From Lama glama (Eukaryota): a DNA stretch of 64,000 nucleotides. Position 1 is the first letter of the stretch, and each line of letters opens with the position of its first letter. The notes beneath the pieces are model-generated. The model was given only the letters and a program-made list of their open reading frames with translations. It ran no database searches and had not been told where the DNA came from. Where the stretch lies: contig CM052830.1 in NCBI GenBank assembly GCA_028534125.1, forward strand, positions 10,478,001 through 10,542,000. Reading direction: 5' to 3'. Both the position numbers and the translations under genes were made by a program. Of this stretch, positions 1-64,000 are shown piece after piece.

Positions 1-799
1 CAGGAGAGCAGACTGGATTTAGGTTCAATTTGGAAAGGAGAGGAGAGCCCATTTTGAGAAGCATTTGTGCGTGAAACATCTTGAGACTTTCATGAAGTTA
101 TAATTACTTTATGTGAGCTCAGCACTTGTTTTCCTCTTTAAAATTGAAGTTGTTCCTTCTATTCTATTTTCAAAACCTGCCAACTGCAAGAAGGAGTTCA
201 GGGTTTGAATATAATATTGAGTTCTAGAGACATTATTATAATTGTACGAGAATAAATAAAAGGTTGCCCAAACTACAGGCAAAATAAGCAGTCTTCTGTC
301 ATCTTTGGTGTTCTGTAATGAGAAAATTCCAGGAACAAAGGCAGTAGAGACTAACATGCATTTGCTATATCTTCCAGAGGTGGATGTAGTAACATAGCAT
401 GTTACATACACGACGAATGCCTTCTTCATTTATACTTACACACAGTGTAGAATGTTAGAATTGGTGGAGCTTTATAACAAATGACTGGGGGGAGGTAGTT
501 AAGAACAACAAAACAACAGCGCTGAATTGGGAGGTTGTAGGAATGAGCAGTGACCTGTTTATTTCTAGGGAATCCTGTAAAAGTGGCCATCCTTTCATCC
601 TGAGTCAGTGATGAAATCTGAGGAGCCAATGCCCTGATAGCCTGGTTGTTCTGTCAGATCCTTGCAAGTTGTTAGCCCAAGAAAACAGACAACCAAACAG
701 CTCCTCCTTTTCTTTTGTAGCCCAGTATAGAACTTTATTAGTGATGAAATTTGGTTCCTCATCAGTGGAGATGGCCTGATCACACAGCCATCTCCGTTC

Positions 800-950
800 T
801 AGGTCTGACCCTGGACGTGTCACTAAATGTCCTGAGGCTCAGTTTCCTCTCTGTGACACTCTGCACCGCAGAGTTTACTGTAACTGTGGCATGAGGTAAT
901 GTGTCTTAAAGCACATTGTAAACTGTAAAAAACTTTATGAATGACAGTGA
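800..950 (+). mobile_element. MIR-family SINE fragment
   Basis: Core motif 'ctgaggctcagtttcctctctgtga' and 3' motif 'aaagcacattgtaaactgtaaa'. Confidence 0.6.
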
Positions 951-1025
951 TAACTTTTTCTAGCAATTTGCAGGTGTGATAACAAAATTTTACAGACAAA
1001 TATATCTACAAGTATGATTCCTTTC

Positions 1026-1549
1026 TGCCAATTCTAAGTCCAAACTTGTTCTGTTTGCTACATGACAGGCCAATAAATCGAGAAATGAGGTGTTGGGGCA
1101 AGGAATAATGACTTTATTCAGAAAGCCAGCAGACCAAGAATATGGGAGACTAATGTCCTAGAGAACCATTTTACCCAAGTCAGAATTCAGGCTCCTTTTA
1201 TACTAAAAAGGGGGGGGGGGTGTGGTTGGTTGGTGTAAACTTCTTGGTGCCAGAATCCTTTATTCTTGCAGCTGTCCACGTAGGTCAGGTGACGACGTTC
1301 CTGTAAACCTCCAACAAGACAAATGTTGTTCTCTGTTGTACAACTTTTTATCTCTATATGAATGGAAAAGTGTTCTACCCTTAAAGGTCAGAGCCTTGAG
1401 AATGGGCTATTCTGTCTATTTCAGGCTCTAGGCAACATTCTTTCACAAAAGGTGCAGAACCAGCCTGACTCAGCACAGGAAACAGAGCGCAGGGTTGGAG
1501 CTAAAGGCACAGGTCTAATATGGAGTCAGATTTGTTCTTCCCTATGACA
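1026..1549 (-). mobile_element. ERV1-class solo LTR (cetartiodactyl type)
   Basis: TG...CA ends. Reverse-strand polyA signal (tttatt ~1112) and TATA (ttttata ~1196). Typical 'ggccaataaatcgaga...gaggtgttggggcaaggaata' segment. TSD not resolved. Confidence 0.75.
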
Positions 1550-3216
1550 TAAGGTAGGTCACAATGGTAAAGAGAAATTCTCTTTTTCAATCCCTCCTCA
1601 TCATCTTTTGTCTCTGATTTACATCTGATATTTGATACAGTAATTTTCATTTGCTTTTGAACTCAATGAAATGGCCACATCATGGTCTCTGACTCTCCTG
1701 AGATGGTTAGACTCTCTCTGAGGTTTGGTTGCTGATGACAAATGCAGAACCCCTTGGAAGACTCTTCGGTAAACAATTTCTAGGTGGAGTAGGGGGCTGA
1801 AATGTTAGTCCGTGCCTAAATTTCCCCCCATCATGATCTGTGAACTCAGTCTCTCCTCACAGTGGCCCAGTCAGCCATGGTGACAGACAGTCTGTAGTCT
1901 GGATCAAGTGCTTTTCATACACGCATGAGACATCTGTGGGACTGAGTCTAGCGTTTACCATGAATCGTGCCTTCCTTGTTTGATTTTTCTTGCTCAGGGT
2001 CAGATGTGACATAAAATCCACATTAGTCAGTGCTGTAAATATCTTTTAGCAATAAAACCTAGGAGCATCTGATAAATGTGTAATCTGGCGAGGCACCAGA
2101 CTAAGGCAGGAGTACAGGAGCTAGTGACTCTGGGGCTCTGGCTATCTTTCTTTGTTAACAAATATTTTTGTTTTGTTCTTCTGCGAAGAATGGACTTTGT
2201 ACAGCTCATTTAGATCAGAGAGAGAGAAACACTCATCCCCTACCCACCCCCACTACTGAAGAAAATATCTAGGCTTTTCTGTCTTTGGCAATGATGTCAA
2301 GGTTTGTCTCGTTCTTCGCTGGATAATGTTTCCTTGTGGCCTTGGCCCTAATTCTTCTTGGCCTTCTTTAAACAGTCACTCATTTTTTGGGCAGCTGAAC
2401 ATGGGTTGCTTCCTTGTCTGTGGCCAATAAATCCTTAAAATTCTTTCCATGTTCTTGCTCTTCTCCTAGGTTTTGCCAACAGCTTTGCAGCCACGGCCTT
2501 TGGCATGTGTTCATGGAGAGGAAAGTCCTCACAGTGTGCATTATTTAAACTATTCACTCTTTACCTTGCTCTTGCTTACACTTTTCCTTTTATACTCCTT
2601 ATCTGTGCAGTTGAATTAATGAAAGTGAAGTGTGCATATGATGCAAGTCCACTCTATTATTTGGGATCAGCCCACGTGCTCTGCACCCTGATTTTGTTAT
2701 CTCAGCTCTAGCACCATGTTTGACCCATTCCCGCTCTGCCCCAGACACAAACTGGAGATGACCAGGGCAACATTCTGACTCCCCTGGCCATGCTTTGGTG
2801 GACAAGATTCTTTGGCCTTCCAGGTTGGGCTGGTGATTATCAGAATTGAGGCTTTGGGGCCCTCTTCCCAATGCATCAGAGCTGAATAGTGCTTTGTCTC
2901 CTGCTCTGGTCTGTTACTGTCTGTCTGATTTCCAGTATTTGGGGACATGCATTTCTTGGAACACTACCTAGAAATTAGAAGACACAGAAAACAATCCCAT
3001 ATGTGCAAGTAGACAAAACGCAAAGACAAAACTAAAGCTGATTTTTAGAAATCTTGATGGCTTGCCAATCTCTTTCTTTGAGTTTTAGAAATGAACATGG
3101 CCCGGGGCTTAGGAGGCTCCTGAACTCTCTGTAGAGATGGTCACTAGGCATCCAATGATGTCCCAGAAAGAAAGCACACGTGAAAGAGTGTATATTCATT
3201 TTCATAGAAGAAAGTC

Positions 3217-3353
3217 TTTATTTTTTAATTGTTTTAAGAGGGGTAATTAGGTTCGTTTGTTTATTTATTCATTGAAGAGCTACTGGACATTGAACCCAGG
3301 ACCTGGTGCGTGCTAAGCATGCGCTCTACCGCTTGAGCTGTACCCACCCCTCC
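3217..3353 (-). mobile_element. Camelid tRNA-derived SINE (Vic-1 type)
   Basis: Reverse B-box 'attgaacccagg', 'tgctaagcatgcgctctacc...gagct', 'ggtaattagg' tail. 16-bp TSD ttcatagaagaaagtc (3201-3216) / ttcatggaagaaattc (3354-3369). Confidence 0.9.
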
Positions 3354-4083
3354 TTCATGGAAGAAATTCTGTCATTTTCATCACATTTTCAAAGGAGTCG
3401 GACACCCCCCCCAATTATACACCATTGTTCTAAAGAGATTTTCTTATCCAATCAGGGGATGCCCCCATATCTGTCTAGCCACCCGTGAACTCCCAGTCAA
3501 AAAAGAAAAGTGAGACTATTGATTCATTTTAAAATAAAAATTATTGAAAACAATATGCCTTATTTTACCTTTTTGGATTTGTGTATTATACATATAATTT
3601 TATATTTGTATATAAATACACTTTTCTATTTTACATCTCTTTATAGAATCATATTATATACATGTATATATGGAAAGGTGAGAACATACAAGTCCAAAAT
3701 ACAAAGCATCATACATACATCTGCCTTTTTATATTGTGTATCATCTGTAAGTCCAAAATATTTATATACACATTTAAATAGAGCTGAGGTTCCCTATTCC
3801 AGTTCCCCCCCCACGTCTGAGATTCGCTCTCATTTCTGGAGTGTGCTTGGCGGGGCCGTGGTGATGCTTTCTGCCCTGCTGGCATCTGTTTACCAAGCCT
3901 CTTCTTATATCTTTGTGTGGTTAATGTTTCTTTTGAGAGAGGCTACTGTTGGTTTGCACTGAACCTGCTGTTTGTGCTTCTGCTTAAGGGACTGTGTTCT
4001 CATATTACATACATACATTTTTCCCCCTGTTTTTGAACAGAAAAAACAGTTTCTTGGGAGAAAAAAGTTAAAAAGAGATTTCC

Positions 4084-4158
4084 GAGTGTCGCGGCTCTTT
4101 TAGAATTCGTCTAGCAGGTTTTCCGGTCTGCACTGGAAAGCCCCCATGGAAAAAAAAC
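4084..4158 (+). pseudogene. RNU7-like: U7 snRNA retropseudogene
   Basis: 'gagtgtcgcggctcttttagaattcgtctagcaggttttccggtctgcactggaaagccccc' matches U7: histone-pairing 5' segment, Sm-site variant AATTCGTCTAG at 4104-4114, 11-bp stem 4117-4142. Followed by an A tract, with a TT/AAAA L1-endonuclease-like site just upstream. Confidence 0.85.
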
Positions 4159-4489
4159 AGAGAGAGAGAGAGATACCCCTGTGTTATACCTTGAACAGGT
4201 GTTTCCACCGTTGAGAACTCTCACTTTCTTCCAATGTCTACATGGAACTTAACACATAATTTTTTGAAGGAAAAAATAATGATTTCAGTTAACTGATAAT
4301 CGAATGTTGTTTAACTGATCTTTCATTTTTTTTTTTTTGGAAAAAGGATTTATTTAAACAGTGACCTTTTTTAAAAAGTCAAATGACTTATTTGTTTAAG
4401 TAATTTTTTTTTCTCATTTATTTTGCCGAGAGTCTGCGCTGTGTGGTCTTCGTTAGCAATGATAGTCTCTCTGTGAATAAACAGCGCTG

Positions 4490-4670
4490 AGTCTGGGGAA
4501 ACGCTGAGGTTTGAAGCCAGGGAAATCTAGATTTGATGCCTGGCTAATAATACAGCTTAATGCTTCATACTTGCAATCTCTTCATCTCTAACAGCGGAGA
4601 TAACAATGCTTGTTATGTAGGGTTGGACATAAAATAACGATTGTACAGTCCTGGCACATGGCGGTGGTTA
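4490..4670 (+). mobile_element. MIR fragment
   Basis: 'ctcttcatctctaacagcggagataacaatg...gggttgg...cctggcacatgg'. Confidence 0.55.
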
Positions 4671-5384
4671 TTTTGATGAGGTATGTGTTCAATAAATATG
4701 CTGTTATTAATGCCAACTGCATTGAAGAGACATGAGTCCTACTGCAACTGGTGACCAGAGGAAATCCTGCTGCGATGGAGAAGGCAGGCCCTTGATTTTG
4801 CTTCTTGGTAATTACACTTCATTTCCTTTGTTTGTAGAGGCCATTTACTGTCTGTATTGATTCAACAGCATGATGTTGCAGTGGAGATAGTCTGGAGAAA
4901 TACATCAAATATATTCATCAAAGGGGCCAATTTTTCAAGCAAATGCATAATGAAGCTTCTGATTGTCTCCAGTGGTTTATCCCAGTGGTTCTGCATCAAG
5001 GCTGGTACACAATTTTGTTGGTGAAGTTAGGGATTTTAGCAAAAGATGCAGGATGCATGGTTTTTATGAATACTCAGAGAAAAATTCAACCACTGAATTG
5101 GAAGCTGGAAGTAAGGTCGCTGCATTTATTAAATCATGCACTGTTGTTAAGAGTGCAGTCTCTTTGGAATAATCTTTATAAACTGGAGAATTAATCAGCT
5201 CATCTGTTTCTCCTTTTATCCTTCCTTGATTTTCTCTATTCACTGGAAAGAGAGGCAAATTTTCCTTGGCCCGTGATTAAACGTTCGCAAGTGGAAAGTA
5301 CCCAGAGAAGTTCTATCAAAGACTCTGACTCAGAGGTGAGCTAGTACAGTGATCTGTTTTCTGTGTTTTCGTAAATTTTTCAAA

Positions 5385-6475
5385 AACTTTTCCCTTTGCA
5401 ATGATTTTAGGTTTACAAAAAGAAAAAAAAAACAATGATACAAACTTCGTACAGAGAATCTCCATCTGCCTTTCACCCAGCTTTTCCTAATGTTAACATG
5501 ATATCTAACTGTGTTATATTTGCCAAAACTAAGAAATCCACTTTGGTACAATACTTTAAACTACAGGTTTTATTTTGCTAGTTGTTTTTTTTTAAACTAG
5601 TGTCCTGTTTCTGTCCCAGGATCCAGCCCAGGACAGCACACTGCATTTATTTGTTATGTCTTCTTAGTCTCCTCCAATCTGTTTCTCAGTCTTCCCTTGT
5701 TTCCCATGACCTTGGCAGTTTTGAAGAGAGACGGTCAGATATTTTGTAGCATGGCCCTCCACTTGGCCTTGTCTGGTATTTTCTCATGATTACAGTAGTG
5801 TTAAGAGTTTGGGGGGAAAATACTGCCATGAAGTGCCCCCTCGTGGTACCATGCCAGGGAACACATGATGTCAGTGTGACTTAGGACTGGTGATTTTGGT
5901 TAAGGGAGTATCTGCCAGATTTCCCCACTGTCAAACTACTCTTCTCCTCTTTCTATAGCTGGTTTTTAACTCCAGCATGAACTCAAGGGGGAGAGGAATG
6001 AAGTCCCACCTCTTGGGCGAAGGAGAATTTACATATATTATTTGGAATTCTTCTGTAAGAAAGCTTTATCCCTTTTCCTTCATGAATGTATCTATTCAAT
6101 CAACTATTTCTTTTAGTATAGAGTCATGGATACTTGCTTTATTCTTTGGGTTACAATCTGATATTATTGTTATTTATTTTGTTTCTCTAATTGTTCCAGT
6201 TTTGACCACTGAGTGATTTTAGATTGATTTCTGTATCCTTTTGACAATAAGCCCCACTTGTCATCTTTCCTCCCACCTCCTTTCTTCTCTCCTCCTTTCT
6301 TCCCTCCCTTCATCTTCTGTCCCTTCTACCTTCCTGCCTTCCTTCACTCCTCTTTTCTTTTTTTGGAGGGGCAGGGGTAAGGGTACTTCCTTTCTTTGGG
6401 GCACTCTAAGATGTTTCTCGTTCATCTTGTGTTTTCCCTCCTCCAACCTTGGAATCAGCCATTTCTCCAAAGAAG
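5385..6475 (-). mobile_element. Old L1 3' UTR (L1MC4-like)
   Basis: 'ttcacccagcttttcctaatgttaacat', 'tttctgtcccaggatcca', 'ccatgaccttggcagttttgaagag', 'ggaatcagccatttctccaaag'. Includes a CT-rich tract at ~6265-6360. Confidence 0.8.
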
Positions 6476-6519
6476 TACAGTGATATTATTGTTTCACACA
6501 GATTTTTTTTTTTTTTGGC

Positions 6520-6680
6520 CAGAAAGCCTGGATTTTAGTCCCAGTCATGCCATAAGCTAGCTGACCAGTTAGGACAAGTTTCTTTAACTCCCTAAGTCTC
6601 AGTTTCCATGGCCACAAAAAGTGGGTGATTGTGATGCCAACATCATGGGGTGGTAATGTGGATTAATCCATACAAAGGAA
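6520..6680 (+). mobile_element. MIR fragment
   Basis: 'ggacaagtttctttaactccctaagtctcagtttcc'. Confidence 0.65.
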
Positions 6681-7409
6681 CAAATATCTCAATCTCTTGA
6701 GGACGAATCCTCGTTGCCTCTCTTCCTCTGCTGGCAGAGGCGATGTGATGGATATCAAGGAAGACTAAATCCCTGAATGGCCGTGCTGGCAGAATGTTGC
6801 AGGAAGGGAAGGAAAGTCTGTATCTGGAATATGTATCTATTGCTGCGGGGGAAAAGAAATGTTACGCTCCCCGTGATGTAAGGGCTGCAGTGTAATTAAT
6901 TTGCTGCCAAGTGACTGGCAGATCCCCCAGGGGAATGGTCCCAGGTCACGGACTCAGCAAGGGCTCTAGCCAGAAGTCCAGGCTTTAGAGCCCTTGTGTT
7001 TTCTGCCTATCTGAGGTCAAGGGCCTGTTCTTGGGCCCTCTGAGCAAACAATAGCATGGACGGGAGAGGAGACTGGCTGACATTAACAGGACAAATACTC
7101 TTGTCTGTCTGATCGTCAGTAGCCTCCACCAGTATGGATACCCTCCGGGGAGCATTATGTGAGATTTGATTATCCTCCCATTCTGCCACTCGTTGACTGG
7201 CTAGTCCCCCAAAATAATGGCGCTATATGGGTGACCTCACTCCAAGACCCTATAGGTCTTCTGTTGGGGTTCACCAGGACTTTCATGATGTACCCCGTCT
7301 GCCCCGGACAGTTTTGGACATCATTGGATTTGCTCGATCAGCTTCTGGGGGTTCAGAGCTTGTGGGAAAGGGTGGACAATGGATCTGCGGGGACAAATGG
7401 AGAACATTC

Positions 7410-7672
7410 AGCAGGGAGGCTTCTCCTGAGCACCTTATTTAAAGAAGCTCTCCCACCCCCAAAGTGCCTCCATCATACACCTAGTCTATTTCCATGGTAG
7501 CACTCATAATGATCAAAATTTATCTGATTTATTTACTTGTTAATTATTTGTCACCTTTACTAGGATGTAAACTCCATGAGAGCAAATAATCTGCCTATCT
7601 CATTTGTTTTTATACCCTCTATGCATAGAACAATGAATGACATGTAATAGGTACTCAATAAATATTACTTGA
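7410..7672 (+). mobile_element. L2 3' end
   Basis: 'actaggatgtaaactccatgagagca' and 'taggtactcaataaatatt'. Confidence 0.8.
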
Positions 7673-8987
7673 AGCCATGATTCATTGTAAGGTCTCTTCT
7701 GGCGTGAATATTCTATCGTTCAGGGCGCCAATAAGCATTCAATAATTATTAGGTATTCTTATGATGGTATATTTTCTCTGGACTCATCACATAGTCTGCA
7801 TAGCTCAGTGGTTCTAGAAGGATTTTATTTTCTGAGTCTAGGGAACCTCTTTTAATGAGCCAGCCATCTGTGGAGCAGAATAGCTATGAACTTTGGAATC
7901 AGCCAGCATATCGAACTGCAAGCTACATCCCAGTATGAGGCCCATAAAGCATTTTTCAAATGTTTGCCATATATGCAAAAGCACACCACACACACACACA
8001 CACACCAGCCTGACATTTGCTTACCCTAGGCAGAATGAGCCTTTGTAACTAGGGGAAGAAGCTGGGCTCAGTCCAATGCAGCATTGGTAAATTCCTCGCC
8101 AAAGATCAGGAACAGGGAGTCAGTGTTCTGTTAGACCCTTGTGCCTGGCTTATCTTAACTCCTCAGCTCCCATGGCCACTTGACCCCATTGGTGTCACAG
8201 GGATGGGAGCTAATCTCCATCGGCGGGGCAGACTGAGGTCCAGTCAAGAGCGGGTATCCTCAACCCTCCGTGCTGACTAGCAGCAGTAGTCATTGTGTTC
8301 AAGACTGAGCCAGCCAGTGGGTCATTTGGCTGGGGGCCATCTGAGGAGGTAATCTTCAATTTAAGTTTTAACCAAAAAGTGACTGGAAACAAGGAAATTC
8401 TAGAATCTTTACAGACCAGCAACTATAGCTCCATTTTTTCCCCTCTTTGCTGAGTAGCCCCAGAATCTGAGTTTCTTGTCTTGGCTAAATGACCAGAAAC
8501 TCATTGAGGAGGGCCAAATGGCAGATGCAGGACAATCGTGTGGGGATCCATGGAAGAAAGGCCTTCCTTGAAGATATACGTGTTATCTCTCAAAGCTGCC
8601 TCATCCTGGGAACCCTGCTTTGCAGAGAGGTATGTATGACACACACGAGCCTTCTCTTGGGCCCTCCTGGATGGGCAGCTCTTCCAAAGTCATTCCCTAC
8701 TGGTGATTTCATGGTGTAGTTCTCCCGATGGGATGAAGCTCCTCCCCTGGGGGCCTGGAGCTTAAAAAGAGGAGAAGTTCCCCCCACCCCCTTCCCACCC
8801 TATCCTCTCCATCTCCGTAAGACTAGCACATGGCCACGTAAAATTCTTTGCCGAACAAAGGAGAATATTTTTGGAAAGTAAAGGCAAACTAAGGAAGGCA
8901 ATGGATAAAGTTCTAGCTAATTTAGATCTTCTTAGCTTCACTCAAGGGAAGATACACCTGGATATAGGTAAAGATGGTATGTGCTGG

Positions 8988-9780
8988 CAGGGGTGTATTT
9001 GCCAAGAAGCCAAGGGAGCTTTAGCTCTGGGACCCTTACTTGCATAGGTCCCTTACAACGCCCTAGGAACCGGCCTAAGAATGTGTTCAAGTGCTTGTAG
9101 GTTTTTGTACAATTGGCAGAAGTAAGATATTTTAATTGCAAGCAATTAAGAACCACTGTCTAATGCCACTCCATTTTATTCTTGATCACACATCCCCTCT
9201 GATTCAGGGCCATTGGAGGGATCATAGACATTTGTGTTTCAGTGTAAAATACAGAGGTGGTTGCTTTCACCACGCACCGCTGTGTAGTTACCAGTAGCCG
9301 TTCTGCGCTGCGATGGCTTCTAGGAAGAGACATCATGCCTCACGTGCTGGCTTACCCAGCAATGCCACACAAAGGAGCATGTCCCAAGGTCCTGAGAATG
9401 CTGGTCTCATATGGGGACCAGAGCCACAAGTATGTAGGCAGTAGGGTAGAGAGATGAAGATATGAAACATACAGAGTCAGAGACAAGTCTGGAAAGTTCT
9501 TCCAAATCTACAGCCCATAGGAGACAGAAAGAAAGTAGATACTGGTTTTCAGGAACTAATAACAATTTCAAAAAAATTATATCACACGACCAAAAATAAT
9601 TTTTGAAGGCAAAGGAAATTTCCTAATCTCTCAATAATAAAAAATAAGTTTTACTTACTATGCTAAAGGAAAAATGGAACTACCTTCTTATTCTCTCTAC
9701 AAGAAATATTACAAAATCCCAGAGGGTAGCTAAAAACTATGGGCAAACACTATTTTAGAGGTGTGTCAAACAATTGAACT
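8988..9780 (+). mobile_element. hAT-Tip100 DNA transposon remnant (Zaphod/MER115-like)
   Basis: 5' 'caggggtgtatttgccaagaagc...gctttagctctgggaccc', 'gcagaagtaagatattttaa', and a decayed transposase C-terminal segment at ~9610-9720. Confidence 0.6.
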
Positions 9781-9794
9781 TGCTTGGAATTCTT

Positions 9795-10154
9795 TTTTAA
9801 AAAAATGTTTTTATTATAAGCTTAGTTATTTTACAATGGTATCAATTTCTGGTATATAGCATAATAGATTTGTTTTCATATTCTTTTTCACCGTAAGTTA
9901 CTACAAGATATTGAATATGGTTCCCTGTGCTAAATACAGTATGAACTTGTTTATCTATTTTATATATAGTAGTTAGTACTGCAAATCCCAAACTCCCAAT
10001 TTATCCCTTCCTACCCCCGTCCTCACCCCAGTAACCATAAGTTTGTTTGCTATGTCTGTGAGTCTGTTTCTGTTTGGTAAATAAGTTCATTTGTCTTCTT
10101 TTAAGATTCCACATATAAGTGATATCATATGGTATTTTTCTTTTTCTTTCTGGA
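9795..10154 (-). mobile_element. 5'-truncated camelid L1 3' end
   Basis: 'gatattgaatatggttccctgtgct', 'gattccacatataagtgatatcat'. Perfect 14-bp TSD tgcttggaattctt (9781-9794 / 10155-10168). Confidence 0.9.
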
Positions 10155-11910
10155 TGCTTGGAATTCTTGAGACTGCCTTGTACACCAAGGAACAGAGTGC
10201 CTTGTGAAACAAAGACGAGACACAGAGAAATGTCAAAACAAACTCTTCCAAGCCTCTGGCAATTCATATCTTTAATATATTCCCATTCTCAAAACAAAAC
10301 AAAACAAAAAAAACTTTGATAGATTTATCTCTTTTTTCCCAAATTTTTGACTATGCTTGGGAGCCTCTCTTAAGATGCCAGGAAAAAATTAACTATTTCA
10401 TATGGACAAAAAGTATCTTCTCAGTTTCAGTTTATGCTAAGGATTTGAAAAGCAAAGGTGCAAATCAAGGTGTATCTATGCCTACTGATGGCAGTACTTT
10501 TTTAAACACACAGATTCAATAGGAAATCTATTTATAGCAAATTATTAGTAGAGGGTAGGGGGAGTACAAATTTTATTTGATGTTTATGGACTGCCCCCCA
10601 AAAGAGGGTGACAGATTAATTTCTTATCTTTTTGTGACCTGGTTTATTTTGTATGCATATTGGCATGCTCAATATCCACTCAGGTTTGTGTAAGATCTTC
10701 GTTAGATTTGCCATTCAGATCATTATTGGATTTTAGGGATAGAATGGGCTGCTGTTTAGAGTGGGTACTTGACCCAGAAGATTTAGACTCTGTACCCACA
10801 AGCATATTCTTCTTGATGACAAATGTCATCTGGGGCATAATCACTTCATGGCTTGGTCTCTGTCCCTCTGAAATTGGCCTCAGTGTGCCTTTACATACTT
10901 ATTTTGGTGACTTCGCTTCTCTGTAAGCGAAGAGTGAGTGGAGCATTGTGAATTCCCTGGAAGAAAACACTGTGTTCTCCTCATTATTTACTGTCATATA
11001 ATGGCTTCTTCATGAGAACTCAGGGCACATTGTGGTCAGGCTATCTCAGGACATAATTTAGGACCTTCTTGCTCTGAGACAATATTCCCTTTTCCTGTTT
11101 TGAAAATTCAGCTGCCTTCAAAATATCCTTTCTTAGTTTAAAAAAAAATGATCATTGGCAAACGTGATGAAGACTGGCAAGTGGACATCATTTAAAGTGG
11201 GACAAGACTGGGTTTGGGACCAAGAGAAGGCTTGTTTCCCGTTTCCAGTAGTCAGCTACAGTTCTCACTCATTCGTACAATGTCAAGGAGATACATCAAT
11301 AAAATCTCTCATGACATCAATCTTATTTTAATTTTTGGAAGGGGAATTGCAGGGGTGCCACAAGTTAGTTCAATTATTAATCTACTATTTGGTGATAATT
11401 GTGTTGGCTTTGTCACTGATATTCTTGGTCATTAAAAGATGTCCCCTAGAATTAATGCAGGTTGAAATGTCCCTTTTGCAGATAGCTAATAATAGTCTTC
11501 AAACTCAGTGGAAAGTGGTCCCCTGGTCCTCTCAATTGCCCAGGAGCCCTCAGAGACAGAAAGGTTAAATGTGGCCAGAGCCCAAAGCATTTCTTTTGAA
11601 TAACTTTCATGGTTGTATATCTTTGTCCTTTCAGTCTGGCTTTTTTGGGAAACAGCCTGAAGTCATTTAGAACATATCTGGTATGAAATAAGGAGGGCAG
11701 TCATGCTGATGGTGAGAACCTTACGCTGGTCAGAAATAAAGCAAATAAATCAAGTGATGAGAGCGGCTTCTCGTCAGCACACTTTCTCCCATCATCTCCT
11801 TGCAGACTGAGCAATGAGTTCTATAAGTGTCTATGGCAAATCAGACAAGCATCTACCCAGCAGGTGCTTTATTGAGTGAGTCACAAAATGGAAGCTCCCT
11901 GAAGAGAGAG

Positions 11911-12080
11911 GCAGCTTACCTCGGTGGAAAGAACATGGGTTCTAGACTCATAGTTGAAATTTCGACAGTCAACCGTGTGGCCCTAAAGAAATCATTCAAA
12001 CTGTCCGGGCTTCAGTTTCTCCATCTGTAAAATGGGGACTCTTAACACCTGTCTCCAATGGTTTTGTGAGCATTCAGTGG
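11911..12080 (+). mobile_element. MIR
   Basis: 'gggcttcagtttctccatctgtaaaatgggga'. Confidence 0.8.
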
Positions 12081-13049
12081 CAGGGGAATCAGCAACTTGG
12101 TTAGGGGCAGGCTCTGTTCTGTTGGGGACGCTCTGCCACCCGTTTTCCTCTGCATTCCCTGACTCTGTCCTTGAGAGAGTCTTCCTGATGCTCCCTTATT
12201 CTCTGGAGTTACATCCAGAGCAGTTTTTGCAGAGTAATACCCCACCCTGGTCTTCCTGGTTTTACAGCCCATTCCTACTTGTGAGAATTTGGAGGATCTG
12301 GGAGTTGCTTAAAGACCTGGAAGTTCAAGGATTGCAAACTAGTTAGATAATTTCACTGGCAATACAACTCCGTTTCCTTCTAGTGAGTTCCATACGCCAG
12401 AAGCCACATCCAAATTCTCTCCTTGACCTTATCTTAAACCTGCCTTTTTGTTATACTCACTCCTCTTCCTCAATTTGATAGCTACACATACTGGAGCCTT
12501 TTGAAACAACAGGCTGGGTTGAAAGGCAATATTTTTAATTTGATCCTTGGCCAGCAACGGATACTTTTGTTCTACTTACTGTTTAACTAAAAGGTCTCGA
12601 TAGGTCTTTGAAAAAGGTTTTGAACAGTTGTCCTCTCTTAGCTATTTGGCTAAGCACATCCTCTTAACATAAATAGGATGGCCACATAATTTTTTTTTCA
12701 AACCTTTGAGCATGTAAGCAAGAACTATGCCAAGGACTGGTTCAAAGAAACCGGGAGTAGAAGCAGTCGCCTTTTCCAGCACAGTTGGAGTCCCTGCACT
12801 CTCTATTCCTTTCCATTTTTGCTTGCATTCCAGCAAATTCTTGCTGGAGCTCAATTTTTCTTGAAATACCTTGTCAGGAGAGGCCCACACAAACTAATTC
12901 TCTAGTTCCTCAGAATCCCTTCCTGTTGAGTTAGTGGCTTGGTAGGTTTGTGGTCTCACCTCCAAGTTATAGAAGGTAACAGTTTTATTAAATAATTTCC
13001 CTGAGCATAAAATAATTCAGCTGTGCAACATGCAAACCCATTTGCTGCT

Positions 13050-13465
13050 GTATCAGTCAGCATTCAATGCTGGAAACAAAAATCACCCCAGGTATTTTAA
13101 GCAGCAAGAAATTCAATCCAGAGAAATGAGTGCTTGTGAAATTATTGGAAAGGCTAGAAGGGCAGGAGCTAAGGGGATGTTGCTCAGCTTTGAAATCCTG
13201 CCATAGCGATTGTGATCTGGGGCTCCCTGCTACTGCCAGCATCCCAGCATCCCAAGTGCATGAGGCTGGTGACTGGACAGTGGGATGCAGAGTCTGGCTA
13301 CTACAAAAACCCACATCTACTGGAGTCCAATTGTCAGCTGCCTCCACCACAGAGAGATTAATGTCTCCCTCCCTTCTCCTTTCCAAATATCCTGCAAGAA
13401 CCTCTCCGAGGCAGAACTTTCATAACATCCAGAACCCTCAAGGTAAGGGAGTCTGGAGAATAAAC
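13050..13465 (-). mobile_element. Old MaLR/ERVL-type LTR (family uncertain)
   Basis: Begins 'tgtatcagtcagcattc'. Contains 'aaccctcaaggtaagggagtctggagaat', similar to old MLT1 ends. Confidence 0.45.
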
Positions 13466-13471
13466 TCGGGG

Positions 13472-13784
13472 TGTGTCAATTTGGGTCCTTCAAGGAGCAA
13501 ATATTAAGATGGAATTAGATGCGTTTAGATGAGCAAGATATTCATTGAGGAAACTGTCTCTGAGCAATAAATGGGGAGAGAGCACAACTAGGTGAGGAGA
13601 ATCTTTAGAGTCCAGTAGAGATCACATACCTGTACAAGGAGAGGGTGGGGGGCGGAGGATCTGGTTGGACAAGCCTCAGACTGCAGGTCTAAAATGTCTT
13701 GGCCAGGCCAATGGGATGTCCTCTGAAATAGTTGCCTGTTAAAGGAATCCCACGTTGGCCATGTTGGTGGCAGGAATGGCCTGG
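13472..13784 (-). mobile_element. ERVL LTR (LTR16/LTR67-like), truncated by gap
   Basis: 'tgtgtcaatttgggtccttcaaggagca...agatggaattaga', 'gcctcagactgcag', 'ggccaggccaatggg'. Confidence 0.6.
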
Positions 13785-14284
13785 NNNNNNNNNNNNNNNN
13801 NNNNNNNNNNNNNNNNNNNNNNNNNNNNNNNNNNNNNNNNNNNNNNNNNNNNNNNNNNNNNNNNNNNNNNNNNNNNNNNNNNNNNNNNNNNNNNNNNNNN
13901 NNNNNNNNNNNNNNNNNNNNNNNNNNNNNNNNNNNNNNNNNNNNNNNNNNNNNNNNNNNNNNNNNNNNNNNNNNNNNNNNNNNNNNNNNNNNNNNNNNNN
14001 NNNNNNNNNNNNNNNNNNNNNNNNNNNNNNNNNNNNNNNNNNNNNNNNNNNNNNNNNNNNNNNNNNNNNNNNNNNNNNNNNNNNNNNNNNNNNNNNNNNN
14101 NNNNNNNNNNNNNNNNNNNNNNNNNNNNNNNNNNNNNNNNNNNNNNNNNNNNNNNNNNNNNNNNNNNNNNNNNNNNNNNNNNNNNNNNNNNNNNNNNNNN
14201 NNNNNNNNNNNNNNNNNNNNNNNNNNNNNNNNNNNNNNNNNNNNNNNNNNNNNNNNNNNNNNNNNNNNNNNNNNNNNNNNNNNN
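13785..14284. other. Assembly gap (500 N)
   Basis: Run of N. Confidence 1.
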
Positions 14285-14619
14285 TAGGTGACTAAGTACA
14301 TTCACATATTCTTTGTAATCAAGACTAAGCACAGCTAAGTGATTAGCGGCTGTGTTGTTAATTAACTCTCTCCAGTAAAAAGGGACCTGGGAGAACTCTG
14401 CACTTAAACAGCTGATTGGGATACAATGAGCTCTGTTATGCAAAGGCTCTGGTTGGGGGCCCTCTGCTTTCCACTCAGAGAAAACGGAAGATACACAGCA
14501 AAAAAATCACCATTCCCCTCCTTTTTAATTAGAAAGCATTAAGAAGATGAAAATGCATAATAAGGCTCTGCAGTAGTTAAGTGTGATTCGAGTAATGCGT
14601 GCCTGGGGACTCTCTCCAT

Positions 14620-14895
14620 CATCGCAGTGCAGTTAAGAAGCAGCGTGTCAGAGAAGGGCAGTGCTGGAGTTTGCATCTCCGCTCAGCCGCTGCCTAGCTG
14701 TGGGACGTCTTCAGGGTACTTAACCTTTACTGAGCCTCAGTCTCCTCTCTGGTAAACATGCCGAGAATGAAACGACATCCGGGCGTAGTTCTAAGAGTAA
14801 AAAGGGGCTAATGTGATAAGTGATGGGATTGACCACCGCATGTTGAGAATTTAACACTTCTCAGCTCATGGTAGGCACCCCATGTACATTAGCCC
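14620..14895 (+). mobile_element. MIR
   Basis: 'tacttaacctttactgagcctcagtctcctctctggtaaa'. Confidence 0.7.
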
Positions 14896-15179
14896 TTGGT
14901 ATCCTTTGGGGGGAAAATCAAGCATCCATCTTAGATTCTTTCATTTGTGAGATCACAAGTCAGAAGAGTTCGGGAGGCGTGTCCAGTAGATGACATCTCC
15001 CTTGTTTTCCGAATCAATGGTTAAATCCTCAAAACAAATAAATCGAGACAGAAATCAGGAGTAAGAACGTGCGAAGATGGGGCAGGAAAGGAGGGTGGGG
15101 CAATTCTCAAGACTCTTTATTGCAGCTTCAGACTCCAGAAGATTCTTGGCAGCAAGGGTTAAGTGGCTTTGACTAAAGA

Positions 15180-15392
15180 AGTCAGTGTAGCACAAGGGTT
15201 AAATGAAGAGGCTGTACACACAGGCTGAATGGGTTCAATTCTTGTCTCTGCTATTACTGTGTGACCTCAGGAAGGTTAAATTCAGTGCCTCCATATATGC
15301 ATCTGTAAAATGGGTGTAACAGAGTGCTTACCTCTTTGGATAGCTGGCACTTAGTCTAGTGCCTAGCGTGTAGCATTTAAAAACATTAGCTG
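15180..15392 (+). mobile_element. MIR
   Basis: 'gggttcaattcttgtctctgc...tgtgtgacctcagg...catctgtaaaatggg'. Confidence 0.75.
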
Positions 15393-16477
15393 ATCCTGAC
15401 TTGCAAAATCAGCAACTAATTTGTTTCTGGGATTAATTCAAAATTATAACTTATCTTATTATTCAAGTATTAAGTCTGGTTAAAGTTTTACCCCTTTGAT
15501 TTTGATGGAGCCAAGTATTTTTGGTCCTAGAGGTCCCAGAGATACAGCCAGTACACAGAAACATTTCAGGAGAGACACTGCATACATAGAGGAGTCCAGA
15601 GCAAGGGTTTTCATTATATAAGCACAAGAATTGAAGCAAGGTTTCACATTACAATCATGATTTATTATAGTTGAGATTGATGAAGTCATCAAAGAAATAT
15701 TAACTGGCTTTTCTCTTTGTGTTCTCCACTTTTGCTTTACAACAGCTAGATCCTCACTGTCAATTGACTCAGTGAAGGCAGGAAGAATGCCAAAAGGAAG
15801 TTTGCTTGGATTTACTCCTCAAATTCCCGGCCTTAGGGAAATGGAGATCTTTCTGCACTATTGAGAAGCAGAGATAGGAAAATGAACAGGAAGTGAGAGA
15901 AATAGGGATATTAGTGGATACTGGCGAGGAAAATGAATTTGAACCTGACCTCCATTTCCTGAGTTTGAATCCCTAAGAAAGTAAAGACCTTGGGGGATGT
16001 TGGGAGACCACGTTTGCTGGAAGGACTAGTGGGCCTTCATGAGACCTGTGGGGGATTTTTCGCGCTGGGGTAAGAGTCCTGGGAGGTCTTATTCACCGTT
16101 GACCAAGGCCTAGGATCCAGTGCCAAAAGTAGAAAATCCCACTGCCCCAAATTGTCCCCTGCCCCTGCTTTTCTTCTGATTTGTCCTCTTCTGTGGTTTC
16201 TTTCTCAAGTTAGCTGAAGACTTTGCACAGAAGGAATTCTGAGTAAAGATAGAGGGATCCTTTCCTAATGGTAGGAGGCTGGGATCCCTGGAATTCTGAG
16301 GTGTCTGTGTCTGTATGCCTTGCAGGCTGTTCCCCCAAATCACTGACTTATATTTGAGATATGTGGCTGGGGCGATGGGATGAATGAGCATGACAGCCTG
16401 GATATACTGAACCCCAAAGAGGTGGTTGTCCTGGATGCACAGGGCAGTGGGGACCCTTTGAGGGTGCAGCTCTGAAC

Positions 16478-16865
16478 TGTGCTAGGACTAGCTCTTATTG
16501 GCTGGTGGGAGCTAACTGGTAAATTTTCAGAAATTCTGTGATCCGGTTGTCAAACAGAGACATTAGAAATGAAAGTAAGTAAAATGACAATTAAATACAT
16601 TGTATTAAAAACAAAGGAAAATAAATACCCAAAACTCATCTTTTTAAAAATTATTTTCCTATGTTTCTAACATTTATGCTCTTGAGATTATTTACGTCTA
16701 TTTTACCTTTATGATGAACTGCCGTGTAATGCAGGGTTACGGTGCCTTTCCCCGCAATGACATGTTCAGTGGAACGGGCCGTGGTGAGGATTTACACACC
16801 ACAGAAATCAACAAAAGCTATAAAATAGGACTTCCCCCAGCCCCGTTGAGCCAGTTGTTAACAAT
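16478..16865 (+). mobile_element. MER63-like hAT-Blackjack element
   Basis: 'taaattttcagaaattctgtgatccggttg', 'tatgctcttgagattatttacgtcta', 'atttacacaccacagaaatc'. Confidence 0.75.
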
Positions 16866-17184
16866 CAGGGAACTTAACACAGGCTTAAAGGTTTGAAAAG
16901 TCTTGAGGAAGACCAGAGCAGAGGGCTGTGAACTATGGTACAAGGGTGGATGTTGGACTCATGGGACTCCTCATGATCAGAAAGGGGGCTGGAGCGCTGA
17001 CTGGAGCCTGTGAAGAGCATGAAAACATCGCAGGAAGGGTGACGCAGAACCCAATAGGGGAATCTAGGGGTATGCATGGAGCCTGCCAATTAGGACATCT
17101 TAACAGGGACATGGGTACCACGGCCTCACTGTGGGTGCAGAGGAGGGAACAGACAGCTGAAGCATTTTCAGACACCAGCCAGTA

Positions 17185-17745
17185 GCAGCCAGGGTCCACT
17201 CACAAGACAGAAATCACATCAATTATTTAAACAGAATTTAATATCAAGAATTATTAGCAAGATATAAAGTTGTTACCTAGTTACATGACAGAGAGAAAAA
17301 AAAAGACAATTCTAAGGTTTCAAGGTGTCACAACTGCAGAAGTAGCACGCACCTTCCAGGGCTGGAGGAACAAAATTAAAAGATTGGAACTTTTTAAAAC
17401 TTAAGAACTCAGAGGAGGATTCCTGTGGGATTAAAGCTCAGATCCTTTATGGGGGATGTTGCTTGGCTGCATCTGGGGTCTGTGGGGTTGGGTGTGCAAT
17501 ATGCAATAAGCTGTTTTCTGCAGTTGAAAAGTGGATTCATCTGCTGCCGCAGTAGGGAGCTGCTGCTACCGAGGTGAAGAAGCAGGTTCCTTCTCCCTCC
17601 TGCCGTCCCACACCTGCTCCTTAGCGCCCCCTATTGACAGCACCTAACAGGACACATGGCCAAATGGAAATGCGATTTGCAGAGAGCTCAGAACCAGTCG
17701 GTACCCCTGGATACAGTGTAAGGCTACCCCTAGACATGGGAGATG
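17185..17745 (-). mobile_element. ERVL LTR41-like solo LTR carrying a CTCF-like motif
   Basis: Reverse complement reads 'ctctgcaaatcgcatttcc...cctgttaggtgctgtcaatagggggcgcta', characteristic of LTR41. Confidence 0.65.
17622..17638 (-). promoter_or_regulatory. Candidate CTCF site
   Basis: Reverse complement GTCAATAGGGGGCGCTA vs consensus GCCACYAGGGGGCGCTA; CpG retained. Confidence 0.5.
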
Positions 17746-18334
17746 ATTAGGGCTGGCTGTGGGCAAAGAGCATGAAGGTCGATGACAGCATCTCATTCCT
17801 GCTAAATCTGAAACTAAAATAAGAGGCGGCCTCTCTGCTACTTGGCTCAAGTACTGCTTTGACTCCCCAACTGTCAGTTTAGGAAGAAGAAACCATTGCT
17901 TCAGCTTTTTCACAGGTTGAAAGTTTGAAAAATGAGACAGGATTCTGGAAGAAGGGAAAAAATAGATGTTTGAGAGAGAAGGATCTGAAACCAAGTGAAA
18001 ACCTTTGATAAGCACATGTCCTGTCAGCATTTATTTAAGTGGCCCACTGAAAATGGGTTTCTGTTAAGCTATTTTACATTAGACGGGAATTTAGCCATTT
18101 TATGTGTTTGAGAGTTTTAGGTATATTTTAAGTTTCAGGCTCTTCTCTTATTCCCAGCTGACCTCCTTTCTGAAAAGAATTGAAAAAAACTCACATCTTT
18201 GCTGTGGCATCCACTGATAATTAACAAGACCCTCGGAGGTCACCTTTTTGGATGGCAAACAAGCTTCAGCAGAGAGAAACCTTTTGTCCTCTCCGAGTGT
18301 GTCTTAGCAACTGAATCTCCGCAGCTGCAATCTA

Positions 18335-18745
18335 CTGCTCACCTTTCCTGTGCCGGGTTCTGGGTTAAACGCTGAAGAAGGACACAGTGGTGAGGGAGAC
18401 CCAGTCCCTGCCCACCGGAGGCCATCACTCAGTGGAGGAAGCCGCTACACAGCAAAGACAGTACTTGAGGAGTGATCACTCTGCCTAGGGGTGGGTTAGG
18501 GGGCTGCGAGTGGTCAAAGGGTGGGAAATCGGCAGAGAAAATAGAACATTTGTGATAGCCTCTGAAGAACGAGTAGGCGCCTGCTAAATAGAACATTCTA
18601 GGCAAAGAGAATTCACAGGTGTGTGAAAGCAAGGGCTGGAGAGAGGTGTCCAAATGTACAGGGAAGCCAGCTCATGGAAGCACCTCACCGGTCCTGTTGC
18701 AGAACCTGGTATTTGTCCTGCAGGTGATGGGGAGCCATCAGAAGA
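18335..18745 (-). mobile_element. L2 fragment
   Basis: 'gacccagtccctgccc', 'aacattctaggcaaagagaa', 'gcaggtgatggggagccat'. Confidence 0.65.
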
Positions 18746-19169
18746 AGCCGTTTCATCAGCAGCCGTGCAGTCCTCAGCTGTCCATCTGCTAAATCACCCC
18801 AGAAAAGAAAACCACTTTAGAAAAACTACGAGTCTTACCAAGTCCTGACCTTCTCTGTGCACACCTTCGGTTCAGCTTCCCCTAATTTGCAGGCTCTGGT
18901 TACTGATCAGCGCTCATCCCTTGTGTGCTGTGGTTGGCCAGAGCTGGTCCACATCAGAGATGTCTTCTTTCCTTCCTGAGAGCCGCACAGCACACCCTCC
19001 CTGCTCCCTGTGGCTCGCTGCGCAAGAACTGTTGCAGAGGCTGCACAAAAACCCAAGGGCTGCTGCGAAGTGCAGAACTGTATGGCTGGCACTGATATTC
19101 ATGCAAACGCTAAGCTTTAGCTGCTCAGAGAGAGGACTCCAACTGGCTCCTCTTCTTTCTACTTTGAGT

Positions 19170-19548
19170 TGTATTGATTAACTATTGTTGTGTAACAAAC
19201 AACTCCAAAACACAGAGCTTTAAACAAGCATGAATTGTCGTCACTCGTGTCATCCATCACCTGCAGTGGGGCTGGGTGGCCCTGCTCCATGTGTTCCTGA
19301 TACTTCCCCTAGGATCTTCTCGCAGAGACAGAAGAGAGCAAGAGGGCAAGTGGAAACACGGGTGACCTCTGAAGATCTAGGCTCAAGTCTACCTCATTAT
19401 CACTTCCACCCATGTGTTATAGGCCAAAGTAAGTTTCACAGCCGCACCCAAAGTCAAGGCTCAGGAGAGTACAGCCTGCCCACAGTGAGGCCATCAAGGG
19501 GGTGGCTGCAGGGCGGGGTGAGAAATTGGAGCTAATAATGCAGTCTGC
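19170..19548 (-). mobile_element. MaLR MLT1 (H/I-like) LTR
   Basis: 'tattgttgtgtaacaaacaactccaaaac', 'ggccaaagtaagtttcacagcc...cccaaagtcaagg'. Confidence 0.7.
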
Positions 19549-19687
19549 CGGCGCTGCCTGGTGATTGCATTCTCTGGCTTTTCTCCAAATTATCTCCTTC
19601 TCATTTGCATGGGCTGCAACTGAGATGGAAATTCAAATTTCAGAATGGGCCTTGGGTCTCACTTTGGGCCGGCTATGGTAGTGTGCC

Positions 19688-20248
19688 TATGGTGGTGGCT
19701 TCACACAGTGTCAACTTAGCTAACTTGGAACTACATCTCCCAGATCCCCTGACCCTATTCCACAGTTCCTGGTTAGGGTGGGGCCCGAGAGAATTTAGTG
19801 CCATATTTGGAAAGTCTGTGTCAGATACCAGGCATGGCTGTAGCCCGTGATCTGGCGGCTTGCCTTGTTGGCGGGGAGCAGCCTGCCCTTCAGCTCGTGT
19901 TGGATCTCCTCTGTCAGCTGCTCTGAATCTTGGCCAGGGTTCACACACACACCCATGGTAAAAAAAGCCACCAATATCACCTGCGTTACTGAGATTGGAG
20001 GCAGATGTGTGCTCCAATCTGTTCTCCTGGGGTCCAGTTTGTCCTTGCTTCACCCACTTCATGTCCACTTTTCCTTCTTAGTTGCCTGCACTGCTGACTT
20101 CAGCCTAAGCATCAGATGAAGAAGCAATGGCTTTACCAAGACTGCTTAATCAGATTTCACGATTGTGTAAGGTCCAGTTATTGCAATTAATCTTTTATTC
20201 TGTTTCATTCATCGTGGTTCTGTTTTCCTGATCAAACCCTGATATACC
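19688..20248 (+). mobile_element. ERVL LTR40-like solo LTR
   Basis: 'gtgtcaacttagcta...aactacatctcccaga' start and 'gactgcttaatcag...gtggttctgttttcctgatcaaaccctga' end. Confidence 0.65.
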
Positions 20249-20301
20249 AATGGTTAGAACGAGTAATTTAAAATAGTGGAAAGGTAGGTTGAGGGTTGGC
20301 C

Positions 20302-20605
20302 CATTTATTTATTTATTCATTCATGTTTTGACTCATCTATCCATATGTTTACTGAATATTTCCTGCAAGGTAATCCTTTTGCTCTGAGTATTAAAGGTCT
20401 ATAACATAGATTCTGTGCTATGGACACTCACAGTCTACTGACAGCAATGCGATGAAGGATTATAATGCAATATGGCGGCTGCTATAATAAGGAAGAACAA
20501 AGTAGAGAAAGGTGCATCTCATAGGGCCTGGGGGTTCTAAAGAAAGATTTTCCTAAGAGGTATTGAATGAGCAGGAACTTGAATGATGAGTGGGGGGGTT
20601 CACCA
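20302..20605 (-). mobile_element. L2 3' fragment
   Basis: 'ttcattcatg...atatgtttactgaata', 'ctcacagtcta', 'aacttgaatgatgagt'. Confidence 0.55.
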
Positions 20606-21329
20606 ATTGGACACAATTGGAAAAGGCTGCAGGAATGGTTGTCATGATGTTCATGGATGGCAAACTGCCACTGAGTAGTGTAAAAATGTTTGAGTAATGG
20701 CAGTGAATCTCCTGGTAGAAGGCCTTATTCATTTCATGACTTTTGATGTTTTTGAAGAATAAGATGATTTAACATGCATGTATATTCCATTGTGAAAATC
20801 AGTTCCTTTCTCCTCCATCCCCTACCTACCAGTCTGAAGTGTTCTGTGGAAACAGAAAGAAATGACAGGTAGTGAAAATGCAATGGAGTCAGTATAACAG
20901 GTCCAGGCATTGTGGATTGCAGAACTATGACAGGGAGTCCCGATCTGGTGTCCCTCTGGTCACCAGTGTGAAGTGGCAGCTACCACTTGACCTGTGCCGC
21001 CCACAGACTTAGGAGAGTAGTACTTCCATCAGAAAACACCACTGTCCCATGGGCTTGGTGCATACTTTCTGGCAGGAAACCTGAAAGTTTGATCTTCATA
21101 CAACTGTTCATAAAACGAGTTTTGCCTCTTTTATTTAGCAATTTTTGTTCACGGATGCATTTCCCTTTGGCCTTCACAACTCCCTTCCACACTGGACACA
21201 ATCACCGCATGCCCGGGACTGCCTTGACCGATACATCCTGGGAGATGGTGTGAGTCCACTGGGACGAACAGACCAACCTCTTGCAGACACACCTGTGAGG
21301 TAAATTTGGCTTTTACGTCCTTCTTTATG

Positions 21330-21520
21330 TTCCATCCCTAGCAGTGTAACTTGGCAAGTTATTTAGACCCAATGCTTCAACTCTCTCATATACAACATCC
21401 AGATACCCACTGTGCCCACATCATAGGATTGTTGGAGGGTAAAATGAGTTGACACATGTAAAGTGTTTAGAAGAGCACCTGGCTTATCTGGTGAAGCATC
21501 TAGCAATACTAGTTGTTACT
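21330..21520 (+). mobile_element. MIR
   Basis: 'aacttggcaagttattta', 'tcataggattgttggagggtaaaatgag...catgtaaagtgtttagaa'. Confidence 0.75.
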
Positions 21521-23729
21521 GTTACAACTATGTTCCTCATCATCTCTTTTTGTCCTCAGGCTGGCCTGGAACAATGAGCTAAAGCTGAGCAAAGCAGTGA
21601 GCAACCTGAATAAATATATGAAAGAACATACTCTCCTACAATGCCCTGAAATACAGTCCGTCTGGTGAGACAAAGGGCTAATTAGTACTTCAGAGAATAG
21701 ATTGTGATGCCATTCAGGTTTCCCGGAAGCACCGATCGTGCCTTTACAGTGGCAGTCTGTCTTATCCCTCGTGCTCTTTCCAAGACGCATTGTGCTTGTA
21801 GAAGTTCTTGGAGACCAAATAATCTGTGATCATAAAAGACTATGGCATCAAAAATGGCTCCAACTCAGAAGGAAACAATCCATGTGAAACCTAGCATTAA
21901 ATAAGAGCCGCGGTTCTGAAGGTAAGGAGGGAAAGAGGCTGTAAACTATGTCAAAATAATGGGTTTAACCAAAAGGGCAACCATGTGATGAGAAAGATTA
22001 CAGTAGTGCGTTTAAGTTGAACTGTGTTAAAAAAGAGAGAGAGAAAGAGTTCCACTGACAATAAGGCAAAGGATTTGCTGATCTGGGGAAAAAAAGAAGC
22101 AGAAAAAAGCAGCAGAAGTATTTCAGTGAGAACTGAAATTTTCAAAGTCATTTGTGGGTCTGTAAGGGAAAAGGGAGGCCACAGATTTCCTAGAACTCAA
22201 AGTGGGGCAGGGAACAAGTTCAGGCACACAGAGAAAGCCACAGAGGAGACCAAATTGCAGGCAGCACATTCAGCCCACAAGTGAGGTTTGCAAGTAAGGG
22301 TCTGGGAGAAAAAGGAGCATAGAAAGTCAGCCTTGAAAAATCAAAGATTAAGGTACGTGTAGTAGAGTGGAAGACAGACGGCTTTAAGAATTCATGAAAA
22401 GATAGAGTGTCAGGTTCGGGGGAGGATCTCTCAAAACAGTGTCATGAAAAGAACCCCCTGAGAAAGAATGGTTCCATTCAACAATATTTACTGAGTGCCT
22501 GTGATGGGCAGTAGGCTGACGTACATGCTGGAGTTGGAGAGAGAAATCCAAGATGGCGCCCACCACCATCATCCTAATTACTGTCCTCAAACACTTGCCC
22601 GTTCTAGTGATGCACAGCACAAAGAGCCTACTTTCCAATTGGTTTCAGAGACAATATTTTATTTTGATTCTCCCAACAGCCCCCAGGGGTATAGAGGGCA
22701 AATATTATGGCTTTAATTTCACACACCAGGAAGTACAAGCCCAGAACCATGCAGTGAATGGCCCATTTGGCACAGAGGCCAATGCACAGTAGGACCAGAG
22801 ACCCAGCCCCCTGACTCCTGCCCCCAGACCTCTCCAAGAAGCAGCTGCCTGATAGCTGGTTACCATTTGCATTGATTATACCCAGGGCATTTCCTGTGAT
22901 GCTTCTAAGTCTGTATTTCTATTTTATGCTTCTAGAGCATGATGCTCCCAAGACGCCTGAGGCATATTACACATCTTAAATTCTGATGCATTGAATTCTT
23001 CTTGGGAGATACAGAGTAATACGTAATTCCCAAGAGATAGGTGTTCCATGGAAAAACAGAAATACAGCAATTTATATTTCTTCATAGAAAAAACAAAACA
23101 AAATAAAAACAAAAGCAAAACACCTCTGACCTCCTGGTAGGGAAGTAAATGTAAATTAGTAATGAATTGAGGTTTGAACTGATAATGAAGTCAGAACATG
23201 AGAGTCCCAAGGAAGAGCTGAAATATCTGTATACAGAGCTGTTGACATGAAGGGTCCCAAGGCCAAAAACATGAAAGTGAGGTCTGACCACCCAGAGCAG
23301 TCAAATAAACAGGCTCCAAATAATGTCAAAGTTGGATGTAATCCTGGAAAATCTGTCTTCACAACATGGCCAGTTTTTTTTTTCTTCTTTTTGTAATTGC
23401 ATGTTTCATGCCACAGGGTATAAATTAATTGATTTGGTTTGTCAGAAGCTCATATTTTCAGGGTTCTCTGGATGTAACTTGCCTTCCTAAACATATGTGT
23501 TTGTTTTTACAGGTTTGGTCTATACTTTCAACGAAGAACAAGCTCTTTTTCAGAAAAAGGTAGTAACATGAACATAAATAACAAATTCCTTCTTTTCCAT
23601 TTCTGAATGACTTCATTATCCTCACAGTGTACCAGCAAACTGGGTTGTTCCTTCCTTTCCTCTGCCCCTGCACTCCCTTCCTGCAGGACCCCTGGGTTTC
23701 GGTCTTGCTCTTCTTGGATGTGATGGAAG

Positions 23730-24490
23730 GTTTACAAGGTCACCTGCTTCGATCCATTCTCCAAATGGCCACGAGGGAGATAGTTTTAGAATGCAGCTCT
23801 GAAGATGTCATTTCTTTCCTTAAAGTGTCTCAATGGCTCCTCATTGTCTATTTTTTAAATCAAAGTATAGTTTTGGATTCACCATGTTGTGTTAGTTTCT
23901 GGTATACCACATAGCAATTCAGTTATACATCTATATATATTCTTTTTCAGATTCTTTGTCATTATCAGTTATTACAAGCTATTGAATATAGTTCCCTGTT
24001 CTATACAAAGAGGAAATTAAAAAAAAAAAAAACCTTGAGACAAATGCCAATGGAAACACAACCACACAAAATCTATGGGACGTAGCAAAAGCAGCTCTTA
24101 CAGGGAAGTTCCTAGCGATCCAGGCCTTCCTCACAAAACTGAATGTCCGTGCTCATTGTTTTTAGAATAAGGCTCAGGTCCCTTAATTTGGTGCACAAGG
24201 TCCTTCAACTTCTCAGCCTGCCTTTATCACCAGTCCCATTGTTTTAAAAATCTGAATTCATTTACATTCTCCATGTAGGAGGTTCATCTCTGTGCCCCAG
24301 TCTTTGCACAGGTCAAGTTGTCTGACTGGGAGTCTCTTATCTCTCTTCTCTAATTTCTTAGGCCCACGAGCTCCTACCCATCCCTTTAATGGGATACCCC
24401 ACCTATTTGTCCCTTACTCCTCTACCTCACACTTACTCCATTAAACTTCGGTTTTTCTATCTCCTTGTCTATTTCTCCTTCTAGAGCACT
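23730..24490 (+). mobile_element. L2 fragment interrupted by an L1 insertion
   Basis: 'tccattctcca...caatggctcctcattg' resumes after the L1 as 'ctcattgtttttagaataaggctc'. Confidence 0.6.
23850..24151 (-). mobile_element. L1 insertion with 5' inversion: 3' end (minus, ~23850-24007) plus ORF2 fragment (plus, ~24007-24143)
   Basis: L1 3' UTR 'agctattgaatatagttccctg'. Adjacent plus-strand segment translates KEEIK..LETNANGNTTTQNLWDVAKAALTGKFLAIQAFL (ORF2 post-endonuclease region). TSD ctcattgt(c/t)t at 23840-23849 / 24152-24161. Confidence 0.8.
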
Positions 24491-25050
24491 GTCATCCATA
24501 TTATAGGTATCACATATGTAATTATAAATTTTCTAGTAGCCACATTTTAAAGAGTAAAAATAAAACCTTAGGTGATTAATTTTAATAATGTGTTTTATTT
24601 AACCATATATATCCAATGAATTATCACTTCAGCATATAATAAATATATACATTATATAAATGTATATATATATGAGGCTTAGTATGGAAAGAAGACTGTG
24701 TATATATATAAACATGTGTGTGTGTGTATATATATATATACACACATTCTTCTTTTCCTACTGAGCCTTAGACATTTCAGTGTGTATTTCACACTTATAG
24801 CACATCTCAGTTTGGATGTTAAATTTTCATCAGAAGTACTTGGTCTATACTTGTATTTCATAACATTTAGGGTTCAAAAAGGAGACGCATGTTCCTGAGT
24901 TGTTCCAAGCATACTGACAAGTTTTCCAGTAATGGGATCAAATACTGGTTTTTAAATTTAAGTTAATTAGAATTAAAGAAAATTACAAATTTGGTCCCTC
25001 AGTTACATTTCAAGTGCTCAGTATCCACAAGCAGCCAGCGATTGGTAGTC
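24485..25050 (+). mobile_element. hAT-Charlie element (Charlie1/MER33-like) with internal (TA)n/(TG)n
   Basis: 'aaattttctagtagccacatt', 'cacttatagcacatctcagtttgga', 'acatttcaagtgctcagta'. Confidence 0.75.
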
Positions 25051-25149
25051 TAGGAAGTGAAGTCCCTGAAGGTGGGCAGTCCTCTTATTTGCACAACTCC
25101 AGGGGGCGCTCCTTCACTGTATTTTGTCCTGTACTGGGACAGCGTTAGG

Positions 25150-25245
25150 GCATAAACAGTGTCTCTCTTTCTCATCTCCACGCCTCCAGAAGACAGGACA
25201 GAACCTGGCAAACAGCAGGTGTTTACTGAATGTTTGAATGAAGGG
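25150..25245 (+). mobile_element. L2 3' terminus
   Basis: 'acagaacctggcaaacagcaggtgtttactgaatgtttgaatgaa'. Confidence 0.6.
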
Positions 25246-26439
25246 ATAATTGGAAATGGGAGTTAGTGGTAAGGGCAGAAGAAATGAATTTAAGCTGGAG
25301 TCTCTTTAGTTTTCAAAGAAGATACGTGAGCATCAAGAAGCTCCCAGATTCTCCTTCTGAGGGACAAGAGATTTCACGCAGTGAGATTAAAAAGAACAAA
25401 AAATGTCTTAGCTAACGTTATTCTCAGAAAGTTTGCCCAATTTAAGTGCCTCTGTGATTCTGGATTCCTTCCAGACCCCAATATGGCACTGTCAGGCTTT
25501 GAAAAAAAAAATGAGATTTCCGTGGCAGGCGGGTCCCAAATGGAAAGAAGTTCCAGAAATGTGACAAGGGTTTTACAGTTTCTTTGGGAAGATGTAGGAG
25601 CTCTGTGCAAATCTGTAATAAGCTTAAAAACGAAGGATCTGACCATCTAAATGTTTTGGACTAGTTACTGTTTACACTGTGGTGAGACAGGGGCAGGTGC
25701 CAAGGTCATACTTGAAAAGGTCACACCTTCTCATCCTTTTCATGGAAGGAGGTGCTCCCACAGCGCTGCAACCAGGAGACAAAGGGCAGAGAGAAGGGGA
25801 GAGAATGTGGGGGTTGAACCCTAGAAAAATAGAGTGTACTGTGTGGCTGAAGAGCTGTGGTTGCACCGACAGTTTATTAGGAAGAGAGTTTCTGTAAATA
25901 ATTGCCCTTTGCTTGGCTTGTGTAATTGGTGGACAATGAGATGGAGAGCCTATCACTGCTATAAGCACTTCCACTTAGGCGAGTAGCTTGCAGCTGATTT
26001 AGGGAGCACCTGGATTCTTGTAAGAGACCGGGTAGCAGACTTGTCTCTAGGACACATCCTTCTTGCAGCCGAGCCCAGCTGCAGCTCTGCGTGGCTTGAG
26101 GCAAAATCTCAGTGAGTGCTTGGAGCTCTGGGAGCCTCTTTGTCACTCACTACTGAACTTCAGCTGAGGACAAACAGCTCCTTCTAAAAATAAGAAGGGG
26201 AGCAAGTAGGCACAACCACAGTGCTGCCCAGGGCCATGAGACTCTCCAGTATTGACACTCATCTCTGTTTACCGCTCTTGTTCCTAAGGGCAAAATGATC
26301 ATGTATCCTCATCCTTAGGAAATTTCATGTCATTCCTTCTTGGAGGGACAGGATGATGCTGCTCACCTTTCTCCACCACTCAGCACCTGTTGAAGACGGG
26401 AAAGGATGGAGTTATTGTGAAGCAAGCAGTGCTTAACAT

Positions 26440-27300
26440 CTTTTACTCTCCATCCCCCCAGGGACCACCTTCAGGGCAAAGACACTCGCGTTCCCAGCTT
26501 CCTGTAACCGCTCATGGCCGAACTTCTCACCAGGAATTGACCTCAGCCTAATGCAGCTTCTTCATCAAAGGGACCCCCGTGACTGGGGCTTCCTACATCC
26601 AATGGCCGCTCAGTGTGGGGACTCAAAGGCCCATTCATTATTTAGGAAAGTCCTTGGCATGGAGTACATGCTCAATAAATGTTCACGGATGGAACCTCGA
26701 AACTGACTGGCTGAGGGGTCCTGACAAATGACACACCCTCTTCCTGCCCTTTGTTTCTACAGAGTGTGAGCCTTAGAGGATGTTAGGGTTCAGGTGCTGC
26801 TACGGTTCACTCCATGGCAGTAGAGGCTGGTTGAATGATAATACTGATGAATAATAACTATTATTTAAGGCTCGCTGGGTAACAGGTGAATGCTAGGTGC
26901 TGCAGATGCACTCTCTTAATTAATTCTCAGACAACCTAGCAGCTTTAGCCCCCATTTAATCAGTGAGGACAAGGAGGCTCCGACCCCTCAGATGACTCAC
27001 CCATGCTCAGTCACTGAGCGACTTCAGGGCGACTCTGGAGAGTCAGCCCAGCTCTAAGCTCCACGTGGGACTGGCTGGAGCCTTTCCTGAGGCTTCAGTG
27101 CAGCTCAGCTCCTCCCTCCACCCAATTCTACTTCCAGCCTCTCTCCCCTCCAGCACTGAAGCCGATCATCCTCGCTTTAGTCGAACATTTAATGGAGTAG
27201 GTGGCTTGAGTTAAGGTCCCTTATGTAAAAAAAAATACCCGTGTTCACGTACTAGACTCAGCTTCACTATGGAAAGATGCTTGGAGGAACCCAGCCTGAC
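26440..27300 (+). mobile_element. ERVL LTR16-family element split by an inverted duplication
   Basis: Left half ends 'cctacatccaatggccg...caaaggccc'. Right half resumes 'gactctggagagtcagcccagctctaagctccacgtggga...ctccctccacccaattctacttcc', colinear with the LTR16 layout. Confidence 0.65.
26636..27014 (-). repeat. Inverted duplicate (copy A) of 36057-36439
   Basis: Direct reverse-complement alignment, roughly 90% overall. 26763-26863 is identical to the reverse complement of 36206-36306. Confidence 0.95.
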
Positions 27301-27529
27301 TGAGGGCATAGAATATTTAGATCTCCCAAATCATGCTGACATCCTGTGGCATAAAACGTGAAGCGTGGAATGTCCTTTTGTGTGTGGGGTGGGGTGGATG
27401 CGTATAATTGAATCCATGTACCTTAGAAGTGTGTTTGGTGTGACCTCACTAATTTACATTCACACATATGTGTATGTCACCCTCATTAGACTGTGATCAA
27501 AGGTTGTGGTAAATTCCTCTAAATATGTG

Positions 27530-28090
27530 TACACAGTGCAAGGAAAGTTTATAAGAGTAAGACCCAAGCTAATCTGGGAGTTCAGCAAAGGCTTATTTTG
27601 GGAAGTGACATTTCAGTTAAGGCTGAAGGATGAGTGGAAGTCAGCCTGGAGCAAGGGGCAGAGCGGGGAGCGCGATGGGCATGATGGGGACCTGGGTGTG
27701 TGGCTGGGGCCTGGGAAAGGCAGAGGGGGTGGCTCCAGGCTGTGCTGGGGAGGTGGGAAGGGGACTACTCATGCAGAGCCATGCTAAGGGTTTTGGATTT
27801 TAATCCAAGGCTGAGATGAGTCATTGAAAGGTTTTAAACAAGACAGTGACACAATCAGATTTAGATTTTTTAAAACATTGCTTTGGTCCTGCATTGAATG
27901 GGGCTAAGAGGGGATCTGATAGAGGCATCAAGGCTACTGTAATTGTCTTAGAGATGATGGTGGCTTGGGAGAGGGTGAAATGTAGAGATATTCGGATGTG
28001 CATTAGTGGGGATTTGGAAGCTGATTTGATCTGGAGAGGGAGAATTTTTAGAGGGACGTTTGACATGGCCACATCTGGGATGGTTTTCCT
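27530..28090 (-). mobile_element. L2 fragment
   Basis: 'ggaagtgacatttcagttaaggctgaaggatgagt', 'cattgaaaggttttaaacaagacagtgacacaatcagattt'. Confidence 0.75.
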
Positions 28091-30310
28091 CCAAGTAACT
28101 GTGAACTTCCAGCTCCAAACTTCTCACAGTTGTGGAAATGACACAGTTCACCACCATAGTAACAGGTACACGTTCGAGCACATGAAGAGTATTCTTTAAA
28201 ATTAGATAGGCCTCAGCTTCTGGAGAACAGGGTGTCCACAAAGCTTGAATTAACTCAAGGAGTACAAAAACGATCAGAAAAGCACATTGGGCACAAGAAG
28301 GCTGCCCGTGTTGACTCGTGCTCTGCGTGGGCATGAATGGTAGGTGACACCTTTGCTCAGTGACAGAGACTGCAACCTTGCAGCACTGGCGAGAACCACA
28401 GAAGTCCGCTGGAGAACAGCAAGCTTTCAGTTCGAATTTTTCACTCTTTTCCTCATGTAAGAAATAATTTGGCTCTTGTCTCTCCTCAACATCACTTACA
28501 ATTATGAAAGCTGAGCGGAGAGAGAACAAGAATGAAATTCTACTTCGTGTCATTGCAAAGCGTAACCTTAACCACTTTTAATATACAGATTGTCCAGAAA
28601 GTGCTAACAGGTTCTGAAAGTTGCTGCTCTATTTCTCTGTAGCTATGGCAAAAGGAATCATCTGGAACAAGGTCAGTATTGACAGTTTGATAGTGGCTTC
28701 TTATTCCAAACACTCTGCACTGTCTCCAATCATGTAATACCTATATTAAGTCAGCGAGTGTTTATTCGACAAATTACATGTAAGTGAAAATTTGTGAAAT
28801 GGTGTGCAGCATGCATGAGTAAAAGTGCTAAAAGGGAATAAGCAGCAAGAACTATACTCTAGGAATCCAGCCAGAGCTGCCCGGGATACGGAGAATGAAA
28901 GTAAAGTTAGCCGGCGCGCTTGCATCCTTTGTTACACCGGGGACAGCGTGGGAAGGGTCCCAGAGGCAAATGCACAAAGCGCCAAACTATGAGGCGCTGG
29001 CAACCTTGGCTTCAGGGTCTTCATCTGAAAATGTGAAGGAAAAACCGGGCTGGGCTAACAAGATAACTCACAAATCTAAGTATAGGAATACTGATCTGAG
29101 TTCTGCTAGACTAACTTGTAAATCTAGGTTAATTAGTGTTGGTTTCCTGTTCATGTTTTTTGCTAGCCAGCTGGGTTTTCAAAGATACATATCTGGCTTT
29201 GGAATGTTGGTTTGCTGCCTCCCTGCCTCCACTTTTGTGATGATCATGCTGCTAAAGCTGTTCCATGCCTATTGGCCGAATACCCCAGGCTTGTACTTTA
29301 CCCTGTAAAACCTCACGCACACATCTTGGAGGTGCTCAGAGCTTGGAGCAGAAGCCCCTCTGAGCCCACCGGCGTAATACATCTGAGTACTCCAACCCTC
29401 CGAGGGGTGCTTGTTTCTTGCCTGGCCTGTCGTTTCCGTAACAAAAACTGCTCCCACTAACTGAATTGCCCAAGGCCCTCTAAGGTCCCATCCACTTCTA
29501 GGACTCAGTAAATTTGCCTCTGAAGTTTGCCCTGTTCTCATGACATACCGGGGCTCAAACATTGCGGGGGACTGCCTCAATGAAGGGCACAATTGCTTTG
29601 GGGGCCAGCTTAATCCCCCTAAGTGAAGTATCTGTCAAAGACATGACGACCTAGGAAATCACACTATTCAAATGAAAGAGACAGGTACTACTTCTTTGTA
29701 TTTTAAACAAAACACAACTTCACCAGGATATTGTTAGAAACGATTATTAAAAATCTGAGGTCTTCCCAAACAAGGAATGCACACGATAAAAGGATGTTGT
29801 TGGAGGCACCACAAAATTTTAAGAACATTGCTGACACACTCAGAGTGAGCCCTGGAGGCACACTATAAACTCCCATCAACCGTGAAAAATGAAACTCATT
29901 TTGAACAATGAAGAATGAACTGACCCCTCCTGCACTGGCAAAGCCCAGGGAGTGGCCTGGTGTGACCTACCCTCCTTCAAGGGTGGGGACACAGCCTGGG
30001 GAAATCACTTCTGAGATGCGGGCTCCCTAGAGAGAACTCCTGGCGTGATGATCTCTTAGAGCAAATTTCCAAAAATGAGTCCAAGAAAAGCGTTCCCAGT
30101 TTCTCCATTCCTCAGCAGTATTTTGAAATCAGCTTTTTCTCCTCTGCTCCAGATGCCCAGGGCCCACGAATGCCTTTCATGACATCATGCTACATTAACC
30201 TCTCATGCAAGGCAGCTGCTTTCTGTGATCCAAAGATTGGGGGGAAGAAAAAGACAAATCAAAACAAAACCTAATATTTCAGGAGGCTATGTAAGTAGGC
30301 CAGGACTTAC

Positions 30311-30373
30311 CTTCCACCACAGGCCCATCTGCCGCCAGGACTGAATCTTATCTGATCATTTCCATGGCAACAG
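30311..30373 (-). other. Candidate 63-nt spliced exon (host transcript unknown)
   Basis: Minus strand: 'ccttcatcctattctaatcccacag|CTGTTGCC...GGTGGAAG|gtaagt', giving a pyrimidine tract, a branch-like ctaat, CAG and a consensus donor. Motif evidence only. Confidence 0.3.
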
Positions 30374-30475
30374 CTGTGGGATTAGAATAGGATGAAGGTT
30401 TAGGAAGAGTTGCTGGAATTCAGTCCTAGACTGAGTGAGGATTATTTAACTACACACTTGCGTTGCCATGGGAAC
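30358..30475. promoter_or_regulatory. Pair of RFX X-box motifs
   Basis: ATTTCCATGGCAAC (30358-30371) and GTTGCCATGGGAAC (30462-30475) vs palindrome GTTGCCATGGCAAC. Confidence 0.45.
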
Positions 30476-30778
30476 ACAAATTTACAAATCGGGCAGGATT
30501 TTTGTAGCTCAGTAGCACAGTATTATATTCATAGGACTGCTTCAAATCCCCCAATTCCATCTCCTCCCCCATCAGGGGGTAAATATCCCACTTGATGCGA
30601 GTTAATTATTCCCCAGATATTTTTCTCTTTTAATTTTTAAAGCAGAAATGCGAATAGACTTAGACTAGGACCAAAGCCATCGTTCTCAAAATGCTTTTCC
30701 ATTTTGTTTTTTAAAGAAAAATTTAGCTTGTTCTAAAGAATCTAAAACATATGATGATCAGCATACTCGTATAAGAGT

Positions 30779-30989
30779 ATTTGCAGATACTAATATATAT
30801 AAAAATAGATAAACAACAAATAGCACAAGGGACAATATTCAATATCTGGTACTAACTTATGGTGAAAAAGAACATGAAAACAAATATATGTATGTTCATG
30901 GATGACCGAAGCATTATGCTGTACACTAGAAATAGACACAACATTGTAAACTGACTATACTTCAACAAAAAAATAAATATATACAAAAA
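30779..30989 (+). mobile_element. Camelid L1 3' end
   Basis: 'tatgctgtacactagaaatagacacaacattgtaaactgactatacttcaa' plus A tail. Short TSD aagagt. Confidence 0.85.
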
Positions 30990-31134
30990 AAGAGTCATTT
31001 AAGTACCATGTAAGTCCAAGCCAAAATTATGCTGATTAACAAAAAAGATGTTTATTTCTTGTCAGGTGTGTCACCTCTGGTCTTCTAGTTCATTTAACAC
31101 CAAATTAATTTCAGGAAATCAGCACTACTTCATT

Positions 31135-31330
31135 ACCGACCACTGTTTTAGAATTTACAAACCGCTTTCACCACCAACCATAACTTGTTTGATTTCACAA
31201 CAAGCTCACGCTGAAGGGAGAGCAGGAATCACCACCTGCATTTGGAGGTGAGAAACTGTGGTTTAAGTGTTCCCGTGGCTCGCACAAGGCAGGCAGCCTT
31301 TCGTCATTTCCCATGATTTCCAGCCCCTCA
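31135..31330 (-). mobile_element. MIR fragment
   Basis: 'catttggaggtgagaaactgtgg'. Confidence 0.5.
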
Positions 31331-32219
31331 TCTCTTTGGTCTGTTGATGGGAAATACCCATGAGGACTCCAGTGAGGACTTTTTAACTTCTTACAATGTC
31401 GCTAATAGGATGCCTTAGAAACGGACTCACTTTATCTTTTCTTGCCTGTCCATCCTTCCTCAAACTGCTCATCTTCTTGGAGGAGCACATTCTTTGGACT
31501 GGGAAGACCTAATGACATTTCTTGCCTCTGATTTCTGAAGTGGGGGCACGGGGCACGTGGGAACTCTCACAGATGGGGAGCACTCAAGCACAGCAGACCA
31601 AGAATAGATGGGCTTAGAACCAGTTCCACTCCTGAGAAGAAGCAGATGCTGGTGGGCAGACCCACCCTGCAGGCACTAGGAGAAAGTCCAGTGAGAAGCC
31701 ACGGTGAGTGAGTATCAAGGCAGCGGCAGGAACAAAAGCTGGTGTGGAGTGTCTGATAGGAGGTGGAGGAGTTCTGGGGATGACCATTTTTCACCTTCAA
31801 AAAGCCCGCAATTCAGCTAGTCAGAGTCCTGCAGGGGGGCTGGGAGGCTGGGAGGCTGGGAGAAGTTGGGAGGAGTGTGAGGACTTCCGAAGTGGAGGTC
31901 CCAGCACATCCCTGAGATGCAGCTCAGGCAGATGCCGAAGGACATGATAAAGGATGTGTGCTGAGGCTCTTCCTGGGTTTGCTTAAGCTGGACCAGCCAC
32001 TAGGAGGAATTTTGGTTGACTTCTGAGCACTGGGCTGGCACTTTTAGGACTCAGCTCAGGAGATGGGTGATGTGGCACACGGGGTTAGGGTGGAGATGGT
32101 TCTGCTGTGAAAAGAAGACATTATCAGAGGCCGGGCTGAAGGACCACCACATTAGGGCACCACACATCTGGTTTGGAGCCTGCGTGCATGTCAGATTCAC
32201 CTGAGGTTGATACATGGTC

Positions 32220-32410
32220 CCACCACCTGCTAGAAATATCAGGTCAGGACAGTTACTTCATTTCTCTAAGTCTTTGTTTTCTTCTCTGTAAAATGGGGTA
32301 ATTACAGCCTTTATAGCAATGGGTTATTCTGAGAAGTAAATAAGCTAATTCTTATTAAGTGCTTGGACACAGCTTAATTTGATCAAAAGCTTAAGAACAG
32401 GTAGTGTTTA
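32220..32410 (+). mobile_element. MIR
   Basis: 'ttttcttctctgtaaaatggggtaat'. Confidence 0.7.
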
Positions 32411-32554
32411 CTCTTCATCTGATGTCACCTCTGGGTGTGGGCGGGGCTGTGGTGTGACAGACGGTGGAACTTATTCTGGGCTAAGAGAGTTTTAAAAATC
32501 CACACCAGCTCTCTCAGCTCATCCCCTGAAGATGGGATTGTATGCAAGGGCATT

Positions 32555-33255
32555 ATTTTGCAGGGCAACCTAGTCACATCCAAAGGCACGTGGCTTTTTA
32601 TTTTTATACAGTTGATTGACAATGTGTTAATTTCTGGTGTACAGCATAGTGATTCAGTTATATACATATATATATTCTTTTTCATTATAGGCTATTACAA
32701 GCTATTGACTATATAGTTCCCTGTGCTGTATAGTAGGAACTTATCAAAGGCACATGGCTTTTAACCCCTGAACACTTCCTAGTAATTACCCTGCATGCAC
32801 CAACACACAAAGATGTTTATTGTAGGATAGTTTGTAATAGCAAAAAAAGTACAAAATAAAGACCACTCACATCTGGGGATAACCTCAATATCTTAATAGG
32901 GAACCAAAAGGATAAATATGGCATAAATATTCAATGAACATTGTGCCGCAGTTAAGTAGGTGCAATTGGTCTATCCGTGCCAGCACACAAAGATCCCCAA
33001 TACGCACCATCAAATGAGGCAAACAAAGTGCAGAATAGAGCATGATCCAATTTGTATAAAAATATAGGCATATGGACGCAGGCTGCAAATGTATAAACAA
33101 TTTCGAAAGGGACCCATGAGAAACAGTCGGTAACAGTTACTTCTGAGAGTGGGACAGAGGTTCATAGAGAGATGGAAGCATTTATTTCTCACTTTACGCT
33201 TTTCAGTACTCTTTGTAATTTTTAAATGATCACATGTATTCCTTATTAGTAAAAT
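32555..33255 (+). mobile_element. Old L1ME-type 3' fragment
   Basis: 'aagatgtttattgtagg...tttgtaatagcaaaaa', 'taacagttacttctgagagtggg'. Confidence 0.6.
32599..32744 (-). mobile_element. Camelid L1 3' end nested in an older L1
   Basis: 'aatttctggtgtacagcatagtgattcagttata'. 18-bp TSD caaaggcac(g/a)tggctttt (32581-32598 / 32745-32762). Confidence 0.9.
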
Positions 33256-33411
33256 TAGTCTTAGACAATAATGGAAGGGCTTGCATTGGTGCAACGGACC
33301 AACCAAAAGTTGGGGAGGGAAAGGAGATTAAAAAAAAAAAGAAGAAAGAGAAACAAAGAACTACGTTAATTGGTAGGAGTGAAATAATTTTTATAGGATC
33401 TTTGTAAAAAC

Positions 33412-33718
33412 ATTTAACAGCTTTGTTTATACATAATTTACATGCCATAAAATTCCATACCATTTAAAGTGTAGAATTCCTTGGCTTTAAAGTGCATTTA
33501 TAGAATTACGCCCTCATGGACATAATCTAATTTTAGGACAGTTCATCACCTCAAGAGAAGCCACGCACCCATCAGCAGTCACACCTCACTCCCCAGCGCC
33601 TTCACCCTTACCCCTTGGCAAACACGGGTTTGCTTCCTGTCTCTATAGATGTGCCTGTACTGGACAGTCCCTATCACTGGAATCATCCAGTACGTGCTCT
33701 TTCATGCCGGGCTTCCTG
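33412..33718 (-). mobile_element. L1MB-type 3' end
   Basis: 'ataatttacatgccataaaatt...tttaaagtgta', 'cccatcagcagtcac', 'ctgtctctatagat...ctggaca'. Confidence 0.75.
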
Positions 33719-33807
33719 TTCTGACAGTGTTCTAGCGTCATCTTCACAGAGGTGGTTTCCAGTTTCGAGAAAAAATGCTGGAAAGATTTTGGAACCCACA
33801 CCAAGCC

Positions 33808-33965
33808 TTTTGTTGTTGTTGTTGTAGTGGATTTATAATGTTGTTAGTTTCTGGTGTACAGCGTAGTGATTCAGTTATACGTATATATTCTGTTTCATAG
33901 TCTCTTTTATTATGGGTTATTATAAGATATTGAATACAGCAGGACCTTGTTTATCTGTTTTAATA
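33808..33965 (-). mobile_element. Camelid L1 3' end
   Basis: 'ttagtttctggtgtacagcgtagtgattcagttata' with a (TTG)n tail. Confidence 0.8.
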
Positions 33966-34010
33966 GCCATGTTTATATCTCCCTTTTACCCTGATTGTGC
34001 TTAGCGCATT

Positions 34011-34852
34011 TGTGATATTTTGATTTATTAATAGGGAGATACATTCGGTCTTCATCACCATTCCTGGCACAGAGCTCTTAAAACCCTTGGATTCCTAAGT
34101 GATAAGAACACTAGGAACCTTTTTTGTTCTACTGAGGTGACTCTGGATGGGCTTCTGGGTGGCTCCTGGATCAGGGTTTGTCACCAGAAAGACCAAGACA
34201 TGATTAAAACTTTAGAATTTTAATCCCTATTCTCCGTTTTCCAGAGAGGGGAGATGGACTGTAAATGGTGTTAATGATTGATCGTGCCTGTGTGAGGCAG
34301 CTTTCATAAAAACCCCAATGGTGCAGGCTTTGGAGAGCTTCCAGGTTGGTAAACACATCCACATACCAGGAGGGCGACACACCCCAACTCCGCAGGGACA
34401 GAAGCTGCCAGGCTTGGGACCCTCCCAGACCTCACCCTCGGTATCTCTTCATCTCTGTCCTTTATCATATCCTTTAATAAACTGGTAACCTGTGTTTCCC
34501 TGAGTTCAGTGAGCATGCACGAGCAAACCAATCAAACCCAAGGAGGAGGTCATGGGAACTTCGGTTTTATAGCAGGTGGTCAGAAGCACAGGTGACAACC
34601 TGGGACTGGCGTCTGTGGTCTGACGAAGGATGGGGACAGCTTTGTGGGGCTGAGCCCTTCGCCTGTGAGATCCGATGCTGTCTCCTGATAGATCGCATCA
34701 AAATTGAGTTAATTTGTAGGACACCCAGTGGGTGTCCCAGAGAACTGCTTTGTGGGGGAAAACCCACACGCAGCTGGTGTCGGAAGTGTTGCCTGACTGT
34801 AGTGTCAGAGTAAAGGGGATACGCAGGACGAAGGCTGGTTTTTTTCTTGCAC
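34011..34852 (+). mobile_element. MER21-family solo LTR
   Basis: 'ttcctggcacagagctcttaaaacccttgga', 'gtcaccagaaagaccaag', 'ggagagcttccaggttggt', 'aataaactggtaa', 'ggtcagaagcacaggtgacaacctggga'. Confidence 0.85.
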
Positions 34853-35044
34853 AACACTGTTACAGCCATTGTGCAAGCTCAAAAATTACAGGCTCAGAGG
34901 CTGCAAAGATGAAATTTGGGAGCATCCAGTGGAGAACTTGCAGATGTCTAAGACTTTGGGTGGAGCATTAGTTAGCGGGCTTCCTCAGCTCCACCACTAG
35001 CCACGCTGCGATGTACCTCATTGCTGTCCCTTTGATCTCAGCTC

Positions 35045-35450
35045 AGTTCTTGAACATTCTCGTCCAGGCATTTCACTAGGTGTTGTTCGTTGCAAAGATG
35101 GAGGTGGCACTGTCCCTTCCCTCATGAGGTTTATACCTTAAGGTAGGAAAAATGACCACTTCATGTGTATTGCACAAGTAAGGACAGGGTGCCTGGGTGC
35201 ATGGTGGAGAAACAGATGAATGACTAAGGCTAAGAGGGTCTAGGATGGCTTCTCAGGGAGGTGACACAACAGCCAAGAAGAACCCCAAAGGGCAAGTAGG
35301 AGTTCCCAGTGCCAACAAGAAGGGACGGCATTCCAGGAAGAGAAAACTGTGTGCGTGAAGGTGTAAAACATGAAAGGACAGAGGGTAATTGAGGACCTGT
35401 GTGTCATTTAGGTGCTATTGGAGCACAGACTATAAAGGAAACAATGTGGG
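35045..35450 (-). mobile_element. L2 fragment
   Basis: 'gtcccttccctcatgagg', 'ggcttctcagggaggtgaca', 'ggcattccaggaagagaaa'. Confidence 0.65.
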
Positions 35451-35979
35451 GGGACCTGGTTAAAGGCACCTGGTTAAACCTGAGTGTACCTCTGTCTGCT
35501 CAGAGCACTGTTGCTGATTTTAAGCCAAAATGTCAACAGCACTTTTTAAGTATTTGCCACTATTATGATTATTATTAATTCTAAGATTTGTGCTAATGTC
35601 TAATTCTATTAGGATGTCTCTAGGAGATAGGACTTATAAAATATTCTGTCTTGATATTATTTAAAAATTTTGCTGAAATGCATTTATTCTACATAAAATG
35701 CTTGTACATTCTTCTTTTGGAAGGTACGTTAACACCTAAACAGTCAACATTTAGTCAGAACTTCACTTCTGACAAGTATTTTTTCTCTCTCTCTATCTCT
35801 TTATGTCTCTGTGTCTCCATCTCTCTCTCTCTTTCTCCAGGCAGGAAAGTTCTGGATAAAGCATCTTTATTCAGTCATTTCATTCTTGGATTTGCAGGGG
35901 AAATGCCTCTCTTTTAGCAAGAGAGGATGAGAAATCAGGGGAACAAAATGTGTCAACTGATATTGAAGCTGTTCTCCAG

Positions 35980-36230
35980 TGGAGCAGCAGGCAAAAGCCC
36001 AGGATTTCAAGTCAGAGAGCCCCAAGTTCACGTCTCAGCGCCGCCACTGATGAGACGTGACAGCTTGAATGGGTCATCTGAGATGTGCGAGCCTCCTTGT
36101 TCTCACTGATTAAATGGGGGCTAAAGCTGCTAGGTTATCTAAGAATTAAATAAGAGAGCGCATCTTTAGCACCTAGCATTCACCTGTCACCTAGCGAGCC
36201 TTAAGTAATAGTTATTATTCATCAGTATTA
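35980..36230 (+). mobile_element. MIR (part of the duplication donor)
   Basis: MIR head 'ggatttcaagtcagagagccccaagttca' continues into 'gagcctccttgttctcactgattaaatgggg'. Confidence 0.65.
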
Positions 36231-36439
36231 TCATTCAACCAGCCTCTACTGCCATGGAGTGAACCGTAGCAGCACCTGAACCCTAACATCCTCTAAGGCT
36301 CACACTTTAGAGAAATGGTGGCAAAGGGTAGGAAGAAGGTTTGCCATTTGTCAGGACCTCTCAGCCAGTCAGTTTTGAGGTTCCATCCGTGAACATTTAT
36401 TGAGCATGTACTCCATGCCAGGGACTTCCCTAAATATTG
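36057..36439 (+). repeat. Donor copy (copy B) of the inverted duplication
   Basis: Reverse complement of 26636-27014. The flanking MIR and L2 continue beyond both ends here. Confidence 0.95.
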
Positions 36440-36655
36440 TGGCTTTAGCAATGAGCAAAACAGGCAAAAATTACTGCTCTCGTAAACCTTACAATCTAGC
36501 GGAGGAGGAAAGACAATAAAAACTTGAATAAGTGAGGCATATAGTATGCCAGATGGCGGTAAGTACTAAGCTGAAAAGTAAAGCAAAGATGCGGGAGGAT
36601 GCATGTTAAAGTTTGGAGGAGGGTTTGCAATTTTAAACAGGGTGGTCAGTGCCAA
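36360..36655 (-). mobile_element. L2 3' end
   Basis: 'aacatttattgagcatgtactccatgccagg', 'aaaacaggcaaaaattactgctctcgtaaaccttacaatctag'. Confidence 0.75.
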
Positions 36656-37446
36656 AAAAGCTCTCCAAGGAGATGATTCACAGAGAATTCGTACCCATTC
36701 ACAGAAGAACCTGCTTGGGACCCAAAATGGCACCTGCAACTCACAGCAGAAATTTGAAGCCAGTGGGTGGGTAAGAGGATGGTGCCCGCCTCCCCCTGAC
36801 CCCAGGCAGTCTCCTTATAAGCAGCTCAGCTGATGTCTCCCACTAGAGTTTTTTGTTGTGCGCTATGGGTCAGTCCCTCTAGAACAGGACTATCACACCC
36901 ACATCATAAATGCCATGCAAGCATGCTTGAGACTTGGAGAGGTCCCTGCTGCCATCTGGAGCACCCTGGGAGATGGAGCTCCCCGTAACTGAGCCAGGGC
37001 CACGTTGGCAGGAAGCTGCCAGGCACAGCCCACTGTGCTGTGGAATTTACTCCTCTGCCAGAAATTGCTATCCTCTTGTTCCACAAGGTCCCGTGAAAGC
37101 AAGAAACAGTATTCAGTGACGTATAATGGCAACAGGAATTAGAGAGGAACAGACTTGTCTCCAGTGTGAATTTCTTGGCGGGACTTTTATTTCCAGTGGA
37201 TTTCCCCTTTCTGAGTGGGGATAAGGCAAATGGTAATTCCAAGGAGATGGCACTACGATACCTTGATTTCTGGAATCACATACAGAAATGACTTCATCCA
37301 GTGAAGAAATATCTTTATAACATTCAAAACTATCTTCTCTGCCTAAAGTATTAAAAAATAGTAGAATGTTACACAAAGCTGTGACCTCCATGGGGAGCAA
37401 ACACGCTTAGCAGATATGTCTTCTCCAGAAGTGGGTTATATGAACG

Positions 37447-38039
37447 TGATGCAGGAAACGGATGTGGGCCATGAGGAGGGCCATGTCCCAGGTCTCAGTT
37501 GGGTCCTTGGCTTCATGCAGGAAAAAATTCAAGAGCGAGCCACAGTTGAGTAAAGGTAGATTTATTTAGAGAGATACATCAAAAGGCAAGAGAAAGGCCA
37601 CGAGGTGTGGGGACTGTGTGCTCAGATTAGAGTAAAAGTAGGTACACACTCCATGGACAGAGTGCGGGCCATCTCTGAAGGGGGAAGGAGAGAGAGAGAG
37701 AGTCACAGGGAGGGGCAGTGTTGCCAATTTTTATGGGCTTCATAGCTTCATATGCTAATAATTGGAAGGACCAGCCTAACTACCCTGGGGAAGGGGCTGG
37801 GATTCCCAGGAAGTTGGCCATTTGACCTTTTGTGGCTAGCCTTGGGGCTGCCATGGTGCCTGTGGGCATGTTTTTTACCATGCTAATATGTTACAGTTAG
37901 CATATAATGAAGCTCAAGGAAGTCAAATCTCCCACCGTCTTGAGCCTCAAGGCCTACTGAGGGTTGAATCTTTTGCCATTTTGGTGTTAACTGTTGTGTT
38001 GTTCCTTGAATGGCTGTGTCCTGCCCCCTTCCTGTCTCA
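37447..38039 (-). mobile_element. ERV1-class solo LTR
   Basis: TG...CA. 4-bp TSD aacg (37443-37446) / aaca (38040-38043). 'aattcaagagcgagcca...gatttattt'. Confidence 0.85.
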
Positions 38040-38129
38040 AACAGATTCTTTTTTTTTTTTTTTTTTTGGATTTTGTAAGGGGAACTATCACTTAAGATCT
38101 CCTTCTAGGTGCCAGGTATAAACTTGACA

Positions 38130-38520
38130 CAGATATCAGTTAGGAATTCATTCAGCTGTGAGCAATAGAATACCCAGTTACCAAGGGATTGAATGATACA
38201 TGCATTTAATTATGTAAAGGTAAACAGTCTTGGGCTGGTGTGAGGCACATTAATGTAATCTAGATTCCCAACTCTTAGAAATTTCTGCCCTGCCATCCTC
38301 AACGTGTTGGATTTCTCAGTCCTCAGGCCTTTTTGCTTCTTGGTCACAATGTCAATCAGCATTCATGGCAGAAGAAGGTAAAAGGGTAGCCCCAGTTTTG
38401 TCTGTCCTTACTAGAAAAGCAAAAGATTTCTTGCACGCACCCCATGTGGACTTCTTACGTTTCATTGGCCAGAACTGGCACCACATAATCATCCCTAGAT
38501 GGGAGGGAGGCTAAAATTTG
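38130..38520 (-). mobile_element. MaLR MLT1J/K-like LTR
   Basis: 'atcagttaggaattcattcagctg', 'ctgccatcctcaacgtgttgg', 'tcattggccagaactgg'. Confidence 0.7.
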
Positions 38521-38529
38521 ATCTAAAGC

Positions 38530-38710
38530 CATGGTTCCCAAATCAAACAACCGTCAGAATCACCTGGAGGGTTTGTTAGAACACAGATTGTTGGGTGTCT
38601 CCCCTAAATATTCTGATTCAGTAGATCTGGGGCAAGGCTGAGAAACTGCATTGCTAAGAAGTTCCCAGGTGAGATGCCACTGCTCGGTGACCCACTTGGA
38701 GAATCACTGG
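38530..38710 (-). mobile_element. MER5A MITE
   Basis: 'tcagaatcacctggagggtttgttagaacacagattg...ttctgattcagtagatctgggg'. Confidence 0.85.
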
Positions 38711-40117
38711 TTGAAAGGAAGTCTTTTATATTTTTATCGGCATTCTCCTAAGGAGACTCTTACTTGTATTCAGTGAACTTTTGTAATAGCCTCTTACCTT
38801 TCCTGTCAGACATCATTGCCACATTTCCTTTCCTAATTCCAGCTCTGATCTAGCAGCCTTCTACTCAAAAACTGTCAGGGATCCCCATTGTTTAGTACTC
38901 TCTGGAATTCAAGGTCTTTCATGATTAAATACCAGTGTGCATATTTCCATTCCATTCATTCTTCAAAATCTATGCTCCATTTATACGTGGCCCTTAAAAT
39001 AGGACCTTGTAATGACTCAGTTCTATCAAATCACCATCTTGCTGAGTATAATTATAAAACCCAGTTAAAATGTAAAAAAGAGCTATGTAGAAGCATCACA
39101 AAATAGCCAAGACAGCCAGAACTATAGAGGTCAAAATCTAAGAAAAAAGAGAAACGCATAGATAAATTCTTGCAAACATTCAAGGAATAAAGAAGGGAGG
39201 GAAGTAAGGCATAATTTCCTGCATGAATTAACATTGTTTTCTTCTAGAGAGGCTGGTGCAAGTCCGATATTCAAAGAGTAACTTGGGTAAAAGCTGAGTG
39301 GACACTAAAATAAAAATTCAGATTCCTAATTAATATGATCCATGGGGATGAGTTATGCTGATTGCTGCTTTTTGATTATACAAATATATTGCCTTTCACT
39401 CAGTCAATCAGCAAGCATTATTCTATTGAAGAAACAGTATGGGTTAGCGGTTAAGAGCACAGACTCTTGATCTAGACCCTCCTTACTTTAAATGAGGTCT
39501 CCAACCAGCAGAGTCGGTATGCCTAGTTTTCGGTAATTTGATCTGCTGGTATAATTTTCTGTTTATTTATTCTGCTTGAGATTCATTGAGCTTCTTGGAT
39601 CTGAAAATTCATTTATTTTTAAAATAAAATTTGGAAAACTTTCAACCCTTATTTCTTTACATATTTCCCCTCAATGTCTTTATTTTCTTCCTCCAAGGAC
39701 ACATATGCTAAAGGACTTGATATTGTCCTACAGGTGACTGAGGCTCTGGCCATTTCTTAAGCCTTTTTCCTCTGTGTATTTCTCTTTGGGTAATTTCTAT
39801 TGTATCTTAAATTTCACTGACGGATCATTCTTCTGTAATAACCAATCTGTTGTTAGACTTATGTAGTATTTTCATTTCAGGGATTATATTTTTCTGCTCA
39901 TATTTCTATTTGGTTCCTTTTCAATAGTTTCCTTTTCTCTGTTGAGATGATTTCTGTTCTTTTCCTTCACGCTGTCTATATTTTCTTTCAAATTCTTGAA
40001 CATCTTTATAAATCTTGTTTGCTAATTCTGTTATTTCTATTATCCAGGGTTTTTTTTATTTACTCATTTTTCTCCTGGTTAAAGACCACATGATCCTGCT
40101 TTGTCTTAAGTCTAGCG

Positions 40118-40270
40118 TTTTTATTTTTATTTATTTATTTATTTTTATTTTGTGGTGGGGGGAGGTAATTAGATGTATTTGTTATTTATATATTCTTGGA
40201 GGAGGCACTGGGCATTGAACTAAGGATTGCTAAGCATGTGCTCTACCACTTGAGCTATAGCCTACCCCCA
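40118..40270 (-). mobile_element. Camelid Vic-1-type SINE
   Basis: 'ggggaggtaattag...ggaggaggcactgggcattgaac...tgctaagcatgtgctctaccacttgagctata'. TSD taagtctag (40107-40115 / 40271-40279). Confidence 0.9.
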
Positions 40271-40624
40271 TAAGTCTAGTAATTTTCTAGTTAATGTCAG
40301 GCATTAGGAGGGCTACACTGCTGAGTGTCTGAATTTTATTGTCCTCAGAGTGTATTGTGTTTTGTTCTCACAGGCAGGTAATCTACTTGTAGAGCAGCTT
40401 TTGCCCTTTCACGGTTTGTCTTCAAGCATTGTTAAGATGGGTCTAGCGTACCCTTTGCTCTAGGACTAGATTAGTCCCACTCGTAAAGCATGGCTTCTCT
40501 GAGACTTCTACTGAAGGCTGGAGGTGTTCGACAAAGTCTCCTCACTCTACTTCTTTGGGAATCAGGTGTCTCCCATTCCTCCGTGAGTTTCAGTAGTTCA
40601 GATCACGATTTCTCATTAGTAGCC

Positions 40625-41210
40625 TGTCTTCATTCTGTTGTCAGCGAAAAGGTTCTTGTCACAGAAAGAATTCAGAAACAAGACATGAAGGTCAAGAAAG
40701 CATAGCAAGGATTTATTAAATGTTAGATAGTACACTCTCAAGGAAAGAGTGGGCAGACCCAGTTGCCCTGAGTTTCTTTGGCAAGCTGGTTATATGGGTG
40801 TAAAAATGAATGGGCAGAATATTCATTGGCAGGGAGAAGTTTGGGGTCATCTTTCTTGAATTTCATCCCAACTCCACGTTCCTAGGTGGGGAGGGGGGAT
40901 TTTTTGTCATTATTTAGTCTTGATCGGGAAGTCAAAAGAGGTCATAATGAACTAAAGATTACATTCAGATGGGTCTATAATGAGCGAAATGTTACATTCA
41001 GATGGTGGAGATTCCTGTCTTGTCCCACCTTTCTTTGCCTCCAGGACACTTGTCAACCCAGAATGTGTGGTTTCTTATCAGTCTGGAGGATCCTGTTTTT
41101 CTTGGTCTGTCCGAGGACCCCCTGTTGTTCACAAGATGTATGGTTCTCTGCCATTTGACCCGTGTTCCCCTTTCTCTGCTCATATCTAGCTACCTGCCTG
41201 CTCTGACAAC
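40625..41210 (-). mobile_element. ERV1-class solo LTR
   Basis: 'aaagaattcagaaacaagac...ggatttattaa...gtacactctcaagg'. Internal repeat 'ttacattcagatgg' x2. Ends 'cctgcctgctctgaca'. Confidence 0.7.
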
Positions 41211-41433
41211 TAGTTCTTTGCTTTGTCTCGTGGAGTCTCACTCTGCATACGCGCAGTTAATTTGGCTAAAGACTTAAGGAGACAGTTATACAGTTTTTGA
41301 ACAATTCTCTTCTCTTTGGCACTCTGTCTTACAATTCAAGCTGCCTCAGGAGCCTCAAATTTTGATCTCTGTCTCCTCCGCTAATGAAATCTCTGTATGC
41401 TGCCTGGGGTTTCTCTTCCTAAAGCCTTAGTAT

Positions 41434-41615
41434 GGCAGTGGTTCTCTAGGTGCAGTCCCCAGACCAGCAGCATCAGCAACACCCGGGGCATTGTTAGAAA
41501 TGCGCAACCTCAAGCTCCAGCCCGGTCTTACTGTATCAGAAGTTCTAGACATGGGGCCGGGGAATCATCACCAGTTCTCCTGGTGATTCTGATGCATCCT
41601 CAAATTTAAAATCTT
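41434..41615 (+). mobile_element. MER5A MITE
   Basis: 'cagtggttctc...gaccagcagcatcagca...ttgttagaaatgc...ggtgattctgatgca'. Confidence 0.85.
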
Positions 41616-41989
41616 TTGAGTTATGGCAAAAAAAAAAAAAGGGCAGAGGATTTTGTAGGAAAGTGGGAATTGAGGTTACAGATCATACCCATGACTTTAG
41701 TGGCCCATTTCTGTGAGTGGGTAGGGCTCTTATAGTTCTTAAAAAAGGTAATTGGGGTGGGAAGAAACCCCAGGAGCTGCTAATTCCTCCCCTCCTGAAT
41801 CTTAAGAGAGGCACCTGAGATTCTAAAACTGCCACTGGAGGGGACCATGTCAGAGATTAATAATTTGTTACTACTATTATGAAACCATTATCCACCAGTG
41901 CTAGTCAGGACTAGGTCAGCATAGATTTCAAATAAAAAACGTTATATAGTTATAGAGTTAGTACAGGAACTGCATAAGGATTGCTCTAC

Positions 41990-42178
41990 TAGAGTGTTTC
42001 TCAATCTTAGCTGCATATTGGAATCACCTGAATCACCTAGGGAGGTTTTAAAAAACACTGACAGCTGAGTTTCACTCCAGCCGCTCTGATTCAATTGATC
42101 TGTGGTGCAGCCTGGGGACCAGCAAGTTAAAAAGCTCACCAGGTGATTCCAGCGTGCAGCTAAGTTTGAGAAGCACTA
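41990..42178 (-). mobile_element. MER5A/B MITE
   Basis: 'tttctcaatcttagctgcatattggaatcacct...caggtgattcc...agtttgagaagcact'. Confidence 0.85.
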
Positions 42179-43399
42179 GGCTAATAATTGATCATCGAGG
42201 CTGTGAGCTCTAAGTATCATTTGAAAGTGGGAAGGAATATGACTTCCTCTAGGTGAGCTTCCCAACCAGTGAAAAGAACAGATGGGACTTAGCTTAAAAC
42301 TGGTATGCAGTTTCCTTTGGTAAAGCAGGGAGTGAGGTCGCACCTGATTACAGCAGAAGACGAGGTTCAGTTCAACAAACATTAATGGAGCTTCCTGTGT
42401 CAAGCACTCTGCCGAGAGATGGGGAAACGAAAGTCCTTCTGTCTCTATGGCAGGAATCAGGCACACGATGTGACCCGGGCTTTTGTGTGGTTTCCATATT
42501 GATGGCTCTCTATTGTAGTGCTCCAGCGCATTCCTGGCATCAGTCAGTTGTTAGCTTGCCGTGACTAATGTGTTATCACCATAGCTAAAGTACCAAAGTT
42601 TGCAAAGGATTTACTCTAGATAAATTCATTACGGTGCTTTTATAGCTAACCCCCAAAATAATGTCATTCTGTTATCTAAATTCCAGCATTTAATGAGAAT
42701 TAGAGGCAGAGTTATGCCTGGAAATTGTTCCTAACCCACACAAGATGATCCATACAGTCTTAAATTATCTATGGAAGATCCAGTTACGTCATTTCAGTAA
42801 ATTCAGCTTATTCAGTCAAAATGGTGCATCGGAGCTGGAGGGAGGAGCCAATTCAGATTGGCCTGGCATGGGCCACATGCCCAATGGGATGTGGTTGTTT
42901 CAGGGGCCAAGCCATGTAACCAAGCCATGAAGTACAAGGTAGACGCTGACAAATTGGCCGAGAATAGAGGAAGGGTGGTTCCCCAAAAGGGACACTGGGT
43001 TGCTATTTTCAACTCTATAAGTAGATACTATTTGAAGTAGGCATCATTCAGAGAAGAAATGTTTAGAGAAATGAACTGATTTGCCTAAAATCATATAGAT
43101 AGTAAGTGACAGAGATTGACTTGACCCAACAATCTGGCCTCAAAATTGGGTACCCATGAGGCTAAGGAAGCTTAAGCTTCAGGAACCATCGTGTACATGG
43201 AAGGGTCCTATCATTTAAAAAAAGTTTGTTACCCATTTTCTTAGAGGGCTGTGATAGCCATATAAAGTCCTCCCAAAACACGTATTTGATTCCTGCTTAT
43301 CTTCCTTCTCGTAGTTGAATGCCTCACCTGCTTGCCCTAACAGCCTGCTCTGGGAAATGATTTCTCCAAAATCAATTCTTACATCACTTTTGAATTGAA

Positions 43400-43660
43400 A
43401 CGTTCTCTGGTCTCCCCACTAGAACATGATTACTTCCTACGCAGGGCACCTTCTTTGAAGATCTCCTAGGACACTTGTCACAGGGTCCCTTGTGTTGTTT
43501 TAATTGTTTGTGTGCATGTCTCGTCTTTCCTACTAAAATGTAAGCCACATTCAGGGTGACATTTATTTTCTCCGTCTCATGGTAGTAAGTGTATTGCTTA
43601 CTGGAGTGTCTGTACCCACTCATGCATGTTGGGTGGATGGATAAAGGGTGAATGCATGGC
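43400..43660 (+). mobile_element. L2 3' fragment
   Basis: 'gtctcgtctttcctactaaaatgtaagc' with a (TGGA)-like tail. Confidence 0.5.
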
Positions 43661-45421
43661 AAGAGGTGCTTTGTGGGATTTTCCTAGAACTGTTGAATTT
43701 TTTGTGGTATTTTGGAGAAACTCCTTATGTTAGTTTTCCAAAAATAGAAAATTAGTTGCTCTATGTTGATGAAAGTTGAGGTTTGAAGACAAAGGTGTGA
43801 AATATATTGCAGACCAGATTTTCTTTAGTTTTCCAAGGGTCATAAAGAATGCATGGAGCGAGTTGCTAGAAATGCTTTCTCTTATAATTTCAATGCGTTT
43901 CTCCCCTCTGGGACACTTTTGCCACTTATTTGAATGCTTAAGAGGTAGCTGAGTTGTTGTCAAGTCTTTACTGGTAAATATTTAATCAGTAAAGGCTTTT
44001 TTCAAGTTTTTCTAATGGTCTATGTTCCAAATAATGCAAGAAATAATAGACTTCTCTGGAATGTATCCTGGACTACCTACGGAAAAGGCACAGATCTCAA
44101 GAATCGAGAGTGCAATTGTCTATAGATGCTTGCCTGACTATTCTGTTTTGTATTAGATAAATCTTTAAGCACTGTAGTTTTGTTTTCTAATTACTTTTAA
44201 ATGCAATTTTTACCTATTGAAAGTGTAATACACGCTTATTGTGGAAAACACCAAAAATACACATCAGGGGAAATTGCCTATATGGATATTTGTAGATTTT
44301 TGAAACGTTCTAACCAAGGTTTTTAAGTGCTTTGGTAGAGGATTGTTCATTTCCTTTCACAATATGTCTCTTTATGTGCCCCCAGTGAGACCTTCATGCT
44401 ATCTGAGAACAACTGGGGAAGAAACGTCACTTCACCAACCAGAAGAAACAGCCTTACCAATCTATTAATGGGATGTGATTAAGATGAAGCAAGCAGGCCA
44501 GAGAAATAGGTGTACGTAAGTCAGAGAGATGAATCAGAGCCTCTGCGGGCCATGACTGCAGACTGCTCTTATTAGCATTCAGAAATCTAGTTACATTTTA
44601 ATTTCAATATGAGCAGATTATACTCTGAAAACAGCTATTGTTCAACTTCTGGAATTTTTGTTATTGTTGTTCATTTTCTCCAGTAAAAGTTGCTTTAAAA
44701 AAGTACCTAAATTCTTTGGGGGTAAACTATGAAGGAAAGGGAATTTTCATAATGGGTCCAGGTGCAAGGAAGAATCAGGGAGCCTTTAGAAACCAGGTGT
44801 GGTGTGAACGGAGCCTGGAACTGCTCGCAGCAGGCTGGGGAGCAGAGTGTGGGTCTTCGAAACGGATCATTTCCTACTGAGCCTTCACTCACCTCCTCTG
44901 CCTTGGCCCTCAGAGATCTCTGTCATCCCATGTATTGCTCACCAGTACTGCACTCTGAAAAACCACCTCAATGTGGCCCCCTCCTTCAAACTCAAACACG
45001 ACTGATCTACAAAAGTCCTTATTTCTACTGAATGCACCACCAGTCTCCTAAAACCCCCAGTCACTTTTGGATCCTCTCTGTCATCTGTCTTCTACCACAA
45101 CCTCTCCTCCATCCCTCACCAAAATAATTAAGAGATCCTATTAGTCCTTGTGATTCCCTTTAAGTCTTTTGTTCTCCCACCACATATTACCATGTCTTCC
45201 CTACGTGGACAGACATCTTTAGATATCCCCTTACTAGACCCACCACCAATATAAAGTCACCACACCCACCACGTTCTGTCAATTTTCTCTTGCTATATCC
45301 TTAACATCCATTTTCTAAAACATTCTGACTGCCATCACGACTTAATTTCAGGAATTAATTGTCTCACTTAAAATTATCTTTAAATATCTTCTGTGAATCT
45401 TCTATTTGGATCCCTTATCAC

Positions 45422-45925
45422 TGTGAACGAAAAATACTGCAAACTACATCAGTAAACAAAGAATGCTGAAGCCATCAAGTCATTCGCAGCTGCCACCACC
45501 CCCCCCCCCCCAGTGAAGACAAGCCTGCAGTCCAGCCTCTGCAGCCACTCACAATGGTGCACTCTGAGGGGACTTAGAATACGAAAGGACAGGATCCTGG
45601 CCCTAGATAGCTAGGTGCTTGTCAGAGGAATGAATTCAATGAGCCCAAATGTTTTCTTCCTCCCATACATAGAAAAGTGCTCAATTCTTTAGCCTGAGAT
45701 GCCTGGTTTTCTTTAGTTAACAAGTAATATTTTAATGTTCCAACTGCCTGGTCTTTGTTATAGAACTCCTATATATCCCAGCTCCTCCCCTACCTTTTTG
45801 GAGCAGTCCCTCAGAGCATCTGAGAGGCTGTCATCCTGGGCTCAAAGGGGATTGAGTCCTCAGAAATGTCCGCCAAATAAAACATAAGTCTCAGCTTTTA
45901 GGCTGTGTGTTTATTTCAGGTGACA
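45422..45925 (+). mobile_element. ERV1 solo LTR (MER34/MER39-like)
   Basis: TG...CA. Perfect 4-bp TSD tcac (45418-45421 / 45926-45929). TATA 'ctatatat' ~45770 and AATAAA ~45876. Confidence 0.9.
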
Positions 45926-46229
45926 TCACCAAGCTTGGGTTGAAGAGACAGTACCTCCCTGCACAGTACTCTTGTACACTTTTGAAATAGGTGAGAGGTT
46001 TCATTGGTTTACAACTAGCTTTGACTATCTCCTTTACACATGTTGCATATAGTCTAACAGCTCTTTGGGAATATAGTATTTATTGCTTCACGGTGCAGCA
46101 CCAGAAACATCCATTTAACAAAGGAGTGGTTCTGCAAAGAAAAAACATTGTGTGTGAATAATATGGAGGAAGAAATGCTGGACAGGCAAAAACATCTCCC
46201 CCTAACCTATAGTGTTATGCCCAGAGGAC

Positions 46230-46650
46230 ACACATTTTTATCTCCAGTCTATAACTCTCCCTTGGGCTCCACACGCACCATCAATCCAGCTGCTGACTGC
46301 ACATCTCTACTTAGGTGACTCAAAGGGATCTCCAATTCAACAAGCCCATGACCACTCATAATCTGGTTTCCCAAATCTGATCTTCTCTCAGAATCCTCTA
46401 ACTTGGTGGATGACAGCACAGTTCATCTCTTCCCCTCGTCCACTCAAGCTCATTACAAAGACCTACTTACTTTATCTTCTAAAAGCATCTATGATAGTTC
46501 CACATATCTTGATTGGCATTGCCATCATCTGAGCCCATTTGACTAATCATAATCTATCACCTAACTAGCCTGTCTCTTTCTACATTTGACCAACCCCAGA
46601 CTGTTCTCTATACCGCAGCCTAAATTATCTCTAATAACTTCAGCTTTCCC
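46230..46650 (+). mobile_element. L2 fragment (resumes after the LTR at ~47441)
   Basis: 'tttatctccagtct', 'acatctctacttagg...ctccaattcaac'. Confidence 0.65.
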
Positions 46651-46653
46651 ACC

Positions 46654-47440
46654 TGTATTAGGGTCCATTCAAACAGCAAAAACCACATGATGATTTAAAC
46701 TGGGAAGGATTAAAATGAAGAATTGTTAACCACGAACAGGTAATTAGCTACTAAAAGAGGATAAACACTTAAGAATCCCCTAAGGCTGCAGCAGAGTACC
46801 CAAACCTGGGGGAGAGCCCTCCACCCCGAGGCCAAGAGTCCAGCCTTGGTGGGGCCCAACAGATGGCAAATAAATTCACTGGGCTGTCTTGACCAGAGCT
46901 GGTCCACAATTGGTGGGTTGTTGAAGTTGGCAGGCAGAAAACTGTGGGGGCAGAGCTGGCAAGCATGTCTCCCGCTGGGGTACTGCCAAGCTGAGCCTGG
47001 TGGGCAGAAAGCCATCTACTGGTGTGATGGAAAAACTTAGTAGGAAGCTGCTTGTGGGGGTGTTGTTGAACTCACTGGGGAACTGGCTAGGTCATCAGTA
47101 TACTAGAAAGCCACCAGGAAGACACTTGCAGAGAATGCTGTTGTACATGCTGGGAAATTAGCTTAGGTGTCCTTGGAACATGCTAGAAAGCTACCCTCGA
47201 GGGTGCCGCTGAAACTTTCTGGGCATGAGTTCCACTGTTAGCTTTCACGCCTGATGAGCATTGCAGGATAAAGAGAGAAATCACACCAGAATCAGGGAGA
47301 AGCCCTTTCCTGCTGCAGCGCCTGTCTGCAATCTCTACTAGCAAAGGAGGATTGGTTTACAAGATCCATCTTCAGTATCCTAAGCAGGGGACTTAAAGGT
47401 GGATTAGGAGCTGAGAGGAAATAAATTGATCACTGCCATA
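46654..47440 (-). mobile_element. Old ERVL/Gypsy-like solo LTR (LTR52/LTR41-related)
   Basis: Ends 'ggtggattaggagctgagaggaaataaattgat'. 5-bp TSD ccacc / ccact. Splits an L2. Confidence 0.65.
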
Positions 47441-47670
47441 CCACTCATGCTTAAAACTCCTCTGCCTTGCCATTTGTATTGTTTTTAGTATTGTATTGTT
47501 TAAAGTCTGAAGTAGTCCATTGTTGAATGAATATATGAGTGAATGAACATTTGGATGCTTGGATTATCCTCTGGTTTCATTACTGTTGTTGGCCAGATAT
47601 TTCTGGCTCTCTGCCTACAAGGCAAATGGTAGGACTGGACAGCTCGATCCCTTTGTGTCTGGTTTGAGCC

Positions 47671-48170
47671 NNNNNNNNNNNNNNNNNNNNNNNNNNNNNN
47701 NNNNNNNNNNNNNNNNNNNNNNNNNNNNNNNNNNNNNNNNNNNNNNNNNNNNNNNNNNNNNNNNNNNNNNNNNNNNNNNNNNNNNNNNNNNNNNNNNNNN
47801 NNNNNNNNNNNNNNNNNNNNNNNNNNNNNNNNNNNNNNNNNNNNNNNNNNNNNNNNNNNNNNNNNNNNNNNNNNNNNNNNNNNNNNNNNNNNNNNNNNNN
47901 NNNNNNNNNNNNNNNNNNNNNNNNNNNNNNNNNNNNNNNNNNNNNNNNNNNNNNNNNNNNNNNNNNNNNNNNNNNNNNNNNNNNNNNNNNNNNNNNNNNN
48001 NNNNNNNNNNNNNNNNNNNNNNNNNNNNNNNNNNNNNNNNNNNNNNNNNNNNNNNNNNNNNNNNNNNNNNNNNNNNNNNNNNNNNNNNNNNNNNNNNNNN
48101 NNNNNNNNNNNNNNNNNNNNNNNNNNNNNNNNNNNNNNNNNNNNNNNNNNNNNNNNNNNNNNNNNNNNNN
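47671..48170. other. Assembly gap (500 N)
   Basis: Run of N. Confidence 1.
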
Positions 48171-48440
48171 TTCATTGCAATGCTGTTTGTAATATTCACG
48201 TTTGGAAATATACAAGTTTCCAAAGATAAGGGTGACATTACTAGAAGGAAAAATACAGCTACTCAAATATCTGTAAAACATTTTGAATAATATCATAAAA
48301 TGTCTAGGAAAACATAAAACTGGAGTATGAAATTTTATATGTGGTATGAGATCAAAGACATCAAGTATGTATTAAAAAAAATGACTGGAATGGATTGTAA
48401 TGAAATGTTAATCTCAGTTTTATCTGGTTGGTGAGATTAG
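48171..48440 (+). mobile_element. Old L1ME-type fragment
   Basis: 'ttcattgcaatgctgtttgtaata', 'aaatgttaatctcagtttatctggttggtgagatta'. Confidence 0.5.
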
Positions 48441-48442
48441 CG

Positions 48443-48549
48443 GTAGAGTGACCGTGTAATTTATTTTCCAAGTGGGGACACTTAAGAGATTAAAAGGGAG
48501 CTGAATCAATGGTTACAAACCAAATTATTCCAGTTATGTGGTCCCTCTT
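48443..48549 (-). mobile_element. MER94-like hAT-Blackjack MITE
   Basis: 'tagagtgaccgtgtaatttatt...gggacacttaagaga...tatgtggtccct'. Confidence 0.6.
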
Positions 48550-48834
48550 CTCCTAGGTCACCTTCAAATGAGTTTTTGCTGAGCTCTTCCATTCAAAATT
48601 TCTCATTTTTTTTCTCAAAATTTCCAAGGAGAATCTTTCCAATTACAGAATACTAAACACACAGCACACATGTCTACGAGGAGGGGCGTACCAGGGAGCA
48701 TTTTCTGAGTAAAACCTAAAGGGAATGATACTTTTCATTAAAATCTATACATATCTTTCAGGCAAGTACTACTTCCTTTTACAAAAGGGTTCTTTCTCAC
48801 TAACACGTGCAATGTAGACAATGTAAAGAACACA

Positions 48835-48950
48835 ATGAAAAAGAATATGAAAATGAATATATGTGCATGTATGTAATGACTGAAACATTATGCTGTACAC
48901 CAGAAACTGACAGCACATTGTAAACTGACTATACTTCAAGAAAAAAATAA
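48835..48950 (+). mobile_element. Very short camelid L1 3' end
   Basis: 'tatgctgtacaccagaaactgacagcacattgtaaactgactatacttcaa'. TSD taaa(g/c)aacaca. Confidence 0.85.
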
Positions 48951-49879
48951 TAAACAACACAGAAATTTATGAAACTTTGAGAAATTATACTGATAGAAAT
49001 GCTGGGTGAGTAGAAGAACCCAGCACAAATTCATTTGAAGGGGTTTTGGGAGAAGTGTGGTTGGGAAGCTGCTTGGGGTGAGAAATAAATGAGGGGAGTG
49101 GGCAGATTTAATGTAGGGGAAGCATAAACCACGCTAGAAGTAGTTTTGCAAAGTAATGAGTTCCCTGTGACTGGAGGCATTTGAGTTGGGACTGGGTGAC
49201 TCCAGCAGGGATGTTCTTAAAGAGAACTGAAGGCTGCCTAAGAGACAATCAGCCTGACTGTCTGATACCAGATGACTAGAAGGGAAGTGAATAAAATAAA
49301 AACAATGATCGAGGCACTTCTGACGTCTGAACACGTGCTGTCATGCAGAAGACCTGGGTGACCCACTGTACACCCAGTGTCACCTAGAAGCTTAGGTCTG
49401 AGTGACAGCTCCTCTCATCAGCCCTCTTAGAGCTCTCAGAGTGTTTCTCTGACCCTCATTTGCTCCAGGCTTTGGTGTTATGTACAAAAAGTGTCAGCTT
49501 TTCAAAGCTAATCTCTTCCCGAGTTTTTGACATGCACGCAACCCCGGTGAATTTGCACCAGCCTCTGGGGCAGCATAGCTTTTCTCAAGCAGCATGTGAA
49601 AGTCAGCTGGCTGGCAGGCCAAGCTGAGAAGTTCACGTTCACTGTCGTTGGTTTGTGCCTAAATGCTCTCTGGGGTTTTACTTATTTTTCAACTTGCTCT
49701 TGCTGTGAAAGTCCCATCTTCTAAATGTTAAGTCACTGAGCCATAAAAAGATGTGACATGACCACAGCTAGAAAGCAGTGTCGGTTTTCCTGTAATGATT
49801 GTATGTGTGGTGCTAGCTGTGGGAAATTTTGGAACATTTTTTCAAATATTGTGGCATCCTTATCCTTTAAAATGTAATA

Positions 49880-50110
49880 GTTTTTACTACAATTTCTTGA
49901 GCGCTTAGTATGTGTCAGACTCTTAGTTACTCTTTTGGTCTTTTGTTTAATCTTTACAGTAACCCTCTTACAATAGGATTCTCATCATTATTTTATGGAG
50001 AAGGAAACAGACTCAGAAAGGTCAAATAATTTTTTCAAGGTTAAACAACGCGTCAGTGGCAGAGCTAGGATGGCAGTCTAGCCCTCTCTGATTTCAACGC
50101 TAGTTCTCTT
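49880..50110 (-). mobile_element. MIR
   Basis: 'ttgagcgcttagtatgtgtcag', 'aggaaacagactcagaaaggtcaaataat'. Confidence 0.75.
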
Positions 50111-50979
50111 TCCTCGCTTCTGTGACTTGTAGCAGGAATGAGGGGACTCTAATAGGAGATGTGTGTGAATGTGGGGCTAGAGGAAGAAGGTGGAATCCAA
50201 CCTTACTGATACACACGGTCCTTTGGGAGTGGGCATCATTGTTTACCCAAGCCCTGAAAACCTAATTATTAAAGAAAGCAGCCCACCATGGCTGGAGAGG
50301 AGCAAGTGTTGGTGCACCTTCCAAGAAGGAGTTCAAGTGTACTTGTCTTGACCCCAGTTTATGTCTCTTCAAAATGGGCTGCATGCAGGCTCTCTGGAGG
50401 AGCAGAGAACAGTTTTCCAGATTTGTCTTCCATCACCAAAGAGAAGTGCTCTTTGCTGCTCCATTGTGGTTTTTTTATTTAGCATAGCAGTTCTGCTAAA
50501 ACATCAATTCCAAATATAAGTGCTTAAAATAAGTATAATAATATAAATGAAACAACAAACCACCCTTAAGTCACCTCCAATAGTGAGTCCCAGGCATTTG
50601 GAAGAGGAAGGAGATGTAAACCCATTGTGACCTTGAGGGTCAGACCTTATTCTGTCTTTGAAGGTGAGAGAAGTATCTCTCTACACCGTCCCCCTTGCTC
50701 ATCCCCCTTTGTCTTTAGGACCATCTAGGTCTTTAAAGCAAATTCTGCTCAAACTGGGCCCCTAAGTCCTGAATTCATCCTGCGTTTTATATTCACTCCC
50801 CCCACCAGAGTCTAAGTCACCATCGTCTCTCCCCAGGGCTGTCTGAGCCACTAGACTGGGCTTCATTTCTGCCCTTGCCTCCTACAGTTTATTCTTTTCA
50901 TAGCAACCAGAGTGTCCTCTCAAGCTCTTAAATCACACTCTTTGGGGACATAATTTATTTCCCAATGGGGACATAATTT

Positions 50980-51485
50980 ATTTCCTGAAGATGGTTGCAC
51001 CATCAGGTCTTGTTTCACACGGTCTGACAAGGTGACAGCGAGACTCCGCCATCACCAGTAGGGTCTACGTTGACGTCAGGTAGGCTTTTGGGATGGGCTC
51101 CATGAGTGAAACACAGCAGCCTTTCAAGACTGTTAGTAAAGGTGATAGGAACTCCCATCAGGCTCTCTCTCTTGAAGTGCTTGCCTTGGTAATCCAGCCA
51201 CAATCTTGTGAGGAAGCCAAGCAGGCACACAGAAGGGCCAGCTGCAGTCCAGCTGAGGTCCCTGTGGAAAGCCAACACTTCCCACCAGGCATGCGAGGGA
51301 ACAAGCCTCCAGATGACTCCTGATCCCAGCCTGGGAGCTACCCCAGCTGCACCAAGTTGAGCAGATAAACTGACTCACCAAGTCCCGCCCACACTGCAGT
51401 TCTCTGAGCAAAACAGATGTTGTCATTGTGTCAAGACACCACATTTAGGGGAGGTTTGTTACACAGCAGTAGGAAAATGGAAATG
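50980..51485 (+). mobile_element. MaLR MLT1E/F-like LTR inside an L2
   Basis: 'tgtgaggaagccaagc', 'gcctccagatgactcc', 'ggtttgttacacagcagtag'. Confidence 0.75.
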
Positions 51486-51679
51486 TATCACTCTCTTGCT
51501 TGAAACCTTCCAGTGATTTCCCAGTGCTATGTGAAGAAAATCCAACATCCTTACCCTGGTCCACAAAATTGTGTGTGATCTAGCCCAGGACAGTGTCTCC
51601 CATCTCATCACTGCACTGCAGATGCATGCTCCTTTCTCTCCGTGGGATCCGCTAAGCTTGTCCCAAGCCAGTATGTTAA

Positions 51680-51972
51680 GAGATAATTCAAGTTAAATGA
51701 GCTCTGAAGTGTGAAGTCCTAATCCAATAGGACTGGTGATCTTATAAGAAGAGGTGTGCATGCATGTCCATGCACCAAGAAGAGGCCACGTGATCACACA
51801 GGGAGATAGATGGTGGCCACTTGCAAGCCAGGAAGAGCGCTCTTACCAGGAACCAAATTGGCTGACGCCTTGATCTTGGACTTCTCAGCCTCCAGAACTG
51901 TGAGAAACAAATATGTTTTTTTAAGCCACCCAGACTATGGTATTTGTTACAACAGCCTGAGCTGACTAAGAC
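51680..51972 (+). mobile_element. MaLR MLT1A/B-like LTR (3' part)
   Basis: 'ccttgatcttggacttctcagcctccagaactgtgagaaa', 'gctgactaagaca'. Confidence 0.85.
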
Positions 51973-52570
51973 ATCAGGTGAGTGTAATGAAGGAAAAGAG
52001 AGCCAAGGGAGTTAAAGAGAATAGCGCAAGAGAAAGGTTATGACCGCAGACCGCGGAAACTAGATTAGGTGAGAAGTGAGGATGAGGGTGGAGGCTAATG
52101 CAACTGTTGAATATAGTAAAAATCAATGAATTATAAATCAAAATTGACCTTAGGGTCTACAGAGTCTGGTACTCAAGGGATACAAGTGGAAAAATAGTTG
52201 ATGATCAGAATGTGAGGGGTTTTCAGTAAGATCATAGAGGTGGTATCGTCATTGATAGTGCCCGAGTCTAGGGTATGACCAAGGAACTGGGAAACTCGAT
52301 TATTCAAGGAAAGATATCCAAGAAACTAAAATCCCAGAGTGTTAAGAAGATTGTCTTCATGAATAATGAAATAATGAAGGATTACAGTGCCTGTTGTAGT
52401 TACAGTAACTGTTAAAGAGGTGGCCATAAGCCCTGTGTTTGTATCTTCAAATAATGAAGGGAATCCTCTCTCTTTAAGGGAGAAGGAAAGTACAGAAAGT
52501 GTCAATGAGAACTATCTAGACATTGTAGACATAGATACAGATACATCCTCCTTAGTGGACATGTTATCTC

Positions 52571-52603
<33 letters not shown>

Positions 52604-53044
52604 AAGGAGGGTGTCTAGCTATCCTTAGATATACCTAAGGCAATATATAGGACACCAGAATATATATATTTCCACCTCCAGGTGCAGAAGTACAAGGGAG
52701 GGGAGAGAAAGTAGCCAGGTGGGTTGAGAGATCCTCAGAGAAATCTGAGTCCATAGATAGCCAAGCTCATTTGGAACAAATATAAAGGGCACCTTAAAAG
52801 GAGAGGCTGAAAATAAGGAAGACTTTGCTAACGGCTGCCTTGAGCTCCAGAAGCACAGAGGAAGGGGGTCAGGAGTTGGGGGTGGCAATGGGGTCAGACA
52901 GGGGCGTGTGTAGCACTTTATGGGCATTAGAATCTAGATAATGGGGAACCACCTGGGAGTCTTGAAATTCTTATGATAGCTGCTTTGTAACAGGAAAGGG
53001 GACGTTATGAAATTAGTCACAAGTATGACTGTGTTTGACTCTGA

Positions 53045-53462
53045 TCCCAGTTCCATTCTCTGCCTTTCTCTGTGTCTTGAGAGTCTAGCTTCTTTGCAGG
53101 TTTCACAGTTAAGGCTACTGTGTCCTCTGAATTCCACTGGCCAAAGCCCCTGGGGAGATCTGGCAGGAGATCAGAAGGCAGGAGGGGAGACAGGTCAGCC
53201 TTTTCCCTCTGCTTCCTTCTCGCTTCTTCCAGTTCTGACAATGGCTGCATCCCTTTAAGTTCCAGCTCTGCGGCAGCCCCTCTTCTAGGCTTCAGCTCAT
53301 GCTGGTCAAGGGTGGGTGATTCCTTCTGCCTACGCTAGTCCCTTGGTAATCACCATCCTTCTTGGTTCTCACATCTCTGTCCATACCTCAGCCAACAGCC
53401 CCTTCGTGAACTTTCTCCAGTTGAGTGACCCATTTGATTCATGCCTGGACCCTGGTGATCTT
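53045..53462 (+). mobile_element. ERVL LTR33-like element
   Basis: 'tggcaggagatcagaaggcaggagg', 'tggctgcatccct', 'ggaccctggtgat'. Confidence 0.55.
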
Positions 53463-53472
53463 CCCCTCTAAC

Positions 53473-53602
53473 TAGGTTACCATATTTCTGGGTGTGACCA
53501 GTACAGTTCTGATTTACATGATTTATACCAGTGTAATCCTTAACAGCGTATCCTTTTATTCTCGAAAGTATTCTAGTTTTGATACAGGATATAGTCATCC
53601 TA
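53473..53602 (+). mobile_element. MER94-like MITE
   Basis: Terminal 'taggttaccata...tagtcatccta' and internal 'ttttattctcgaaagt'. Confidence 0.6.
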
Positions 53603-53974
53603 CCCCCTGGTCCCCTGGTTCCATTTGCTATGGTCCTAAGTACCAGTGAATCTGAATCTCCAGGCAACCTTCCCTCTGTCTGGTGTCTTCTTGGTCTTTG
53701 ACAGTCTTCCCTGTGAACTGAGAGGCTGGGTATCTAGGGAAGGAGGAGGAAAGGAAGAGCACAATCTGGTCTTCATTTTCATTCTCCAACACTCTAGGCT
53801 AAAAGCAAATGACAAAACAGAACTCATCTTGTTTATGGTTCACAGTTTTCAGTGATTAATCATGTACAATGAAGGAACACTTCCCTAGGGCCACTGGCTC
53901 ATTAGCTTCTTGCTGTCCCTTATTTGAGATTCACACAAAGTCAACTCTGAGAGCTGCACAGGTGAACTGAGAAG

Positions 53975-54150
53975 TGTCGTGTGACTTTGCAACCTTGAGC
54001 AAGTTAAGCTCTCTTGGCCTTGATTTTCTTGTCTGTGAATGGGAGGATTAATAGTACTTACCTAACAGGGTGACTGTGATTACATGAGTAAAAGTATGAA
54101 GACGTAAAAAAAGTTTCTGGCACATAGTAAGCTCTATGCAATGATAACTC
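53975..54150 (+). mobile_element. MIR
   Basis: 'accttgagcaagttaa...ttcttgtctgtgaatggg...ctggcacatagtaagc'. Confidence 0.75.
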
Positions 54151-54152
54151 CA

Positions 54153-54153
<1 letters not shown>

Positions 54154-54193
<40 letters not shown>
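54154..54193 (+). repeat. (CA)n microsatellite, ~20 units
   Basis: Perfect CA run. Confidence 0.95.
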
Positions 54194-54195
<2 letters not shown>

Positions 54196-54594
54196 TTGAG
54201 AAGGTGTCTATAGGGATGGGGATTAACATGTGTAGCAGACAGGAGAGAATGACTTTGATTTGCTGAGGAACACAGACCTGGGGCACTGATGCAGTATTAT
54301 GTTACAGATCACTGTAGTTTGTTGAAACAAGGGGCCATTTCCTGCCTGGAGAGAGCGTGCATTTCTAGGAAAAGGGAGAAAAAGAAATCTGTGCTTCCTT
54401 TAATTTGAATCTCTTCAGAGCAATCTACCTTCGAGCTCCCAGAGAGCAGTCACCCTGGGAAATGTGGGACAGTTTCTAACAACCTGTACCTATTTCTGGT
54501 TTTTGTTCATGCCAACAAGGCAAATGAAATCAGCATTTATTTTTATGATCTGTCATAAACTCTGAGCGTGAGGTGGTAGGGAAGAAGGGTGGAT

Positions 54595-55200
54595 CAGTGT
54601 GGGTCCAACTCTAGGACAGGCACTATGAAGTAATTTAGACAGAGGAAATGTAATAGAAGTCATCATCAAGCTATGATAGGAGAGGAACAGTAAAGACAGA
54701 AAACTCTACAGGGTGCCCTGGGGCTGAGGGAGAGTACTCCAAGGAGGACAAACGTGGAAGAGGTTCCAATCTTACTGGAGAACGTAGCCATCTGAATGGC
54801 AGAGATGCTCGCTGGCTGGTCCACAGTCCCTGGAAACCAGGAAGAGTCTGCGGTGGGCCCACACATAGGAGGAGCCACCGTTCCTCTTTGAGGTGCACAG
54901 TCTGGAGTGTATGGTTTCTGCATCAGGAAGGCAGAAAACAAACTCTGGGGAACTGGTGAGCAGAGGCTGGCAATGGACATGCAGACATAGCTGAGGGGCT
55001 GCTACAGAGGCAAGGCCTGGAGCACACTGTGTCTGAGTTGGTAGCTCCTTGGGAAACAGGTCACTGAGGCTAGTGAACATCTATGCAAGATACAGAGGGG
55101 AGCTGGAAAGGCGTCTCCCTTCAGGTACCTAAAACATCGTGTGTATGGCTTGGGCTGGTCCAGATCCCGGTGGGACCACAGGATCATTACGTCAATTCTG
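54595..55200 (-). mobile_element. Old Gypsy-like/ERVL LTR (family uncertain)
   Basis: 'ctctacagggtgccctggggctgagggagagtactccaagg'. Start resembles that of the 46654 element. Confidence 0.4.
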
Positions 55201-55850
55201 CAGGTATTAAGAGACAGCTTTTACTCTCTTATTTATCTATCAGATGAACCAGCCTAATTTCTGACACCTGTCCCTTCTACAGCATTGCAATCCTGGCCAC
55301 ACAGACTAAAAACTCTCCTTGGACACTGTCTGTGGCAATATTCCAGATGTAATCATCCTGGTAAGGGATACAGCAAAAGAAGTACTTCCTGTTCCTGGCA
55401 CCCTATAGAACAGTTTCACGGGATTTTGTCAGCTTTTTGAGCAGTTGTACAACGATTATATTTAAGTTAATGCTCTGTGCCCCAAGCAATAACCACTCGT
55501 GTGTGGTGTATAATTGACCTCACCTAGAGTTACTACAGAGGATATATACTCTTTCGAGCTATCAGGAAGTCTGTTTTGCATTTTCATAATCACAATAGGA
55601 AGGACTAGAAAATGTATCCTGGGGTAGCATTTCTGTGAGTGACAGGCATTTTCTGTCTCATTACGAGGAGGGGTCATTAGATAATCTTCTGATGGCACTG
55701 GGTAAATCTGTTTCTTGAAACTGTTCTCCTGGGATAAACAGATAAAGTCGTCATTTTGTTCACTGTGGTGTCTCTAACCCTCAAAATGACTGATGGGCCA
55801 TAATGGCATTCCATGGGGATGGACTGCATCAACCGTGGGGTTGGCTTTTG

Positions 55851-55864
55851 GTTTCCTTAGCAAC
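55851..55864. promoter_or_regulatory. RFX X-box motif
   Basis: GTTTCCTTAGCAAC in apparently unique sequence. Confidence 0.35.
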
Positions 55865-56334
55865 TCTCTCCTAGGGACACCATGGCAGCCACATTTATTC
55901 AAAGTTAGGATTCTAAAAAAAAAAAGAAAAAAAAAGAAATGACAGTATTTCAATTGAGATTTTCTACACCGAAATTAACTTTGCTCAAGAGAGGTGCATT
56001 TTGCATCACTGTCATTTTTTAGTTTGTGTGTTATTTCTCATTAGAATAGCAAATTCTGCCCTAAGAGGAGAGTTGGCTGGGAGAGGAGAGCGCTGAGGGT
56101 CCAGGAGATTAGAAAGGCTTTAATAACCCAAGTCCCAGAGAGGAAGTGCTTTTCTCTTAGCTCCATTTTCCAATATAGCCCCGAGGGGAACTAATTTAGA
56201 ATCTAAGCAAGCCCGTCAAATACATGGTCTCCTTAGTGCCGCGTTATTCAATCCAAGTAGAAGTAACTTAGTCTTTCCCATTGTTTTTAGAGAAAAGCTG
56301 ATCTCTGCGTGAGGTTTATTATCATTTTCTAAAG

Positions 56335-56545
56335 CAGGGTTTCTCAGGCTTGGCACCATTCGCATTTTGGGCTGCGTAGTTCTTTGTTGTGGGAGCCTGC
56401 CTTATGTACTGTGGGATCTTTAGTGGAATACCGGGTCTCTGCCTAATAGACGCTAGCAGTTCCCCTCGCCCATTAGAGCAGTCAAAAACCTCCAGACATT
56501 GCCAAATATTTCATAGGGGGGCGAGGCCCTCGTTGAGATCTATTG
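56335..56545 (+). mobile_element. MER20 MITE
   Basis: 'cagggtttctca...ttggcaccatt...ttctttgttgtggg...ctccagacattgccaaat'. Confidence 0.85.
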
Positions 56546-57273
56546 TCCAAAAGAAAAGTGTCATGTGATCCCATGAATAACTTACTCTCATTCTACCTTT
56601 ATTGGTCCTCACTTGGCAGCTTCTTAAACTTATGCTGCAAGCACTTGAAAACCCATGCCTGGAATGACCATTAAAGGCAGCCATGTTGCATTTACTCGGC
56701 ATTTTGTAAGTATTTATCAGTATAACATCATTGCCCTGGTTAGCTATGAGAAGAGATGATCTGATCTGTTATCTGGTCTCAGTATTTCTCATCTCTGTCA
56801 TACCTACTCACATCATACCCCGTATTTCTTATAAACGTTTGTGTGTCAGATGAAAAGGACTAACACCCAGCTATGAAAACTGAAAGAATAATAAAATAAG
56901 ATGAGAGAAGGAGCCATGGAGGAGTCTACTATGAATTTCACAGGGCACAGTTTTATAGAATATCGATCCTACTTGGCCCTGCAATTAACCACAAAATTAA
57001 ACACATCTGGGGGGAAAATTTATGTAACATGCTTGAGCCCTAGACGGCAACTAGTATTTTTTTTCCAACAAAATGTAATAGCAAAACTTCTAAATCAATA
57101 AAAGAGTATGTGCAGTCACACTTCTATATGACCAAACTACATTTTTAGAACAAAGATATTGCTCTGTACATCCTATAGATGGAGAAACAGTGTTGTCTGA
57201 TCTCAAAAAAAACGTTAGGGTTATCAAAGGTTTTCCTAGGTCCTCTGCAATGCACGTAGAATTGACATGTGCT

Positions 57274-57716
57274 ATTCCATTTGCAGCAACATGCATGAAC
57301 CTAGAGATTATCGTTATTAAGTGAAGTAAGTCAGACAAAGACAAATCTCATATGATATCACTTATACGTGGAATCTAAAAAAAGATACAAATTTTATTTA
57401 CAAGGCCAAAATAGACTCACAGACATAGAAAACAAACTATGGTTACCATAGGGGAAAGGGCGGGGGGAGGGATAAATTAGGAGGTTGGGATTAACAGATA
57501 CAAATTACTATATATAAAATAGACAAACAACAAGGAGCTACTCTATAGCATAGGGAACTATATTCAATTTTTTGTAATAACAGATAATGGAAAAGAATCT
57601 GAAAAGAAAGAATATGTATGTATGTATAAGTAAAACTGAATCACTTTGCTGTACACTTGAAACTAACATTGTAAATCAATTACTCTTCAATAAACATCAA
57701 TTAAAAAATTTAAAAA
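57274..57716 (+). mobile_element. Camelid/artiodactyl L1 3' end
   Basis: 'ccatttgcagcaacatg...aagtgaagtaagtcagaca'. 16-bp TSD agaattgac(a/c)tgtgct (57258-57273 / 57717-57732). Confidence 0.9.
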
Positions 57717-57899
57717 AGAATTGACCTGTGCTGGGATTGAGGTAGCACTTAAACAATTTAATATGAAGAAGCATCAGTGTCCACCATCATATACCCTGGC
57801 ACGTATTCAGTAGTTGTTTATTGGTTGTGTTGGGATGGGTTTTAATCTTAGGGCGAAGCCTCTATGTGACAAAGGAGAAGGAAAAGACCATGGATTTTT

Positions 57900-58085
57900 G
57901 TATCTGGTTGACTTGAGTTTTAAATCCAACCTTGGCTAGTTGATTCCAGGCACTTTATGTAGCCATTCTGAGCTTCAGTTTCCTTGTCTGTAAAGTAAGT
58001 GTATAATACAGCTGTCACAGGGTCATTGCAGGAATTAGAGAGAATGCACATGAAGCCCTGAACAGAATATCTGGCCAGAGGATGA
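57900..58085 (+). mobile_element. MIR
   Basis: 'tctgagcttcagtttccttgtctgtaaa'. Confidence 0.7.
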
Positions 58086-59680
58086 GCCACTTCCCTGTGG
58101 GATAGTTACTCCATGCTGACAAGATTTCTGACACACACGGCCTCAGGCTAACACATCTAATGCAGTGCCCAGAGTCCCTTCCCCAAGATCCAAGCCTTCC
58201 TGATTTTTTGCACAACAAAAGATTACTGTCTATATAAAGAGTTTCCAAATGACAATGTCAGCCTAGCTGGGAGCCTGTTGAAACACTGGTGCCTGGTTCA
58301 TGTCCTAGAGATTCTGATTTTGTGGTCCACTTGAGGACTTAGAACCTGAGCTTTAGAAACCTTCCCAGGAGCTGGCAATGTGCTACTTCTCAATCCAACT
58401 CATCAGCTGGCCCACTCTTCTGCATGTATATGATATTATACTTCCATAAATGTTTACTTAAAAGTAAAATATCTCCCCAGGTGATTCTAAGGCACACCCA
58501 GGTTTGAGAGCCACTAGTTTATATCTCATACAAACCACATCTAAAAATCAAAAATGATAAATACGATTTTTTTTCATCATGGATGAAAGAATTTTTTGGA
58601 CCAATGTGCTTGACCAATGGAAGAGTCACTTCTCGGAGTTGCAGCAAAATAGATCTCAGCAACATATACAGAACATCTAGTTCGAGGTTTTCATTTCATA
58701 GGTGAGAAAACTGAGAGCCAGGAAAGGGACCTGATTTCCACTGGTGGCCAGTGAGAAGCAGGCAAAGTACACAGGTGTCCTGATGACCATTCCTTCCTGC
58801 TTCTGGAAAATGTAAGTCACCTGTGAAAAGGTATCCACATTTCAAACACAATACTAGATGCACAACAGTGTTGGCCTTGGTTACCAGATATCTCACTGCT
58901 GATGGAGAGCTTTGAACAGGGCTAAATGCCTGGAGCTAAAATAATGAATCTTGCCTTCTTTTCAGCATCTGATGTTAACTCACACCCTTTTCTCCTCTTA
59001 AAACTTCAAGGAATAGACAGTCACAAGAATAAAGTGCTTTCACATTTCTACCAAAGCACTTTCCTTTATGGAAACTGTCTTCCTGAAATCAGAGTAAGAC
59101 CCCTCAGTTGCTCAGCCCTCAGGGAGCCTCAAACACTGAGAACGTGGAAAATGGACCACTAATTGCTCTTGTTTCTGCTGCTGCTCAACTAGAAATTAAA
59201 AGCATTAATACTGTTGAGCCAAAGATTGCAGATTGTGTACAAAGTGACATACTTCTATTTTTCTTCTTGTCAAGAGTGGTTAATTTCCCCCTGGGGAACT
59301 CTAACTGTGCACTCTTTTATCCAGCATTGAAAAAGGGAAAGAAATTGCATATTTTAAGCTTGGTAAGGATGGTATTTATTTGTAATTTCACTTAGGAAAT
59401 GAATCAGTTAAGACTTACGCAAAAATGTCAATATGTCTAAACACGGGGTGTCCAGAGGCAATTGCTGTAATTTTGAGTAGTGTTTTAGTTTCCAATTTGC
59501 TACTTTATTTACCTATTTCAGTTCTGGATAAATACAGTTAAGCTAAGTTCACAATACTATGAGAATATTTCTCCCTGTGATGATGAACAAAAAAAAAAAA
59601 CCAGATAGAGATGGACTGTCAGTGTCTTAGCGAGTGAACAGATAAAATGTTGGTCTTAATCAGATAAAATCCTGGGATTT

Positions 59681-59751
59681 TTTAAAAATTGAAGTATAGT
59701 CTGTTTACAATGTGACATCAATTTCTGATATACAGCACACTGTTTCAGTCA

Positions 59752-59784
<33 letters not shown>

Positions 59785-60557
59785 ATCTTTTCATACTCTT
59801 TTTCACTATAGGTTACTATGAGGTACTGAATATAGTTTGCTATGCTATACAGTGGAAACTTGTTTATCTATTTTATATATAGTAATTAGTATCTGCAAAT
59901 CTCAAACTCCTATTTTTATCCCTTCCCACCCTATTTCTGCCTGGTAACTGTGGGTTTGTTTTCTATGTCTGTGAGTCTATTTCTGTTTTATAAATAAGTT
60001 CATTTGTCATTATTTTTAGATGCCACATCTAATCGATAGCATATGGTATTTTTCCTTTACTTCTGGCTTACTTCACTTAGAATGATGACCTCTAGGTGCA
60101 TCGATCTTGCTGTAAATGGCATTATTTCATCCTTTTTAATGGCTGAGTAGGATTCCATTGTAGAAATATACCACCTCTTCTTTATCTAGCCATCTGTCAA
60201 TGGACATTTAGGTTGTTTCCATGTCTTGGCTATTGTAAATAGTGCCACTATGAACATGGGGGTGCATGTATCTTTTTGAATTAGAGTTCCCTNNNNNNNN
60301 NNNNNNNNNNNNNNNNNNNNNNNNNNNNNNNNNNNNNNNNNNNNNNNNNNNNNNNNNNNNNNNNNNNNNNNNNNNNNNNNNNNNNNNNNNNNNNNNNNNN
60401 NNNNNNNNNNNNNNNNNNNNNNNNNNNNNNNNNNNNAGCCTCTCCTGCATTTATTATCTGTGGACTTTTTGATAATGGTCATTCTGACCAATGCAAAGTG
60501 ATATTTCATTATAGTTTTGATTTGTATTGTTCTGATTATTAGTGATATTGGGCATTA
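59681..60557 (-). mobile_element. Camelid L1 3' end spanning a 144-N gap
   Basis: 'tttaggttgtttccatgtcttggctattgtaaatagtgc'. Reverse frame encodes ORF2 C-terminal 'KDTCTPMFIVALFTIAKTWKQPKCP'. TSD tgggattt (59673-59680 / 60558-60565). Confidence 0.9.
60293..60436. other. Assembly gap (144 N)
   Basis: Run of N within the L1. Confidence 1.
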
Positions 60558-61208
60558 TGGGATTTCTTTTTTAACAAATTTGATCAAATCAAACTAGTTG
60601 AAATGCTGGGAAAACAAATTACATCACTCAGGAAGGACATATTAAGAAAAAAATGCACACTGTGGGTAGGTAGATTGAGAGTAATAAGACTGAGCCCAAA
60701 GTGACATAGTAAATAAATAATTTCAGTTTGATCCTCACAATCATTCTTCAAGTTTTGAATCATGTGCCCATTTTTCAGATGAGGAAACTAAGGTGCAGAA
60801 AAGTTGCAGAGCTGTTTGAAAGCTGTACCCTTTTCCCCCACCCCTCCTTGGTGATGTTTGTTAGTGAACAACATTCATGCAGTTAGAAATATTGGTAGAG
60901 GACCTGAGGATGCAGTAATGGCTGAAAAAATACAAGTTAGGCAAGGGAGTCAGGCACCATGAGGGACAACTGGGAAGCGAGATAGATATGATGAGAGGAG
61001 GGAAAGCAACGAAAACAAAGTAACCAATGTTGTTTAGGAACAGAGACCCCTAGAAAAGCACGTATCTGTGGAATAAACAGCAGAATTCTGGGGGAAGCAC
61101 ACACTATGACCTGTACTTAATTTCATCAGTGAAAGAGCTGACTCTCTCTTAGGCACATTTTACACAGACATCACTGATATTTCACAGATATTATTTTTAT
61201 ATACTCTT

Positions 61209-61640
61209 TGTAGTAGGTTGAATGGTGCCTCCCAAAAAGATAGGTCAACATCCCCAGAATCTGTAAATGTGACCTTGTTTGGGAAAATGGTCTTTACAGA
61301 TGTAATCAAATTAAGAATCTGGAGATGAGATCACCCTGAATTACTCCTGTGGGCTCTAAATCTTACAACTAGCTTTAGAAGAGAAGACAGACATGGAGGA
61401 AGAGAAGGCCATGTGAAGACAGAGAGAGAAATTGGAGTGACACAGCCACAAGCCAAGGAACGCCTGGAGCCCCCTGGAAGAGACAAGAAGGTTCTTCTCC
61501 GAGTGTCTCAGAGGAAGTGTGACTCTGCCGACACCTTGGTTTCAGACTTCTGGCCTCCCTAAGTTTGAACGACTAAACTGGTTGTTGTAAGTCACCAAGT
61601 TTCTGGTAACTTGTTACTGCAGTCCTGGGAAACCAGTGTG
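61209..61640 (+). mobile_element. MaLR MLT1C-like LTR inserted in a MIR
   Basis: 'tgtagtaggttgaatggtg...cagccacaagccaaggaacgcctggag...acaccttggtttcagacttctggcctcc'. 5-bp TSD ctctt. Confidence 0.85.
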
Positions 61641-61958
61641 CTCTTGCGACTCCCATCTCACAGATGAAAGGACTGAGGCTTAAAATGTCAAGTAGATTGC
61701 TCAGTTGGCCTAGCTATCGAGAGGTCAAGCTGGAGCTGGAAAATGACCACAGAGACTGTTCTCAGAACCTCACACCGACGCCCCATCCTTGTCTCCAGAA
61801 ACAGGGCCAAATTCTTTGGCCAGCCAGGTGGCCCTTCTCAGTGGGGCCTAATTCACCTTTTTGGACCTGCTTTTTACCATCTTCCACCCCCATCACTCAC
61901 CCTGTATTCTATTGGACCTCTTGTAAACTAGACATTTGTAATAAAAACAGCTACCAAT

Positions 61959-62058
61959 GGTGGGGAGGCTATAGCTCCGTGGTAGAGTGCATGTTAGCAT
62001 GCACAAGGTCCTGGGTTCAACCCCCAGTATCTACATCAAAACAAACAAACAAACAAAC
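61959..62058 (+). mobile_element. Short camelid Vic-1-type SINE with (CAAA)n tail
   Basis: A-box 'tagctccgtggtagag', B-box 'gggttcaaccccc'. TSD aaacagctacca (61945-61956 / 62059-62070). Confidence 0.9.
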
Positions 62059-62069
62059 AAACAGCTACC

Positions 62070-62200
62070 AGATACTGAGTGCTTACTGTGTACCATGCAC
62101 TGTCCTAAATTCTTTATTGTATTAACTTCCCCGGAACCTATGCTTCCCATTTTACCAATGAGAGGACTAAGGCTTGCAAGATTAGCCAGCAAACATTGGA
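62070..62200 (-). mobile_element. MIR fragment
   Basis: 'tactgagtgcttactgtgtacca', 'cccattttaccaatgagaggactaaggc'. Confidence 0.7.
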
Positions 62201-62334
62201 GGTACTGGGCTCAGCTCAAAAGCCACTTCCTCCATGAAGTCTTCTGGATTTTTGTTACCACAGTGGAAAGTCCTGCCTCTTCTATGTTCCCGTGCTCCCG
62301 TACTGCTTGGATCCCACTTCTAACTCTATCATAT

Positions 62335-62560
62335 GTTTATTCCTTTAACAGGCAGCTAATGAGCAGGTCCTTTCTACCAGACACCGAATTTGGAAATGAG
62401 GAGAGGGAAAAACACACAATCCCCACCTTCAAGGAGCTCACAGCCAGGTGGGAGGAGCGGACAAGGACAGCAACGTCACAGCAGACCATGGTGAGCGTCC
62501 GGGGCAGAGCGAGGCTAAGGATGCAGTGCGAGCACCAGCGAGGAGCATCCCCCCGTAACC
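62335..62560 (-). mobile_element. L2 3' fragment
   Basis: 'tttattcctttaaca', 'ccttcaaggagctcacagccaggtggga'. Confidence 0.6.
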
Positions 62561-64000
62561 TTCTTAGCTGAGTGGCGGAGGGGCTCAACATTAAGCCCCA
62601 GGGCCTTTTTTTTCTTGCCTAAGCCATCTCTCCTTATTTTTCCTTTCTTCCATTTGGCCAGTTTGCACAAACTGAAGATGAGCGTGTTTTGGAGAAGGAT
62701 GAGCATCTGGGACAGAGCCTCCTGGACATAGTCTCTGCACACTAACTGAAGCTGGTTAGACTTGAGAAGCAATTTAACAATAAACTCGGCAGAATTAGAA
62801 ATATCCAAAAGGGTCAAGGCAGCTGCTGGCTGGTTTCTTGCCTCTCCTTGGGGGTTTGAGTTACACCCACCAGTCCTGTGCAAAGGTCCTGGGGCTTGAG
62901 TGTTTTTAGGACCCTACCTCCATTCTCAGATAAGGAGGTTGTAAGAGGAGGCAGCCAGGATAGACAGGGGACCAGGGAAAGCTTCCAAAAACAATGAGAT
63001 TTTTCACAGTGTGTCATCATGACTCATTAAAGCATTCATCTCCACAACAGAAAATCAATGGTTTGAAGGCAGGTATTGTGCCTTATTCACATTTGAACAC
63101 TTGGAGCCCAGCCTGGAGCCCGGAGCCCAGCAGGTGTGGACCTGTAGTAGGGGGAAGGCACTGGAGCTCCCTGTCCTCACTCCCCTCCACCCCCACCTGC
63201 CTTCTTCCCAGGCTTGTATCCTGCAGGAAGAGCCAATACGTCTGATGGCCCATGTGTCCCACATGTTGTAAAGTGATGCCCTGGAGGGCACACATCTCCA
63301 TCTTACACCTGTTCACGTACTTTAGTTGGATGAAAGGGGGCTGTCACCGTGGGACACATCCCTCTAGCTCTCTGTCTCTCCTCTTCCAGACTTCTTAACA
63401 CTTGGTCGGGCAAACTCACCTCTTCCGTGCGCTGTGCAGTGAGGCCTGCTAGCGAGTATCGTCAAATCCCAAATTCTTGATCTGGGCTTAGGAAACGAGT
63501 GGGGCCTTTTCACGTTGACCTAGGCCCCGTACTCTGGTCCAGATTCCCAGACAGCTCGTCAGTGGTGTCTGGGCCACAATCGCAGCTCACAATCCAGATG
63601 AAAGTGTCCTTTGGCTCTCAATTTACTACCGTTTCTTGTGAGTGTCACTCCTTTAGAACACAGTTTGGTCCATTGATGCAATCTGGTAATTTGACAACTA
63701 GACTTCCAACCACTGCCACCAGCCTCCGCAAGATGATGTGTTAAATCAAACAGAAGCTGCATCTCCTCCATTCGCGTGCACAGCTCTAAAAAGGTCCAGT
63801 GCCACACTGTCGAGGTTGTTGAAGGCTCAGGGCAGGCCACACTGTTCCACAGGAGCCAATTGTGTAGTTTGCCCAGTAAGAGAAGACAATGGGGCTCTGC
63901 ACGGAGGGACCAAGGAAAGAGAAGGGCTGCAAAGCTTGGCTATCTTCCCAATCTCTCTTTTCTACAATGCCACAGTGATTTTAATTAAATACTTCCCCTA

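Follow-up and report, generated by a model that had tools for sequence, protein, structure and literature searches.

The closest described counterparts of the locus reported here are the repair-mediated duplications (RDs) of Pace et al. 2009 (PMC2671141). An RD is an insert of at least 50 bp that splits a transposable element (TE), and its junctions may carry microhomology (2-9 nt in their Table 1), a deletion of 1-15 nt and filler. The RDs numbered 202 in cow and 824 in human; of the 1,136 cases, 824 had their donor no more than 5 kb away, and just 58 others on the same chromosome were more distant, part of which these authors considered true RDs. An inverted case (ACSBG2) is among their examples, and inversion of the intervening sequence was already named there as a possible consequence. 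A second class, designated 'Inverted Dup', accounts for 54% of the characterised inversion calls in the 1000 Genomes structural variation map (PMC4617611). It has also been reported that conversion is elevated between copies less than 10 kb apart (PMC6598467).

Here we analyzed a pair of inverted copies in a 64,000-nt stretch of Lama glama DNA (the window, to which all positions refer). Our main reading, with a probability of roughly 0.86, is that neither copy is an artefact, that both are inherited and colinear with the sequence around them, and that the copy at 26.6 kb likely arose as a repair-mediated duplication. The names L2, MIR and LTR16 are putative assignments that follow an initial sequence-only reading of this DNA and the sequence patterns of these families. 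The features concerned are:

26454..26633, + strand: dispersed host repeat, left half (left limit approximate), putatively LTR16-type
26634..26635, no strand: likely left-junction filler, 2 nt, following 3 nt (26631-26633) common to the donor upstream flank
26636..27014, + strand: acceptor copy, comprising an L2 3' tail (~26636-26690), a unique spacer and a truncated MIR (~26840-27014); right end within 26997-27014
26763..26863, + strand: mismatch-free run between the copies, 101 nt, likely a later gene-conversion tract
27015..27163, + strand: right half of the host repeat, which picks up close to the point where the left half breaks off
27015..36056, no strand: segment between the arms, 9,042 nt, in ancestral orientation in this assembly
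35996..36124, - strand: MIR-type SINE crossing the donor inner edge (profile match; single-copy alignment to locus L013)
36057..36439, - strand: donor copy (self-BLAST and pairwise alignment)
36392..36707, - strand: L2-type LINE 3' end crossing the donor outer edge (profile match 36534-36392; single-copy matches)

In a self-BLAST of the window, 26636-27014 was the reverse complement of 36057-36439 over 385 columns (90.1% identity, E 2e-148), which was the top HSP among the 24 non-self HSPs listed. Together with the pairwise alignment, this bore out the initial suggestion that an inverted ~380-bp duplication brackets a 9-kb segment. The copies differ by 30 mismatches in 377 ungapped columns (21 transitions and 9 transversions), one 6-nt indel and one 2-nt gap close to the right end. 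They are now ~8.6% apart (K2P), which is 2.4 times (95% interval 1.5-3.8) the divergence between the window and a further sequencing run, X19. A DNA search of the genome with the block detected at least two places (both of the two candidates matched), and a genome-wide search for a 23-nt pattern from the core, in which at most 2 mismatches were allowed, found exactly the two known places (control, 0). No match to the core was found in a metagenome scan. Within 1.264 Mb nearby there were 14 local two-copy pairs, of which six were at least 84% identical, each of them less than 10 kb apart.

We compared contigs from runs X1, X2 and X9 (three organisms) and from X19 over 25900-30250, and the insert was present in all four. 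Both acceptor junctions were bridged by contigs 25900-26684 and 26938-29057/29061 of X1, X2 and X9, and the right junction also by an X19 contig (26778-27235) that was ~3.4% diverged. The presence of this junction in so diverged a run indicates that the pair is inherited and old and is not a misassembly; the insertion is older than the split from the X19 lineage. X2 and X9 each had a distinct contig for the donor allele (one with 9 differences and a 6-nt insertion, the other with 9 differences). The X19 contig ends in a run of nine A (27227-27235), and our guess is that X19 is RNA; no donor-type contig came from this run, which has no bearing on whether a transcript spans both arms. It showed A>G at 14 places and T>C at 5. 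We did not take this excess as RNA editing, since the displayed A>G changes were mostly outside the arms and were without matched DNA.

At 26.6 kb, the interrupted sequence is a dispersed repeat: the host motif 26599-26620 had 69 genomic matches versus 8 for the control. Pairwise alignments to 12 host-family copies placed the end of the left half at 26628-26633 in nine. With HOXD70 scoring and controls, 14 of the 49 motif loci gave a right-half alignment immediately after the motif that scored higher than any control, and the other 35 did not beat the control; the offsets in the 12 strongest of the 49 loci were -15 to +6, and +3 to +6 in nine of the 12. As judged against genomic copies and not a library consensus, the host is colinear across the insert within the ±30 bp tolerance of Pace et al., with a loss of 0 to about 7 nt at insertion. 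These motif loci and family alignments confirm the proposal of an acceptor with colinear interrupted halves. An earlier, harsh scoring of 29 loci had been mostly at shuffle level. A DNA search with the left half and an exact search with the host motif each returned the self-match only, and single-sequence nhmmer with either half in 464 kb gave nothing below E 0.85. It should be noted that the empty acceptor site was deduced from other host-family copies and not from an orthologue, a procedure which Pace et al. called less conclusive (PMC2671141).

At 36 kb, a profile of the L2 type, constructed from other copies, spans 36534-36392, running over the edge at 36439 (E 7e-11), and a MIR-type profile spans 36124-35996, over the edge at 36057 (E 3e-8). 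In the acceptor copy, the match to the same L2 profile is limited to 26635-26683, and the MIR-type profile had no match at E<=1. Single-copy alignments agreed with the profiles, linking the MIR to L013 across the edge and the L2 to window positions 7359-7667 and to locus L040. The composite nature of the block, claimed at the outset as L2 tail, unique spacer and part of a MIR, was confirmed in this way, and so was the choice of the 36-kb copy as donor, as both L2 and MIR continue beyond the block edges. From this continuity and from host colinearity at 26.6 kb, it follows that the segment 27015-36056 is in its ancestral orientation.

The initially assigned block start at 26636 stood, but the right junction did not stand as a single point, as it can be placed only within about 26997-27014. 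The score of the host left end against the donor upstream flank was in the top 0.5% of 59,972 positions, for a window size picked after looking. At the right junction, flank similarity ranged from the top 0.3% to the top 15% depending on the window (15% with a 14-nt window), and it was only in the top 3% when the ambiguous 5 nt were excluded (also scored after looking). The sequence suggests that the junction microhomology is short and old and that the left-junction filler is likely 2 nt. Pace et al. described microhomology, filler and a small deletion at RDs (PMC2671141). The present junctions are old, with 3 shared and likely 2 filler nt on the left and an ambiguous right end; their features fall within the Table 1 ranges and may reflect a repair-mediated origin.

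We propose that a break would have occurred inside the host repeat at 26.6 kb and that its left end may have found a short match immediately upstream of the donor block and primed there, leaving ~2 nt of filler at this end. Synthesis with the opposite strand 9 kb away as template would then likely have added about 375 bases, and the new strand would have re-annealed to the right end of the break (SDSA-like capture). Template switching during replication, away to the donor and back again, would have the same outcome and would be indistinguishable from such capture. The duplicated structure is most likely neutral.

The 101-nt identical run had p values of 0.0008-0.05, depending on how clustered changes are merged (0.01-0.05 when merged). 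This p value was the lowest among the 14 local pairs and was below those of all 10 distant pairs; a second identical run of 44 nt was not significant (p 0.08). The depth at 26814 was ~2x the single-copy depth in X1, X2 and X9, so the core is collapsed into one contig in these runs as well. Outside the core, the block is 11% diverged, mostly by transitions. Lineages do vary within the core, since position 26814 has a different base in X19, which covers 86 core bases and has one difference among those displayed (10 of 16) versus ~3 expected, a deficit that is not significant. On this sequence pattern, we lean toward a later ectopic gene-conversion tract; chance clustering is a possible explanation that we hold with less conviction, and constraint on both copies is doubtful. 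Homogenization of the kind seen in non-allelic conversion between Alu pairs less than 10 kb apart (PMC6598467) would give a patch like 26763-26863, although the substrate here is a unique two-copy one and conversion is read from one alignment. In a test for GC-biased conversion, the strong/weak asymmetry between the copies was 17 versus 8 (p 0.11, unpolarised).

The same run and the single X19 difference would also fit a pair that has been kept functional, with the core a constrained duplicated regulatory element or the arms an inverted repeat, upstream of the OATP gene, that actively flips or is edited, and the arms are predicted to pair strongly as RNA (about -657 kcal/mol). This is improbable, however, given the transition-rich divergence of the rest of the block, the change at 26814, the non-significant deficit in X19 and a core shorter than the lengths of 134-232 bp and 300-500 bp cited for efficient recombination; no transcript spanning both arms was observed.

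The arms may be a substrate for inversion of 27015-36056 and a source of dsRNA, as the sequence-only reading had proposed. A stronger version is that they are still recombining, so that the core is an exchange younger than the X19 split and a 9-kb flip-flop inversion is hidden from short-read contigs; a crossover inside the core would be invisible in contigs because these break at identical stretches. We consider this about as improbable as retention by function. At 101 nt, the longest perfect match between the arms falls short of the lengths that PMC2583991 quotes for efficient recombination, though exceptions for close repeats are given there as well. If the arms do flip, the repeat would be far shorter than textbook recombination substrates; if the core reflects conversion with crossover, a 380-bp, 92%-identical repeat would be capable of inverting 9 kb in the neighbourhood of a transporter gene.

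It is still less probable that L1 retroposed a short piece of a transcript into the host repeat. Signs of retroposition were reported for 17 of 29 inter-chromosomal cases of Pace et al. (PMC2671141), and the present pair is beyond their 5-kb cut-off. However, no A/T tract (polyA or polyT) was found at either insert end, and the longest word repeated across the junctions was 5 nt, about chance level, which is no convincing target site duplication (TSD); the initial statement that polyA and TSD are absent thus held. In addition, the host apparently lost a few bases and did not duplicate any, and an RNA intermediate would not be expected to land 9 kb from its source. Flank continuity, host colinearity and the absence of polyA and TSD support the claim of a templated, non-retroposed origin with donor-to-acceptor polarity.

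A 9-kb inversion by staggered breaks, leaving duplicated breakpoints (dupINV type), would produce a similar geometry of inverted copies bracketing a segment, but it predicts a single ancestral flank per copy, which is not what we found: L2 and MIR are both on the 36-kb copy, the 26.6-kb copy is flanked by the two host halves, and such an origin is very unlikely. Least probable of all is a misassembly or a pair of members of a dispersed composite family, since, fragmented as the assembly is (1,072,352 contigs), the copies differ at 30 sites and by indels, runs of three organisms contain the two alleles as well as the two acceptor junctions, and the pattern search and the genome DNA search (the latter a lower bound) found no third copy, so that neither of these two early concerns was borne out.

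Read as a repair-mediated duplication, the pair is an ordinary case of a known class of repair scars, catalogued by the hundreds, and is unusual only in its 9-kb distance, which lies in the tail. Like the RDs of Pace et al. (PMC2671141), it splits a TE with colinear halves (theirs ±30 bp), has exactly one donor, on the same chromosome, is shorter than 619 bp and lacks polyA. Unlike their proximal RDs, defined by an ad hoc cut-off of <5 kb and assigned with confidence by these authors, it has a gap of 9,042 nt, which groups it with their 58 more distant same-chromosome cases, and its ~380 bp are more than twice the RD mean of 162 bp. A converted core would be a further difference, as the term 'gene conversion' does not occur in their paper. 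It also resembles 'Inverted Dup' (PMC4617611), a nearby inverted duplicate of <1 kb that is not typically linked to retrotransposition; those variants segregate as polymorphisms, almost all of them over distances of up to 5 kb, whereas this pair is old, present in 4/4 runs and 9 kb apart. The doublets of Thomas et al. (as cited in PMC2671141) are likewise short local two-copy duplicates attributed to imperfect break repair, but those surveys concerned near-identical copies of <100 bp, and the present pair is longer and older. The locus offers a clean example of repair-mediated capture, slightly long-range, in which donor and acceptor can both be read, and it might serve as a presence/absence lineage marker once an empty site is seen in an outgroup.

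A coding role was rejected: 75 ORFs of at least 90 aa in the window had no Pfam match above the cut-off (one sub-threshold match, E 0.0096), and none of the five exon candidates in the window had a match. In a literature search on SLCO3A1, SV2B and camel, no title or abstract start among the matches listed concerned the locus. The pair is intergenic, lying between the OATP gene and SV2B and outside both protein-coding genes found nearby, and the 9-kb segment is about 63-73 kb upstream of the CpG island of the OATP gene.

The best of the 24 non-self HSPs in a self-BLAST of the window joins two segments in inverted orientation (26636-27014 against 36439-36057; 385 columns, 90.1% identity, E 2e-148), and the proposal that one block is the reverse complement of the other was borne out by it. 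The parts of this arrangement are as follows.

26636-27014, acceptor copy, inside a dispersed host repeat (LTR16-type)
26763-26863, mismatch-free core
27015-36056, spacer of 9,042 nt between the arms
36057-36439, donor copy, inverted, with L2-type and MIR-type repeats at its flanks

The names LTR16, L2 and MIR are presumptive, following the labels of the sequence-only reading and the look of the sequences. Of the 377 ungapped columns of the alignment, 30 are mismatched (21 by transition); there is also one 6-nt indel and, close to the right end, one 2-nt gap. A genome DNA search with the block scored two candidates, the acceptor and the donor, a copy number that is a lower bound, and a genome search with a 23-nt core pattern (up to 2 mismatches) matched at these two places only. 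Inverted repeat pairs are not rare within the window; self-BLAST also returned 57274-57691 against 60122-59688, dispersed repeats that are 73% identical and 2 kb apart.

The acceptor-donor pair is real and inherited. Of the words sampled from 26500-36499, a fraction of 0.80-0.86 was present in 18 of 24 listed sequencing runs; these come from organisms A, B and C, and all consist of contigs rather than raw reads. Four of the 24 (X1, X2, X9 and X19) were aligned to 25900-30250. In each of X1, X2 and X9, one contig spans 25900-26684 and another runs from 26938 to ~29060, and contigs bridge both acceptor junctions in these runs. The separate acceptor and donor allele contigs agree with the two copies in the window: in X2, the acceptor-type contig showed no differences over 26669-26792, against 9 differences and 6 gaps for the donor-type contig, and over 26834-26962 the counts were 0 and 9. 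X19, which is RNA by guess only, differs from the window at 40 of 1,184 letters (3.4%) over its four listed non-repeat pieces. Its contig 26778-27235 spans the right acceptor junction, and the insert is therefore older than the window-X19 split. This contig is isolated (depth 82), includes part of the acceptor and ends at a 9-A run (27227-27235); a plus-strand transcript primed there by oligo-dT could explain this end, as could a mere contig break.

At 36 kb, old repeats run on across both edges of the block, as the sequence-only reading had described for MIR and L2. Both edges are crossed by alignments to single old-repeat copies from elsewhere. Profiles seeded from the donor stretch, for which 464 kb supplied the other copies and both loci were left out of the building, gave the same picture: the L2-type profile covered 36534-36392 of the donor (E 7e-11) and only 26635-26683 of the acceptor, beginning at the block edge, and the MIR-type profile covered donor positions 36124-35996 (E 3e-8) with no acceptor match at E<=1.

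At 26.6 kb, a left-flank motif matched the genome 69 times and its reversed control 8 times, which marks the host as a dispersed repeat. We examined 49 of the 68 other matches, namely 29 obtained as loci and 20 of the remaining 39 picked by eye for closest likeness to the motif start (19 were left out). The right flank aligned directly after the motif in 14 of the 49, above the best score of all controls (1629), which upholds the suggestion that the host is colinear on either side of the block; the other 35 are chance matches or too decayed. A paired test of right flank against insert at host loci gave p 4.5e-5. Offsets from perfect colinearity in the 12 strongest loci were -2, 4, 5, 5, 5, -15, 3, 5, 6, 4, 3 and -12, and the left-half alignments ended at 26628-26633 in nine of them. 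The host sequence thus breaks off near 26633 and picks up again near 27009-27015, and 0 to about 7 of its bases are missing. The insertion point (26625-26633) lies ~6 nt past the position of a TATA-like box in several family copies; the box is degenerate in this copy.

No polyA was found at the acceptor junctions, and the longest word repeated across them (5 nt) is at chance level, in line with the reported lack of polyA and target site duplication. At the left junction, the last three host bases equal the three donor bases directly upstream of the block; two bases without a match come next. In similarity windows picked after looking, comparison of the 14-nt host end with the donor flank scored among the top 0.5% of 59,972 positions; for the right flank the rank was the top 0.3%, 3% or 15% depending on window size, the best rank counting 5 nt that were possibly copied.

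The pair resembles repair-mediated duplications (RDs), a class defined by the same logic in Pace et al. 2009 (PMC2671141), which counts 824 cases in human and 202 in cow at up to 5 kb, plus 58 human pairs that share a chromosome at larger distances. It is RD-like in the colinear host halves, the single other copy and the lack of polyA or of a target site duplication above chance level; its arms are 9,042 nt apart, beyond the 5-kb cut-off. The proposed origin of the acceptor as an inverted templated copy made during repair or replication from 9 kb away is supported, and we consider a templated repair-type origin very probable (about 0.86). The pair adds another example to an already described class, the inverted form of which is named 'Inverted Dup' in the 1000 Genomes map, as quoted from PMC4617611.

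In 1.264 Mb around the window we found 14 local two-copy pairs, those other than the acceptor-donor pair being two-copy within this region. Six are at least 84% identical, two of these inverted; five are spaced at 0.9-1.5 kb, and the acceptor-donor pair is the farthest apart. A 476-bp direct pair (G000:C15 about 9976580-9978630; window -501417 to -499372) is 96.4% identical at 1.1 kb, with an identical run of 159 nt (p 0.016); two further direct pairs, both smaller, are located near -529091 and -526813. A 52-bp inverted pair (window -351333 to -349779; G000:C15 about 10126670-10128220) is 92% identical at 1.45 kb.

The K2P distance between the copies is 0.086. Their raw difference is 2.4 times the window-X19 divergence (95% 1.5-3.8), and 3.3 times (2.1-5.2) once the core is left out. 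Were X19 an Old World camel, with that split at 11-25 My (the range quoted in PMC1939714), the copy would date back roughly 25-60 My; at 2.5e-8 per 5-year generation, the rate quoted in PMC8605555, it would be about 9 My old. Firm dating is relative only.

The only feature of the pair that deserves follow-up is the 101-nt core, free of all acceptor-donor differences. Its exact p is 0.0008 with unmerged events, 0.0014 when stratified by CpG, and 0.005-0.047 after trimming the ragged right end or merging clustered changes. This p is the lowest among the 14 local pairs, and all 10 distant repeat pairs gave values of 0.01 or more. X1, X2 and X9 show about twice the single-copy depth at 26814, so the core is common to both copies there too. 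At window-X19 divergence, a stretch of 101 nt should carry about 3.4 differences (hand-calculated P of zero differences about 0.03), and any conversion is therefore likely younger than that split. X19 displays a single core change, 6 of the 16 differences of that contig not being displayed, and this change, compatible with either conversion or constraint, cannot separate them. Conversion is described as elevated between Alu copies under 10 kb apart in PMC6598467.

The window yielded no coding exon. Exons of an OATP-family transporter gene lie on the minus strand (Pfam E 8e-14), with a CpG island ~37 kb left of the window; its N-terminus and synteny suggest SLCO3A1, the database matches listed being other OATPs. 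SV2B exons, also minus strand, begin at about 195 kb in window coordinates (E 2e-30). These positions place the pair between genes, at 63-73 kb upstream of the OATP gene. An RD-like 84-bp direct duplicate (neighbouring piece L020, about 7750-9100; window -32249 to -30897), 89% identical and 1,187 bp apart, lies ~4 kb upstream of the CpG island.

If transcribed together, the arms would pair as RNA (predicted about -657 kcal/mol). The inversion potential of RDs was already pointed out in PMC2671141. As quoted from PMC2583991, shortening perfect homology from 232 bp to 134 bp lowers recombination 20-fold, and the figure for human meiosis is 300-500 bp, but repeats spaced 5 kb apart have also recombined over less than 50 bp; given these lengths and exceptions, flipping of the spacer between the arms appears possible but not favoured. 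The spacer orientation in the assembly is ancestral; run contigs break at identical stretches, and a crossover inside the core is invisible to them. Within the spacer, 29030-29443 is a repeat that is young and present in very many copies (contig depths summing to above 100,000), LTR-like on reading, with an 86.6% copy ~196 kb away.
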